64,000 bases of DNA from Cyanophora paradoxa CCMP329 (Eukaryota > Plantae > Glaucophyta). Positions 1-64,000 of this stretch are shown in pieces. The notes under the pieces were generated by a model. It was not told where the DNA came from, searched no databases, and saw nothing but the letters and a program-made list of their open reading frames with translations. The position numbers were made by a program, and so were the translations under genes. Location: positions 124,001 through 188,000 of the forward strand of contig QPMI01000545.1 of NCBI GenBank assembly GCA_004431415.1, given 5' to 3'. How positions within the stretch are numbered: the first letter of the stretch is position 1; the number at the start of each line of letters is the position of its first letter.

Positions 1-3000
1 CGGCTGCTCCGCCAGCGCGAAGTGGTGCGCCAGCACCGACGCCGCCTCCGCACGCGCCGCCTGCGCCCGCGCGAGAGAGGGAGGGGCGCCCGTCAGGCGG
101 GCCTCGTCGTTTATTTATCGACCGCGGAGCGAGGCGGTCGGGGGCGGGGGCGGACCTGGCCGTCGCCCCTCTCGGCGAGGAGGCCCTCGTGGTAGGTCGC
201 GAGCTTGAGGTGCAGCGCCCGCCGGTCCGTCACCGGCAGCAGGCTGTACACCACCTCCTGCGCCCCGCGGCAGAGCCGCCTCAGCGGCGGGGCGCGACAA
301 GAACCCTAGAGACCAACGGGGTGCGGCGCGCCTGCATGAGGGGCTGCTTGAAGCGGAACTCGCGGCGGCGGGGCCGCTGGCGCTCGAGCGCCGGCTCGTA
401 GCCGGCCTCGCCCTCGTCCGGCGCCGCCTCCACCACGATGTTCAGCTTCGCCAGCGCCGCCAGCTCGCGGGGGACCGCCGCCGGCTGCGCGGGGCCCAGG
501 GCGTGAGGCGAGCGGGGGGGAGGGAAGCCCCCGCCGGGGGCACCTGGGGGTGGATGGCGAGGAGCTCGAGGTTCGTGAAGGAGACGCCCACCACGGACGC
601 TGTTTGAGCGGGCCGGTCGGAGGCAGAGGCGGAGGGGGGCGAAGGCGGGGCGGGGCGGGGCGGACCGAGCTTGAGGGTCATGGCCTGGGAGGCGGAGAGC
701 TTGTCGAGGCGGGAGACGAGGCTGGCGCGGGCGCCGTCCGACGGCTTGAGCCGCCGCAGCGCCTTCTTCAGCAGCACGCTCCCCGCCCCGTCCACCTGCG
801 CCAGCCTGCTCTAAGGATCTCTCCAGGCCGGGGCCCCCTCTCTTCGGACCTGGATGGAGCCGTCCTCGACGAGGGAGCGGGCGAGGTCGACGACGAGGAA
901 GGGCAGCGAGTCCGTCTGCGTGCAGATGAAGTCCCGCAGCACCCGCGGCACCCGCGCCGCCCCGATCGACGCTGCGCGGGGCGCGAGTGAGGGGCGGGGC
1001 GGGGGGGGCGGGGGCGGGGGAGGGGCGCACAGCAGATGAGGGCCTCGGCGTCCGCATCGCTCATGGCGCCCAGCGCCGCCCGCTCGCACGCCCCGGCGCC
1101 CCGCAGCAGCGCCGCCGCCGCGCGCCCGATGGGGGCCCCCGGCGCGATGGGCCGGCTCGTGGCGACGACGGCGATGCGGCGCTCGGGCGGGGCGAGGGCG
1201 AGGAGGGCGTCGGCGAGGGCCGCCAGCGCCCGCCAGCTCTGCGAGTCGGCGTGGTGCATGTCTGCCGGGTCGCGCGCCTCAGCCAAAGGCGAGGGTAGGA
1301 CGGGAAAGAGGGGAGGGGGGCGGGCCCTCGAGGATGAGGAGGACGGGCCGGCCCGTCGCGGCGCGCTTCACGAGGAGCCGGACGAGGAGCGCCCGCGTCG
1401 CCTCCGCCGCCGCCTCCGCCGCCTCCGCCTCGTCTGCGCGCCCCGCAAGCTCAGCCGAGCGGCGCGGAGGCGGAGGCGGCGCGGGGCGCACCGGCGCCGC
1501 CGGCGACGGCGCGGGAGGTGCGGCGGCCGCCGCGGGAGCGGCTCGTGGCGGCCCCGTCGGCGTCGCGGCCGTCCTTCGGCCCGCCGCTCTTCAGCGAGGC
1601 GATGAGGGAGGCCCAGCGGTGGCGGATGCCGCGGCCCTGCGCCTGCGCCGGCGCCGCCAGCCTCGAGAGGTTGAGCGGCTTGCCGCCCGCCGCCTCCAGC
1701 TTGCTGATGATGCCCCGCGCCCCTTCGGCCGCCATCCGCTCGCGCAGGATCGCCCAGCCCCGCCCCGCCTGCTTTGGCCCCCCCGCCAGCGCCGCGGGCT
1801 TCGAGGCGGGCGGGGACGGGCGCGGCGGCGGCGCCGGCGGGGCAGACTTCGTCGCGTTCTTGAGCATGCTGACGAGGCCGGCCCAGCGGTGGCGGATGCC
1901 GCGCCCGCGGTACTGCAGAGGCAGCTCCGGCTGCTTCGGGAGGTTGAGCGGCTTGCCGCCCGCCGCCTCCAGCTTGCTGATGATGCCCTGCGCCCCCTCC
2001 GCGGCAATCCGCTCACGAAGGATGGCCCAGCCCCGCCCGCGCTGCTTCGGGCTGCCCGCCGGCGCCGGCGCCGGGGACGACCGTGGGGCCGGCGGGGCCG
2101 CAGGCTCCTTCGGCCTGTCCGCCTCGCCGCCGCCTCCGGCGAGCGCGCCGGCGCCTTTGGCCTGCAGGCGGCCCCGCAGGGCCGCCCAGCCCCGCCCGCC
2201 CTCTTTCTTCTCCGGCGTCCCCGCCGCGCCCGCCGCCGCCGCCGCCGCCGCCGTCGGCGGGGCCGGCTTTGCGGGCGACATCTTCGGCTGCTGCTGCGGG
2301 GGCGGAGGCTGGAGCGGCTGGGGCGGGGGCGGCTTGGGCGCCCTGTCGCCGTCGTCGGGGAGGGCCAACTTGTGGTCCTGCTTGAGGCGCGTCCGCAGCG
2401 CCGCCCAGCCGCCCCCGTCTTCCCTTCGCCCCCGGCGCTGTTGTCGCCGGCGGGCCGGGCCTCGCCGGCTGCTGCTGCTGCTGCGCCCGGGCGGCTGCTG
2501 CGGCCGTGGCCGGCGGCCGGGGCGGGCGCTGCTGCTGCTGCTGCTGCTGCGGGGAGGCGGCCGGCCCAAGGACGTGGACGACGGTCTCCTCGGGGGCGGG
2601 GCCGGCCGCGTACTTGGCGGCGGCGGCGGGAGGCGCGCCGGCGCCCCCTCCCGCCTTGGCCAGCAGCTTGCTCCGCACGGCGCCCCAGCCCTTCTTGACC
2701 GCCCCCGCCCCCGACGACATCGGCGCTGCCGTCCGGTTAGCTTGGTCGGCGCTGCGGTTCGGGAGGGGGAGGGGGAGGGGGCACCTGGCTGCTTGGGGGG
2801 CGGCGGGGCGGGCCGCCGGGGCGCCCCGCGCCGGAAGCTGGCGCCGCCGCCGGGGGCGCGGTGGGAGGCGCGCACGCTGGCGTCGCCGCGGCCGCCGAGC
2901 CCGGCCCGCCGCTGCTTTGCTTGAAGCTCCCGATCCCGCCCGCCAGCGTGCTCGCGGACCCGCTCCCCTCCCCGTCCGCCGAGACCCACCTGCGCCCGCC

Positions 3001-6000
3001 CGCCCGCCGCGTTTGGACGAGAAAGAGTCCAGGCGGGGCCGCGGGGCCGGGGATAGAAGTAAGGGGCGCACATCATGACCTTGCGGCGGTGCGGGCCGAA
3101 GGACTGCCCGCGAAAGCTGGGGCGGGCGGTGGGGGCCAGGCGCCCGTAGAACTCCTCCACGCCGGCGGCCGCCCGCGAGGTCCGGCGCGAGGCGGCGAAC
3201 CCGAGCGGGTCGGCCCCGCCCTCGCCCATCCGCGAGGTGCGGCGCGTGGGCAGGCCCGGCCCCGCCGCCTCCCGCGCCGTCCCCGGCGCGCCCTCCCGGA
3301 ACGAGTGCAGCGCCGTCACCTCGTCGTCCCCGTGCCCGCCGCCGCCTCCGGGCGGCGCCGGCGCCGGCGCCGGCGCGGGGCCCGTCGCCGGGTCGCCGGG
3401 CGTCTCCGCCTCGCCGGCGCCGGGGGAGCCCTGGTGGACGTGCCAGGCGCGGGGGGCGCGGGGTCCCCCAGGGGCATCACCTCGTCGCCCTCCTCGCCCC
3501 GCGCCGTCGCCGCCGCCGTCCCGGGGCCCGACCCCACCTTCTCGGCGGCTCCGGCGCCCCTCCGGCCTCTCCGGCCCCGCGCAGTCCGCGCCCGCCGCCC
3601 CGGCGGCGGCCGGCTCCGCGAGCTCCAAGGGGGCTGGGGAGCCGTCCCGCCGGCCGGTCTTGGGCGGGGGCGACCCATCCTCGCGCGGCGTCTGCACCTG
3701 GACGCTCCGCTTTCGCTGCTCGCCCCCCGGCGCCGAGGCCCGCCGGGGCCCCACGGGCCCGGGAGGCTGCACGGAGCCGCGCCGCCCGGTGGGCCCGGTC
3801 GGGGGCCCGAAGGCGTGGCCGGCGGGGCCGTCGCCGGACTCGTGGGCGGCGGGGGCGCGGTCCATGTTGAGCGCCGCTGCGAGCTGCGGCAGCGACTCCA
3901 CCTCGCTCTCCTCCAGCAGCGGGCCCATCTGCCCCGCAGAGTTAAGTTAGACGGGGGCGGGAAGGCGGGGGGCAGGAGTCCGGCGCGCGCGCGCGCGCCT
4001 CCATGAGCCCCAGGGGGAAGAGGGTGCGGAGGATCGAGCGCCAGAGGTAGAGGGGCTGCAGGGAGCGGCTCTCGAGCCCCGCCGAGGTCGCCACGGACAT
4101 CCCCCGCCGCGCCGCCAGGTGCGCCGCGTGCCCGCAGAGCACCGACTTGCCCGTCCCGCTCGCCCCCTCGAAGAGCAGCACGGGCGGCGGCGGCGGGGCC
4201 TGCGAGGGCACCTCAACGCCCTCCGGGAGCTTGCCCAGGCCGACCGGCGCGGCGGCGGCGGAAGCGGCGGCGGATGCGGCGGCGGCGGCGGCGCTGGTGC
4301 GCTCGACGAGCTCCTGCACGCGGGCCGCCTCCGCGCTGCGGCCGACCAGCTCGAGGCGGGGCGCCGAGGCGCCCCCGCCGGCCGCGTCGTGCAGCAGCTC
4401 GCCGCCCAGCGAGGCCCGCCGGGCGGCCGGGCGGTACACGGGGACCTTCCCGTCGATCCCCCTGCGGCCCGCCCGTAAGACAAGACAAGCCAAAGCCAAG
4501 ACGAAAAGCGAGCGGAGCTGACTTGAGCTCGAAGTCGGCGACGTGCTCCATCTTCATGCGGAGGCGGCAGCCCTCGTGGGTGCGGGCGTCGACGTACACC
4601 TCGCCCCCGCTCTTCCCCATCAGCCGCGCTGCGAAGAGGGGCGAGGAGGCGAGGTCAGAGGGAGGCCGGGACCGGGCCCGGGACGGCGCCCCGTGCGGGG
4701 CGGGCAGGCGCACCGGCCCTGTTCACGACCGTCCCGAAGAACGAGAAGTTGCATCTGCGCGGGGCGGGGCGGGGCGGGGCGGGCGGGGCGGACGAGGCTC
4801 AGCGGCACGCCTCTCAGCGGCGCCTCTCCCTCTCAGGCTCACCGCTGGGGACACCCGACGAAGGTGCAGAAGACAAGCCCCGTCGTAATCCTGCGGCGGG
4901 GCGTCAGAAAGGTGTGAGGAGGAGCGGGGAAGGGCGGGCGGGCGGGCGTGCGGGCGGACCCGATGTGGGTGGTGACGCCCATGGCGCGCATGCCGAGGCG
5001 CATGTCGAGGGCGCAGGCCACGCACCGGCTCGGGTCGTCCTCGTGCGCCACCGGCCTGCGGCAGAGTCAGAGAAAGGGGGCGGCCGAGGCTAGGGCCGCG
5101 CGCCAGAGGCCGAAGCCGGCGATGAGGATGAGGCCCTGCGCGGGGGAAGGCGTCGGGGAGGGCGGGCGGGCGGGCGCGCCACAAAGCTGCGCCGAGGCGG
5201 GCGGACGGACCTTGTCGTCGTGGGCGATGGTGAGGAGGGAGCCCTCGTGGCTGTAGATCACCGCCTGCAGCGTCCGCACCTGGACGGGGGACGCCCGCGT
5301 CAGATCAGATCACATCAGATCAGATCAGATCGGATCGGATCCGAGCGGGGCGGGGCGCACGGCGCGCTGGACGGCCTCCGGGCTGGACTCGAGCCCCGCC
5401 AGCTTGCAGAACATCACCGAGACCACTGCGGAGGAGGCGCGGATCGTTATGTGAAGTGAAAGCGCAAGGAGTGAGGGGCCGGAGGGTACCCCTGAACTCG
5501 TTGAGGAAGCGCGTGGGGTCGAAGGCGCCGCCCTGCCCCTGCCCCTCGGCCTCGGCGGCCGCCCACTCCTCCATGTCGTCCAGCCGCGCCCGAACCTGCC
5601 CCTCCCAAATGAGAGCGCGCCCCAGAGCCGAGCCCCAGAGCCGCGTCCTAAAGCCGCGCCCTAAAGCCGCGTCCTAAAGCCGCGTCCTAAAGCCGAGCCC
5701 CAGAGCCGAGCCCCAGAGCCGCGTCCTGAAGACGAGGGCGCACGGTGTAGGGGACGTAGAGGGCGACCGCCTCCCGCTCCTCGTCCGTCAGGTCGCTCGG
5801 CATCCCCTGCGCGTCTGCACCGGCGGAACCCGGCTCGAATCCGGCAGGGAAGGGTTTTATTCGGGATCCGACCCCGCGCACCGAAGACGGGGGGCCAGGC
5901 CTTCAGCGCGAAGCCGGCCAGGGACTCCCGCACGGAGGGGTGGGCCACGACGAGCCCTCCGCCGCCCCCGCCGCCGCCGCCGGCGCCGCCGCCCCCCGCC

Positions 6001-7809
6001 GCCCCCGCCGGGGCGGGGCCCTCGCCGCCGCTGAGGCCGCTGAGGCCGCTCTCCTCGCCCTCGGAGACGTTGGCCATGACCACGGAGCCGGCGCGGCGCT
6101 TGACGCCCCGCGGGAGGACCGCCGAGGCGGGGAGGAAGCGCAGCGCCGAGGCGCACACCGCCACCTCCCCGGGCTTGATCTCTGCCGCCCAGCCAGCCCC
6201 CGCCCGTCAGCCAGGCAGGCCAACTAATTTGATCCGCTCGGGCGCGCGCGCACCGCCGAGGGCGACGCCGCACTCCTCGATGGCGGGCCCGGCGATGAGG
6301 TGCGACATGCGCCCGGGGACCGCGTGCCCCCGCTCGTCCACCAGCGCCCCCTCCGCCCGCCCGTCCCCGCACCCCGTCGCCCCCCCGATCCCGCAGAAGT
6401 ACTCCGCAAAGTCGCCGGCTGGGCGAGGGGGGGGGGGGGTCAGGGAGGTTCAGATCAGATTGGATCAGATGATGTCAGACGGCTCGGACCGGCGACGGCG
6501 ACGCGGAGCTTCATGGAGGCGCCGATGCCGACGCAGGCCTGCGGGGGCGCGCCTCAGGTCAGATCAAATCAGACGGATGAGATCGGATCGGGTCGGATCA
6601 GGCCTGCGAGAAGACCTCCTGGACGCGCAGGCCGCACTCGACGGCGCGCGCCGCCAGCGCCTGCATCTTCCGATGCAGCACGCTCTGCTCCGCCGTCGCG
6701 CGCTGCCCGCCGCCGCCCCCGCCCCCGCCGCCCCCCTCCGCCACGCGGAACGACCCGTTGGCGGCGGCGAGGGATCCGGAGGGGACGCTGTTGGAGCGGC
6801 CGCCGGAGACGAAGGCCATGACGGAGGCCGAGCGGCCCTTCTTGAGCGCCTTCTTCGCCGCGTCGGAGCGCTCGTCGGCCGCCGCCGCGTCGTCCAGCTC
6901 CACCGCCAGCGCCCGCTCCTGCGCCTCGTTGCCCTCCGGCACCGGCCAGACGACCAGCAGCCCTGCGCCCCCGCCCCCGCCCGCTCGGAACGGGAGCGGG
7001 CGAAGGCGCGGGCGGAGGGAGCGGACCGTCTCCGAGGAAGCATAGCACCTACGTGCGGTGGGCCAGGCGCGCGGGATGGGCGTCAGCTGGCGCGCGGGCG
7101 CGGGGCTGCGGGCGGGGCGGGGCAGCGCGGGGCGGCGGGCACCTCGCCGCCGTACTCCTGCGGGGAGGGCGCGCGCCCCGTCAGAGATGCAAAGCGAAAG
7201 CGGGCGAGGACGGATGGGGTGCCGACCTGGACGACGGCCACCTCGGCCGAGAAAGCGCCGTTGATGACCGTGCAGAGCTGCGCGGGGCAGGTCAGGCTCC
7301 CGCGCCGCCGCCCCGCGCCCCGACTCGGCGACCGCCCCGCACCTCCTCCATCAGTGTCTCATCCGTGGAGCACTTCTCGCACAGCGCTGCGCGGCCCTGC
7401 GTCAGCGGCGGGCGGGCGGGCCCGGTGGAGCCCGGATCCGGGGCCAAGCACCCGAGAAGCCTGCGGGTGCGGTCAGCGGGGCGGGCGTGCGGCGCGGGGC
7501 GGGCGCCGCGGACCGGAGATGTCGAGGATGCTGACGATGCCGTGGATCTCGTGGCTGCGGCGCTGGGCCCCCCGCTGCACCTTGCGCTGGAACACGATGT
7601 GCTCCACGACGCGCCTGCGGGGCACGCGGCGTCAGATTTGCCGCTCACAGGAGAGCGCGGCCGGTCCATCCTCCGAGCTCGGCGGTGTGCCCGAGCCGCG
7701 GCGAGGTATGGTGCCTCTGGGGCCCACTTCACTGCAGATGCGGACCAGCCGCGCACCTGGGGACCAGCCGGAGGGCCAGAGGCACTTGTGAGGCGTCGTG
7801 CAGTTTCAT
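1..7809 (-). CDS. Soluble adenylate/guanylate cyclase-like protein (ADCY10 type: two class III cyclase domains + STAND/AAA ATPase); multi-exon, 3' end runs off the window
   Basis: Manually spliced exons give MKLHDASQVPLALRLVPR..ILDISGFS..LCFLGD (cyclase 1); YSHEGSLLTIAHDDK|GLILIAGFGL..HEDDPSRCVACAL..ITTGLVFCTFVG..REV..VN..AARLM (cyclase 2); LVGR..VLLFEGASGTGKS (Walker A, ~4150); PVLLILE..MHHADSQSW (Walker B, ~1330-1250). Start ATG inferred at 7809. Confidence 0.85.
1611..2048 (-). repeat. Two imperfect ~165-bp direct repeats inside the cyclase exon (1611-1775, 1881-2048)
   Basis: Both encode GRGWAILRERxAAEGAxGIISKLEAAGGKPLNL...GRGIRHRWA, with long identical DNA blocks such as aggttgagcggcttgccgcccgccgcctccagcttgctgatgatgccc. 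Confidence 0.95.
5620..5728. repeat. Intronic composite minisatellite (gccgcgtcctaaa and gagccgagccccaga units)
   Basis: Tandem 13-bp and 15-bp units are directly visible. Confidence 0.9.
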
Positions 7810-8223
7810 CGCAGCTGCTTCACAGTGCCGCGGTCGTCCCTACCGCCCTATCCTAGTCGCGGACCCTATCCTTGCATGCTGCCGTCGCCGGCGGGCCACG
7901 CCGGGCCCTCCGGTCGGCATACTCAACGTTTGCTGCCAGCCGAGATGCTCGCGGTGCTGCCACCAGTTCCAAGAATACGGGGCCGCGCCTTCCTGCGCGC
8001 GAGGGCGAACCTCCGCGCGCCCGCTGCAGGCTCGGGCTGCTTCTCCTTCTTCTTTAAGGCCGTTGCCCGGGGCGCCGCAGACGTGCGAATCGGTGCGATC
8101 GCTTCCTGCGACCACCTAGCCTCGAACTGTGTAGCCCCCCAAATAACGCCCGGCTACTGGCGGCTCGGCAACGAGTCGACGTCGCGAGTCGCAACGACTC
8201 GCAAATGCAAGAGTCGCAAGTTT

Positions 8224-8308
8224 CGCAACGCACTCGTAAGTTGGACTCGCATGCGCATTATAATTATAATTAATATTGCGCATGCGCAACGCACTCGTAA
8301 GTTGGACT
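8224..8308. repeat. 24-bp direct repeat flanking a quasi-palindromic core upstream of the cyclase gene
   Basis: cgcaacgcactcgtaagttggact at 8224-8247 and 8285-8308; core cgcatgcgca-ttataattataattaatat-tgcgcatgcg. Confidence 0.9.
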
Positions 8309-8854
8309 AAAAGTTCACGAATGTTCATGCGCAGATCACGAAGCCTCGAGCCTCGGAGCAGCGCGTAACGCGCCGGTATGCGCATGCGCTGCAAGAGATC
8401 GAAGTTGACTCAGTCACGGCGTGGCTGACTCATCGACGTCGCGATCGACGTAACGTACTTTAGTATACGTAATCTCGCGCGCGGTGCCGGCGAGCAAGCA
8501 GATGCCAATGTACAAGTAGCGGCGACAGTAGCGCTAGCAAGCCGCCGATATCGATCGACGATGGCCGAGCGAACTCGTCGGAAGTTGAAGGTCACGTGCA
8601 TGCACACTTGGCTTCACCGCTGCAAGCCCCGATCGTGCGATTGTGGCGCAAGACTCGCAACGCTTGAGCTCGCGTGGCGTCGCCAGGCGACAATTTCAAC
8701 TGCATTTGATACAGAAAATATTCCGGCAGGCTGAGGGTGCCCGCCGCGCCCTAAGCGGCGGCCCCACGAATAAGCGAAACCATAAAAGGAGCTTGCGGCG
8801 TCTCGGTCGATGGAAGCGAGCGATGGCGGGGGCTCGAGCTCTGGCGCCGGGCGG

Positions 8855-9816
8855 TCACAGGAAGGCCGCGCCGGCGTCCTCGCAGTACGCATCCGCGAGG
8901 GCATCCGCGAAGTCGGGCTCGGGCGCTGCAGGGCGGGGCGGGGCGGGGCCGCGTCGACGTCAGAGCCGGGGCGCAAGAGGGGGAGCGGAGCCAGCGGGCG
9001 GGGGCTCGCCGATGAGGTCCTCCTCGACGGCTGCGCCGAAGACCTCCCCCTGGAGCTCGACGGCGGCCTCTTCGCCCTCGCCCTCGCCCTCCTCCTTCTC
9101 CTCGTCGTTCTCGCCCTTGTCGTGGTTGCGGCCCTCGCCCTTGTGCCCGCAGCCGCAGCCGCAGCCGCCCCCGTGGCCGTGGTGGCGACCCTCGGGGCCC
9201 CCGTGCCCGTGCGGGCCGTGGCCCCAGCCCATCATGCCCCACATCTGCGGCGCGCGTCAAGGTTCATGCTGAGCGGGGGGAGGCCACTTGGGGCGCGCGC
9301 ACCATGCCTGGGCCGTGCATGCCCTTTCCGTGGCAGCCACCGTGGTGCCCCCAGTCGTCATCCACCGAGCTGGGAAGCGGCCTATCGCCCGGGGCGGAAA
9401 GAAGACGGCCTCGGCGATTTTGCGGACCTGTTGGCACGGAGAACGCTCTTCACCACCTTGAAAGTCTCCCAGGCATTTGCCTTCGGGCCGGCGAGCCCGC
9501 ATGCCGCCTCGCACAGCTCCTGAAGGTCTGATGGGCCGACGGTCATGATCAGTACTAGCCCAGATGGCGCCGAGTGCGATGGCGCCCACAGATCTAGAGC
9601 CGGTTACGTACCAGGAATGTCGGTGAACGTTTTCGCCGCCTCCAGCTCCTCGAGCTGCGTCGGGCGAACGACGCGCGTCAGGCCGGCCGCGGACAGCGTG
9701 TTCGAGCTGGCCGGGGCAGCCTTGAACCGGCGACTTGCCTTGAACTTGCAGTAGTTCTCACAGTCGCGCGGAGCCGCGGGGGCCGTGGCGGAGTCCTCCG
9801 TCTGGCTGGTAAGCAT
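8855..9816 (-). CDS. Hypothetical protein with His/Gly/Cys-rich and acidic C-terminal region; multi-exon
   Basis: Spliceable exons MLTSQTEDS..FTDIP|DLQELCEAACGLAG..|MDDDWGHHGGCHGKGMHGPGM|MWGMMGWGHGPHGHGGPEGRHHGHGGGCGCGCGH..EEKEEGEGEGEE|..DAGAAFL*. No family recognised. Confidence 0.55.
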
Positions 9817-10313
9817 CGTATGGCTCTGCGAGCAGCCACTGAGCGCGCGGTTCGGCGTGTCGTGCGCACTCGATCACCTTCTGGGTGAGTGAGGCGAGCG
9901 AACTGAAGGCTGCAGGCTGGCGCGCGAAGCTAGCTATAGCACGCGTACGCGACTGTCGTCACTGAAAATTCCGCACCCCTCCGAGGCTCCGGATCCCGAA
10001 ATTCGTGGATTTCCGCCTGAAATTCGCTTCGCCCCTTGCAGCTAAAATTCTTGACTACTACGTGTAGCATGCTCCGTGCCGCAGCGAAGATTGAACTTGT
10101 AAGCGAAGATTCTCAAGTTTGCATTCAAAGCTGCAGCGCGCGGCTGAGGATCGACAACGGGGACGAATTTTGAAAAGGGAAAACTGCTGCGGAGCTGAGG
10201 GGAGTGGAGAGCGTACGCTAGGTAGCGAATGAGAGGCAAAACTGCAAGGCGGGGGCTGGACTCGAGGAAGCAGGCCCCACGCATAATTAGAAGCAGAAAG
10301 CGTCGCCGCGAGA

Positions 10314-12004
10314 TCAGTGCTTGTGTTTGTGCTTGTGGTCGTGGCCGTCGGCCTGGAAAGGAATTCAGCGCGGGGCGGGCGCGGCGCGTGGGAGGGACGG
10401 GTGGGGAGGCGCACGTGCTCCCCCTCCCCGTCCTCCGTGTTGTACTTGATCTGAGAAGGCGGGAGAGACTGAGCGGCGGGGCGCTAAGACGAGCGCCGGG
10501 CGGACAGCGCACCGAGTCGAGGGCGGCCTTCGTCTCGTCCTCGTACCGGCGGATGTCGTCGATCGTCATTCCGAACCTGGGCAAGCGGGCGGGCGGGCCG
10601 TGAGCCGCGCGCGCATCGGGCCGGCCGCGCGGCGCGCACCACTCGTCGATCCAGCAGACCGTTTTCCTGTTGTACTTGAAGAAGATGTCGCGCAGCGCCT
10701 GCGGCGTAGGGAAAGACGATAGGGGTGCGGCGTCAGCGGCGCGGGAGGAGGTCGCGCGGCACGCGAGGGTCAGGGGAGGCGCGTTCAGCCCTAATAACCG
10801 TAGTATATTTGTGCGATCAAGGGATTTCATAAGTTCTAGAGCTTGGATATGGTTGTAATCATCGGGCGGTGGTCCCCGAAGAGAATTGACGAGCAGCTAG
10901 GCTGGCCCGCACCTTCTGCATGGTCTTCTCGACCTTGCCCTGGAAGCCGAACATCTTGAACTCGGTCGTGCAGACTTTGTAACAGCACATCATCGGCTGC
11001 CGCTTCTCCTGCGAGCGGGCGCGTCGGCTGGCGGCGGGCGGCGCGGGGCGGGCGGCCAGGCCGGCGGCACCTCCCACTTCTTCTCGGCGATCGGTAGGCG
11101 ACCGGTCTTCGCCGACCGGACCTTGGACGGGTCCTCCGCCTCCAGGTACTCGTGCTTCTCCACCTGCGGGCGGGAAACCTCGTCCCAGACAGGGAAGGAC
11201 CGGCGGCGTGGCGGGCGGACCGGGTCGTGCACGATGTCAACGAACTCGACCGTTCTTTCTTTGAGCGTGTCCTTGTCAAGGTTCAAAGCCTGATCCTCGA
11301 GTTAACGAACCGCAAGGGAGCGGCGCGATGTTAAAAAGAGGCACACGTTCTCGGTCTGCCCGTGGTCGGGCAGGTACATGCTCTCCACAACCATGTTGAA
11401 GCGGTTGCCGAGGAATGGACACTGCTCGAAACAGGAGCATCAGCGGTCAGGCTGCAGGGGAAGTCGTGGCGCTCCGCGCTGGGCGAACCTTGTAAACTGC
11501 AGAGACAGAGATCAGGCAAAAGCGTGAGCGGTGCACGCGCGAAGCATACCAGTCTTGCAGTAAGGGTAGGCGTTCCAGGCCTCTTCCTCGACACGCACAG
11601 ACTTGGGCAGAATGCCGCGGATCCAGGAAGGCAGTTTGCTGTGGGCCGTCGGTTCGGGCGGCGAGAGGCGCGCGCTGGCTCGCACCTTGCGATATGGAAT
11701 ATCTTCAACGTGTACTGCCCTTGTTCTTCGCCGCGCTGATAAGGCTCGTTCTTGACGACTTGAATGCCGTCGCCTTTGCCAGCCATCGACTCTTCCCTGC
11801 TAGACTTCGCGACCATATACAGCTGTGCGACATGATACTGTGCGAGAGGACAGTGAGAGGAAGTGCGGCGCGTCGCGGGCGGGCGTCGGGGGCGCGGACC
11901 TCAGGCACTTCCAACGGGAGCGGAACACGGCTGCAGCGGCGACGACACTTAGCAGCGGCACATTAGAGAAGACTCGCGAGGACGCACTATTCCGTGATTA
12001 GCAT
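10314..12004 (-). CDS. PITP: Phosphatidylinositol transfer protein (class I PITP, START-like); multi-exon
   Basis: MLITEYRVPLP..AQLYMVAK..VKNEPY..GQYTLKIFH..KLPSW..EEAWNAYPYCKT..TGRLP..MCCYKVC..CWIDEWFGMTIDDIRRYE are canonical PITP motifs; ends DGHDHKHKHKH*. Confidence 0.95.
10782..10868 (-). ncRNA. Intronic ~88-nt element, copy 1 (candidate box C/D snoRNA-like RNA or snoRNA-derived repeat), in a PITP intron
   Basis: Differs from the copy at 40352 by 6 substitutions plus a 2-nt indel; sense to host; cCGATGA..ATGA..TTGATCG..CTGA box-like motifs. Confidence 0.55.
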
Positions 12005-12277
12005 GGCGGTGCAAGCAGCGGGCTCTCCTGGGCGCTGTATTCAAGTTGACCAATGGCGCCCGGCGCGCAAGGAGAAGCTGGTCCAAATGCAGGCTGGCGA
12101 CGAGACGAGAATCGCAGTACCGCCGCTCGCCCGACACGCTGATGGCTCGCGGCCGACCTCGACAACGCTGGCGGCTGAGGCTAATCTCAGTTTCCCGTAC
12201 CCGTTTGAAACGCAACTTCCGCTGCGTACAAGCTTCTCGACGCTTACAGGCTTTCCGGCGTTTTACGAGGTGTTGCG

Positions 12278-12733
12278 ATGGTGCAGGGCAAGTTCAAGAA
12301 GGCCGCGCAGCCGATACGGCAGAAGTCGGTGCACGGTGAGGCGATCCGGGCAGCGCCGGCCCAGCTCCGAGTTCTAACCGCAGCGCAGCGCAAGCGCCCG
12401 TGAAGAAAACGATCCGCAAGGTGAAACTGAGCCGCGGCTTGCGGCTGACTGCAGCTGACGCCCGGCGCCGCGCGTAGAGCAAGCAGCCGGAAGACTCGAT
12501 CGGCAAGAAGCTCACCAGCGCGATCACGCGCAGGATCGAAGGCGGTGCGCCAGAACTGGCACTCGTTCGGATCGGCGCTCAGACACGCATCGCGCTTCGC
12601 AGAGATGGCGTCGCGCTGCAAGGCGGACAACACGCCGCTAGCTACAGTCAAGCCTGCAGCACAGGACACCCCCGCTGACGCCGGCAAGAAGAAGGGCGCC
12701 GCCAAGAAGAAGGGCATGGCGAAGACGAAGTGA
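12278..12733 (+). CDS. UPF0390 / Leydig cell tumor 10 kDa protein homolog (C19orf53-like) small basic protein; multi-exon
   Basis: MVQGKFKKAAQP..KKLTSAITRRIE..MASR; the N-terminal MxQG and the KKLT.AI...IE pattern match the family. Head-to-head with PITP. Confidence 0.7.
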
Positions 12734-13578
12734 GGACCGAAGCCTGAAGCTTTCATGATCACCAGTGCAGCATGGACACTACGCAATTGCGCCCTTCAAT
12801 CTTCACGCAAACTAGCTCGGTGGCTTGGCGAGCCGCCGCAGCGCTTGCGCGATACGCGTGTCTCGGAAAGCTTCGAACTCCGGAGTCGGTGCCGGGTCCA
12901 ATTGGGCTTTTGCTACGCCGTCAGCCGAACTCTGGATCCACTGCACGAGTTCGCCGCGCGGCGCCCGCCGTCGCCTTCGAATCGGGTAGACTAGAAGAGA
13001 CTTCTGCTAGCGCTTTTTGTTCCTTTCCCTCTCTTCCGCAATCGATATCGAAATCCAAGTGATTGCAATCACAAGCAGAATCCAACAATTAATATTGCCC
13101 ACAGTGGCCATGCCCCATCGAGCCTCTAGATATGCGGCCTATCTTTCATGATCTCTCAGTCTCGCTGGAGAAACACAGGCGCAGCTCGCGGGCTCTAACA
13201 CGACGAAGGCACTTGCAAACCAAGCGCCGAAAGATGTATTAAATTGACGACACGAGAACAATGTCTGTACAACAAGAAGAGAGGACAAAAAGACGAGCAA
13301 AAGAAAGTTCAAGTGTAAGTGGTACAAAGTCGAGCCTCTCTCGATGAAACGTGGCTACTGCATACAAACCCAGAAGGGCAAAGTTTCCGAACGACATCTA
13401 CAAGAAGAAGTAACCACAATATATCGCAAGTAAACCTAGCACCAAGCAAGAAAGCACTATCAATCAACGACAGGGAAGCCCTGTGTGTGTCACGAAGAAA
13501 AGTACACGGTTCTACCGAGTTCAGTAGTTCTGCATATGATATCATTATAGTCTGCATAAGCTGTTGAGTACGCGTGCT

Positions 13579-14090
13579 TTAAACACTGCACACGCGACCC
13601 GGAAAGGAGCGAGCCTGTTGAAAACGTGGCTGGGAGGACGTGACCACCGGCAAGGGAAGGACAATCTGGCACACAGCTGCATTGCTGTTGCTGAACCGGT
13701 AATCCTGTATAAGGGGGTTGTGGCTCCGAGAAGGTGGTGTTGTGCCGAGGAGGGAGCTGGCGGGGCCATCGGCACCGCCGAGAATGCTGAAGAGCTCGTC
13801 GGCCGGATCATCAGCAAAGACGCTGCGCTGTTGTCTTGGCAGGGTTTCCTTGGCCGGGGCACTGCGGACTGTGTGGGTGCAACGATTGAGGGACGAACTC
13901 GGAGAGCCGCAATTGGCACCTTGAGCACGCTCGAATCGCTTTGGGTGCCACAATTCCAGGACAAGAGCTGCTTGGTGATCCACACTCCAGCAGGGATCGC
14001 CGCAGCTGAGACCAAGCGTCAGGGCTGGGACCGCGGAATATGAAAGTGGGGAACTGTCGAAGAGCGCACAGAAGAGCAGGCTTGCCGCAT
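13579..14090 (-). CDS. Hypothetical small protein resembling a plant uncharacterised family (xSPPxRxxNPLIQDxxF motif); boundaries uncertain
   Basis: ORF 13579-13983 contains DELFSILGG..LLGTTPPSRSHNPLIQDYRF; lower-GC region. Confidence 0.45.
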
Positions 14091-14655
14091 TTCTGCACTA
14101 CTACTATATAAACTGAAAACAAGAAGCTGCCTGGCCAGTGGGGGAACGCGCCGTGAGCAAAACGAGACGAGAGGGCAAGACGGCTGGGGGGACTCTGACT
14201 CACCCTAAATCTAGCAGACGCTGCGCTCCTCAATCGCTGCAGCGGTCCGTGGCTCCTCCCTGTGCGCCGGTCGCAAGGACGGCAAACCGACCTCTGCTGA
14301 GCTCTTCACGCGGGAGGGTACGGGGATTCGAAGTCTCTATGCGCATGCAAAGTTGTGTCACGTCAGCATGCGCAATTACCATCGCAAGCTCGAGCTAGCG
14401 CTCGCCGCGCCGGCGCCGGCGCCAGCGCTTAATTATAAGTTATAACCAGCCTCGACTTGGCCCTCATCATCAAGGGCCGTCAAGGCGCCGACAACGGCTG
14501 GCGTTGGCTGCGCATGCGCATGCTGCGCAGCAGCGCGCTAGCTATAGTAGCCTAGTAGTATCAGCGATACTGCTCGACGAAGTAGTTGGTTCGTTTTCCT
14601 TCCAGGCCTAGACTGACCAACTAAACTAGAACAATCGGGCCCAGGGACATGGGCG

Positions 14656-17122
14656 CTACGGTTGGGAGGAGAGCGGGGCCGAAGATCGAGAAGCGGAGGC
14701 GGAGGGTGGGCGGCCGACGTCGGGCAGGTCGGCGAGGGGGCCGGAGGGCGGGGGGCTGCCCCGCGGGGAGCCCCCGGCCGCGGGGGCGAGCGGGTCCACT
14801 GGGGGCGGAGATCTAGAGGAGGACGGCGGGCGGTCGCTTCCGGAGGGGTTGGCGGGGGCGGGAACGCCGGCGGAGGGCGGGCGTGGAGGTGGGGCGGGGT
14901 GCGGGGCGCTGCTGGGGGGCGTGCGCGCGGCCTCGCTGACTGAGCCGGAGCCCGGCTGCGATTGCACGAAGAAGGAGCGTTCCTCGCCCCTGCGCGGGCC
15001 GTATCGGCGGCGGGCCGGTCCCGGGGCGGGGAAGGAAGGCAGGGGAGCTCACCAGGGGCCTGTCAAGGTCACTGTCTGACGAACCTGCGCCCGGCGAGAG
15101 TCAGCCCGGGAGAGGAGGGCGCGGAGGGGGCGCGCACGGTGTACGTGTTGAGGCTCTCGGAGGAGAGAGCCGAGCCGGGGGAGGGCGGGGCGGGCCCGGA
15201 GAAGGAGGTGGTGTCCTGGTTCGCCTCGGAGGGGGCGGCCTTGGGGCGCTGGGAGGGGGGGAAGGCCAGGTTCTGGGCATCCCCCAGGAGGGAGGCCGGG
15301 GGCGAGAGGGCCACGCGGGCGAGGTCCCCGGCAAGGGAGTGGTCCCACTGGACGGCCGCCCCGGGGCCCGCGGCGGCGGCGGCGGCGGCTGGTGCGGCGG
15401 CGGCGGCGGTGGCGGCGGAAGGGCCCGCGAGCCCCATCTGGAATGCGATCGCGGCGTAGTCCTGAGGCTGCCTCATTTCCGTCGCCCGGCAATCCGCCAG
15501 CACCATCGGGCGGCCCGCCCCCGCCGCGGGGCCCGCGCCCCCCTGCGCCGTCTCAGGCGCGCTCGAAGGAAAGGGAAGAGGCGGGGGGGGCGGAGGGCGG
15601 GCCTGGAGGGCGGAGTGCACGAGGTCGGCGGTCTCGCTGAGGACGGCGGCGCGGATGTGGGCGGGGACGGGCCGGATCTGCTGGACCTTGCCGTCGCGCA
15701 TCTGCACTACCTTCGTCGCGTAGTTCTTCAGCGCCACGTCGTGCGTCACCTGCCCGCCCGCCCGCTCGGCCGGCTTCCCCGGGGCCCCCGCCGGGGCGTG
15801 TGGGCGGGCGGCGCACCATGATGCAGGTGATGCGCTCGCGCACGTTCAGCTCCGTCAGGAGTTGCATCACGATGCGCGTGTTCTTGGTGTCCAGGTCGCC
15901 CCTGCGGCGCGCGTCGGGCGCCGGGCGGCCGCGCGCCGCGCCCCGCGGGCAGCGCACGTCGGCTCGTCGAGGAGGAGGACGTCCGGTCGGTTGGCAACCG
16001 CGCGGGCGATGGTCACCTGCTGCGCTTCAGGCGGGGCCGACGGCGACGGCGCGAAACTCGCCCGGCGCACCCGCTGCTGCTCGCCGCCGGAGAGCTGGTT
16101 GGGAAAGTGGTTCAGGCGATGGGAGAGCCCCATGCGCTCCAGCAGCTCTGGAAGGGAATTAGCCGGCGAGACAGGGCCGGCGCGTGGCTCCGCGGAGCTC
16201 GGGGACCTTTCGCGCGGGCGCGGCGCTGGGCAGCGGACAGCTTGCCGGCGAGGACCATAGGCATCTCAACATTCTCCAGGGCGGTCATAGAGGACAGCAG
16301 ATTGAAAGTCTGGAAGACGAATCCTGCGGGGGCGGCTCAGTTGGCAAACCGGCGGGCGGGGGTCGGAGGCGGCGGCGCGGACCAATCTTTCGCAGGCGAA
16401 TCTCCGCCAGCTCTGCATCGGAAGTCCTATCCGTGATCGCTGAACGCACGTGCGTTAGGACAACGAGCTCTGGCGTGCGTGGCAGCCAGTGGGCGCACGC
16501 AAGCCTCCGATCCACAGCTTGCCCTTCGTCGGCTTGTCTGCGCAGGGGACATCGGCGGGCGGGCGGATTGCAGTTGAAGCTAGAATAGTTGAATGCTCAC
16601 CGATAGTCCCAATGATGTTCAGGAGCGAGGTCTTGCCTGCGAGGCATCCGGGATCAAATTGCGCAGGGCAACCGCAACCGGCGCTCGCACCTCCGCCGCT
16701 GGTGCCGTAGACCGCGACAAACTCTCCTCTCCTTATTTCAAGCGAGACACCCCTGCAGCAGGGCGGCCACGTGAGCTTCTTGCCAAAAGATAGGCGCCCA
16801 CGCGGCGCTCAGGATGCACCGCAGCGCTGGCACGCCCTCTATGCCGAGTAGGTATCTGTGAGTGGGTTAGTTGTGCCGCACGTAAGCGGGTGGTCCGCGC
16901 GGGCATGCAGTTCTCGAAAGCGGGTTTTCCAGCGCTAGCAGGCTCAAGCGGTATTTCCAACGCACGTTTTCTGTATGTTATCCAATTTCACAACCACATC
17001 CTCTTCCCGGAGCGCGCCAGCAGGCGGCTGCGGACGGTCACACCGGCCAGCACAGCGCAGGCTCACGTGCTGCAGGGTCTCACCACGACAGGCGGCGGCT
17101 CCGGTGGCTCAGGGAGCATCAT
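14656..17122 (-). CDS. Stand-alone ABC ATP-binding protein, LolD/MacB-like (protist ABCH type); multi-exon
   Basis: KT|[12 protein letters not shown]|[20 protein letters not shown]|[12 protein letters not shown]|[35 protein letters not shown]|[20 protein letters not shown]|GDLD..MV|THD; no TM segments; Pro/Ser-rich tail. Confidence 0.92.
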
Positions 17123-17230
17123 TGTGGGGCGCCTGAGCACGTCCCCGCTCCAGCCTCCACGTCTTCAGCCCGTCGTCTTGTGGTTGCTGGGTACGCGAAC
17201 CGGCAGGCGGTTCCTCGGCCTCGCTTGAAA

Positions 17231-20200
17231 ATGGGCGACGTGGCGGAACTCGATGCCATCCTGACACGGCTGGTGCGGGCGCTCCAGGGCGCAGCCGTCG
17301 GCCGCGTCCGCCCGGACGACATCCTCTGCGTGCTCACGCGTGGACGTACGCGATGCGCAGGCGGTCACGCCGGAGGACCGGCTGCAGCTCGTGCTCTCCA
17401 AGCTGCTGCCTGTGCGCCCGCGGCGCCCGCCACTTTCATGCGCTAAGCCGGCTCCGCAGGCGGTCATCCGCACGCTTCGCGGCGGCGACCCGGCTGTCCT
17501 CAAGAAGGCGAGTGTGCGAGCGGCGCGCGATGCGCGTCCCGCTGACAGCTGGCCGCAGGCGATGGAAGTTCTCTCACACTGCAAGTGCGCGGGGCCCGCT
17601 CCCCTGGCCGGGGCCGTCGCGCTCATTGCCGGCGCGCAGCAAACGTGTGAAGGTGCAGCCGTCGATCCAGCTGCCCATCGCCGACCTGCTGGCCCTGTTC
17701 AAGGAGCCCAGTGCGTCGCCCGCGCACGAGCGTACGCGCCTCACGCCGCGGGGCAGCCACCACCAATGTCATGCAGAACTTCTGTCTGGTGTACCTGGGT
17801 GCGCTCCCGCGTCCGTGTACGACCAGTGCTGCTCACCGCCCCTGTCCAGAGATGGGCTTCGCTCGGGCGCCGGTCGCGGTCCGCGCTCCGCCTGCCCGCC
17901 GACGCCACCGCCCGCGGCGCTGAATTCGGCGCGCGCCGCTCCGCAGGACCGCGCGCCGCTCGTCCCGGCGCTCCTGGACGGCATCGCCTCCCGGCCGGCC
18001 ACGCAGCAGGAGATGGTGCGCTCGTGCATGCGCCCCGCGCCCGCCGCCGCCGCCGCGCCGCCAATCTCGCACACACGAGCGCAGATCCTCCACATGGCGG
18101 TCGCGGCCCTCGACAAGTCCAAAATGCCCCTCGTCCGCCCCGCCCCGCCCCGCCCGTCTTCCCGTCCCGGCCGGGCCCGACCCCTTCCCGCGCCAGGACG
18201 CGGCGGAGCGGAAGGCGGCGTACGTCTTCGCGCAGAGCGCGGCGGACCGCGCGCTTTTTTTGGACTTCGCGATGGACTTCCTCCTCTACGTCCCCCTACC
18301 CCCCGAGAAGGACCCCGCCGACCCCACCAGGCGAGCCGCCCGTCTATATCCGGGCCGGCCCGCGCTAAAGATAGAGCAGGACGTTCCAGCCGACGCCGGC
18401 GGGGATGAGCGCGGCGGCCGTGAAGCGCGTCCTCCGCGACAAGCCGCCCCCGACCATGGACGCCCTCTCCAAGACCAAGGCGCATTTCCTTCTTTCCTCC
18501 GCCTCCCCCCAAAATTGTTTTGAATCCTGTACCCTCAGGTGGAGCTGGTGACGTTCCTTGCGAGCGGCGTATTCCCCGAGGCGGCGATACTCCCCCACGT
18601 CCTCGTCGCGAGCTGCGACCCGAGGCCCGCCCCGCCCCGCCCCGCCCCGCCCCGCCCCGGGGCTCCGGGGCCGAGCTCGCGGCGCAGCGGGGCGGTGGGC
18701 CGGGCGGCCGAGGAGGCCACCAGGAAGCAGGGGCGCATGGACCTCGACGCCCCGGAGGCCCGCCCGCCCGCCCTCCCCGCCCGCCCTCCCCGCCCACCGC
18801 CTCTGAGACCTGGGCGGGGCCGCAGGCCGTGGCCCCCCTCTTCTCCCTGTACCTCGGCCGGGGCGACCGTTCCCCGGCCTCCCTCCCCCTCAAGGCGCCC
18901 CGTACCCCTCTCCGCACCCTCCCCGCCCCGTTCTGAACCCGTACCCCCCAGGCGAAGATCGTGCCGTACCTCTGCCGCTCCGTGGCCGCCGCGAACCGCT
19001 TCCCCGACACGCTCTCCGTCGTTTCGGACTGCGTTTACGGTACCCCAAGCCATCCGACTCGGCGTACCCCTCTCTTCGCGACGGCCGCGCAGGGGCGGCG
19101 GCGGGCGTGAAGCTGAAGCACGCGGGAATGCAGTTTGCTGTATGGGTCTTCAAGCAGGCGCGAACGCATTACTCTCTTTAACGAGCCGCCTTATAATAAG
19201 ACTCCTCTCTCTCTCTCTCTCTCTTCAGGCGCGGGAGGAGGAGCTGCTCCCGGCGGCGGGCCAGATCAAGGAAGGACTCCTCCGCCTCCTCGCCCAGCTC
19301 CGCGCCGAGGCCGCCAACGGTGCGGTACCCCCCTCCGCCCCTCCCCCACTGTACCCCTCTCCCTTCTGATCCTCCTTCCCTCGGGCAGCGAACCACGAGG
19401 CGCAGTCTCTCCGCGAGTTCACGTGCGGCCCCCTTTCCTTCACCCCCCCCCCCCCCCCCCCCCCCCTCAACTCCCCCCCCCCCCGCAGGTACGTGGCGGT
19501 GGGGCAGCTGGCGCGGCGGGCGGGGGCGCTCTTCGCGGGGGACCTCGCCGTCCCCGCCCTCTTCTTCGACGCCCTCGCCTCGTGCGCCCCCGCTGGGCAG
19601 ACGGGCTTAAGGGCAGCGTTTGGCTTGGCCGGCCTGACGCCGGGGCCACGGCTCGCAGGGAGACGCCGAACGCGCGCTACTCGGTGCAGGAGGGCCTCTC
19701 GGCCCTCTGCGCCGCCTTCAGGGGCGCGCCGCTGGGCCCCCTCGAGCCCGAGCTCGAGGCGCTGCTCCTGCGGGCCATCTCGGGGACCGAGCACCAGCCG
19801 CGCCTCGCCGCCGTCCAGTGGGGCTCCGCCCTCCTCCCCTTCCGCCACCCCGCCGCCCGCTTCCTCTGCCTCCTCGGGCAGGCCGACCCCCGCCCCGAGG
19901 TCCGCGACGAGGCCGCAAAGGGTACGGCTTTCCCTTCCCCTCTGCCCCCTCTTTCCTGAGGGCCGCGGCAGGCCTGGCGCCCCCCGCGCCGGCCCGCCCG
20001 AAGCCCGGCGAGGCCGCGCCCCCGCCCGACCCGCGGGACGCGTACCCCTCCTTCCCGGAGATGGTCGCGTACGCCGAGCGCATGGCGAAGGAGCTCCCCG
20101 TCCTCATGGCCCGTACCCCCCGCTGCTTCACCCCCCCCCTCTTTCTTACCCCTCTGCAGGGCCGGAAGGGCTTCGAGGCCGGGGGCGTGACCGCCAGCGG

Positions 20201-23200
20201 GCCCGCGTTCCCGTTCCCTCACGACGTCTTCGACCGGGTACCCTCCGCACCCACCCGGTCCTTCCGGTACCCCTCTCACACCTTTCGCCGCAGCTCATCG
20301 ACTTCCTCCGCGCCTGCCTCGCCGCCAGCGCCAAGGCCGCCTCCAAGGCCCGTACCCCCCTCCCCCCCAACGCCCCCTCCCCGCTCCGAATCACGTACCC
20401 CCAGAGCCTGGGGGAGTACCTGGCCTCCGAGGAGGTCGCGAAGCCGCTGGAGGCGTACCGCGGCCTCGTCGAGCAGGCCCGCGTACCCCCAAACACCGCA
20501 GCTTTTTTACGCAGCCCCCGGCTCGCCTTACGCCCCGGGCAGGCGCTGCACCCGGCGGGGGCGCACGACGTGCTGCGGGCGGCCTCGGCGGCCCTCTTCG
20601 AAGTCGTCTCCGAGTGCCCCGCCGCCGCCCGGCCCCTCTACGGCCACCGGTCCCCCTTTTGATCCCTTCCTCCCTTTTGATATCTTTTGATCTGTCTGCG
20701 CCAGGCTCAAGTGGGTGCGCGGGTTCCTCACCGTCTCCTGCGCCGACGCGCGCGAGACAATGGCCCGCGTCCTCGGTACCCCCCGTTTCCTTCCCCCCCT
20801 CCTACCTCCGGCCCCGCTCGCGTCTGACGTCCGGGGGGCGCCAGGCGCCGTCGCGGGCTCCCTGCCGGACGGTGCGAGCCCCCTTCCTCCCCCCCTTCTC
20901 CTCCTGCTCCTCCGCCCTTCTTATACCGGCGCAGCGGGGGCGGTGGGGGAGATCGCCGCGGACCTGCTGAAGGCCGTCGCCGAGTCCGACCCTCACGCCG
21001 CCGCCCACGCCAAGGTCGATTGGATCTCAGATTTGATCTTAGCTTTCGCCGCGCTCCCTTCCTCTCTCTTCTAATCCGCGGGCAGCACGGGGCGCTGCTG
21101 GGCCTGGCGCACGTCATCGCCTGCACGGCGGGCAAGCCCTCGTGCGTCCCACGCCCCGCCCCCGCCCCCGCCGCCGCCCGGCAGGCTCTGAAGGGGGCGG
21201 CCCCGCCCCGCAGGGCCCTCCCCGAGGGGACCGTCCGCGAGGCGCTCGCCCTCGCCTACCGCAGCCTCGACGCGTGCGGCCGCACCCGTACCCCCCTTCC
21301 TCTAATCCAATCTTAAACTTCGTCAGGCCGGTCTCGGAGGTGGCGGCGGCGGCCTGCTCGGCCCTCGGCGTCGTTGGCGGGTGCGGCGGCTCTTCTTTTT
21401 AATGCGAACGAAACGCGCCCGCACCGTTGTATCCCCCGGCCGACCGTGGCGGTGCCCGCCCGGCGCAGGCGGGCGCCGCTGCCGCTGCCGGAGGGCTCGG
21501 CCGAGGAGCCAGAGGCCCGCAAGCGGCGGCGCAAGGAGAAGGAGGAGGGCAAGAAGGAGGAGGGCAAGAAGGAGGAGCCGGAGGTCCCCCCCCTCCCCCC
21601 TCACCCACCCCCCATTCCCGTCATCTGAGCCGCTCTCGCGCTCAGGTGACGCGCTGGCGGGTCGCCGAGCGCCTCTCCGACCTCCTCGAGGCCGGCGACG
21701 TCAAGGCCCGCGCCAACCCCCCCTCCCCCCCCACTCTCCAATCCACTCTCATCTAATCGAAGGTTGTGGAGCGGGCGGCGGGGGCGCTGGGGGCGGTGCT
21801 GGTGGGGGAGCCGGCGGCGGCCTTCGCGGGGCCGGCCGTGGAGGCCCTCCTCGCCCTCGCCCCCCGCAAGGACGAGCAGGCCAGCCCGCTTTCTTTCTTT
21901 CTTTGGGGTCTTAGGTTGCATTCTGAATCTAAGGGGCTTTGAATTTAAGGGAATCCAAGGGCTTCTTTAGGGACCTCGGTTTCGTTGTTGATTTGTGAGC
22001 GTTTGGGGCGCAGCTGCACTTCACGGTGGGGGAGACGCTGGCGGCCATCGGGGCCCGCCCCTCGCCCGTCCCCGCCGGCGAGCCGGCCTCCGCCCCCGTC
22101 GGTGCCCGCCCCGCCCTCTCCCCTCCCTCCCTCCCCGCACTTTCTACTAAGCTTCCCTATCCTATCTTTCTACTAAGCACTTTCTACTAAGCTTCCCTAT
22201 CTTTCTACTAAGCTTCCCTATCCTTCCCTGCATTTCCGCGCCTCCGACCCATCCCACCCGCCAGACTCGATGGAAGGGATGCTGGAGCGGGTGCTGCGGC
22301 GGAACGTGCTCGAGGGCTCCCCGCTCCAGCGCGCCGCCGGCGCCATCTGGCTCCTCGCCATCGTCCGCCAACTACGCCCTTGTTGTTGACGGCTCCGGCC
22401 GACGCCTCTCCCCCCGTGCAGGTGAAGCACGGGGGCGGGCACGGGGCGGTGCAGCGGCGGCTGCCGGACGTACAGGCCGCCTTCTCGCGCCTCCTCTCCG
22501 ACACCAACGGCCCGCCCTCCCGCCCTCGCTCCCCCGCCGACTCGTCGGGAGCCCCGCTGACTCCCCTCCTCCCCCCTCGCCGCAGAGGTGACGCAGGAGA
22601 TCGCGTCGCGCGGCATCGCCCTCGTCTACGAGGCCGGCGACGAGGCCACCAAGGTCCGCCCCGCCCCGCCCGCAGCGAAATGCTCCGCCCCGAAGCGAGA
22701 GGCAATCTAGAGAGAACGAGACGAGCCCTGGCCGGCCGCGCCCTCCCCTTCCCTCCCCTCCCCTTAGCTGACGGCGCCCGGGGCGCGCGCAGCAAAAGCT
22801 GGTGCAGCGGCTCATGGAGACGATGACGGGCAGCGAGCGCGGCCGCATCCAGGCGCGGCGCTCCCCCTTCCGTCCTCGAAAAACTTTTCATAGCGCCTCT
22901 GGCGCTGACGCCCGCCCGCCCCCTCCGTCAGACGGCCATCACGCCCGACGCGACGCTCTTCAACGAGGGTATGTCCCCCGCCTCCTCCTCCCCCCACCCG
23001 CCCGCCCCCTCTTCCCTCCTCCTGCAGGGGCGCTGGGGGCGGCGCCGGACGGCGGGGGCCTCTCGACGTACAGGGAGCTCTGCGCCGTCGCCTCCGACCT
23101 CGGCAAGCCCGACCTCATCTACAAGGCCCGGCCCCGCGCCCCGCGCCCCGCGCCCCGCGCCCCCGTCCTGCTTAGAAGCACGTCTGCCTCGGTGGGGCCC

Positions 23201-26200
23201 TCGTCTACATCGTTAGAGCAGCTCGCGCCGAACCTAACCTATCCGAGCCACCTCTCCTCAGTTCCTGGACCTAACCTAACCTAACCTAACCGCAGTTCCT
23301 GGACCTGGCGAGCCACCACGCCCTCTGGAACTCCCGCAAGGGCATGGCCATGGCGCGCCCGCCCGCCCCCGCCCGGCCGCTCCTCCTGCACGCCTGACCC
23401 CGCCGCAGGGCTTCGCGCACCTCTCGGAGCAGGCGCGGGAGCAGCTGGCGCCCTACGTCGCCTCCCTCGTGCCCCGCCTCTACCGCTACCAGTACGACCC
23501 CAACCCCAAGGTGAAGGCGAAGAAGAGAACCGTATAAGAAGGGAGCTGACCGCGGCGCACGCACGCTCCGGCGCAGGTCCAGGACGCGATGAGTAACATC
23601 TGGCAGACCCTCGTCCGCCCGTTCCCCCCCTCTTCCCCCCCCCCGCCCTCACTTCGTTCGCAGGTGCCGGAGCCGAAGAAGGCGGTGGACGCGCACTTCG
23701 ACGCCGTCGTCGCGGAGCTCCTGCGCGGCATGGGCGACCGCATCTGGCGCATCCGGTACCCCCCTTTCTCCTTCCACCCTTCGCTCCTCCTCCTCCTCCG
23801 CCCTCCTCCGCCCACCGCCGCCCGCGAAGGGAGGCCTCGTGCCTGGCGCTCGCCGACCTCTTCCCCGGCCGCTCCGGCGACCAGGTACCCCCCCTGGCCC
23901 CCGGCGCCCACCAAACAAGCCTCGCCTCGCTGAGAAGCTGTACCCGGGGCAGCTGTACGGGCACCTGGGGGAGATGTGGGCGATGATTTTCCGCGCCCTC
24001 GACGACATCAAGGAGTCGGTCCGCCCCGCCCCCGGCCCCCCATCCCCCTTCCTATCCACCACTCCGTTGCTTTGTAGAATTAGCGTTGGACCATTCCCCC
24101 TCGCACCACTCGGAGCGCGCGCCTGGCCCCTGCCCTTGCCCCGCGCCTCACGCGGCCCTCCCGCCGGCCCGGCAGGTGCGGAAGGCGGCGCAGGTGGCCT
24201 CGCGCAACATCGCCGGCCTCTGCACGCGCCTCTGCACCCCCGAGCAGAGCAGCCCGAAGGACGTCCAGCGCACCGCCGAGGTCCTCGCCCCCTCCCCTCC
24301 CCTCCCGTTTCTTCCTCTCATTTCCTTTCCTTGCAGATCGTGCTGCCGTTCCTGGTGCAGCAGGGCATCAGCCACGCCGCCGAGGAGGCGCGCCCCCCCC
24401 CCCGCCTCCTTAAAAGCTATCTCCCAAGGAATGATGGCTTCCTAGAAGCCTCCCGGATAGCTCTCGCTCCCTCCCCTCCCCCCACCTCTTAAGCTCCCTC
24501 GGCTTCCCCTCTTCAAAAAGATTCCCGAAGCATCTTAGCTTCCAGGAGATACCTTTCCTCTCCTCGCCTCCGTATAAAAGAGAGGCGCCCGCTCAGCGCC
24601 CTCCTCCGCCAGGTGCGGAAGACGTCGCTGGCGACGCTGCTGAAGATCCTGGGGGCGGCGGGGGCGCACGTCCGCCCCTTCCTCCCCGAGACCGTCCCCG
24701 TCCTCCTCGAGTCCCTCTCCCAGCTCGAGTCCCAGACCATGAACTACATCCAGGTCGGGTCCTTTGCTTTGCCTGCATTGCTTGCTTTACTTTGCGATGA
24801 ACTCTTATTGAGTGAACAGTAAATGAATCTTGAGTAGATAGAAGATAATCGCCTCGCTGAGAACCCCCTCGCGTCCATCTATCTATCGCGCGGCTGACCT
24901 TCAGACGTTCGAACGCGCAGCTGAACGCGGAGAAGTACGACATCAGCCAGGAGACGATCGAGGCGAGCCGGCTGGCGGCCTCCGCCTCGAGCCCCGTCGC
25001 CCGCGCCCTCGACCAGTGCGTCAAGCAGGTCCGCGTACCCCCTTCCTTTCCTTTCCTTTCCTTTCCTTTCCTTTCCTTTACTTTCATCCCAGTGCGACGC
25101 GGGGGCGGTGGAGGCGCTCGTGCCGCGCCTCGCGGCGGCCATCCGCTCGGGCGTCGGCCTCACGACCCGCGGCGGCACCGCCCGCTTCATCACCCAGGTG
25201 TGCCCGAGCCGAGCTAGCCTAGCTTAGTAGTCCAGCCGGGGGCCTGATCATCGCGGCGCGCGCAGCTCGCGGCGACGAGCGCCGAGCTCCTCCGCCCGCA
25301 CTCCCAGCGCCTCCTCAAGGTCCCCCCCCCCCACGCCCGCCCTGCCCGCGCGCCTCACGCCACGCCGCGCAGAGTCTGACGGCGGCAATCGTCGGGGAGC
25401 GGAGCGCCGTGCTGCGCAAGGCGTGGGCCGGCGCCGCCGCCCAGGTCGTCCGCGTCGCCTCCGAGGCGCGCCCGCCCCCCTTCCCCTCCCCGTCTCCCCG
25501 CCTCTTACGCCCCCTCAGGCGCAGGGGGAGGCGCTGGTGGGGACGCTGGCGAAGCTCTTCCTCGACCCGGGGACGCTGGAGGCGCGGCAGACGTGCGGGG
25601 CGGCGCTGCGCGAGCTCGGAAAGCAGGCCCCCGACCTCCTCAAGGCCCACCAGGCCGCCGTGCGCCCAGAGATCAAATGTTTCATTAACTCCTTTCTTAC
25701 TTCCTTCTTTCTTCTTCCTTTCTTTCCTGCGAAGGTTCTGCCCGTGGCGTTCCTCGGGCGCAACGCGGAGGAGAAGGACATGGCCGAGAACTACAAGGAG
25801 GTACACCCGCACCCTTCTCCCCCCCCCCCCCCATTTTTGTTCTCAGCGCGGGGGCAGGTGTGGGAGGAGGTCGCGGGGGGGCACAGCGCCTCCGTTCGCC
25901 TCTTCCTCCCCGAGGCGCGCCGTACCCCCTCTCTGATTCCCCCTCCCCTCTCCCCCCCCCCCTGACGGGCGGGGCAGATCGTGGCGTGCGCGAAGGAGGC
26001 CCTCCGCCACGAGGCCTGGCCCCTCAAGCAGCAGGCGCGCCGTACCCCCGCCTCCCCTCCCCGCTGTACCCCCGCCGACACCGGTACCCCCCCAGGGCGC
26101 CGCGGCGATCCGGGAGGTGGCCGAGGTCCTCGCGCCCCCCAACGGGGCCGCCCCCACGTGCGCCTCGAACCCCGTACCCCCTTGCGCTTCGTGACGGCTG

Positions 26201-27717
26201 CGCCCAGGGAGGCGTCGGCGGGGGGCGAGGCGGCAGCGGGGCACATGGACGACTGCCTCGCCTCCCTCCTCGAGATGGTCCCGTAGCCCCCTCTCTTCCC
26301 GTACCCCTCTTCCCAACGGCGCCCGCAGCTGCCGGGGCGGCTGTGGGCGGGGAAGGAGGAGCTGCTAGCCGCCTTCGCCGCCGTCTGCCGCGTGCGTCTA
26401 CGCCCCCCCCCCCCCCCCCCCCCGCCTCCGCTCGCTTTGCTGGGGGGCCTGACGCCCGCCCTTCGTCCGCAGGCCTCCGCGCCCCGCCTGCTCGGTCCGT
26501 CCTCGGCCTCGGACCGATGAGGGGGCGAGCCCCTCCCCCGGCCCTGAAGCTAAGCGCGCTGCAGGCGGGGAGGACGTGTCGCGGGCGCGGGAGCTGGCGC
26601 GCGCGGTGCTCAAGGAGGCGCAGCGGCCCAAGCGCGACTACCGCGCCAAGTGCGCCCCTGAGTGACTTTAGCGGTCCTTCGGCTCAGCTGAGGCGCCCCC
26701 CCCCCCCCCCCGCTTCGTTCGCAGGGCGCTGGAGGCGCTCGCGGCGGTGCTCGACGCCTTCCACCCGAAGGTCGACATCTTCGACGAGGCCCGTACCCCC
26801 CGAGCCCTCCCCCCCCCCCATCTTTGCTCAGGCGGGGGCCGGGGCGCGCGCAGGTGCGGGAGGCGGTGATGCCGCTGGCGTGCCCGGCGCCCCCCGCGGA
26901 GGACCCGAAGGGCAAGGGCCCCGAGGCGCCGGCGGGGGCGCCCACGGCGGGCCCGAGCGGGGGCCGGCGGACGGAGGAGGAGGAGGCCGAGGCGCGGGAG
27001 AAGGCGAAGCTCGACGACGCCGTCCGCGAGCGCTCCGTCGAGGCCCGCCGTACCCCCGGCCCCGCCCCGCCCCGCCCGGTACCCCCTCCGCCTCTGACGG
27101 CCGTCGGGCGGGCGCAGGCGCTGGGGGCGGCGTTCCGGCCCTCGGCGGCGGGCCAGGCCCCCGCCCTCGCCGCCGCCCTCGCCGCCTCCCTCGTCGGACA
27201 CGCCTTCTCCGTGCGCCTCGCGTACCCCCCGCCCGCTCATCCCCCCTGCCGCTGAGCCGCGGCAGGTGCGGGCGGCGGCGCTGCGGGCGCTGGCGAAGAT
27301 CGCGGGGCGGGCGGGGGCGCCCCTCCCGCCGGCCGCCCTCGCCCCGGTCGCCGAGCCCCTCGCCGCCTGCGCCGCCGAGGTCAAGTCCCTCCAGGCGCGT
27401 AACCACCCCTCTTCCACCCCCCCCCCCCGCGTCCGCCAAGCCGACACGGTACCCCCCGCCCGCCCAGGTGCGGACGGCGAGCCTGGAGCTGGTGCAGGCG
27501 CTGGTGGCGGCGGCCGGCCCCGCGGGCGGCCCCGCCGCCCTCGAGCTCGCCCCCGTCCTCCTCCCCGCCGTCGAGGCGCGCCGCGTACCCCCCCAGGCCC
27601 CCCTTCGGTTTTTTGACCCGCGCTTTTTCGGCGCAGGCGCTGGTGGGGGACCGGGACACGAAGCTCTCGGTACCGGGCCTCAACCTGCGCGCCGCCCTCG
27701 CCGGCGCCCCCAAGTAG
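17231..27717 (+). CDS. ECM29: Proteasome adapter and scaffold protein ECM29 (HEAT repeats); dozens of short introns
   Basis: MEVLSHC|[14 protein letters not shown]; [22 protein letters not shown]|[16 protein letters not shown]; [15 protein letters not shown]|[12 protein letters not shown]; MGDRIWRI|[11 protein letters not shown]; [10 protein letters not shown]|VRKAA; LLESLSQLE; [10 protein letters not shown]. Confidence 0.95.
22141..22222. repeat. Intronic tandem repeat (tttctactaagcttccctatc-like units)
   Basis: tttctactaagc occurs four times. Confidence 0.9.
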
Positions 27718-28659
27718 CCCCCCTGCAGCTGCTCCGATCCCGCCCGGCCCCGGCCCCTTCCGGCCGGGCGCGCTTCCGGGGCCGTAGAAGCACGAAAATG
27801 TATTCTCAAGGCCGACGCCCGCGGCCGGGCGGGCAGGGGCGTGCACGGCTCAACAAGCTTGGTCTCGCTTGCAAGCCTGGGTCTCTTTCGAATTCAGAAT
27901 TCAGAAGTCGTCGTAGCTTGAGCTTGACTTAGGCGCTGGGGCTGAGTCCCGTGGCCAGCACTTCGGAGGCCCAGAACCAGCGGACTCCAGATCTAGATCT
28001 AGATCTCGGAGATCTGATCCATAAATGCATGCGGCAGAAATCTAGATATCGATCTAGTCTCATCATCTAGAGCGCTTTTACTAAAGTTAGACTTCAACGG
28101 TTAACGTTCGCGTTCTAATTAATATAAAGCGCCGGCGCCGGGAGCTCGATCGCGATGGCCGGCGCCACCAAATGCAAGCGCTAGCGCTGGGCCGGGGCCA
28201 AGAGCTTGCGGGGACTCGGAGCCCCTCGTCGTCGGGCCTTTTTGCCGGCCACGTACCCCCCGAGGCAGCTAAGACCCCTTCGGAGCGCAAGGTGCGCCGC
28301 CCAGCAACCGCCCCTGCGTGCACGTCCTGTCCTAGGCGCTGCGTTGTTGTGGTCTCCGCGTGCGCCGGAGACGCCTGGGGGGCGGTCGGCGTTAGTTCTC
28401 GGTAGTTGATACTTGCCGCAGGCTGTTGAGCGGTCCGCGTCCGACGTCGTCTTCCCTCGCTCCATAACGCTTGCCTGGTTCGTCGCCGCGCCGGGGGCGC
28501 ACACCGCCGTCCTCCGGGCCTAGGAGCCTCCCGAGCGACCTCGCGAGCCAGCGGGCCAGGGCGGATCGGTGGAGCGATTAGCGATAGCTCTCCGTAGCAT
28601 GCTTGTCCCGCGTGCCGCTGGCGGCTCGGCCGGCTTCGCTGACGGGCGGCCGCCGGCAG

Positions 28660-31600
28660 AGCACCATGCCGCCCGCCACGCTAAAGTCCACGAAATGGTG
28701 GGCGCCGCGCCCCGCTCCGTTCGCTTCGCTCGAGGCTCACGCTCTCGCCGGCGCTCAGCTACTCCACGCCCGACTGCTCGGGCTCGACGACCAAGACTAG
28801 CACCGAGTCGGGCTCTAAGGCGGAGTCGGTCTGCGGCTCGGGCGACGCATCGGGCAAGGACTACGGCACCAATTCCGCGACCTGCAAGATCCTCGCCCTC
28901 CAGTGCTTCTCCACCGCCGTGCGCCCCGCCCGCGCCGGAGCCGAGTCGAAGTCGTTTAAAAAATAAAGAGATTAGTGTAAAAGAGTTTGTAGAAGCATTA
29001 GGTCAAAGCCAATTATATCAAAAAGAATTCTATACTCCATATCCTAATACTAAAGTATTAGTGGATTCGCGCCGGGCCGAGCGGGGCGGGGCGGCGCGGC
29101 ACAGGACTGCTCGGGCGCCCCCACCGTCAAGACCGAGTTCGACTACTACCAGGAGAAGGGCGTCGACGCCAACGCCGCCATGGCCCGCTGTGCGCCCCGC
29201 GCCCGTCCGCCGCCCCCGCCGGGGCCGAGCTGACGGGCTCGGGGTACGCAGGCCCGGCCGGGACCCTCGCGTACAAGGACGTCGGCACGAGCGCCTGCAA
29301 GGCGGCCCACCAGCCCCTCCAGTGCTTCAAGGACAAGGCCTGGCGCGCCCGCGTACCCCCCTACACCCCCCCCCTCCCCGCCTGGCTGACGCCCCGCTCC
29401 CTCCCCCCGCAGCGCGACCACGGCGACCAACACCGCCTTCGCCACCTAGTGCGCGAGCGGACGCCCGCCCTCCCCCCTCCCGCCTCGTAACGCGGGCGGC
29501 GCGCGCAGCAAGCCGTCGGCGTGCCCGACGGGCTCGATCGCGTACAAGGAGGCGGGCGGCAAGTGCAAGCCCCACCAGCCCTTCAAGTGGTGAGATCTCG
29601 GGCCGGCGCGGGGCGGCGAGGGGCGGAGATCTCGTTCGCTCGCTCACCCGCCGCCCCCGCCCCCGCCCCCCGCAGCTTCACCGAGCCCGGCTGCAAGGGC
29701 ACTGAGACCTCCGCCTTCATCCAGTGCGCCCGCGGCCCCGGCACGGCACGGCACGGCACGGCCCGCGCGTGGCTGACACGGCTGACGCGCAGGAACGGCT
29801 GCACGCGCATCAACTCGGCGAGCTTCATCGACCAGAGCACCGACGGCGCCGTCTGCCAGGAGCGCGCCGCCTGGTGAGGCCCAGCGAGCGGGCGCGAGAG
29901 CGGCCCGGGCGCCCCGCGCCGCCCCGCCCCGCCCGCGCCGCCTGACCGGCCGCAGCTTCACCACGTCCGACTGCACGGGCGACGCGGTGTACCGCTCGTG
30001 CGCGGCCGGCCGCCCGTCGCGGCCCTCCTCTCGGGCGGCGGCTGTTGACGCCGTGCGGGCGGAGTGCAGGGCGACGAGCAAGTGCCCGGAGAGCGCCAAG
30101 TCGTTCAAGGAGCCCGGCGCGAGCGAGTGCACGCCCGTCAAGGAGGTCGAGTGCTTCGCCGGGCCCGGCTGCGCGGGCGACGCGACCCCGGCCTCCTGCA
30201 GGCGAGCAGGCCCCGCCCTCTCTGACGGCGGAGCGCGCCCTTCTCACACAAAGCAGCTCGAAGTGCCCGGCGGAGACCGCGTCGTGGAAGGACGCGACGA
30301 ACGAGGGCGCCAAGTGCAACGAGCGCGCGCAGTGCTTCGACGACGCCTTCGACTGCTCCGGCGAGCCCCGCTACGTCGACGGGTGAGCAGGAGGAGGGGG
30401 AGGAGGAGGGGTACGCATCGCTTAGCTGAGCCTGGGACGCGCGCGCAGGGACGCGGACGACTGCGGCCGCGACGCCAAGAGCTTCAAGGCCTCGTCGGAC
30501 GCCAAGTGCGAGGCGATCAAGCCCGTCACCTGCTGTCCGCCCCGTGCGCTGCCCGCCTGCCTTGCTTTCCTTACGCCGGGGCGCAGTCAAGTTGCCCGGC
30601 TGCGAGGGCGACGCCACCCGCGTCGACTTCTCGTGCGCCCCGGCGCCCGGCCGCCGCGCCCCGCTGCTCTGCCTCTCACGCTGCTTCTCCGGGCAGGTGG
30701 GAGTGCAACACGAAGATGGCGAGCTTCCGGGACGACGCGGCGGCGAACCCGACCTGCACCAACCGCACCGCCTACCACCGCGAGGCCCGCCACCCCCCCA
30801 CCCCACCCCCCCCCCCCCCCCCCCCCCCCCGCGGTCCGGGCGCCCGCTGGTGCGGTCTGACCGGCCCGCCCGTGCCTCGCGCGCGCAGGTGGAGTGCACG
30901 GACGAGCCCTACTACACCGAGGAGTTCTACGGGTGCGGCCCTCCCGCCCGCCCGCCCGCCGTCCCTCCCTCCCTCCCTCCCTCCCGCCCCGCGGTTCATC
31001 TTACGCGGGGGCGCGCGGGGGCGAGCAGGCAGTCGGCGCCGGAGGGCTTCCGCGCGATCGTGCAGGGCGGCGACGACGAGTGCGAGGCGGTCGTGCCCGC
31101 CTGCTACATCAGCTCGGACTGGTGCCTTCCTCCACCTCCTCCTCTGCCCCGCCGTGTCCGTCCTCTCCTCTGACTCTGTCTGACGGGGGGCGCAGCTCGG
31201 GCGAGGCGAGCTACGGCTCGGTCGGCAGCGACGGCGCCGAGTGCCCCGCCGGTGCGCCGATCGACCTGACGCGGTCCGGCGCGGCGCGGCGCGGCGCGGC
31301 TGAGGCGGGGCGGGGGCAGGGACGGGGAGCATGAAGATGGCGGGGGAGGACGTCTGCGTGGCGCCCCTCAAGTGCTACGAGAGCTACGACTGCTCCGGCG
31401 AGGGCGAGGCCGGCACCACCATGGACCCCGAGTCAGCCCGCCCGGCCGGCCCTCGGGCGCCGAGCCCGCCCCCCTCCCTCCCTGAGCCCCGCGGCCCCGC
31501 AGGACGGCGTGCAACGCGGGGAACAAGTACTTCTCGGTCTCGACGGCGGACGGCGGCTGCTTCCGCCGCATGCCGGTCTGCTTCGAGGAGGAGGACTGTA

Positions 31601-32119
31601 AGGGCGACGCCGAGAAGCCGTCCTTCTTCGCCAACGCCAAGGGCGACGGCGTCTGCGGCGACGACACCAAGAGCTACTTCAGGCGAGCGCGCGCGGGCGG
31701 CGCCCCGCGGCCGCCGCCGCCGCCGCCGCTCACGCCGGCCGCAGCAAGGGCTTGACCGAGTCGCCGGCGTGCAAGGTCTACTCCGGGATGGAGGGCTTCG
31801 ACGTCAGCGACGACGACGAGGAGGCGGACGCGCGGCTCGACCAGGAGGCCCAGCAGGCGCCCCCTTCCCTTCCTCCCTCGCTTCCTCGCTTTCACGAGGA
31901 CTCAAACTCTGTCTTACTTAGGTGGAGGAGGCGCCCGAGGCGGAGGCAGCGCACGTCTACGACGACGCGTACGAGAGCTACGAGGAGCTCGCCATCGCCG
32001 TCCCCGACGCCGCCCTCGCCCTCGTGCGCACGCCTCGGCCCGCGCCGCGCCGCCCCCGCCGGGCCGGGCGCTGAGCTCGGGGGCCTGCGGCGCAGGACGT
32101 CCACGACGTCGACGCGTGA
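28660..32119 (+). CDS. Cysteine-rich repeat protein (about 11 four-Cys units) with acidic tail, probably extracellular; 5' end unresolved
   Basis: Spliced units begin C[FY]xxxxCxG ([72 protein letters not shown]); ends ..DVHDVDA*. Confidence 0.8.
28949..29061 (+). pseudogene. apcE: Nuclear plastid DNA (NUPT): fragment of the phycobilisome core-membrane linker gene inside an intron
   Basis: Abrupt AT-rich island translating to [37 protein letters not shown], which matches the ApcE linker (REP) domain motif KEF..PYPNTKV; A/T-ending codons. Confidence 0.9.
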
Positions 32120-32713
32120 TTACTGATCGGCCCTTCTCGGATGCGTCTTTGAATATTAATTCATACCTGTGAATACCATTCGAATCTGGATAGAACACGC
32201 CAGGCTGCGCGGGCGGGGCATGCGCGGTAACGGAGCTCGAGGTGCAAGCCTTGAAGGGGGAAGGCTGGGGATCACCGGGTGGCGGATATGCATGTACATG
32301 CCCAAGCATGCCCAAGTACATGTGCGCATGCAGGGCGCGGCATATGCACGCGCATGCGCGTACGCGTCGGGCGCCAGGGCCTGGGTACATGTACCGTATA
32401 GTGAAGGCGTGAAAGCCAGCGATCAAACCCCGAAGACCCCACTTTCTCTTTCCGGCCGCCGCCCCAGCCTTCGAATTCAGCTGGGCTAGCTAGCTATAGC
32501 ACACCCGATAGGCGCGAATGCGCTGTAAAAAGAAATGCGTTAGAGAGCTAGCGAGCCAGCTTGCGAGTTACGCCTCACGATGAGGCGATGCGCCTGAACC
32601 GTCAGTTACTGGAGCGCGCAGAAGCACAGCAACTCAGTGCGTCTGTAGGCCCGAGGTTTATATGTGCTAGCACTTAGCGAGCTGTGCGGCCCGCTGTGCC
32701 GACCACTTTAGCG

Positions 32714-35700
32714 ATGAGCCGGTCCGGGCGGAGGCCCCGGAGCCGGGCCCGCGGCCTGCCCCCGCTGGAGCCCGACGAGGACGATGCGCTGGTGGCGCTG
32801 CAGGCCCTGCGCGGGACGGCGCTGCGGGACCGGGTGTGCACGGACGCGAACCTGCGGGCGCAGGCGATCCTGGACGAGCTGAACGCGCCGCCGCGCATGA
32901 TCGAGCCGGGGCTCGCGGTGGCGCCCTCGACGGGCTCGCGGAAGCCGCCGAGCATCGGGACCATCCAGTCGCTGCGGAAGTCGATCCTGCGAAGCACGTG
33001 GCGGGGCAGGCGGGCGGGGAGCGTGGCCGCCAGCGTCAGCGACGAGCGGGCGCTGGAGGAGGCGGCGGCGCGCCTCGCGGCGCTCGTGGAGAGCAGCCCC
33101 TCCATCGCCGCCTACGCCGCCCAGAACCCCTCCTTCCGCCCCGTCCGCCCCGCCCCGCCACGCCCGCCCTCGCGCGTCCGGCACCGCCCGCCTGACCGCG
33201 CGCGTCGCTCCCCAGAGCTCGCTGCTGACCGCCGGCGACGTCTTCAAGAAGGGCGCGGCCCCGCCCCTCCCGCCCCCGCCCCGCCCCGCTGCGAGCTGAG
33301 GGCCGGGCCGGCACGCAGGCTTCCAGGACATCTTCCAGGACATCCGCTCCGTGCTGCACTTCAACGGCCGCTGGCGCTCCGAGGTGCCCCCGCTCCCCCC
33401 CCCGCCCCCTCCCGCCCCCGGCCGTCCCTCCCCTCCCCCCCAGCTCTAGCTAGCTCTAGCGACAGCTAGCTCTAGCTAACTGAGAGTGCGCCTCTGACCC
33501 TCCCTCCCGACAGCACACGGAGCTCTCGGCCGGGGACCCCCACATCGACGCCTGCGAGCGGGACCAGTACCGCCACTTCGTCTTCCGCGGTGCGCTTTCT
33601 AAAGGGGCCGCCCGCCCCTTTCCTCCGCCTTCGCCTCACGCCCCGGCCAGTGCTTGAGCCCGGGAGGGTCGACATCACCCTCTCCGCCATCAAGGGGGTA
33701 CGTGCGGACGGACCCTGGGCGTCGCTTTTCCCTCCGCGAACGGCCTCGTTTACGCGTATCCCCCTTGCAGGACCCGGACCTCTTCGTGTGCTGCACGAAC
33801 GAGTACCCCACGCAGGATGCGCACACGTGGCGCTCGGCGGGCGAAGGCTCCGATTCCATCACGCTCTCCTTCGAGCGCGTGCCCACCCTCGTGTACATCG
33901 GCGTCCGCGGCGCCGCCGAGGGCGAGAACAAGGCCCGCCCGCGCCCTGCCCCGCGCCCCAGGCCCCGCCCGTCCTCGCCGCGCACTCTGAAACCCGTACC
34001 CCCGCGCAGTTCCGGCTCACGGCGGGCTCGAAGAAGGTGATTCAGCTTGTACCCGGGGAGCCCGTCGTCTCCTCCGTCAAGCCCGGCAAGTACGCCTACT
34101 TCAAGGTACCCCCCTGGACTTGCCCCTCCCCTCCCCCTTCTCGCTTCGGGGTACGAGCGGCCGGGGCGCGCAGTACCACCACAGCGCCCGCGGCAAGTCC
34201 GTCCGCATCAAGCTCACCTCACTCAAGGCGCGGCGTACCCCCTTCCTAATCCCTCCCCCCGCTCCCATCCGAACGCCGCGTACCCCCCGCAGGGAGACAC
34301 CGACCTCTTCGTGTGCGTCACGAACCAGACGCCCACCGAGGGTCCGTAAACCCACCCCGCAACAACCTCCCCGTACCCCTCCCCTCCCCTGAGTTCCCGT
34401 ACCCCCCCCCCCATCCCGCAGAAAAGTCGACGTGGAAGTCGAACGCGGACGGGGACGACGTCGTCACGATCTGGCCCTCGGACCCCAACTACCGGTGCGC
34501 CGAAAATCGCGATACAAACCGTCGCCGCCCGCCCGGAACCCGGTCTGGTCTGACCGCCGGCCCCGCCCCGCCCCGCCCCGCCCCAAAGCTACGGGTGGTA
34601 CTTCGTGGGGGTACGCGGCTTCGAGCTTTCGAAGACGGACCTCGAGTTCGAGGTCGTCTGCCTCGCCGAGAAGAACGGTACCCCCTTTCCTCCGGCTCGA
34701 AGCCTAGGCCGCGCCGGGCCGGGCCGCGCCGAGCCGGGCCGGCCGCAGCCAAGAAGGACGAGGTGAAGGCGACGCTCGCCCTCGCGGCCAAGAACTACAA
34801 CAAGGTGCCCCTCTGGCTCGGAGCCCGCGCTCCTGGCCCGAGCCGAGCCTCCTCCTCATCCTATTCTTCCCGCAGGACAAGAAGAAGGCGAAGCAGGAGG
34901 AGATGGCGGACGCTGAGCTCTACGGCATCGTTAAGGGCGGTCCGCCCCCGCCCGCCCGCCCGCCCGCCCGCCCGCCCCCGCCCGCTCCCCCTCTTCTTAT
35001 CTTTGGGCGGCAGGGAGCGACGCGGAGGGCGGGATCACCACGGGCGGCGAGGGCGCCTCGTCCGACGGGGAGGCCTCCGGGGACGGTGCGGCCTTTCCTC
35101 CGCCCCCCTCTGAGCCGCCCCCGCCCCGCGCTGGCGCCCGCGGCGCCGGTTGCTGAGCGTGCGGGCGGGCGTGGCAGGCACGGAGGGCGGCGAGGGCGGC
35201 GGCGGCGGGCGGGGCAAGTCGCGCCACAAGAAGAAGCGGAAGGATCGACGCGGCAAGAAGACTCATGCGCAGTGCGGGCCGCCCGGCCAACCCCATCCCA
35301 TCCCCGCCTGACCCCCCGCAGCGCCTTCGGGTCGGTCTCGCGGGCGGGCATACAGTACGGTATCCCCGAGAGCGTCGCCCGCCTCCTCCGGTACCCCCCT
35401 CTCCGCCCCCCCCACCTCCCCCTCGCTTTCCTTAGCCGGCTCGCTTGCTCTCCACAGGGCGGGGCAGGTCCCCGAGGACTCGATCAGCGTCCGGCCCGGC
35501 GCCGCCGCCGGCGCGTCGGGGGCGGCGTCGGGGGCGGCTTCCGGGACGGCGACGCCGGGCGAGAGGCTCGCCGCGCCGCCGCGGTCCGTGCTGCTGGCCT
35601 CGCTCCTTGAGATCACCTCGGAGGGCCCCGAGGGGCCCTCGGCCTCCGAGGCCGAGCCGGGGCGGACGGGGCCCGGGGCGCGCGGACGGCGCGGGGCGCC

Positions 35701-37495
35701 AAATCGGCGCGGGCCTCGCGGCTGCCCTCGCCCGAGCGCCCGCCGGTCTCCCGCAACGAGGCGCTCGCGGCGGCCGCCGCGGACCTGGAGCCCCTCGTGC
35801 AGAAGAGCATCCGCCGCCTCCGCCCCGCCCGCCCCCCGCGCGACTCCTCCTCGTACCCGGCGTCGCCTCCCCCCGGGGAGGAGACCCCCGCCCCCGCCAG
35901 CGACGCGGACCTCGGGGGCGCGCTTGCCGCCCCCAGCACCGAGGAGCTCTTCTTCCCCCCCTCCTCTTCTTCCTCTTCCCTCCCGACGGACCCCGCCGCC
36001 GCCGCCGCGCTGGAGCGCGGGGGGCGCCACTTCGCCTCCGCCCCGCAGCTCGTCCCTGGTCCTGTACCCCCCGCCCCCGCCCCCCTCGCCCACGCACCCG
36101 CCCACGCACCCGCCCGCCGAGTCCCGTGATCCCCGCCCCGACGGCCGGCCCGGCCCCTCTCGAGCGCGGCAGCCGCCACGCCGCCTCGGCACCGCAGCTC
36201 GCCGCGGGGCCGCACCCTTCCCCCGGCCCCGCCCCCGCCCCGCCGCGGCCCCGGCCCCGGCTCCCGCCCCGGCAGCAGCGCCTTCCCTCCTACCCTCCCC
36301 GCCCCCCTGCCGCCGCCCCTGCCGGCCCCTTCGAGGCGGTGGCGGCGGCGGGGCCCCGCCGGAAGCCCCCCGCGGGGCCGGGGGCGGGCCCGGCGAGCGC
36401 CGCGCTGATGCCGGGCATCGAGCTGGGCCCGGCCGCCCTGCTCATCGAGGAGCCGGCCTCGCCCTGGCTCAAGCGGCGCACCCTCCCGCCCGGCCGCCTG
36501 CGCTCCCGCCTCCCGCCCGACCCGCGCCCGCCCGTGCTCGTGCTGCCCTCGGGCCCGCCGCCCCTGGACTGGGCCGACCGCCGCATCATGGAGCTCAGGG
36601 GCGAGTCGCCCCGGCGCTCTCCCTCCCCGGACGCCTCGGGCTCCCTCCCGCCCTCCCAACGCCCGCGTCCCCTCGCCGCCGCCCCGGCGCACAACGCCCG
36701 GGGCGTGCCCCTCGCGCCCTCCCCGGCGCCCGACCCCGGGGGCCGCCGCGCCGGCCTCTCGGGCTCGGCCTCGGCGCCGCTGCTGCGGCCCAGCCCGCTG
36801 CCGGCCGCGTGGAAGAACGCGCACCTGCTGCACGGCCCCGCGGAGAGCGCGGCGCGCCTCTCGACCCTCTACCAGAGCCGCACCGTCAAGCTGCCCGAGG
36901 TGCCGGGTGCCAAGCCCCCGCGGCGCGGCGCCAAGGCCCACGGCAAGCCGAAGGAGGCCCCACCGCCGCCGGCCCCGCCCAAGCCGGAGACGCCGGCGGC
37001 CGCCAAGCCGCCCCAGGACTTCGAGGCGAGCAACCCGGCGGTGCAGAGGGAGCTGGAGAAGGCCGCGGGGCTCAAGCCGCCGCCGCCCAAGCCCCGCAAG
37101 TCCTCCCTCAAGCCCTCCCGCTTCGCCTCGGAGTCCCCCTCCCCCGAGCCCGGCGCCGCCCCCTCGCCTCCCCGCCGGACGCCGCGCCGGGGCCGGGGCG
37201 GCGGCCGGCGGGGCCCCCGCTGGAGTCGATCCCGGACTCGGCGAGGGCCTCCGGGGGCCCGGCCTCGAGCGGGCGGGCGGGGCGGGCGCCGCCGCCGCGG
37301 CCCTGGACGCGGGACCCCGAGTCGCGCGCGGCATCCCGCGAGGCCCGCATGCAGCTGCCCATCTCGAACTCGATGCGCATCCGCCGCATCGAGCTCGAGC
37401 ACGCGCCCGCCCCCGATCGCGATGGGGCGGCCCGCCCGGCCCCCGAACCCGATCGCGAAGCGGGGGCCAAGCCCGACGCCGTAGCGGCAGAGTAG
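32714..37495 (+). CDS. Large hypothetical protein with two PPC-like beta-sandwich domains and a long Pro-rich disordered C-terminus; multi-exon
   Basis: ITLSAIKG|DPDLFVCCTNEYPT..TWRS..DSITL..VYIGVRG and IKLTSLK|GDTDLFVCVTNQTPT..TWKS..DVVTI..YFVGVRG. Frame of the 35.5-37.5 kb part is not fully resolved. Confidence 0.7.
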
Positions 37496-37794
37496 CATGC
37501 CGGCGCCCAGCACTTCAGCTGAGGGTCTGTACGTGTGCCGCAGTGCTTTAATTTCTAGCTATTTGATCGACTCGGCCGCGGCGATGTCGCCGCGCCGCCA
37601 GCAGCGGGCGCATGCTTGTGCTACGCATGCTTGCAATTGGCCTTCGCGCAGGGCGATCGCGATCGGTTCGAATCCGCGCGGGGCGGTATCTCGTTAGGAT
37701 CTCGCGGGGCAGCTTCAAGCTCGAGCTCGTACGCGCGGCCCGCTCTCAGCAGCCGATCTCGTTCGCGTGTCAGCTATCAGCTAGCTGCCGCAGA

Positions 37795-40700
37795 ATGGCG
37801 GGCGCTGACAGCTTGGCGTTCGCGCTCGGCGTGGCCGCCGGGTCTTCCACGTCGGTCTCGATTCGCTCGATCATCGCCCAAACGACCGCTCTCGCGCACG
37901 TGAGGCCCTCTGGCGAGTGTTCCAGCCGGCGAGCGGAGGCCGCGAGACTGCGGAGCACGCACGAGTTCCTCGGCCAGCGGAGCTTCGGCAGCACGCATGT
38001 GCTCGCCAATATCGACCGGCTGCAGCGCTTCGCCCGCCGCGGAGGACGGGCGCGTGCGGGGCACGCAACGATCGAGGCGAAAGCGATCGACCCCCCGAAG
38101 CGTGCGCGCCGATCCTGGCCCCTGCTTATGAACCTTTTAGCCTTTAACTACATTCCGGGCCCGCTTTCGTTTCCCTGCGCAGCTACTTCAGTTGAGATCG
38201 ATATCGGGGACGGGAAGATTGTGACGATCGAGACTGGGATGTTGGCGCGACAGGCCGACGGCTCGGCCGTGCTGCGCTGCGGGAACTGCGTCCTGCTCGC
38301 GACCGTCTGCGCTGCCGTCAAACACAAGGAGGGCGCCGACTTCCTTCCCCTTTCCGTCGACTACGTGGAGCGCGTGCGTCCTGCGTCCCCCCGTCCCTTT
38401 TCTTTCCTTCCTTATGCTAGCGTCTTTCTTGAGCAGTACAGCGCTGCGGGTCGCTTCCCCGGTGGTTTCCTCAAGCGCGAGTCGAAGATGTCGGACAACG
38501 AGGTGCTCATCAGTCGCATCGTCGACCGTGCTGTCCGGCCGCTCTTCCCGGACGATTTCCACGCGGAGACACAGGTTTGCGCGCCGCTCGCGGGGCCCCT
38601 TCGGCCCGCGCGGTCGAGATTCCGAGATTTGATCCGCAGATCCTCGTCACGCTCGTTTCTGCGGACTCGGCGATCGCGCCGGACGCGCTCGCGGGCCTCG
38701 CTGCGTCGGCGGCGCTCGCAGTTTCCGACGTTCCGTTCCACGTGCGGCCCGCCCTGCCCGCCCGCGCCGTCTCCGCTTCGTCCCGTCGTCGAGCTCGGTC
38801 GCGCGGCAGGGCCCGTTCTCGGAGGTGCGCGTGGCGCGAGTGGACGGCAAGCTCGTGATCAACCCGTTCGTGGACGAGGTCCGTCCCTTCTTCCTCCGCC
38901 TTCCCCGCCCCGGGACGCTGCGTTGTGGGCCGAGCTCGTCCCGCGCCGCAGATCCCGCGCGCCGACATCGACATGATCGTCTCGGGCTCCCTCGATTCGA
39001 TCAACATGGTGGAGGGCGAGATGAACGAGGCGCGCGCGGCCGCGCGGCCGTCCCCGCTGCTTCTTCCCTTTTAAAACTTCTTCTCCTCCGCAGGTGTCGA
39101 AGGAGGAGATGCTGGAGGCGATCCTCTTCGCGCACGAGGCGATCAAGGCGCAGTGCCGGGCCGTCGCGGAGCTGGCGGAGAAGGCCGGCAAGGCCAAGCG
39201 CGAGTACTGCCACGAGGACCCCTTCGACGAGGAGATGTGGGTGCGCCGCAGAGAGATCGATCCCGGAGAGCCGCCGCTCGCCCTCGCCCGCTCTTGGCTG
39301 AGACTTCGTTCGCAGACGCGCGTCGTGGCGGACCTGTCGGGCCCCATGCGCGAGATCGCGACGTGCGGCCCCGCCCCGCCTCGCGCCCCGCCCCGCCCCG
39401 CGCCCCACCGGCCCCTCAACCGGACGCAGGGCGGGCCTGCCGAAGCTGGATCGCCAGGCGCGCTACGACGCGCTGTACCACAGCTGGGTCGAAGCGTGCG
39501 CCCGGGCCGCGCCCCGGGGCCGCCTCCTCGGCGGCTCCTGAGCGCGGGCGGGCCGGGCCGCGCGGCCGCGCAGGAACATACCGGACGAGGAGGTCTACGA
39601 GCACGAGGAGGTGCGCCGGCGCCGCTCCCCGCGCGCCCGCCGGCGCCCGAGCCGACGCCGACGCCGGTGCGCGCGGGGCAGCTGCACTTCAAGCAGTACT
39701 TCAACAAGCTGAAGAAGCGGATCACGCGGCGCCTCGTGCTGGACGAGGGAGTCCGCCTCGACGGCCGCAAGCTCGACGAGGTCGGCTCGGCTCGGCCCGG
39801 CCGCGGAGGGGGCCGCCCAAGCTAAAAGAGGGGCGCTCGGGCGCAGGTGCGGGACGTGTGGTGCGCGGTGGACTACCTGCCCTCGCCGCACGGCTCGGCG
39901 GTCTTCACGCGCGGAGAGACGCAAGCCCTCGCCACCGTCACCCTCGGCAACAAGCAGGACGAGCAGATGGCGCGCCCGCCCCGCCCCGCCCCGCCCCGCC
40001 CCGGCCCCGCCCGAGCCCCGCCCCGCCCAGATCGACGGGGTGATGCTGGTCGGCTCCGCCAAGTTCCTCCTCCACTACAACTTCCCGGGCTTCTCCACCG
40101 GCGAGGTCCGCCCCGTCCCATCCCGACCCCGAGCCTCTGGCGCCGGCCGGCCCGGCTCGGCTGAGGCCGGGGGCGGGCCTTTGTGCGCAGGTGAAGCCGA
40201 ACCGGGCGCCGGGGCGGCGGGAGGTGGGCCACGGCAACCTCGCCCAGCGCGCCCTCAAGAAGGTGGTACCCAGCGAGGAGGAGTGCCCGTACACCATCCG
40301 GTGCCCCCCCGCCCCGCCCCGCCGCCCGCCCCTGGGCTTTGACTCGAGTCGCGCCCGATGATTACAAACATATCCAAGCTCTAGAACCTCTGAGATCCCG
40401 TGATCGCACAAATATATACTACGGTTATTAGGGCTCAACGACGACCCTCACCCCCATCGCCCCCCCCACGCCCGCCCGCCCTCCCGCCCCCGCCGACCCC
40501 CCCTATCAACGGCAGAGTGGTCTCGGACGTGCTTGAGTCGAACGGGTCCTCGTCGATGGCATCCGTCTGCGCCGGCTCGCTCGCCATGCTCGACGCCGGC
40601 GTGCCCCTCAAGCGCCAGGCCCGCCCCGCCCACCCCCGCCCCGCCCCTCGCGCGCCCCGCCTTCTGACCCCGCCCTCCAGTGCGCCGGCATCGCGATGGG

Positions 40701-42471
40701 CCTGATCAGCGAGGGCGCCTCGGAGTCGCCCACGGGCAAGCCCCGCTTCGCGGTGCGCCGGCCCCGCTCACCCCTCCCCCCACCCCCACACCCTCCCGTC
40801 TCACCCCCGCCCCCCGCAGGTGCTGACGGACCTGCTGGGCGACGAGGACGCCCTCGGCGACATGGACTTCAAGGCGCCCGCCCGCCCGCCCGCCCGCCCG
40901 CCCGCCCGCCCCCGGCCTCCGCTCTGCCCTGCCCTGCTCCTAGCTCCAAGAGCTTCTGCGCCGGCTCGCTCACGCGGGGGGCCGGGGCGCAGATCGCGGG
41001 GACGGAGAAGGGCATCACCGCGTGCCAGATGGACATCAAGGTCCGTCCGTCCGTACGGGCGGCCTTGCCGGGTCGCTGAGGCCGAGGGGCGGCCCCGCCC
41101 CGCCCCGCGCGCGCGCAGGTCGAGGGCCTTAGCCGGGAGATCCTCCAGACCGCCATCGACCAGGCCGAGCGCGGCCGGTGCTTGTTTCGCTTTGCTTCGT
41201 CTCGCCACGCCTCGCGCTCCGCCTCGCCGACCGAGCCCGGGCGCCCAGGGGGGAGATCCTGCGGATCATGGACGGGACGTGCGCGGCGCCGCGGGCGGCG
41301 ATGAAGCCCCACGTGCCCCGCATCGTCCGCGTCAACATCCCAAGGCCCGCCAGCCCGCCCGCCCGCCCGCCCGGGCCCGACCCGTCGCTCGCTCCGGGTC
41401 TGACGAGTGCGCTGGGGCGCGCGCGCGTGCGCAGGGAGTTCGTGGGCCAGATCATCGGCCCCGGGGGCAAGAACATCCAGGGGCTGCAGCGGGAGACGGG
41501 GACGACGATCGACATCGAGGACCGGGGCGAGGGGGAGGACGCCGTCGTGGAGATCAGCGGGGGCGAGGAGGAGGGCACGCGCCGGGCCGTCGCCGCCATC
41601 CGCGGGGCCACCGTCGTGCCCGAGGTCGGCACCGTCTACGAGGGGTGCGCCCTCCCCCGCCCCCTTTCTTTCCTCCTTCCTTCTGAGCTCTCCCTGCGAA
41701 TCGAAGGCCCGTGAAGACCATCACGGCCTTTGGCGCCTTCGTCGAGTTCCTCCCCGGGAAGTGCGCAGATCGAGTCCCAGATCCCACGTCGAAATTCGGA
41801 TTCTGAGGGCCTGCTGCAGGGACGGGCTGCTGCACATCTCGGAGGTGGCGTGGGAGCGCCTCCCCGACCTCGAGGGCGTCCTGGCCGAGGGCGACGTCAT
41901 CCAGGTCAAGGTGCCCGCGGCGGGCCGGGGCCGGGGCCGGGGTCGCCCCTGGGCTCTTGTTTGTTCGAGTCGCGCCCGATGATTACAAACATATCCAAGC
42001 TCTAGAACCTCTGAGATCCCGTGATCGCACAAATATATACTACGGTTATGAGGGCTCAACGACGACCCGCCTCCTACCGCCCGCCCCTCCCCGCCTCCCC
42101 CCCGCGCCCCGGTCATGACGGGCTGGCGCGGCCGCGCCGCGCAGCTGATCGGAGTGGACGAGCGGACGGGCAAGTTCAAGCTCTCGCGCAAGGTCCTCCT
42201 GGAGAAGCCGGCGGCGCCCGAGCCGGCCGCCCCGCGCTCCACCGGCGCCGCCGACGACGCCGCCGCCCTCGACATGTCGGTGCGCCCGGCCCGCCCGGGC
42301 TCCTTCCCCCCCTCTGTGGTTCGGGCCCGACCTTGGGCAGATATTCGGCGAGGAGATCGTGCCGCTGGGCGGCGGCGACCGGGGCGACCGCGGCGACCGG
42401 GAGCGCCGCGGCGGCGGGGTGGCCGCGGCGGCCGCGGCGGCCGCGGCGGGCGGCGCCCCGCGCGGGACTAG
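37795..42471 (+). CDS. PNP: Polyribonucleotide nucleotidyltransferase (PNPase) with N-terminal plastid-type transit peptide; about 24 introns
   Basis: [87 protein letters not shown] (IIGPGGKNI)..S1 ([18 protein letters not shown]); RGG-rich tail. Confidence 0.97.
40352..40440 (+). ncRNA. Intronic ~88-nt element, copy 2, in a PNPase intron
   Basis: cgcccgatgattacaaacatatccaagctctagaacctctgagatcccgtgatcgcacaaatatatactacggttattagggctcaacg. Confidence 0.55.
41973..42061 (+). ncRNA. Intronic ~88-nt element, copy 3, in another PNPase intron
   Basis: One substitution relative to copy 2; shared flanks tcgagtcg and acgaccc. Confidence 0.55.
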
Positions 42472-42743
42472 ACAGTGGTAGGCATGCGCACCCCTTCTCC
42501 GACTCGTCTAGATCTAGATCTGGGTTTTGATCGTTGATCGCTTCCCTGTTTCAAGTGCTTCCTGATTGTAGAATTTTATGCTCGAACCGGCCGCTGGCAT
42601 TGATGATGTGCCTTGCGGCAACAGCTGCAGTGAACCGGCATCGTGCATAATCGGCTAGTTCCCATCTCAAGTTGATATTAATTTTAAACGTGAACGAGAC
42701 GACCCTTGCTCAGGGCCGGCCGACGCCGACGCCGCGCCGAGCC

Positions 42744-45700
42744 CTAAGACTGCGGGTCGGCCGCCTGCTCGGCGGCGCGGGCAACCATGGACCCGAGGAG
42801 CGCCCGCAGCGGCCCCGGCGCCCGCCCCACCGCCGCCGACAGCGCCTCCGCCGCCGCGCTCGCGGCGGCAGCGGCGGCGGAAGGGGCACCCGTCCCTCCT
42901 CGCCCCCGCTTTCCGGCCCATCCGCCGCCGCCGCCGCCGCCGCTGCCGCCGCGGCGAGCGGGTCCGACGCGGCGGCAGCCGCCGCCGCCGCCGCCAGGGG
43001 GTCCGAGTCCCAGTCCCCGCCGCGCCCACGCCCCCGCCCGCCGCCGCGCCCCGCGGCCGCGGCCGCGCGCGCCCCCCCGGCGCCCGCCGCGGCGCCCGCC
43101 GCGGGCCGAGGCGGGGCCGGAGAGGGAGGGCGGGCGGGGCGGGGCGGAGGCGGCGAGGATGCGGTCGAGGAGCTGGACGCAGACGGCGGCGGCGGCGTCG
43201 GCGAGGGCCGCCGGGCACGCCCCCGCCAGCTCGCACGCCAGCGCCAGCGCCGCGGGGAGCAGCGGGTCGCCGCCCTGGCCCGCGCCCGCCGCCGCCGGCG
43301 CGTGCGCAGCGAGGAATGACTGCGCGCGCGCGTGCGGCGCGGTCAGAGGGGCCGAAGCAAACCAGACGAGTTCGAGGGGGGAAGAAGCGGGCCTGGAAGG
43401 CGGCGACGGCGCAGCGGAGGAGGGCGGCCGCCTGCGCGTCGCCCAGCTCGCACTCGGCCGGCTCCAGGGCCGCCGTGGCCGCCTCCCACGCCCCGCTCGG
43501 CTCCGGCGCTTCGTCGGCGCCGTCCAGGAGGGCCCGTGCGGCCTCCAGGCGGGTCGGGCGGGCGAGGGCCGTCGACGTCGCCTCCACGAGGAGCGCGAGG
43601 GGCGCGAGCGCGGGGGCGGCCGGCGGCTCGGTGGGGGCGGGGCCGGCGGCCTCAAGGAAGGGGCCGGCGAGGCGGGCAAACTCGGAGGGCGAGCAGCCCG
43701 GGAGGGAGAGGGCGAGGGCGAGGGAGAGGCAGGCGTCCCCGAGGCGCGGGTTCGATCCCGCGCGGAGGCGCGCGAGCTCGGGGCGGAGGGCGGCGCCAGC
43801 GGCGGCGGCGGCGCGGGCATCGACGGTGGCGAGCTCGAGCAGGTCCAGGAGGGTTGGGAGAACGGTCTCCGCGCGGTCGCCCAGTTCCAGGGCGCCCGCG
43901 GGGGCCCCGGGGGAGTACAGGGACGCGGCGAGGGGCTGGAGGGCGGGCGGGACGGAGGGGACGGGGTCCGAGGGGAGGAGCGGGGCGGCGCGGAGGCGGG
44001 TGGGCCAGTCGAGGGGCTCGGCCTCCGCGGGGGACCAGCGGGCGCCGAGGGCGGCGCAGGGGCCGGCGAGGCGGGGCAGGAGCGCCGCTGCGAGCTCGAG
44101 AATGGGCGGAGGGAGCTCGAGGTCGAGCCGCCGGGTGAGGAGGGCGGCCAGGGCGGCGGCGGCGGCGGGGCCGCCCGCCTCCAGGAGCCAGTGGGGGCAG
44201 CCGCAGGGCGGGGCGGCCCAGGGCTCCGGGCCCGGAGCCGCCCCCAGCGCCGCCTCCAGGAGCTTGGCCGCGAGGAGGGCGCCCTGCCCGCGCCCCCCCC
44301 CTCAGCGGGGCGAACGAAGGGAGGGAAAGGGGGGTACGGGCGCACGTGGACGGCGGCCTCCCAGCCCGGGTGCTCCTCGGAGGCGTCGGGGGCGTCGGCG
44401 AGGCGGCGGAGGGCGGGGAGGACGCAGGCGCGGAGGAGGGCGGGCGGGCGAGGAGGGGCGGGCCCTCGTGGCGGTCGTGGCGGGCCCGCCAGAAGGGGAA
44501 GGCGGGGTCGTGCGGCGAGGGCGCGGGGCCGGAGGCGAGGCGGCCGCCGCGGGACGTAAAGGCCCCGCCGCGCCCGCGCCGCTGCACCGCCTTCGGCTGC
44601 CACACGCGCGCCGGCGCCGGCGCGCAGCGGAAGGGCGAGGGGGCGGCGTCCCGGAAGGGAGCGGGGGCCGGCGGAAGGACGGGGGCGAGCGCGAAGGCGG
44701 CGGGGCAGCGGAGGTGGGGCGGGGCGGGCCCGCGCGCCGCCGCCACCGCCGGCCGCAGGGCCACGTCGTCCGGGTCCGCCTCCCAGCGCCCGAAGGGCGA
44801 GACGGCCGCCGGCTGCGGGGCGCCGGTCGGCGGCGGCGGGGCGGGGCGGGGCGGGGCGGGGCGGGGCGGGGCGGACCGCGAGGCAGAGGGCAGCGAGGCG
44901 GGCGAGGCGGTCGGGGGCGCCCGGGCCCCCGGATGCCGCGCCGCCGCCCAGGACGGCCCCCCGGAAGCAGTCGGCCAGCACCGAGAGCGAGGGGTCTGGC
45001 AGCGAAGCGTGAGTGAGCGAGGGAAAGCGCGGTGCGAGCGCGGCGGGCACCGGAGCGGGCGGGGGCGCGGGGCGGCTCGGCGAGGTGGCAGAGGGCGGCG
45101 TGGGCGCCGGGCAGGTTCGCCTCATGCTCGACCGCCTCGCCGAAGAGGCGCCGCACGGTCAGCTCGCCGTCCAGCAGCGCCGCCTAAGGGCGGAGTCAGC
45201 GGGCGCGGCTCGGAGCGCAGCAGAGAGCTAGCGCACCCGGTCGAGGGCGGAGAGGAAGGGCGGCGACGCGGCTGACTCGGGCACCATCGCGTTCAGGAGG
45301 CGCGTCAGGAGCGCGTCCGGGCTGGCGTCGGCGCCCAGGACCGCCCGGCGGAGCGGCGGGGGCGGGCCCCCCGGGGCGGAGGCGAGGGCGCGGCGGGCCG
45401 CGCAGCGCTGCGAAACGTCGGCGGCGCCGTAGAGGTCGAGGAAGAGGGACGCGGTGGCCTTGCCGCGCGGCGCGTCGTCAGAGGGGCGCGGCAGGGTGGG
45501 ACGGGGCGGGGCGGGGCGGGGCTAGGCGGGGCGCTGGCGCACGGGAGAGGCGTCTGGGGAGAGTACGAGGGCGTCGAGGGCGGTCGAGAGGAGGCGCAGG
45601 GAGGCGGCGGCCGCCGCGCGCGCCCGGAGCGCAGGGAGCCACCTGCGCCCGCGGGCGGGCTGGGCGTCGGCGAGGGCCCGAGCAGCCCGTCGAGGCGCGG

Positions 45701-46791
45701 GGCGGGGCGGGGCGGGGTACCGGTCGTCGCGGAGGTCGGGGGGGAAGCGGAGGAGGCGGGAGAGGGCGTTGGCCTGCTGGGCGGGGAGGCCCCGTGGTCG
45801 GCGAGGAGGCAGAGGCGCCGCACAGCCTCTGGGTCCCCTGGACCAAGGGGCGCCGCGGCCGCCCAGGGCACGGCGGGGGCTTCCCGCAGGGAGGCCCGCA
45901 GGGCGCCGAAGCGCGCCGCGAGGGCCGAGGGCCCGGCGCGGGGCCGGCCGGGGGCGCCTCGGCGGGCGGGGGGGCACGAGGCGGCTCAGGTCCTGGGCGA
46001 GCGACTGCAGAGACTGCGGCGGCGGAGCGGAGCGGAATCAGGCGCCGAGCAGCGCGGAGGGGCGGGGCGCGCACGGCGTGGCGGGCTTCGTCGTCGGCGG
46101 CGCCGAAGAAGGCGACCGCGACGGCGCTGCCGAAGCGCCGCATGAACGGCGCGTCGCCGGCGGCCAGCGCCGACACAACGCGCGCCCTCGCCTGCGAGGA
46201 GCTCAGCGCGCGACTGGGCGAGGCGCGGGGCGCGTGGCGCGGGAAGCGCCTGCGGGTCGAGGCGGCAGAGGGCGTTGACGAGCGCTGGCTCCGCGCCGCG
46301 CTTCCCCACCAGCGCGGCGTACGCTGCGGGCAGCGCGTAGACCGGCGAGCCGCACGACCGCTCCTCTTCCCACGTTCGCGGGCCTGCGGGTCGGCGTCGG
46401 CGATCGCTCGCGACGGAGGGGCGCGGTCCGGCGGACGCGGCGCACGCTCAGAGGCGAACGCCTCCAGCGCCGCGAATGCCGCGTCGAGGAGCTGCTCCGG
46501 AGGCGGGCCGCCGTCGCCGCACGACGCCGAGACCCGCGCCGCGAGCTCGTCCGCCGTCAGCTCCTCGAGCGGGCCCAGCTTCCTGCGCCGAAAGCGGTTT
46601 GTATCACTTTCTGAGGCGGTCGGAGCGCGTCGAGGGGGCCCGCACCGCTCCAGGAGTGCGCTCAGGCCGGGAGTCGGCCCATCGCCCGGCTCGCGCAGGA
46701 CGACGGGCTCAGCCGACGCATCCGCGTCGCCTGCGCCGCCCTTGCGGACGGCCAGGCCGCCCTGGAGCGCGAGGAGCGCTGCTCGGGCCAT
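42744..46791 (-). CDS. Hypothetical Ala/Leu-rich alpha-helical (ARM/HEAT-like) protein; multi-exon
   Basis: Exon-like Ala/Leu-rich segments (MARAALLALQGG.., EQLLDAAFAALEAFA, HPGWEAAVH, AAAVCVQLLDRILAA) separated by minus-strand gtgcgc..cag introns. Family not recognised. Confidence 0.65.
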
Positions 46792-46801
46792 TTCCTACGC
46801 T

Positions 46802-47247
46802 TTTTCGGGGGACAGCCGTTCCTTTCGGAGCAGCGGTTCGTTTTCGGCGCTTTGGCCAGCTTCTCGTCTCCTGCCGGCTCTAGCCGCCAGCTGTCCTGTT
46901 TCGCTGCGAGCAGTAGATCGTAGCAGGAGCGATGTGCCGCGCGCGCGGGCAGCGGCGGAGATGGCTCTATGTGGTCGGGCATGGCAGCCCGGGCGCGTAT
47001 ACGTAGCTAGGCCATGCGCAACGCCGCGCGCGCTCCGCGGAGCGAGAGCCACGGCGCGGCGCGCGCGGCGATCGCGCTCCTCGCCAGGCTCGCGCTCCTG
47101 GCCATGGCCATGGCGGCCGCGGCAGCATGCGGTGTGGCTCCGGATCCGACGCTGCCGCCCCGGGACGATCTGCTCTTCTTCCTGATGTGCGGGCACCGCG
47201 AGCGAGCGCCCGGCCGCTCCCCGTACGCGTATACGTACGTGGCGGCG
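46802..47247 (+). pseudogene. Degenerate duplicate of the promoter, first exon (signal peptide) and first intron of the glycosyltransferase gene (53316-53755)
   Basis: Collinear similarity; MRNAARA..AAIALLARLALL..PPRDDLLF in both copies. This copy lacks the first acceptor site and has no downstream exons. Confidence 0.9.
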
Positions 47248-48098
47248 CGCGCTCCCCGCAGGGCCCGCAGCGCATCTCCCAAAGCGCCCCTGTAAGAGCT
47301 GGCACCTCCGCGGCGCGCGAGTGGCTTGGTCGCCCCTGCGGGCCTCCTCCGCCGCCGTCGAGCAGGCGCGCCGCGCCCCGCTCCGCGCGCGCCAGCCGTC
47401 CACCGTCCACCGTCCACCGAGCTCGAGCCCTGCCCCGCAGGTGGCAATATCGATGACGAAAGGGAGGCGGCCGCCCACGCTTGCCTCCGCCGCCATCCCC
47501 GCACGATGCCCCGGGCCCTGCAGGCCCGTCCGCCCGAACCCCCCGGGGCCCTGCCCCCCGCGCCCGTCCGACGGTCGCCCTGCCGATGATACTTGGACGG
47601 TGGCTGCGCAGATTTAGAGAAAAGCGCTGGCGCCGGAGATAGCCGCTCGCCGCCGCCCTCCTGCGCGTCGCTCGCCCGCGCTGCAGCTGGCGATATCCGC
47701 AGTACCTCGTGGCAACACCCCCCCCCCCCCCCCCCCCGGCCCCCTCCCCCCCGCCCCGCTCCTCGTGGCGGCAGTTTACCCGAAGATCCCGCCGCCGCGG
47801 CCGCCTGCCCCCCGCCCTCCGCCCCGACCCCCCCGCCCCTAGCAGCCCTGCAGCCTGCAGCCTGCTGCAGGCTAGCTATCATAGTAGTTCAGATATGCAA
47901 TTAAAGTTATCGATATCGATATGTATTTAAATATTGATCTAGATCTGGCCATGGGCGGCGAAGCAGGATGTAGTGCTGGCCGGGGCTATGGCCTGTGGGC
48001 GTCCGGCCTGCAGCTGCAGCTGGCGCCGGTGATCGCGATCGACGAGGGCGCTCCGCGCCGGGCCCCTAGCGCAGCTGCAGCCTAGCTATAGATCTAGA

Positions 48099-48410
48099 TC
48101 AGATGTCCTCAGCGGGGCGCATGCCGCCGATGTTGGATGCGAGCATGCCGTCCGCGCAGCAGATCGGCAGGCACGCCATGAACGCCATTTGCGACGACAT
48201 CTTGCCCCCGCGGTACCTGCTCGCTCGATATCGATATCGACCGAGTCAGATTAAAACAGGGGTGGATCCGGAGGGCACGCGCCGGTCGTTGGGGTTGGCG
48301 TCGCGGAGGGCTTTCAGGACGAGGTTGGAGATGACGCGGGGCGAGCTGGCTCCCGAAGACATTTTCTGAGAGCGCTCTTCAAAACTTCGCCGTGCACACG
48401 AGTCCGAAAG

Positions 48411-48447
<37 letters not shown>

Positions 48448-49413
48448 CCAGCGAACCTTGAACATGGCCCACATGCGGCGCACGTCGTCCTCGTACATGG
48501 GCGAGCGCCCCAGCGCCTGCTGCCACTCCTTGCGGCTCGCCTCCAGTGCAGTGTTCGGCGTGTTGATCATGCCCTGCGCATGCGCGAGGGGCAGAAATCC
48601 GAATTTAAATATGCCAGGTGGATTTCGAATTCATAATTGCAATTTAAATTCGTTTCGCACGGGCTCGACGAGGACGACGCCGATGCCGCGGTGGCGGAGC
48701 TCGCGGCGGAGGCCGTCGGCGAGGCCCTCGACCGCGAATTTGGAGGCGCTGTAGGCGGCCAGGTAGGGGTTCGCCACCCGCCCCGCCATCGAGGAGACGA
48801 AGACGAGCCGCCCCCGCGTCCTCCGGATCGCGGGCAGGAGCGAGTGCGTCACCGCCATGAGCCCCAGCACGTTCACTGCAAGCGAGCGCTCAGCCGCCGG
48901 GGATCCGGAGCCCAGGGCCCGCACGCGGCGGGCCGAGCTCGCTCGCGTTCGGACGGACCGTCGAACGTCTTCTTGTGGTCTTCCATAGTGCAAGTCTCGA
49001 AGGGGCCCGGCACACCGAGGCCCGCGTTGCAGACGAGCCCGATGCGCCCGCCCGGCGCCTCCGCGTACGAAGAGATCCTTGCACGCAGGTCCGCCAGGTG
49101 CTGCGTGTATGCGGATGCGAGCGGGCGCGCCCGACGGTTATAAATAGCCTGAGCGGCCGCGGTGCGGCCCGGCGGAAAGCGGACGGCGGGATCCGGAGCA
49201 GTGCTGGTTCACCTGCTCGTTCGTAACGTCGAGGATGATCGGCACGAGGCGCTCCGGGGCCATAGACTTGAGGCGCGCCCCGTCTGCATCTTTCCTGACG
49301 CCCGCGAGCACCGTGAAACCGCACTGGGCGAGATAGACTGCGATGTCCTGCCCGATGCCGCTGGAGCAGCCGGTGACGACCACCGTATAGGGCTGCAAAC
49401 CGCTGTTCCCCAT
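48099..49413 (-). CDS. Classical short-chain dehydrogenase/reductase (RDH/17b-HSD/BDH1-like); multi-exon
   Basis: VVVTGCSSGIG, LDVT, LVCNAG, VNVLG, FVSSMAG, YSASKF, VVLVEP|G. Confidence 0.95.
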
Positions 49414-49693
49414 TTCTGCAGTGCCCGGCACTAGCGTTGCAGCCTATATAGCTACTTGCAGGCTTGCAGGCCAAGTTGCAGCTCGGGGGCCAGGGCCTTC
49501 AAGGCTCGATCGGCTTTTGAGCTCAGCAGCTGCCAGGCCCTGAGCTCGATCGAGGCAGATGTGCTGGGTCGCTGGCCCGCTGGCCGCAGTGGCGGAGCTG
49601 GGGCGCCTGGAACGCTGCGGGGCTGATCGATGAGCGGTAGGCTCCGGCCCCCGGGCCCGGGGAGCCTGCGGGCGGAGGCTGCGGCTGGGCGCC

Positions 49694-49853
49694 GGCTCGC
49701 GGCCGCCCAGCGGCGCCCACTGCGGGCCTCTGCGGCGCCCAGGCGGCCCAGCCGCCTCCGGCCCTCCGCGGCGGACCGGTATACCGGTCGGGCTCGCGGC
49801 CGCCCGGCGCCCACTGCGGCGCCCAGCCGCCTCCGGCCCTCCGCGGCGGACCG
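49694..49853. repeat. Tandem imperfect duplication joined by a perfect 16-bp palindrome
   Basis: gcccagccgcctccggccctccgcggcggaccg occurs twice; gaccggtataccggtc at 49774-49789. Confidence 0.9.
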
Positions 49854-51188
49854 CCGGCGGCCGGCGGTTACCTCGCAACCGGGGCATGCGCATTCGCACT
49901 TTTCCAGTCAAATTCCGGATCCGGGCCCGGCCCGGTATACGTACCCACGGTACCCCCACGTCGAGATTGATAAGATTGATAAGTTGCATGAACTTTCATC
50001 AACGTTACCGGATCCGGATCCGGACTCGGAGAGTCGGAGTCCGGCACGTGCACACGTGCACTGCACAGCTGCGGGCTGCAGCCTGAGGCCTAACTATACT
50101 ATGACAGCTATACAGGCATCATGGCATGTAGCCTGCACTGGCCCTGCAGCTAGCTCGAGCTCAGGCAGGCTTTCGTGCGCATGCGCAGCTGCAGTGCACG
50201 TGCAAATTGAAAGCATTGCAGGCTATCGCTGCTTGCAATTGCGCATGCGCATGCGCATGCGCAGCAACGGGCGCCTCGGGGGATTACTCATTGAATGTCG
50301 GAATCGGGGCCGGAGACTGGGCCGGAGTACTAGTTCGGCCGCTGCCGTGGGCCGCGCGCGGTGATCGTGAGCGGCGCTGGGCGCGCCCCCGGCCCGTACC
50401 AGTATTTATATATCCCTTGAGCGCTAGCTCTATAGATATTCGGATCCGGATCCACAGATTCTCCAGCCTCCGTACGTATACGCGTGTAACTAGAAATATT
50501 TATCGCGATTATCTTTCTTTTGAGAGACGACGGTACCGGTGGGGCGATCGCGAGCCCCCCGTAGGTAGTAATACTAAAAGATATATAACAAAGTGATCAC
50601 AAATCAAAGAAATCGCAGGCAACGACGAGCAGTCGACGTCACACTAGAACGTCGAGGAGCACGAGGACGCAGCGCGAGGACGGGCACGAGGAGCTTCGGA
50701 ACTATAGTCGAAGATGCAGATCTAGAGTTCAAAGACACGACAGTACTAATCGTACTAGAACTAGCAGTCCCGAATCCGAGACTCCCGAAGTCCAAAAGGA
50801 ATTTTCGAATTCAACTGTGCGTGTACATGTTCATGTGGGGGCATGCGGTAATGCTTCGAATTCGAATTCAGGTTCGGTTTGTACTGAATTCGAATAGCTT
50901 GCAATTGGCTTGCAAGATTGAAAGGTGAACGTTTAACAATAATAAGTAATAGCCTGCTGACCTACTAGAAATAAATACTATGATACAAGCCTTTAAGTAC
51001 TAGTACTGCCACGCTGAAATTAAAAGATCTAGACTCCGAGCCTCGTCCTGCAGCTGGTTGATCACTCGTCACTGGATGGCACACCTGCGAAAGGGGAACG
51101 AGCGTCTATAAATATCGATTGCGAGCTCGAGCTCGAGCCCAGAGCCGGAAACTTAAATTAAAGAGCATCGAGCTCGAAGGGCCGGGGC

Positions 51189-52660
51189 TCACCCATCACG
51201 ATCAGTGCTTGGCCGAGGGGTCGGGGGTCCGGAGGATGCTGAGGCGCTCAGCCTCCTGCTCGAGGGGGACGGGGTAGAAGGGAGGGGCCTGAGATCGGGT
51301 CCGGCCGCGGGGGCGCCCCGGGGCTCGGAAGCGAGGGCGTCCCTCAGGATGTGGAGGCTCTTCTCGAGGCGGGACTGCTCGGAGGGGCTGGGGAGCGTCG
51401 GCGGCGGGCCGGCGGGGGGCGCCTCGAGGGCCAAGTGGACCCGACCGGACTCGATCTCAGGCCCCTCCCTTCACTGCGGATTCGAATTCTCAGCTCAAAT
51501 CTAAAAATAAGCTCATGAGGGGGTACACGGACCGAAGACCTGGCGGAGGACGACGCGGCCCTTGTGGTTGAGGGCGTACCCCGGCTCGAAGCGCCGCAGG
51601 AAGAGGCTGTGCAGCAGAGCCGCGAAGAACTTGGCCACGCTCGCGGCCCGCTTCGGGTCGCCCCGCTCGAGCTGGGGTACGTGAGATTTCTTGCGGGTTC
51701 ATCGAAAGAGAAGGAAGAGGGGCAGGGCACCTGCTCGATCATGAAGGATCCCGCGGGGGTAGAGCCCTTCCGAGCGGCGAAGCGAATGGAGAGGCGACCG
51801 GAGCCTCTAAGAGGGGGTGAGAGGGGTTAGAAGATCAGGACGGGTACGAGTCCAGGAGGGGGGTGCAGGGGCGAACTTGGAGGCGGGGGCGAGGCTCTCC
51901 TCGCAGACGTCGCCGATTTCGATCGTGACGATCACCTGCGAAGAATCAGTTTCGAATTGATCGCGCGGAGAGCTTGATCATGAAAGAAGGGACCTTCGCG
52001 TTGCGAAGGGCCTCGGCGTTGGAGGCGGGGGGCGAGGTCATCATCAGCCTCCGGGCCGTGATCCTGTTAACGTTGAATTAATTTATTCCAGATTAGATTG
52101 AGCCGCAATTGCAAGCTGCGCGCCGCGCACCACACGTCTCCGACGGCGTCGATCTCCGGCTGGCCCGACCCGCGGCGGCGGACCCGGACCGCCTGCAGGG
52201 CGCTGATGCGGCCTTCGCCGGGGAGGGGCGAGAAGGGGAGGGAGAGGGTCCCTTGGAAGCCGGGGCGGAGGGGCGCGGAGGGCGGCGCCGGCGGGTAGTG
52301 GGCGGCCGCGGCGGCGCGGGGGTCGGAGTCGGGAGCGGCGTCGGAGAAGCTCAGGCTGGTTCGGCGGGAGGATTCGGAGGCGAAGGAGAGAGGGGGGAGC
52401 TCGGAACCGGTTTCACTGGAGAGGCTCGCGCGGCTGGAACTCGCGTAGGGCCTTCTGGGACGGCGCTCGTAGCTGGGCGCGGGCGGCCCGGCAGTGACGT
52501 TCAAGGGCCTGCAGCTGGGCACGCCGGAGGCCGACGCCGGCCCGTGTGCCCGCGACTCTTGGGCGAGGTCTCGCAACGCGCCCGCGGAGAGGCGGCGGCC
52601 GCTCGCCGTCTCGGCGGACGCGGGCGTCGGCCCGCCTGCCGGCGCCATGTACGTATACAT
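51189..52660 (-). CDS. Hypothetical protein with Ser/Pro-rich N-terminus; multi-exon, 3' end approximate
   Basis: Long first exon plus short spliceable exons (ITARRLMMTSP.., VIVTIEIGDVCEES.., AKFFAALLHSLFLRRFEPGY). No family recognised. Confidence 0.55.
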
Positions 52661-53528
52661 GGTCGCGTACGTGTCTAGCTGGAGGCTAGCGTACGCGTAC
52701 GGGCGCGACGTGTGCTCGCTTATCTGAACGCGCCCTGGGCCTTCGATTCCGCTGCGGCCGCGCGGCTGCGACGCCTAGGCCTATCGAGCTAGCTAGCCGA
52801 ACGCCTGCTCCGCTCGAGCTTGCGCATGCACGCCTGAGAAGCTGTGCGGGCGCGCGTGCTGCCCTCATGATCAAGAGATAAGGCGACCGGAAGCGAAGCA
52901 TCGCGTATGTATGGGCGATCATCGGAGCACATTGTGGAGCACAATATGGAGCGCAAATGCGTGGAGCAGAGCGGCGCTCAGTATTGCGCGGACCGCCGAT
53001 TATCGCACTCATGCATGCATGCGCATATGGGTTGAGCAGGTATGGCTCGAGAGCTGCTGCAAGGTAAGGTCGAGAGCTGCAACCTCGGCGAAGCGCCACG
53101 CGCACGGCGTCACGCGTGCCGCAGGCCCGCAGACAGCAGGGGCTGCAGGGCGAGCTCTAGATCTGGCGCCGGCTGAGCGCGCCAGTTTCGGTGTACAGCG
53201 ATCGCGAGCTCGAGCGCCCGCAGAAGCGCGCGCGCGCGCGCGCGCCGGCGCCGGCGCTAGCGCTAGCTATAGCGCTGGTGGCCGACCAATTCATGATCAT
53301 GATGAAGTCGTTTGATTTTCGGGGGAGCCGTTCTCGTCGGAGAAGCCGTCCGTTTTCGGCGCTTTGGCCAGTTCTTCTGCTCTTCCGGCCGGCACTAGCC
53401 GGCAGCCGGCCCTGGGGGTTTCGCTTCTAGCAAAAGCTCGCTAGGAGCAGGAGCGATGTGCCGCGCGCGAGGGCGGGGGCGGAGATGGGTCGAGCTTTGG
53501 TCGGGCAGCCCGGGCGCGTAGCTAAGCC

Positions 53529-56500
53529 ATGCGCAACGCCGCGCGCGCTTCGCGGAGCGGGAGCCGCGACGCGGCGCGCGCGGCGATCGCGCTCCTCGCC
53601 CGGCTCGCGCTGCTGGCGGCAGCGTGCGGTGTGGCTCCGACGCTGCCGCCCCGGGACGATCTGCTCTTCCTCCTGACGTGCGGGCACTGCGAGCGAGCGC
53701 CTGGAATGCGCCGGCCCGACGCCCCCGCAGGTACGCCCGGCCGTACGTGGCGGCGGCGGCGGGCCCGTGCCCCTGCCTGTTTGAGGCCGTCCTCTTCGTC
53801 CCCTGGGGCTCCAGCGTCTCCGTCTACCTCGTGGACGACGACGAGTACGCGAGCCTCTTCCGCGGCGGCGCGGCGGAGGCGGCGGCGGCCGAGGCCGGCG
53901 AGACGTACCTGCCGGAGCCGGACAACGACGACCTCGTGCTCGCGGCGCGCGTCTTCGAGACGCCCGTCGCGCCCGCCGCCACCGTCGGGCGCTTCGGCTC
54001 GTACGTCTCGGGCCCGCGGCTCGCGCCGGCCCGCGACGGGGCCCGCTTCTTCTTCGTCGCCAAGCCCTCCCCGGGCTTCGAGCGCGCCACGCCCCGCCCG
54101 CCCGCACGCCCGCCCGGCCGACCGCCGCCGCTGACGCCCCCGCGCGCACGCAGCATCGCGGCCATCCAAGTGGCCGTGCAGATCCGCCCCGTCCGTGCGC
54201 ACCGCCCCTCGCCCCGCCGCCGCCGCCCCTCGCCCCGCCGCCCCCCCACGCCCCGCGCAGTCTCCCTGCGCGTGCCCGCGCTCGAGGGACCCCCTGTACC
54301 CCTGCCGCCCGGCCTGGGCCCCGCCGAGCTCTGTCCCTGCACCGCGTACTACGACTGCGGCCCCTCGGCCGGCCCCTGCCCCTTCTCCGTGGCGCCCCGG
54401 GGGCGGGCGGACGAGCCTCTCGAGCGGCCGGGGGCCGCGCTCTTCCTCTCCGGCGCCCCATCCGGCTCCCGCCCCGCCCTCCTCGCAACCCACCTGCCGG
54501 GATCCGAACCCTGCGCCCCCGAGATCGACCTCCGCGCCGCCCTCCTCGGCACCCGTGCGATCCGTACCCCTCCCCCGCCCCTCCCGCTACCCCCGCCCGA
54601 CGCCGCCCCGGCAGGCCCCGGCGTGGTCCTGGCGCCCACGCAGGTGCCCACGGGGGGCGGGATCCTGGCCCTCTACGGGGCCGGCTTCGGACGGGACGTA
54701 GAAGCGCTGGAGGCCGTCCTCGTCCTCCCGCAGCGCGGGGCGGACCCGGAGCCCCTCGCCCTGCGCGACGACGACCCGCGCGCCCTCCTCGACGCCGCCG
54801 TCGCGCTCGAGTGCCGCGAGACGTTCTTCGTGCCGGACCAGGCCGGCGTGGCCTGCACCGCCCCGCCGGGCGCCGGCTCGGCCGCCGGCGTCGCGCTGCT
54901 CTTCAGGGGCCGCCCGCCCGTCCTCGGGGCCTTCTCCTACGAGCGTGCGCGCCCTCCCTCCCCCCCCCCCGCCCTCCCTTCTCGCCCCGCCTGACCTCGC
55001 GCAGCGCCGCGGGTGGACTCCGTGAGCGAGGCGCCGGAGGCGGGCGGGGAGGTCGTCCTCGCCGGCGCCAACTTTGGCCCGCGCGGCACGCCCGTACAGG
55101 TCCTCACGCCCCCCCGCCCCGCCCCGCCTGGGTTTGATCTTACGGCGGGGCCGCAGGTGCGGGTGGGCGGCCTGCTCTGCGAGGGCGCCCGCGTCTCGAG
55201 GCCGCACGTCGAGATCCGCTGCACGGCCCCGCCCGGCCACGGCGCCCGCCTGCCCCTCATCCTCCAGGGTACGCCATTCATCGCGCCCCCGCGCTCTTTC
55301 CTTGGAGCGGGAGTGACGTGCGCTTTCGCCGCAGTGTCGGACCAGCACGTGACCCTCCCCGTCGGATTCTCGTACTCCCCCCACCCGATCCCGGAGGGGC
55401 CCGGCCCGCCCGCCTCGGCCCGCTTCGCCGCGGCGTCCACCTGCGACCCCGAGCCGCCCCCCTTCGCCCGCTTCCTCGCCTCCCTCGAGGGGTACGACCC
55501 CTCCCCCCCCCCGCTTTCGGCGCAGCCGTGACGGGCCGCAGCTGGCGGACGCTCGTGGTCGGCTGCGCCGACTCGGCGCCCCTCGCGTGGGCGGCCCTCT
55601 CGCCCTCGCTGGCCTACCTGCCCCGCCGGGCCCTCCCCGGCGACCTCGCCCGCGCCCTCTCCGAGGAGGCCGCCCCCGCCTCCGACCCGCGCTGGGCCGC
55701 CGTCGCCGCCGCCCTCGCCCTCGCCCAGGGCGCCGACTGGCTCCTCGCCGTCGACCTCGCCTCCGCCGGCCCGGGGCCCTTCCGGCCCCCCGTCGTCCTC
55801 GACCTCCACCGCCCCGCTCCCCGCCTCGCGCCCCTCCCCGCGCCCGCCCCCTGGCACGGCCTCGCCCGCCCCCCGCCGCCTGCCTCCCGCGCCCCGCGGG
55901 GGCCCCCCGGCGACTTCGTTCGCCTCCTCGACCCCTCCTCCGACGCCCTCCCCGCCGCCCTCCAGGTGGACGCCCCTTGCGCCTGCGACGACTCCGCGGA
56001 GAGCGACCCCGACGCCGAGTCGGCCGCGGGCGCCCCGCGCTCCTTCTTCCCGGCGGCCCTCGCCGGCCCCGCCTTCCTCCCCGACGCCCGCCCCGCCGCC
56101 CTCCTCGTCCACCGCGCCGCCGCCTCCGGCCTCCTCTGGCCCTCCGCCGAGCCCTCGGCGCCCCGCTGGCGCGCCCTACGCTCCGCCTGGCTCCAGCGCC
56201 TCGCCCACGCCGCCGGCCTCCGCACCCTCCTCCGCCCCTGCTCCGCCTCCCCCTTCCCGCCCCACGCCCTCAACGCCTCCTCCTCCTCCTCCTCTGATTT
56301 GGACGCCGCGGACCGGCTCCACGCGCGCCTCATCGCCAACAAAGCCCTCTCGGACGGGGCCGACGCGCTGGACGCGGCGGGCTGGGCCCTCGCCCTCCTC
56401 GCGAGGGACGGCCTCGCGCACCGCTCCGCCCCGCGCCTCTGGCGCGCATGGGCCGCCGACCTCAGGCGGGGCGGCCTCGCCCCGCCCCCGCTCCGCCCCG

Positions 56501-59019
56501 AGCTCGAGGCCCCGCCGGCCCCGCCCGACCGCCCCCCGGCCGTCAGCTTCGTCGCCGCCACCCGCAACGACGGCTACGGCGGCGGCCTCCGCCGCCGCTT
56601 CCAGGCGCACACATCCTCCCCCTTCCCTTCCCTTTGCTCCGCTCTAATTTAAAGCCTCGCGCACAGGTGATGTTGAAGTCGCTGGCCGGGATCGCGGAGC
56701 GCTGGCGGCTCGACGCGGAGCTCGTCGTCGTCGAGTGGAACCCGCCGCCGGCCGCCCCGCCCCTCCACCGCTCCGCCCTCTGGCCCGCCACGCCCCGCCT
56801 CCGCACCCGCGTGCGCACCATGCCTCGACCGCCCGATCCGCGAGCCCCCTTCTCTGAGGACTGACCGCGGGCAGATCGTCACGGTACCCCCCGACCTGCA
56901 CGCCCGGCTGGCCCTCCAGTGGGCCTCCATCAACCAGGCGCCCCCACCCTCCCACCCCCCCTCTCCTTCTTGTACCCCTCCCGCTCACCCCCCCCTCTCG
57001 CAGAGCGACGGGGAGGAGGCGGGGAGGGAGGCGGCCGCCGTCGCCTCGAAGAACCCCGTGTCCGCCCCTGGCCCCCGCCCCGCCCCGCCCCGCCCGCGCC
57101 AGCTAGAGACCCCTAGAGCGTCGTCCTCTGTCCTTCTAGAGCGTACCGCCCGTCTTTCGCGCGGCGAAGGCTGAGCCCCCCCCCCCCCCTCCCCAGGTAC
57201 GAGTGGATCGCGAAGAACGCCGGCGTGCGGCGCGCCGCGGGGGACTACGTCCTCGTCTTCAACGCGCGTGCCTTTCCCCAACGAATCCTCTAGCAGATCT
57301 TCCAGCTTTGTTCTAGTAGACCTCCTGCCGCCGCCGCCCTAGGCCCCTCGTCCTCCTCCTCCTCATCCTCTTCCTCCTCGGGCCTATCGAGCTCCATCTC
57401 CCGCCTCGTCTCGAGCTCCCGGTTGCCCCCTACTGAGGGCAGGGCGCGGCAGGTGGACGACGCGGTCTCGGACGCCGTCGGGCGCCTCCTCGGCACCGCC
57501 CGCGGGCAGGAAGGTGCGATCCCATCCCGATCCGCTCGAGCTTCTTACTCTCGTCAACGTCCTCTAAGGGCGTCGCGCAGGGCCGCTGGAGCCGCTGGCG
57601 GCGGGGGAGGCCCCGGGGGAGGACGACGCGCTCCGCCCGGGGCGCTTCTACCTCGCCCGCCGGTCCGAGCCCCCCCAGCCCCGCCCTCTTTCCTCTCAGC
57701 GTTACCCTGCTCCTCTCCTCGCCCCTTGCTCCTTTCTCTTAGCCTCCTCGCGGCAGGTACCACCTGGATCCGCTGCCGGCGGGGCTGGCGTGGGGCGAGC
57801 TGCAGGCGCGGATGCGGCGCGAGTCGGCGACGGGCATCTTCTACCAGGAGATGGACTTCGAGCGGTGCCGCCGCGCCCCGTCCACAGCCGACAGAGATCG
57901 CCGAAGCGGCCACGCCGCCGCCCGCTTCCCCGCCTCATTTGCGGGGCGCAGGGGGTTCCTGGACACGCTCAGGCACCTCCGCGACGCGAACGTCTCCGCG
58001 TGCGCTGCGCCCCGCCCCGCCCCGCCCCTCAGCTGAGCGCGCTGCAGGCGGGCGGTGGCGGCGCGGAAGCGGCCCCGCTCCATGCAGGAGGTGCTGCACG
58101 CGCTCTCCGCAGACACTGCCCCCGCCCCCCGCCCCGCGCCTCCTCCCCGCCGACCCTCCTCGCCCCCCCTCCCCAGGTGCTGACGGACGGCCCCGGGGAC
58201 TTTTTCCTCATGCACCGCGACGACTGGCACGCGTGCGCCTCCATCGATATCCTCCACCCCTCCTTCCCTTCCCTTCCGAAAGCCTCGGGCAGGACGCGGG
58301 GGTTCCGGGAGGTCCCGACATACTGCTGCATGGACCACGAGCTCGTCAGCAAGGCGCGCCACTCTCTCACGCGGCCCCCTCTCTTCTTTCCCCTTCAACC
58401 CCAATCTGAAGCTTCCCCCACTCGCGCCCCGCCCCGGCAGGCCCTGGCGATGGGCCTGCAGTACGTGCAGCTCCTCCCCCCCTACGCCGGTGCCCGCCCC
58501 GTGCCATCGAGGCCCGCGCGTGCCGCCTGCGCCGCCCAGTCTATTATCCATGCTTATAGATAGACGCCCGCCCCCCGCCTTAAGTATTCGTGTCTTATCT
58601 TATCGGACCGAACCCCGCTGTAATCTCATCGAACCCCGCCCGCGGCAGTCTTCCACGCGAACCACGAGCGGGAGTACCTCGCCCGCAAGACCCTCGGTCC
58701 GCCCCGCCCCGCCCCGCTCCGCCCCGCCCCGCTCGCGCCCCCGCGCCGCTCCCGCCCCGCCCCCACCCCGCCGGAGCTCGGAGCCCGGAGCTCGGAAGAA
58801 GCTCTGAGCGCCACGCCTCTGGAAAAAAACCACTGCTTCCCGTCTCTGGATCTGGATCTAGCGCGTTACCCCGCTTACGCTTTCGGGGCAGCGGTGGACG
58901 TGCGGGAGCAGGACGCGGCGGTGCGCTCCGGGGTGCCCCTCCACCAGAACGGGCCCGCCTGGGGCCTCGCCGGCGAGCGCGGGCTGCGCGAGGCCGAGCT
59001 CCCGGGGCCCCTGTATTGA
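53529..59019 (+). CDS. Secretory-pathway protein: signal peptide, IPT/TIG domains, C-terminal GT-A (GT2-like) glycosyltransferase domain; multi-exon
   Basis: Hydrophobic N-terminus; GGGILALYGAGFG..CTAPPGAG and GGEVVLAGANFG..CTAPPGHG (IPT/TIG); VSFVAATRNDGYGG..VVEWNP..EWIAKNAGVRRAAGDYVL..GDFFLMHRDDW..FHANH..NGPAWG. Confidence 0.82.
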
Positions 59020-59290
59020 TGTCTTAGCTTATTTCCAGCAACATTTATTGAGAGCTGTGTTTGTTTGTCACCGCTTAATTAATATAAGCGTATGCTAAGA
59101 GGAGGGGAGAGGGGCGTATGTGAAGGGTGTGCGTGCGCATGCGCAGTTGCGCGCACGGAAACTGCTCGCGAGGTCAAACACGTCCTGTGCTATACGGTAT
59201 CTAGAAAGATTCCTTACCTTTATTGATTTCTTAGCTTATTTAACAGTAACATTAATTGAGAGCTGTGTTTTCTTGTCACCGGTACCGCTT
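59014..59290. repeat. Two diverged copies of a ~65-70 bp segment at the glycosyltransferase 3' end (59014-59076, 59221-59290)
   Basis: tattgat.tcttagcttattt..cag.aacatt.attgagagctgtgttt..ttgtcaccg in both. Confidence 0.92.
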
Positions 59291-59607
59291 TATTCGATGC
59301 TTTGTTTGATCGCAATTGCAAGTAGATCTAGATGCCCAAGGGGAGCTTCGGAGGGGGAGCAGAAGCAAGGGGAGGAAGGGGGGAGGGAGGGGGAGGGGAA
59401 GAAGAAGAAGAAGAGGCAAGGGTATGGCGGGGGGGGGGAGGGAGGGGAGGCCTAGCGGAAGGGGGGGGATGGGGGGGGGGGATGCAACGAAGCTCGACAC
59501 TGCCCAATCAGATCAGCGGCTGATCTACGCAAGCGTTGAGTCACTGTACATGCATATGTTTTTGTAAGAAACACCATACTGGCTGGCGCCGCTCTAATTA
59601 TAAATTT

Positions 59608-62154
59608 TCAACACTTTTGATCCGTCTGAAAAATTCGCTGAGTTTGCCGGTGGGCCAGCGATACTTGTATTCCGTGATTGGCGAATTCAGAAGCTACTTC
59701 ATCTCGGACTGTAGCTGCGAGAGATGTAATATATTAATTGAAGTACGAATAAGCGCAAGCTGAACTGGATGTCGACCGAAAACTAAACACTCACCATCGT
59801 CAGAGGCGAGAAGGCTGCAGATCTCGCTCCAGACCGGCTCAAAAACAACACCCTTGTGGTCCTTGTTTAGAGCTTGCGCAAGGTGATCTTTGCGCCGAAC
59901 TCGCAAAGATGCGCCTAGGTAATAGGTGGAGCCAACCAATGCAAAAAGTGCGAAAAGTTCCATCAGAACGAGCCAAGTAAGATTAGCGGCTGTCACGTAT
60001 GTCTCGTTCACAATAAGCGTTTCTTCTATGATAGGAACGCCATTAGCTGTGCAACCGGGAGGCCTGACAGGCCAGTTAGGCGCGGTTTATACATGTACAT
60101 TATACATGGTTTTTATCCACGGCATGTACACGTACTCTTTGAGGGATTGCTCGATGTTGTACTTGTGTCGAGAGTCAGCGATCATCCACGCCGCCAAGAA
60201 ACCGAGATATACACTTATCGTGACAGCTGATTGCTGCGTGCGTATTGTTTGCGAGACATATCATGATAAAGCATCGAGATTCGAGAGTGACTTGCAAGCA
60301 CTCGCGTTTACGTGCCTTGACTCTGATCGCTTTGAACTCTCGTGATTTTCTGTTCGTCCAAGCGTGTTTCCAATCTCCAAGCAAGTTCCTCCGGAACTTC
60401 GCGTCCTTTCCATCTGTCAATCTGCTCAATGGCGCATTTCGTCATGATCAGTGGTCAGTTGGGGAGATTTTTGCGCACGATCACAATATTCAAACTAATA
60501 ATAATTCAGTTTGTGAATTCGCACCGATACTCGTAACATCGGACGAGAAAGAGACCAATCGAAATAGCAATTGTGACAATGCTTTTACCCACGTCTTTGT
60601 GGTCTATTAGCGTAAGACTCGCTAGACTCGTCGCAGAAAGTACTTGGTCTGATGTATTCTGCCAAGGCGCACGAGAGGTGTATGCGCCGAGATCGACATG
60701 TACGTCGCAAACTCCCTCTGTCGCTTCTTTGGACACGGTCGCGGGAATCCATTTACCATTTGCTCCTTGCGAGTATACATATGAGATCTAGATCGATATA
60801 GTGTTCAAAAACAGATCACCGTCACTGTTCTTGCGGTAGTTGTTTTGGCGAATGCTGTTGTATTCCCGATCTCTTGGCAGGAGAACTAAATGTATGCCTG
60901 CGTCCGCCAGCTCTTTTTCGACAGCCTTGCTGGTTTCCTCAGAGTCAACAAGAAGATCCGCGATCTCCATTATATAATATCGAGTTACAAGCCGTTCGGC
61001 TTCGCGCTGCTTCTGAGAGCGCTCGCTTGAGGTCGTCTTTGTATCAAAGGGCACGAATCGCGATCGGATGCAGCGTTCACTTTGCCAAATTGCAAAAATC
61101 AAGGCAAAAAGGCCGAATTGATCAACAAACTGTGAGCGTCGAGCATGCACGTGCACAAGGTGAGCTTAATTATAATAATAAGCACCACAGTGCAGAAGAT
61201 TGCGAACCGCAAGAAACAGAAGAGTCTTTGTCGCGTTGTTGTATTTGTCTTGTTCATCAGCAGGGTTTGAGTCCGGGTTGCCCTAGGTGCGCGCCGGGCT
61301 CAGGCTTAAGACTCTGAGACTGACGCACGCAGAAGGTTAAAGATTTGAAGGGGGTGCCCTTACCCACTGACTCGGACTTGGCGGTACCTGGAATTCCCAA
61401 GCCGCATCCATGAGCAAAAAAAACGTACCCAGCACAACAGCGATAAGAAACCGCCTGAAGTACTTGCGCATACTTGTCTTTTGAGTAAGAGCCGCAAGGT
61501 GAGAGCCACCATATGCATGCGATCCTGTGACCACTTTCTTACGCTTGACATCTTCCGAAGAAAACTGGTCCATGAGCACGTTGCGGATGCCTAGATACGC
61601 GAGCGCAATCACAATGTAGACCATGCTTGGATAGGCAGCTGCACACGCGCGCGCATGCGCATTCATCAGAAAGCCCGGCGCCGGCCACGAATCGGCCTCG
61701 AAGCCCGGCATGAAAATATGTAGCACCTGAATAACTGATGAACGTTAAGCTTGCCGTACAGGTACTTTTAAGCAGCTCATCAAGAAACTCAACACGAAAG
61801 CGACAATTGAAATAGGCGTCGACATTAAACTCCAGATCTCCCACATGCTCTGCTGCTGGATCGTACCCATCGGCATCCTTGGCACCGCCTTCGACCGCGC
61901 TCGCATTCGAAACTAGCGCTGTAGATGTAGCACCGGTACTGGTACCAAAAACGCCGGCGTCGACCGCAGGCTCTACATCGCCATGGAAGCCGGCGCCTTC
62001 ACCTGCACACGCACCGTGGTATATATGCGTGTGCTCTGTAACGGCTGCAACCGCATGCGCACTGGGGGCGCGCACCTTTCGCACTGACATGTTCGATGTC
62101 ATGTACTTTAGCATTGATGATTTCGACAGAAATGTCTTCAGTTTGCGTGGCCAT
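59608..62154 (-). CDS. Hypothetical multi-pass membrane protein with two homologous modules; low GC, multi-exon
   Basis: MATQTEDISVE..; hydrophobic segments (SMVYIVIALAYLGIR, FLIAVVLGTFFLLM, LVLMELFALFALVG); GT..AG introns; TATA-like tttatataag ~60 nt upstream. Some junctions unresolved. Confidence 0.65.
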
Positions 62155-62399
62155 CTCTGAGTAGCTCCCGCCTGCCTGCCAGTGCTTACTACGTATGTGC
62201 TCAGCGGCTGCTTATATAAAGAACCGCCCAACTGCTGCACCTGTGCACTGCCAGCGCACTGCGGCCACGCGCGCTGCGGCCAGCTGCCGTACGGAAAGTT
62301 GTTCGAATTCTGGGCTGCCAGCTGCAGCCTGCAGGCTGCGATTCCGCGAGCACAGTCTATACACGGTATTATCGATTCCGCGAGCACAGGTAGCACTGC

Positions 62400-64000
62400 A
62401 GTCCGACGGTCGGCACTGCTGAGTCAGTGGATTCAGTGCTGACTCGGCCCGGCGGCGGGCCGGCGCCAAGCCGGCGGCAGGCTACCGCCCAGCAGCCTAC
62501 CGGTAGTAGTCCGGTACCGTAGAACGTGTACGGTGTACGGCAGCAGGCGTCGACTCCTCCGACTCCTCCGAGCGACGAATTCGAATCGCCGACGATTCGA
62601 ATTAAGCTTCTGCGAAGCTTCGAAGGAATTCGAATTCTAAACAAATTATGTAAGCTTTAAGGTTTCTGCGAAGCTTCGAAGGAATTCGAGTCGAGGGCCT
62701 CCCGCGGCGGCGCGGCCTCGAGGCTTCTGCGCCGATGAATTCGAATCGCCGATGATTCGGAAGCCTCCGACCAGGGTACAGGTTACAAATCGAATTATTG
62801 AATTCAATGATTACCAATCGAAAGAGCCGGTCACCTGAACCCGCTTTTTTTCCGTTGTCAAGTCGGAGTCTGTCAGACTGCTAAGTCAGCAGAGCTAACA
62901 GGCTAGTACTACGGTAACAGCTGCAGTGAGCTAACAGTACTGCTAACTTTGCTAATTATATATTAATTATAAGTTGACTGCTAACGCGCACGTGCCACGG
63001 TGCACCGCGGTCGCCGCGGTGCACCGTGGCACTGGCCGGCGGCCAAGCCGGCTAGCTAGCCGGCCAATTTGGGCGGGGGGCGCCTGGGCTAGGCAGCCGA
63101 AACCCCGGCTTGCCAGCCCAGGGGTTTTGCTGGTTTTCCCCGGCTTGTCAGCCAAGTCAGCAAGCCCGGGGCTCGCAATCGAGCCGGCGAACGAAGCATA
63201 GGTGAAGTTAGCGCGAGCTGCACCAAGCCAGACCGAGCCGCGCTGGCCACCGGTACCATATTAACTGGCAAGCCGCTGGCAAGCCAGCCGAAATTTTGGA
63301 GCCGCCAAGCCGCTAGGGCCAGCCCCGGTGCAAGCTTTCGGAATTTTGGGCCAGCCCCGGTGCAAGCTTCTAGACCCGCCGGCCAGTGCCCTACCGCGGC
63401 GTACCGGTACCGTCGGTACGTCGCGTAGGCGGCTAGTAGCCTCCTACTGCCAGGCAGTGCCAGCTAGCGCTGGCAGCCTGGCACTGCCTGGCAGGCTACC
63501 TGGCCCAGTGGTACGGTACTTAATTACGGCGCTTAATTAATTACCGGCAGGCTGGCAGTACACGGTATATGGGCCACCGACGGCCCACCGTATGGCTACC
63601 GTGTAATCAGAATACTACCTTACCCCGTGGTCCCCGTATCAATACTACCTTACCCCGTATCTTACTACCTTACCCCGGCAGGCTTAATTAACTACCCCGT
63701 ACCAAGACATTATATTATACGTGTACTGTGCTATACTACTACTATATATATAGTCTACTACTATTCCCTAGAATCCCTAATACCGGTTTTGCGTAGTACC
63801 AGTACACGTTCGCCGTACCGTAGTACGGTACCTAATCGACGTCTCGTCGCCGTGGACGTCCGGTCGTCGGTAGACCCGGCCCTCAAACGGTCAGCGTCGG
63901 CCACCCGGGCCATGCATATGGCCAGGCGCCGCGGCGCCGGCCGAAAATTTCTAAATCAGCTTCAGTTAACCGGAGCCCACTCAAATTCGTAATCAGCTTC
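62400..64000. repeat. Non-coding tract rich in short direct repeats and palindromes
   Basis: ttctgcgaagcttcgaaggaattcga x2, gaattcgaatcgccga x2, gggccagccccggtgcaagctt x2, tactaccttaccccg x3. Confidence 0.8.

Follow-up and report, generated by a model that had tools for sequence, protein, structure and literature searches.

The 64-kb window of Cyanophora paradoxa DNA analyzed here (by window we mean this whole stretch) contains a short element in three near-identical copies, which we interpret as an intron-encoded box C/D snoRNA gene represented by three paralogues, one per intron, with a predicted guide function on 18S rRNA. We place the probability of this reading, which is drawn from the DNA sequence, at roughly three in four. 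An earlier sequence-only reading had offered two explanations, either a small RNA gene living in introns or a MITE-like element. The first of these is supported by the presence and spacing of box C/D parts, together with two antisense blocks that are complementary to adjacent 18S sequence.

Three copies of the element reside in the introns of two unrelated genes

All three copies were recovered where the sequence-only reading had placed them, at 10782–10868 on the minus strand and at 40352–40440 and 41973–42061 on the plus strand, and searches of both strands of the window with nhmmer and blastn-short revealed none further. Alignment reproduced the six substitutions and the one 2-nt indel reported between copies 1 and 2, whose flanks are unrelated, as well as the single nucleotide by which copies 2 and 3 differ within the conserved block. 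Over 104 nt (40344–40447 versus 41965–42068), the sequences of copies 2 and 3 agree at 99% of positions, which implies that they either were copied recently or have undergone gene conversion.

The proposed unit length of ~88 nt is correct for the shared block and too long for the RNA proper, which is predicted to be 80 to 82 nt. The ~88-nt block common to copies 1 and 2 consists of the predicted RNA with 1 additional nucleotide on its 5′ side and 6 on its 3′ side. Copies 2 and 3 have a longer block in common, which includes another 9 nt on the 5′ side and 13 nt on the 3′ side of the predicted mature RNA; upstream of this block, they can still be aligned with gaps.

Every copy is, as had been noted, sense to its host gene and intronic, and each of the three introns is of the GT..AG type. 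The gene that hosts copy 1 was recognized from the open reading frames flanking the intron, which match Pfam IP_trans positions 177 to 212 upstream and 209 to 230 downstream, and the exons on either side of copies 2 and 3 were confirmed by tblastn with bacterial PNPases. The three element-bearing introns are 214 to 234 nt long, versus ~41 to 73 nt for most other PNPase introns. Within them, the 3′ end of the predicted RNA lies 81 to 89 nt upstream of the 3′ splice site, and the homology between copies 1 and 2 ends 44 to 51 nt from the 5′ splice site and 75 to 83 nt from the 3′ splice site. The description of the element as an AT-richer island also holds, with 41 to 45% GC in the element versus 64 to 83% in the intron flanks. 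The public C. paradoxa PNPase gene model ends inside the predicted snoRNA, and recognizing such introns could yield better gene models.

Two further properties that had been claimed, the lack of a target-site duplication and of poly(A), were likewise found for all three copies; the longest word common to the flanks is 3 to 4 nt. A 19-mer of the element had no matches in viral contigs. Its single match in prokaryotic genomes (L118) has unrelated flanks and was set aside as a chance occurrence.

Table 1. Positions of the predicted RNAs, their parts, and their host introns in the window
Feature	Position	Strand	Description
Host intron, copy 1	10699..10912	-	214 nt, GT..AG, phase 0; phosphatidylinositol transfer protein (PITP) gene
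Host intron, copy 2	40301..40515	+	215 nt; PNPase gene, between residues 430 and 431 of bacterial PNPase P0013
Host intron, copy 3	41911..42144	+	234 nt; PNPase gene, S1-domain region
Host gene PNPase (polynucleotide phosphorylase)	37795..42201	+	Span of the tblastn match with bacterial PNPases
Copy 1, predicted RNA proper	10788..10867	-	80 nt; GCCC, box C AUGAUUA, 10-nt D′ block, D′ AUGA, C′ UGAUCG, 12-nt D guide, D-like AUUA, GGGC
Copy 2, predicted RNA proper	40353..40434	+	82 nt; D-like box AUUA
Copy 3, predicted RNA proper	41974..42055	+	82 nt; D box AUGA, allowing a standard tandem G·A k-turn core
Box C, copy 2	40358..40364	+	AUGAUUA; canonical RUGAUGA
D′ antisense block, copy 2	40377..40386	+	10 nt, complementary to 18S nt 155–164 (L038 numbering), 3 nt upstream of D′
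D′/C′, copy 2	40390..40406	+	D′ CUGA 40390–40393, 7-nt linker, C′ UGAUCG 40401–40406
D guide, copy 2	40417..40428	+	12 nt Watson–Crick to 18S nt 142–153 (L038 numbering)

The conserved block carries the parts of a box C/D snoRNA

The ends of the predicted RNA form a 4-bp terminal stem (GCCC/GGGC) in all copies, with its 5′ strand 1 nt before box C and its 3′ strand immediately following box D. This placement of boxes C and D at the terminal stem corresponds to the geometry of a k-turn. Box C reads AUGAUUA in 3/3 copies, with one deviation from the RUGAUGA consensus (G6 to U), and the same variant is found in the Rfam consensus of snoU36a and ceN56. Internally, box D′ is CUGA in copies 2 and 3 and AUGA in copy 1, such that its UGA is invariant, as is the UGAUCG of box C′ located 7 nt downstream. 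In copy 2, the last two nucleotides of the D guide overlap the D-like box at 40427–40430.

When the two strands of the window were scanned under relaxed settings for a box C, a terminal stem, and a box D, the three element loci alone matched, and each of the three carries both rRNA matches beside D and D′. An alternative D box was considered 4 nt downstream, where copy 1 has CUGA and copies 2 and 3 have CUCA. It was rejected, as this register has no flush terminal stem and would place the +5 nucleotide in a G·U wobble.

No Rfam family reached its gathering score anywhere in the window. Below threshold, copy 3 aligns end to end with ceN56 (E = 0.12, 18.3 bits, cut-off 60) and with snoU36a (E = 5.9), both of which are C/D families with UGAUUA and AUGA boxes, as in copy 3. 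For copy 1, Rfam returned nothing at a cut-off as loose as E ≤ 10.

The differences between copies 1 and 2 that fall inside the RNA, five substitutions and one indel, all lie outside the stems, box C, the antisense blocks, and the GA cores. The rough P value for this placement is 0.005, which becomes ~0.17 if the constrained sites are defined more strictly.

The D box of two copies departs from the k-turn consensus

In copy 3, whose D box is AUGA, both G·A pairs of the k-turn are possible. The first nucleotide of the D box, A1, can pair with U6 of box C, and this interaction would replace the usual G-C pair. Copies 1 and 2 have the D box AUUA, and the second k-turn pair would be A·U. We know of no C/D snoRNA for which function with a D box of this sequence has been demonstrated. 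If copies 1 and 2 are active, they would constitute a natural test of the deviation that is tolerated by a C/D k-turn. Changing G to U at position 2n, which is the position of the D box G, prevents the model k-turn Kt-7 from folding with ions (PMC5061560), whereas natural k-turns with U at 2n, such as Kt-23 of T. thermophilus, do fold (PMC5061560).

The deviation could be taken to mean that the snoRNA family is in decay, such that a stable snoRNP is assembled on copy 3 alone while the other two copies persist as inactive relics, or that all three descend from a guide that has lost its function. The box D guanosine that is U in copies 1 and 2 contributes one of the two sheared G·A pairs of the k-turn, and when copies 1 and 3 were compared, the weak Rfam C/D matches were confined to copy 3. 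We consider decay unlikely, though, because copies 1 and 2, which are the most divergent, retain the antisense blocks, box C, the C′/D′ cores, and the terminal stem. Conservation of this kind is not expected in unconstrained intron sequence. Moreover, since this most divergent pair has U in both members, parsimony indicates that U is probably the ancestral state of the D box and that the G in copy 3 is a recent change. The folding of Kt-23 with U at 2n argues in the same direction.

Two antisense blocks match adjacent sequence in the 5′ domain of 18S rRNA

When joined with a 1-nt gap, the two antisense blocks correspond without mismatch to a stretch of eukaryotic 18S rRNA near nt 142 to 164. 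For this comparison, a composite pattern made of the reverse complement of the D guide, N{0,3}, and the reverse complement of the D′ block was used, and the 18S sequences were drawn from metagenome contigs. More than 117 of these contigs contain the pattern, with a gap of 1 nt every time, and the sequences that flank it vary from contig to contig, as expected if many eukaryotes are represented. Rfam placed all three of the matched loci submitted to it (L017, L019, and L038) at about nt 144 to 178 of eukaryotic SSU rRNA. The pattern had no matches in viral contigs. On 18S rRNA, one A is left unpaired between the helix formed by the D guide and that formed by the D′ block.

A single 10-mer match to rRNA is common, being found for 29% of shuffled sequences. 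Two separate 10-mers whose rRNA targets lie 10 to 30 nt apart are encountered in only 100 of 300,000 shuffles. Similarly, the gain on co-folding with rRNA is −14 to −17.5 kcal/mol versus −4.6 ± 2.5 kcal/mol for shuffles, a value reached by 0/500 of them. A thermodynamic scan with each block alone returned other rRNA sites of similar energy and thus does not discriminate among them. The assignment of the 18S target is therefore based on three properties of the matches: they are exact and uninterrupted, they adjoin one another on the rRNA, and they lie beside the boxes.

Under the box-D +5 rule, 2′-O-methylation directed by the D guide would fall on the G in AACCG, a predicted target that we take, by our own count, to be about G149 in Arabidopsis numbering. 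The targets given by the rule for the two blocks are presumably, again by our count, the G four nucleotides into AACCGUAG and, in the UUCUAG stretch, the second U. With 18S sequence from the metagenome contigs, the D guide provides 12 nt of Watson–Crick antisense that directly adjoins box D and overlaps it by 2 nt, where a guide is expected to offer 10 nt or more no further than 2 nt from its box; the D′ block offers 10 nt but lies 3 nt from box D′. A gap of 2 nt from the box is given as the largest that is tolerated (PMC5464676). Because the 3-nt gap exceeds this usual tolerance, the D′ block more likely acts as an accessory pairing that clamps the substrate than as a guide, although it may direct a further methylation, in which case the modified nucleotide would be that second U.

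The predicted targets are not among the mapped 2′-O-methyl sites of Arabidopsis 18S rRNA, where A162 is the only site between U123 and U213, nor among the mapped human sites, which in this stretch are Am159, Am166, Um172, and Cm174. Registers of the D′ block that would reach the equivalent of Arabidopsis A162 were examined and rejected, as none has a GA-containing box at the right distance.

A more elaborate role can be envisaged in which the RNA does not act, or does not act solely, as a +5-rule methylation guide, and its D and D′ arms together form a bipartite clamp on 21 contiguous nt of the 18S 5′ domain, built on a nonstandard k-turn with U at 2n (D box AUUA). Such a clamp would either flip out the single A for a modification enzyme, comparable to the action of snR4, snR45, and U13 on cytidines, or hold the stretch open during early 18S folding. 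The flipped-out A is, on our count, presumably the equivalent of human Am159. We regard this role as a long shot, even less probable than the decay of the family considered above.

Expression from the host transcript is proposed

We propose that the element has no promoter of its own and that its transcription would depend on that of the host gene, PITP or PNPase, whose pre-mRNA would contain it. The RNA would be released upon splicing of the intron and would then be trimmed by exonucleases to the 80 to 82 nt protected in the snoRNP. Production from the host transcript would explain why the element is sense to its host in every case, and the need for the guides to match AU-rich rRNA would explain the AT-rich island. 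The predicted RNA folds no more stably than shuffled sequences (z from +0.97 to −0.29), which is the behavior anticipated of a guide RNA and contrasts with the hairpin of a MITE.

Mobility provides a poorer account of the element

The MITE-like explanation is not supported. It would hold that the element is nonautonomous mobile DNA, either a MITE or an introner-like sequence, and that its snoRNA features are coincidental or belong to a captured passenger. The copies are indeed dispersed, since their two host genes are unrelated, lie 30 kb from each other, and are read from opposite strands. They sit in introns three to four times longer than most neighbors, and the near identity of copies 2 and 3 implies recent copying or conversion. 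However, the longest perfect terminal inverted repeat is 2 nt at the ends of the conserved block and 4 nt (GCCC/GGGC) at the ends of the RNA, there is no target-site duplication, and the fold is no more stable than that of shuffles. The homology between copies 1 and 2 stops before both splice sites, which the element, unlike an introner, therefore does not provide. In addition, the 64-kb window contains only three copies, and the exact, adjacent 18S complementarity beside the boxes would be left without explanation. Taken together, these findings make mobile DNA very improbable.

Equally improbable is an origin as a snoRT-like retrogene, in which a mature snoRNA returned to introns by reverse transcription. 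The sequence common to copies 1 and 2 does nearly equal the predicted mature RNA, but poly(A) tails and target-site duplications are lacking. The similarity between copies 2 and 3, moreover, reaches beyond the mature ends, so that the unit copied in their case was genomic DNA or a gene-conversion tract rather than mature RNA.

Comparison with known systems

Introners, which are known from Micromonas and Aureococcus, and MITEs are reportedly repeats found in introns in the sense orientation. Introners are said to span nearly the whole intron, to carry or create splice sites, to have inverted repeats or target-site duplications, and to number in the hundreds to thousands. The element resembles introners in being repeated, intronic, and sense to its host gene, and differs in having none of the introner features that were tested.

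The predicted snoRNA can also be compared with guides that act by means other than a single methylation duplex. In the acetylation guides snR4, snR45, and U13, two C/D antisense segments flank and loop out an 18S nucleotide (PMC5464676, Sharma et al. 2017), much as the two arms of the element bracket one 18S nucleotide. Those guides present a cytidine in helices 34 and 45 to Kre33/NAT10, whereas the element loops out an A in the 5′ domain and has a D guide that looks like a normal methylation guide. Assignment to the acetylation type was rejected because the bracketed base is not a cytidine and because the target CCG is located inside the D-guide duplex. Another parallel is the extra base-pairing of box C/D snoRNAs, where 4 to 11 bp, often contributed by an unused second guide region, form beside the methylation duplex and stimulate methylation (PMC3116282, van Nues et al. 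2011). The 10-bp block of the element similarly abuts the 12-bp D-guide duplex with a gap of 1 nt. Unlike the yeast blocks, which are usually not beside D′ (PMC3116282), that of the element is 3 nt from a good D′ (CUGA), which is why a second methylation was entertained above.

In the vertebrate pattern, each intron encodes a single box C/D snoRNA, and different introns of the same host gene can carry paralogues. Multicopy families of intronic snoRNAs are also described, both for Chlamydomonas and for plants on land (Chen et al. 2008, Genetics 179:21, as cited in PMC7671301). The element agrees with such intronic C/D snoRNAs in its predicted length of 80 to 82 nt, its C, D′, C′, and D-like boxes, its terminal stem, and its rRNA antisense blocks beside the boxes. 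It also shares with them the sense orientation in a host intron, the presence of several isoforms from gene duplication, and a 3′ end ~80 to 90 nt before the 3′ splice site. It departs from them in the AUUA D box of two copies and in matching no Rfam family. Unlike the tandem arrays of green algae and plants, its copies are single and dispersed over two host genes that are unrelated. Among the O. tauri snoRNA sequences, neither antisense 8-mer occurs in a box C/D snoRNA, and the one match is to an H/ACA snoRNA. Arabidopsis supplementary data gave no match either, a result of little weight given that the name SnoR18 itself does not appear in them. In the literature searched, we found no description of glaucophyte snoRNAs, and the element adds a concrete candidate guide RNA for this lineage.

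The 18S stretch that the element is predicted to bind is a hot spot of methylation in human, where four sites are mapped; in Arabidopsis it has a single site (Am162). The nucleotides predicted for the element differ from these known sites, and this lineage may have a different set of 18S methylation sites. Human SNORD45A, SNORD45B, SNORD45C, and SNORD44, as well as Arabidopsis SnoR18, are C/D guides for the same short stretch of the 18S 5′ domain. Their mapped sites are not the predicted targets, and no sequence homology to the element was detected. Human SNORD45A is a double guide for two nearby sites, as the element may be.

Three sense-oriented copies in introns of two genes

The sequence-only reading had placed three copies of the element in the window, and reading the sequence at those positions confirms them. 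Alignment reproduces the differences it reported, namely six substitutions and a 2-nt indel between copies 1 and 2 and a 1-base difference in the core between copies 2 and 3, which are 99% identical across 104 nt. When flanks are included, the alignment reveals an invariant core common to all three copies. A fourth copy was not found on either strand of the 64-kb window by an nhmmer profile search and short-word blastn. The description of an AT-richer island also holds, with a GC content of 41-45% in the element versus 64-83% in the intron flanks.

Exon ORFs were searched individually and were never joined. The ORFs upstream and downstream of copy 1 match the Pfam profile IP_trans (phosphatidylinositol transfer protein, PITP) at profile positions 177-212 and 209-230, respectively, which identifies the intervening intron as the host of this copy. 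The PITP gene is unrelated to the PNPase gene, 30 kb away on the opposite strand. There, residues 394-430 and 431-464 of bacterial PNPase correspond to 40188-40298 and 40514-40615 around copy 2, and residues 654-685 and 684-703 correspond to 41818-41913 and 42142-42201 around copy 3 (all plus strand). Because the remaining PNPase gaps are mostly ~41-73 nt, the element-bearing introns are three to four times the usual size. All three have the sense orientation originally proposed, and the distance from a copy to its splice sites is 45-63 nt on the 5′ side and 81-89 nt on the 3′ side.

Features of the element and its host introns
Feature	Coordinates	Strand	Description
Host intron, copy 1	10912-10699	-	214 nt, GT..AG, PITP gene
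Host intron, copy 2	40301-40515	+	215 nt, PNPase gene
Host intron, copy 3	41911-42144	+	234 nt, PNPase gene
Putative snoRNA proper, copy 1	10867-10788	-	stem to stem
Putative snoRNA proper, copy 2	40353-40434	+	stem to stem
Putative snoRNA proper, copy 3	41974-42055	+	stem to stem
Copy 2, 5′ stem			GCCC
Copy 2, unpaired after 5′ stem			one G
Copy 2, box C			AUGAUUA
Copy 2, spacer from box C to D′ antisense block			12 nt
Copy 2, D′ antisense block			10 nt
Copy 2, gap from D′ antisense block to D′			3 nt
Copy 2, D′ box			CUGA
Copy 2, linker from D′ to C′			7 nt
Copy 2, C′ box			UGAUCG
Copy 2, spacer from C′ to D guide			10 nt
Copy 2, D guide			12 nt; 3′-most two bases shared with the start of the D-like box
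Copy 2, D-like box			AUUA
Copy 2, 3′ stem			GGGC

The nearest protein is EukProt EP00741 Cyanophora paradoxa P018700, whose exon pieces are near-identical, which assigns the window to this glaucophyte or a very close relative of it. This public PNPase model (549 aa) misses the 5′ splice site at position 40301 (40188-40361) and stops at TGA 40359-40361, within box C of copy 2, so that it has neither the KH nor the S1 part, both of which are encoded downstream in the window to ~42201. After the Cyanophora protein, the best matches of the PNPase N-terminal ORF (37612-38976) are all Bacteroidota PNPases (52-62% identity across the matched third); no cyanobacterial or plant PNPase appears there. 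Word-based selection of candidates may have produced this pattern artificially; alternatively, the pattern may hint at the origin of the gene. Two more oversized gaps separate PNPase exon matches, one (40616-40819, 204 nt) that seems to contain a small additional exon flanked by C-rich introns on both sides and one (40874-40989, 116 nt) that contains a (GCCC)n microsatellite; neither gap yielded C/D-like architecture. Elsewhere, GC content drops to 49% at 60001-62000 (57-61% in neighbouring 2-kb bins, 70-80% in most of the window), a region with seven ORFs of 121-285 aa that lack a Pfam match.

Box C/D anatomy and the unusual D box

We favour, at a probability of roughly 0.75, an intron-encoded box C/D snoRNA. 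A k-turn needs a stem flush with its boxes, and the terminal stem here is flush with both box C and the D-like box. Box C U6 is able to pair with box D A1 in place of the usual G-C, and the GA cores of the internal D′/C′ pair are kept in all three copies. A relaxed scan of both strands of the window (box C [AG]UGAU[GU]A, box D [CA]U[GU]A, flush 4-bp stem) returned these three loci only, and thus the architecture is no common accident in this sequence. Single-strand fold stability is no better than that of shuffles (z of +0.97, -0.20, and -0.29), which fits a guide RNA and not a hairpin-forming MITE. Within the RNA, copies 1 and 2 differ by five substitutions and one indel, all outside the stems, box C, antisense blocks, and GA cores. 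The probability of this pattern is roughly 0.005, but only ~0.17 if position 1 of D′ and of C′ is also treated as constrained. With three sequences, the pattern is no more than suggestive.

The main weak point of the snoRNA reading is the D box, which is AUGA with the standard tandem G·A core in copy 3 versus AUUA in copies 1 and 2. Parsimony would make AUUA the ancestral state. Ribosomal Kt-23 often has a U at k-turn position 2n and does fold (PMC5061560). We know of no C/D snoRNA that is proven to function with a U at this position. On a less likely reading, the family is in partial decay, with copy 3 alone active.

A search of the window found no Rfam family at threshold. Copy 3 gives a weak end-to-end alignment with two Rfam C/D families having the same UGAUUA/AUGA boxes, and copy 1 gives no Rfam match. 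The 5′ 17 nt (CCC-AUGAUUACAAAC) and 3′ AUGAGGGCU of copy 3 (41973-42056) match the ends of the ceN56 consensus almost perfectly; ceN56 is a C. elegans C/D snoRNA family (RF01643; E=0.12 for copy 3), and the likeness probably reflects convergent boxes and stem.

Conservation between the divergent copies also extends to the 6 nt that follow the terminal stem on its 3′ side (UGAACG/UCAACG; 10782-10787, 40435-40440, and 42056-42061); in copy 1, these give rise to a canonical CUGA 4 nt past the D-like box. The flanks can form different short external stems, GGGGA/UCCCC in copy 1 versus GUCG/CGAC in the other two. These may be processing aids.

Complementarity to 18S rRNA

A metagenome collection was scanned with the reverse complements of both antisense blocks, separated by a free gap of 0-3 nt. 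The composite pattern was matched in more than 117 contigs, all of which have exactly 1 nt between the two blocks, and flanks vary from contig to contig around an invariant GGAUAACCGUAGUAAUUCUAGAGCUAAUAC, as expected for many different eukaryotes. In the three long loci checked against Rfam, the match always lies within eukaryotic SSU rRNA (~nt 144-178, depending on the locus). Against the full rRNA operon of one metagenome locus, L038, the D guide forms 12 contiguous Watson-Crick pairs (nt 142-153) and the D′ block forms 10 contiguous pairs (nt 155-164), with no comparable complementarity elsewhere in that operon.

A single 10-mer rRNA match is weak evidence, since 29% of shuffles have one (2.2% for a 12-mer). 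Two separate 10-mers with targets 10-30 nt apart, box adjacency being no condition, occurred in 100 of 300,000 shuffles. In co-folding, simultaneous binding of both arms is possible and gains -14 to -17.5 kcal/mol, which none of 500 shuffles reached. A thermodynamic scan allowing wobbles and bulges did not single out the 18S site by either block alone, and the target call therefore rests on exact matches, adjacency, and position. The 18S sequences compared are those of metagenome eukaryotes, which stand in for that of the organism itself.

Proposed biogenesis and action

From what is established for intronic C/D snoRNAs, the RNA would be made from the host pre-mRNA, which would account for why every copy is sense; splicing would free the RNA, and trimming would then leave the ends that the snoRNP protects. 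The +5 rule predicts that the D guide directs methylation of the G in AACCG, which by our own count we take to be about G149 in Arabidopsis numbering, and that the D′ block would direct that of the second U of the UUCUAG stretch. These nucleotides are not among the mapped 18S sites of Arabidopsis (A162 is the sole site between U123 and U213) or human (A159, A166, U172, and C174 in this stretch).

Because the 3-nt gap between the D′ block and D′ exceeds the cited tolerance of 2 nt (PMC5464676), we consider supplementary base-pairing a likelier role for this block than that of a second guide. Pairing of this kind stimulates methylation, and the second guide region is a frequent site for it (PMC3116282). 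It is improbable that the RNA is a bipartite clamp, by which the one A separating the targets of the two arms would be looped out in the way of box C/D acetylation guides (PMC5464676).

Origin of the copies

Retroposition of a snoRNA is unlikely, given that an A-tail and direct repeats are absent and that the block common to copies 2 and 3 runs past the mature ends. The latter suggests that one PNPase intron received its copy from the other as DNA, by duplication or gene conversion. The sequence-only reading, which saw neither a target-site duplication nor poly(A), as we do, had left open a small RNA gene or a MITE-like element; C/D anatomy and the 18S match uphold the former, and a MITE or introner is unlikely because inverted repeats, target-site duplication, and hairpin are all absent and the homology of divergent copies stops well within the intron, so that the element does not bring splice sites.

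Comparison with known snoRNAs

SNORD44, SNORD45, and SnoR18 are known guides for the same short 18S stretch. That vertebrates, plants, and Chlamydomonas have multi-copy intronic snoRNAs is well known (work cited in PMC7671301). What sets the element apart from these is that it is spread one per intron over two genes, that its D box departs from the standard, and that the targets of its arms are adjacent in 18S rRNA.
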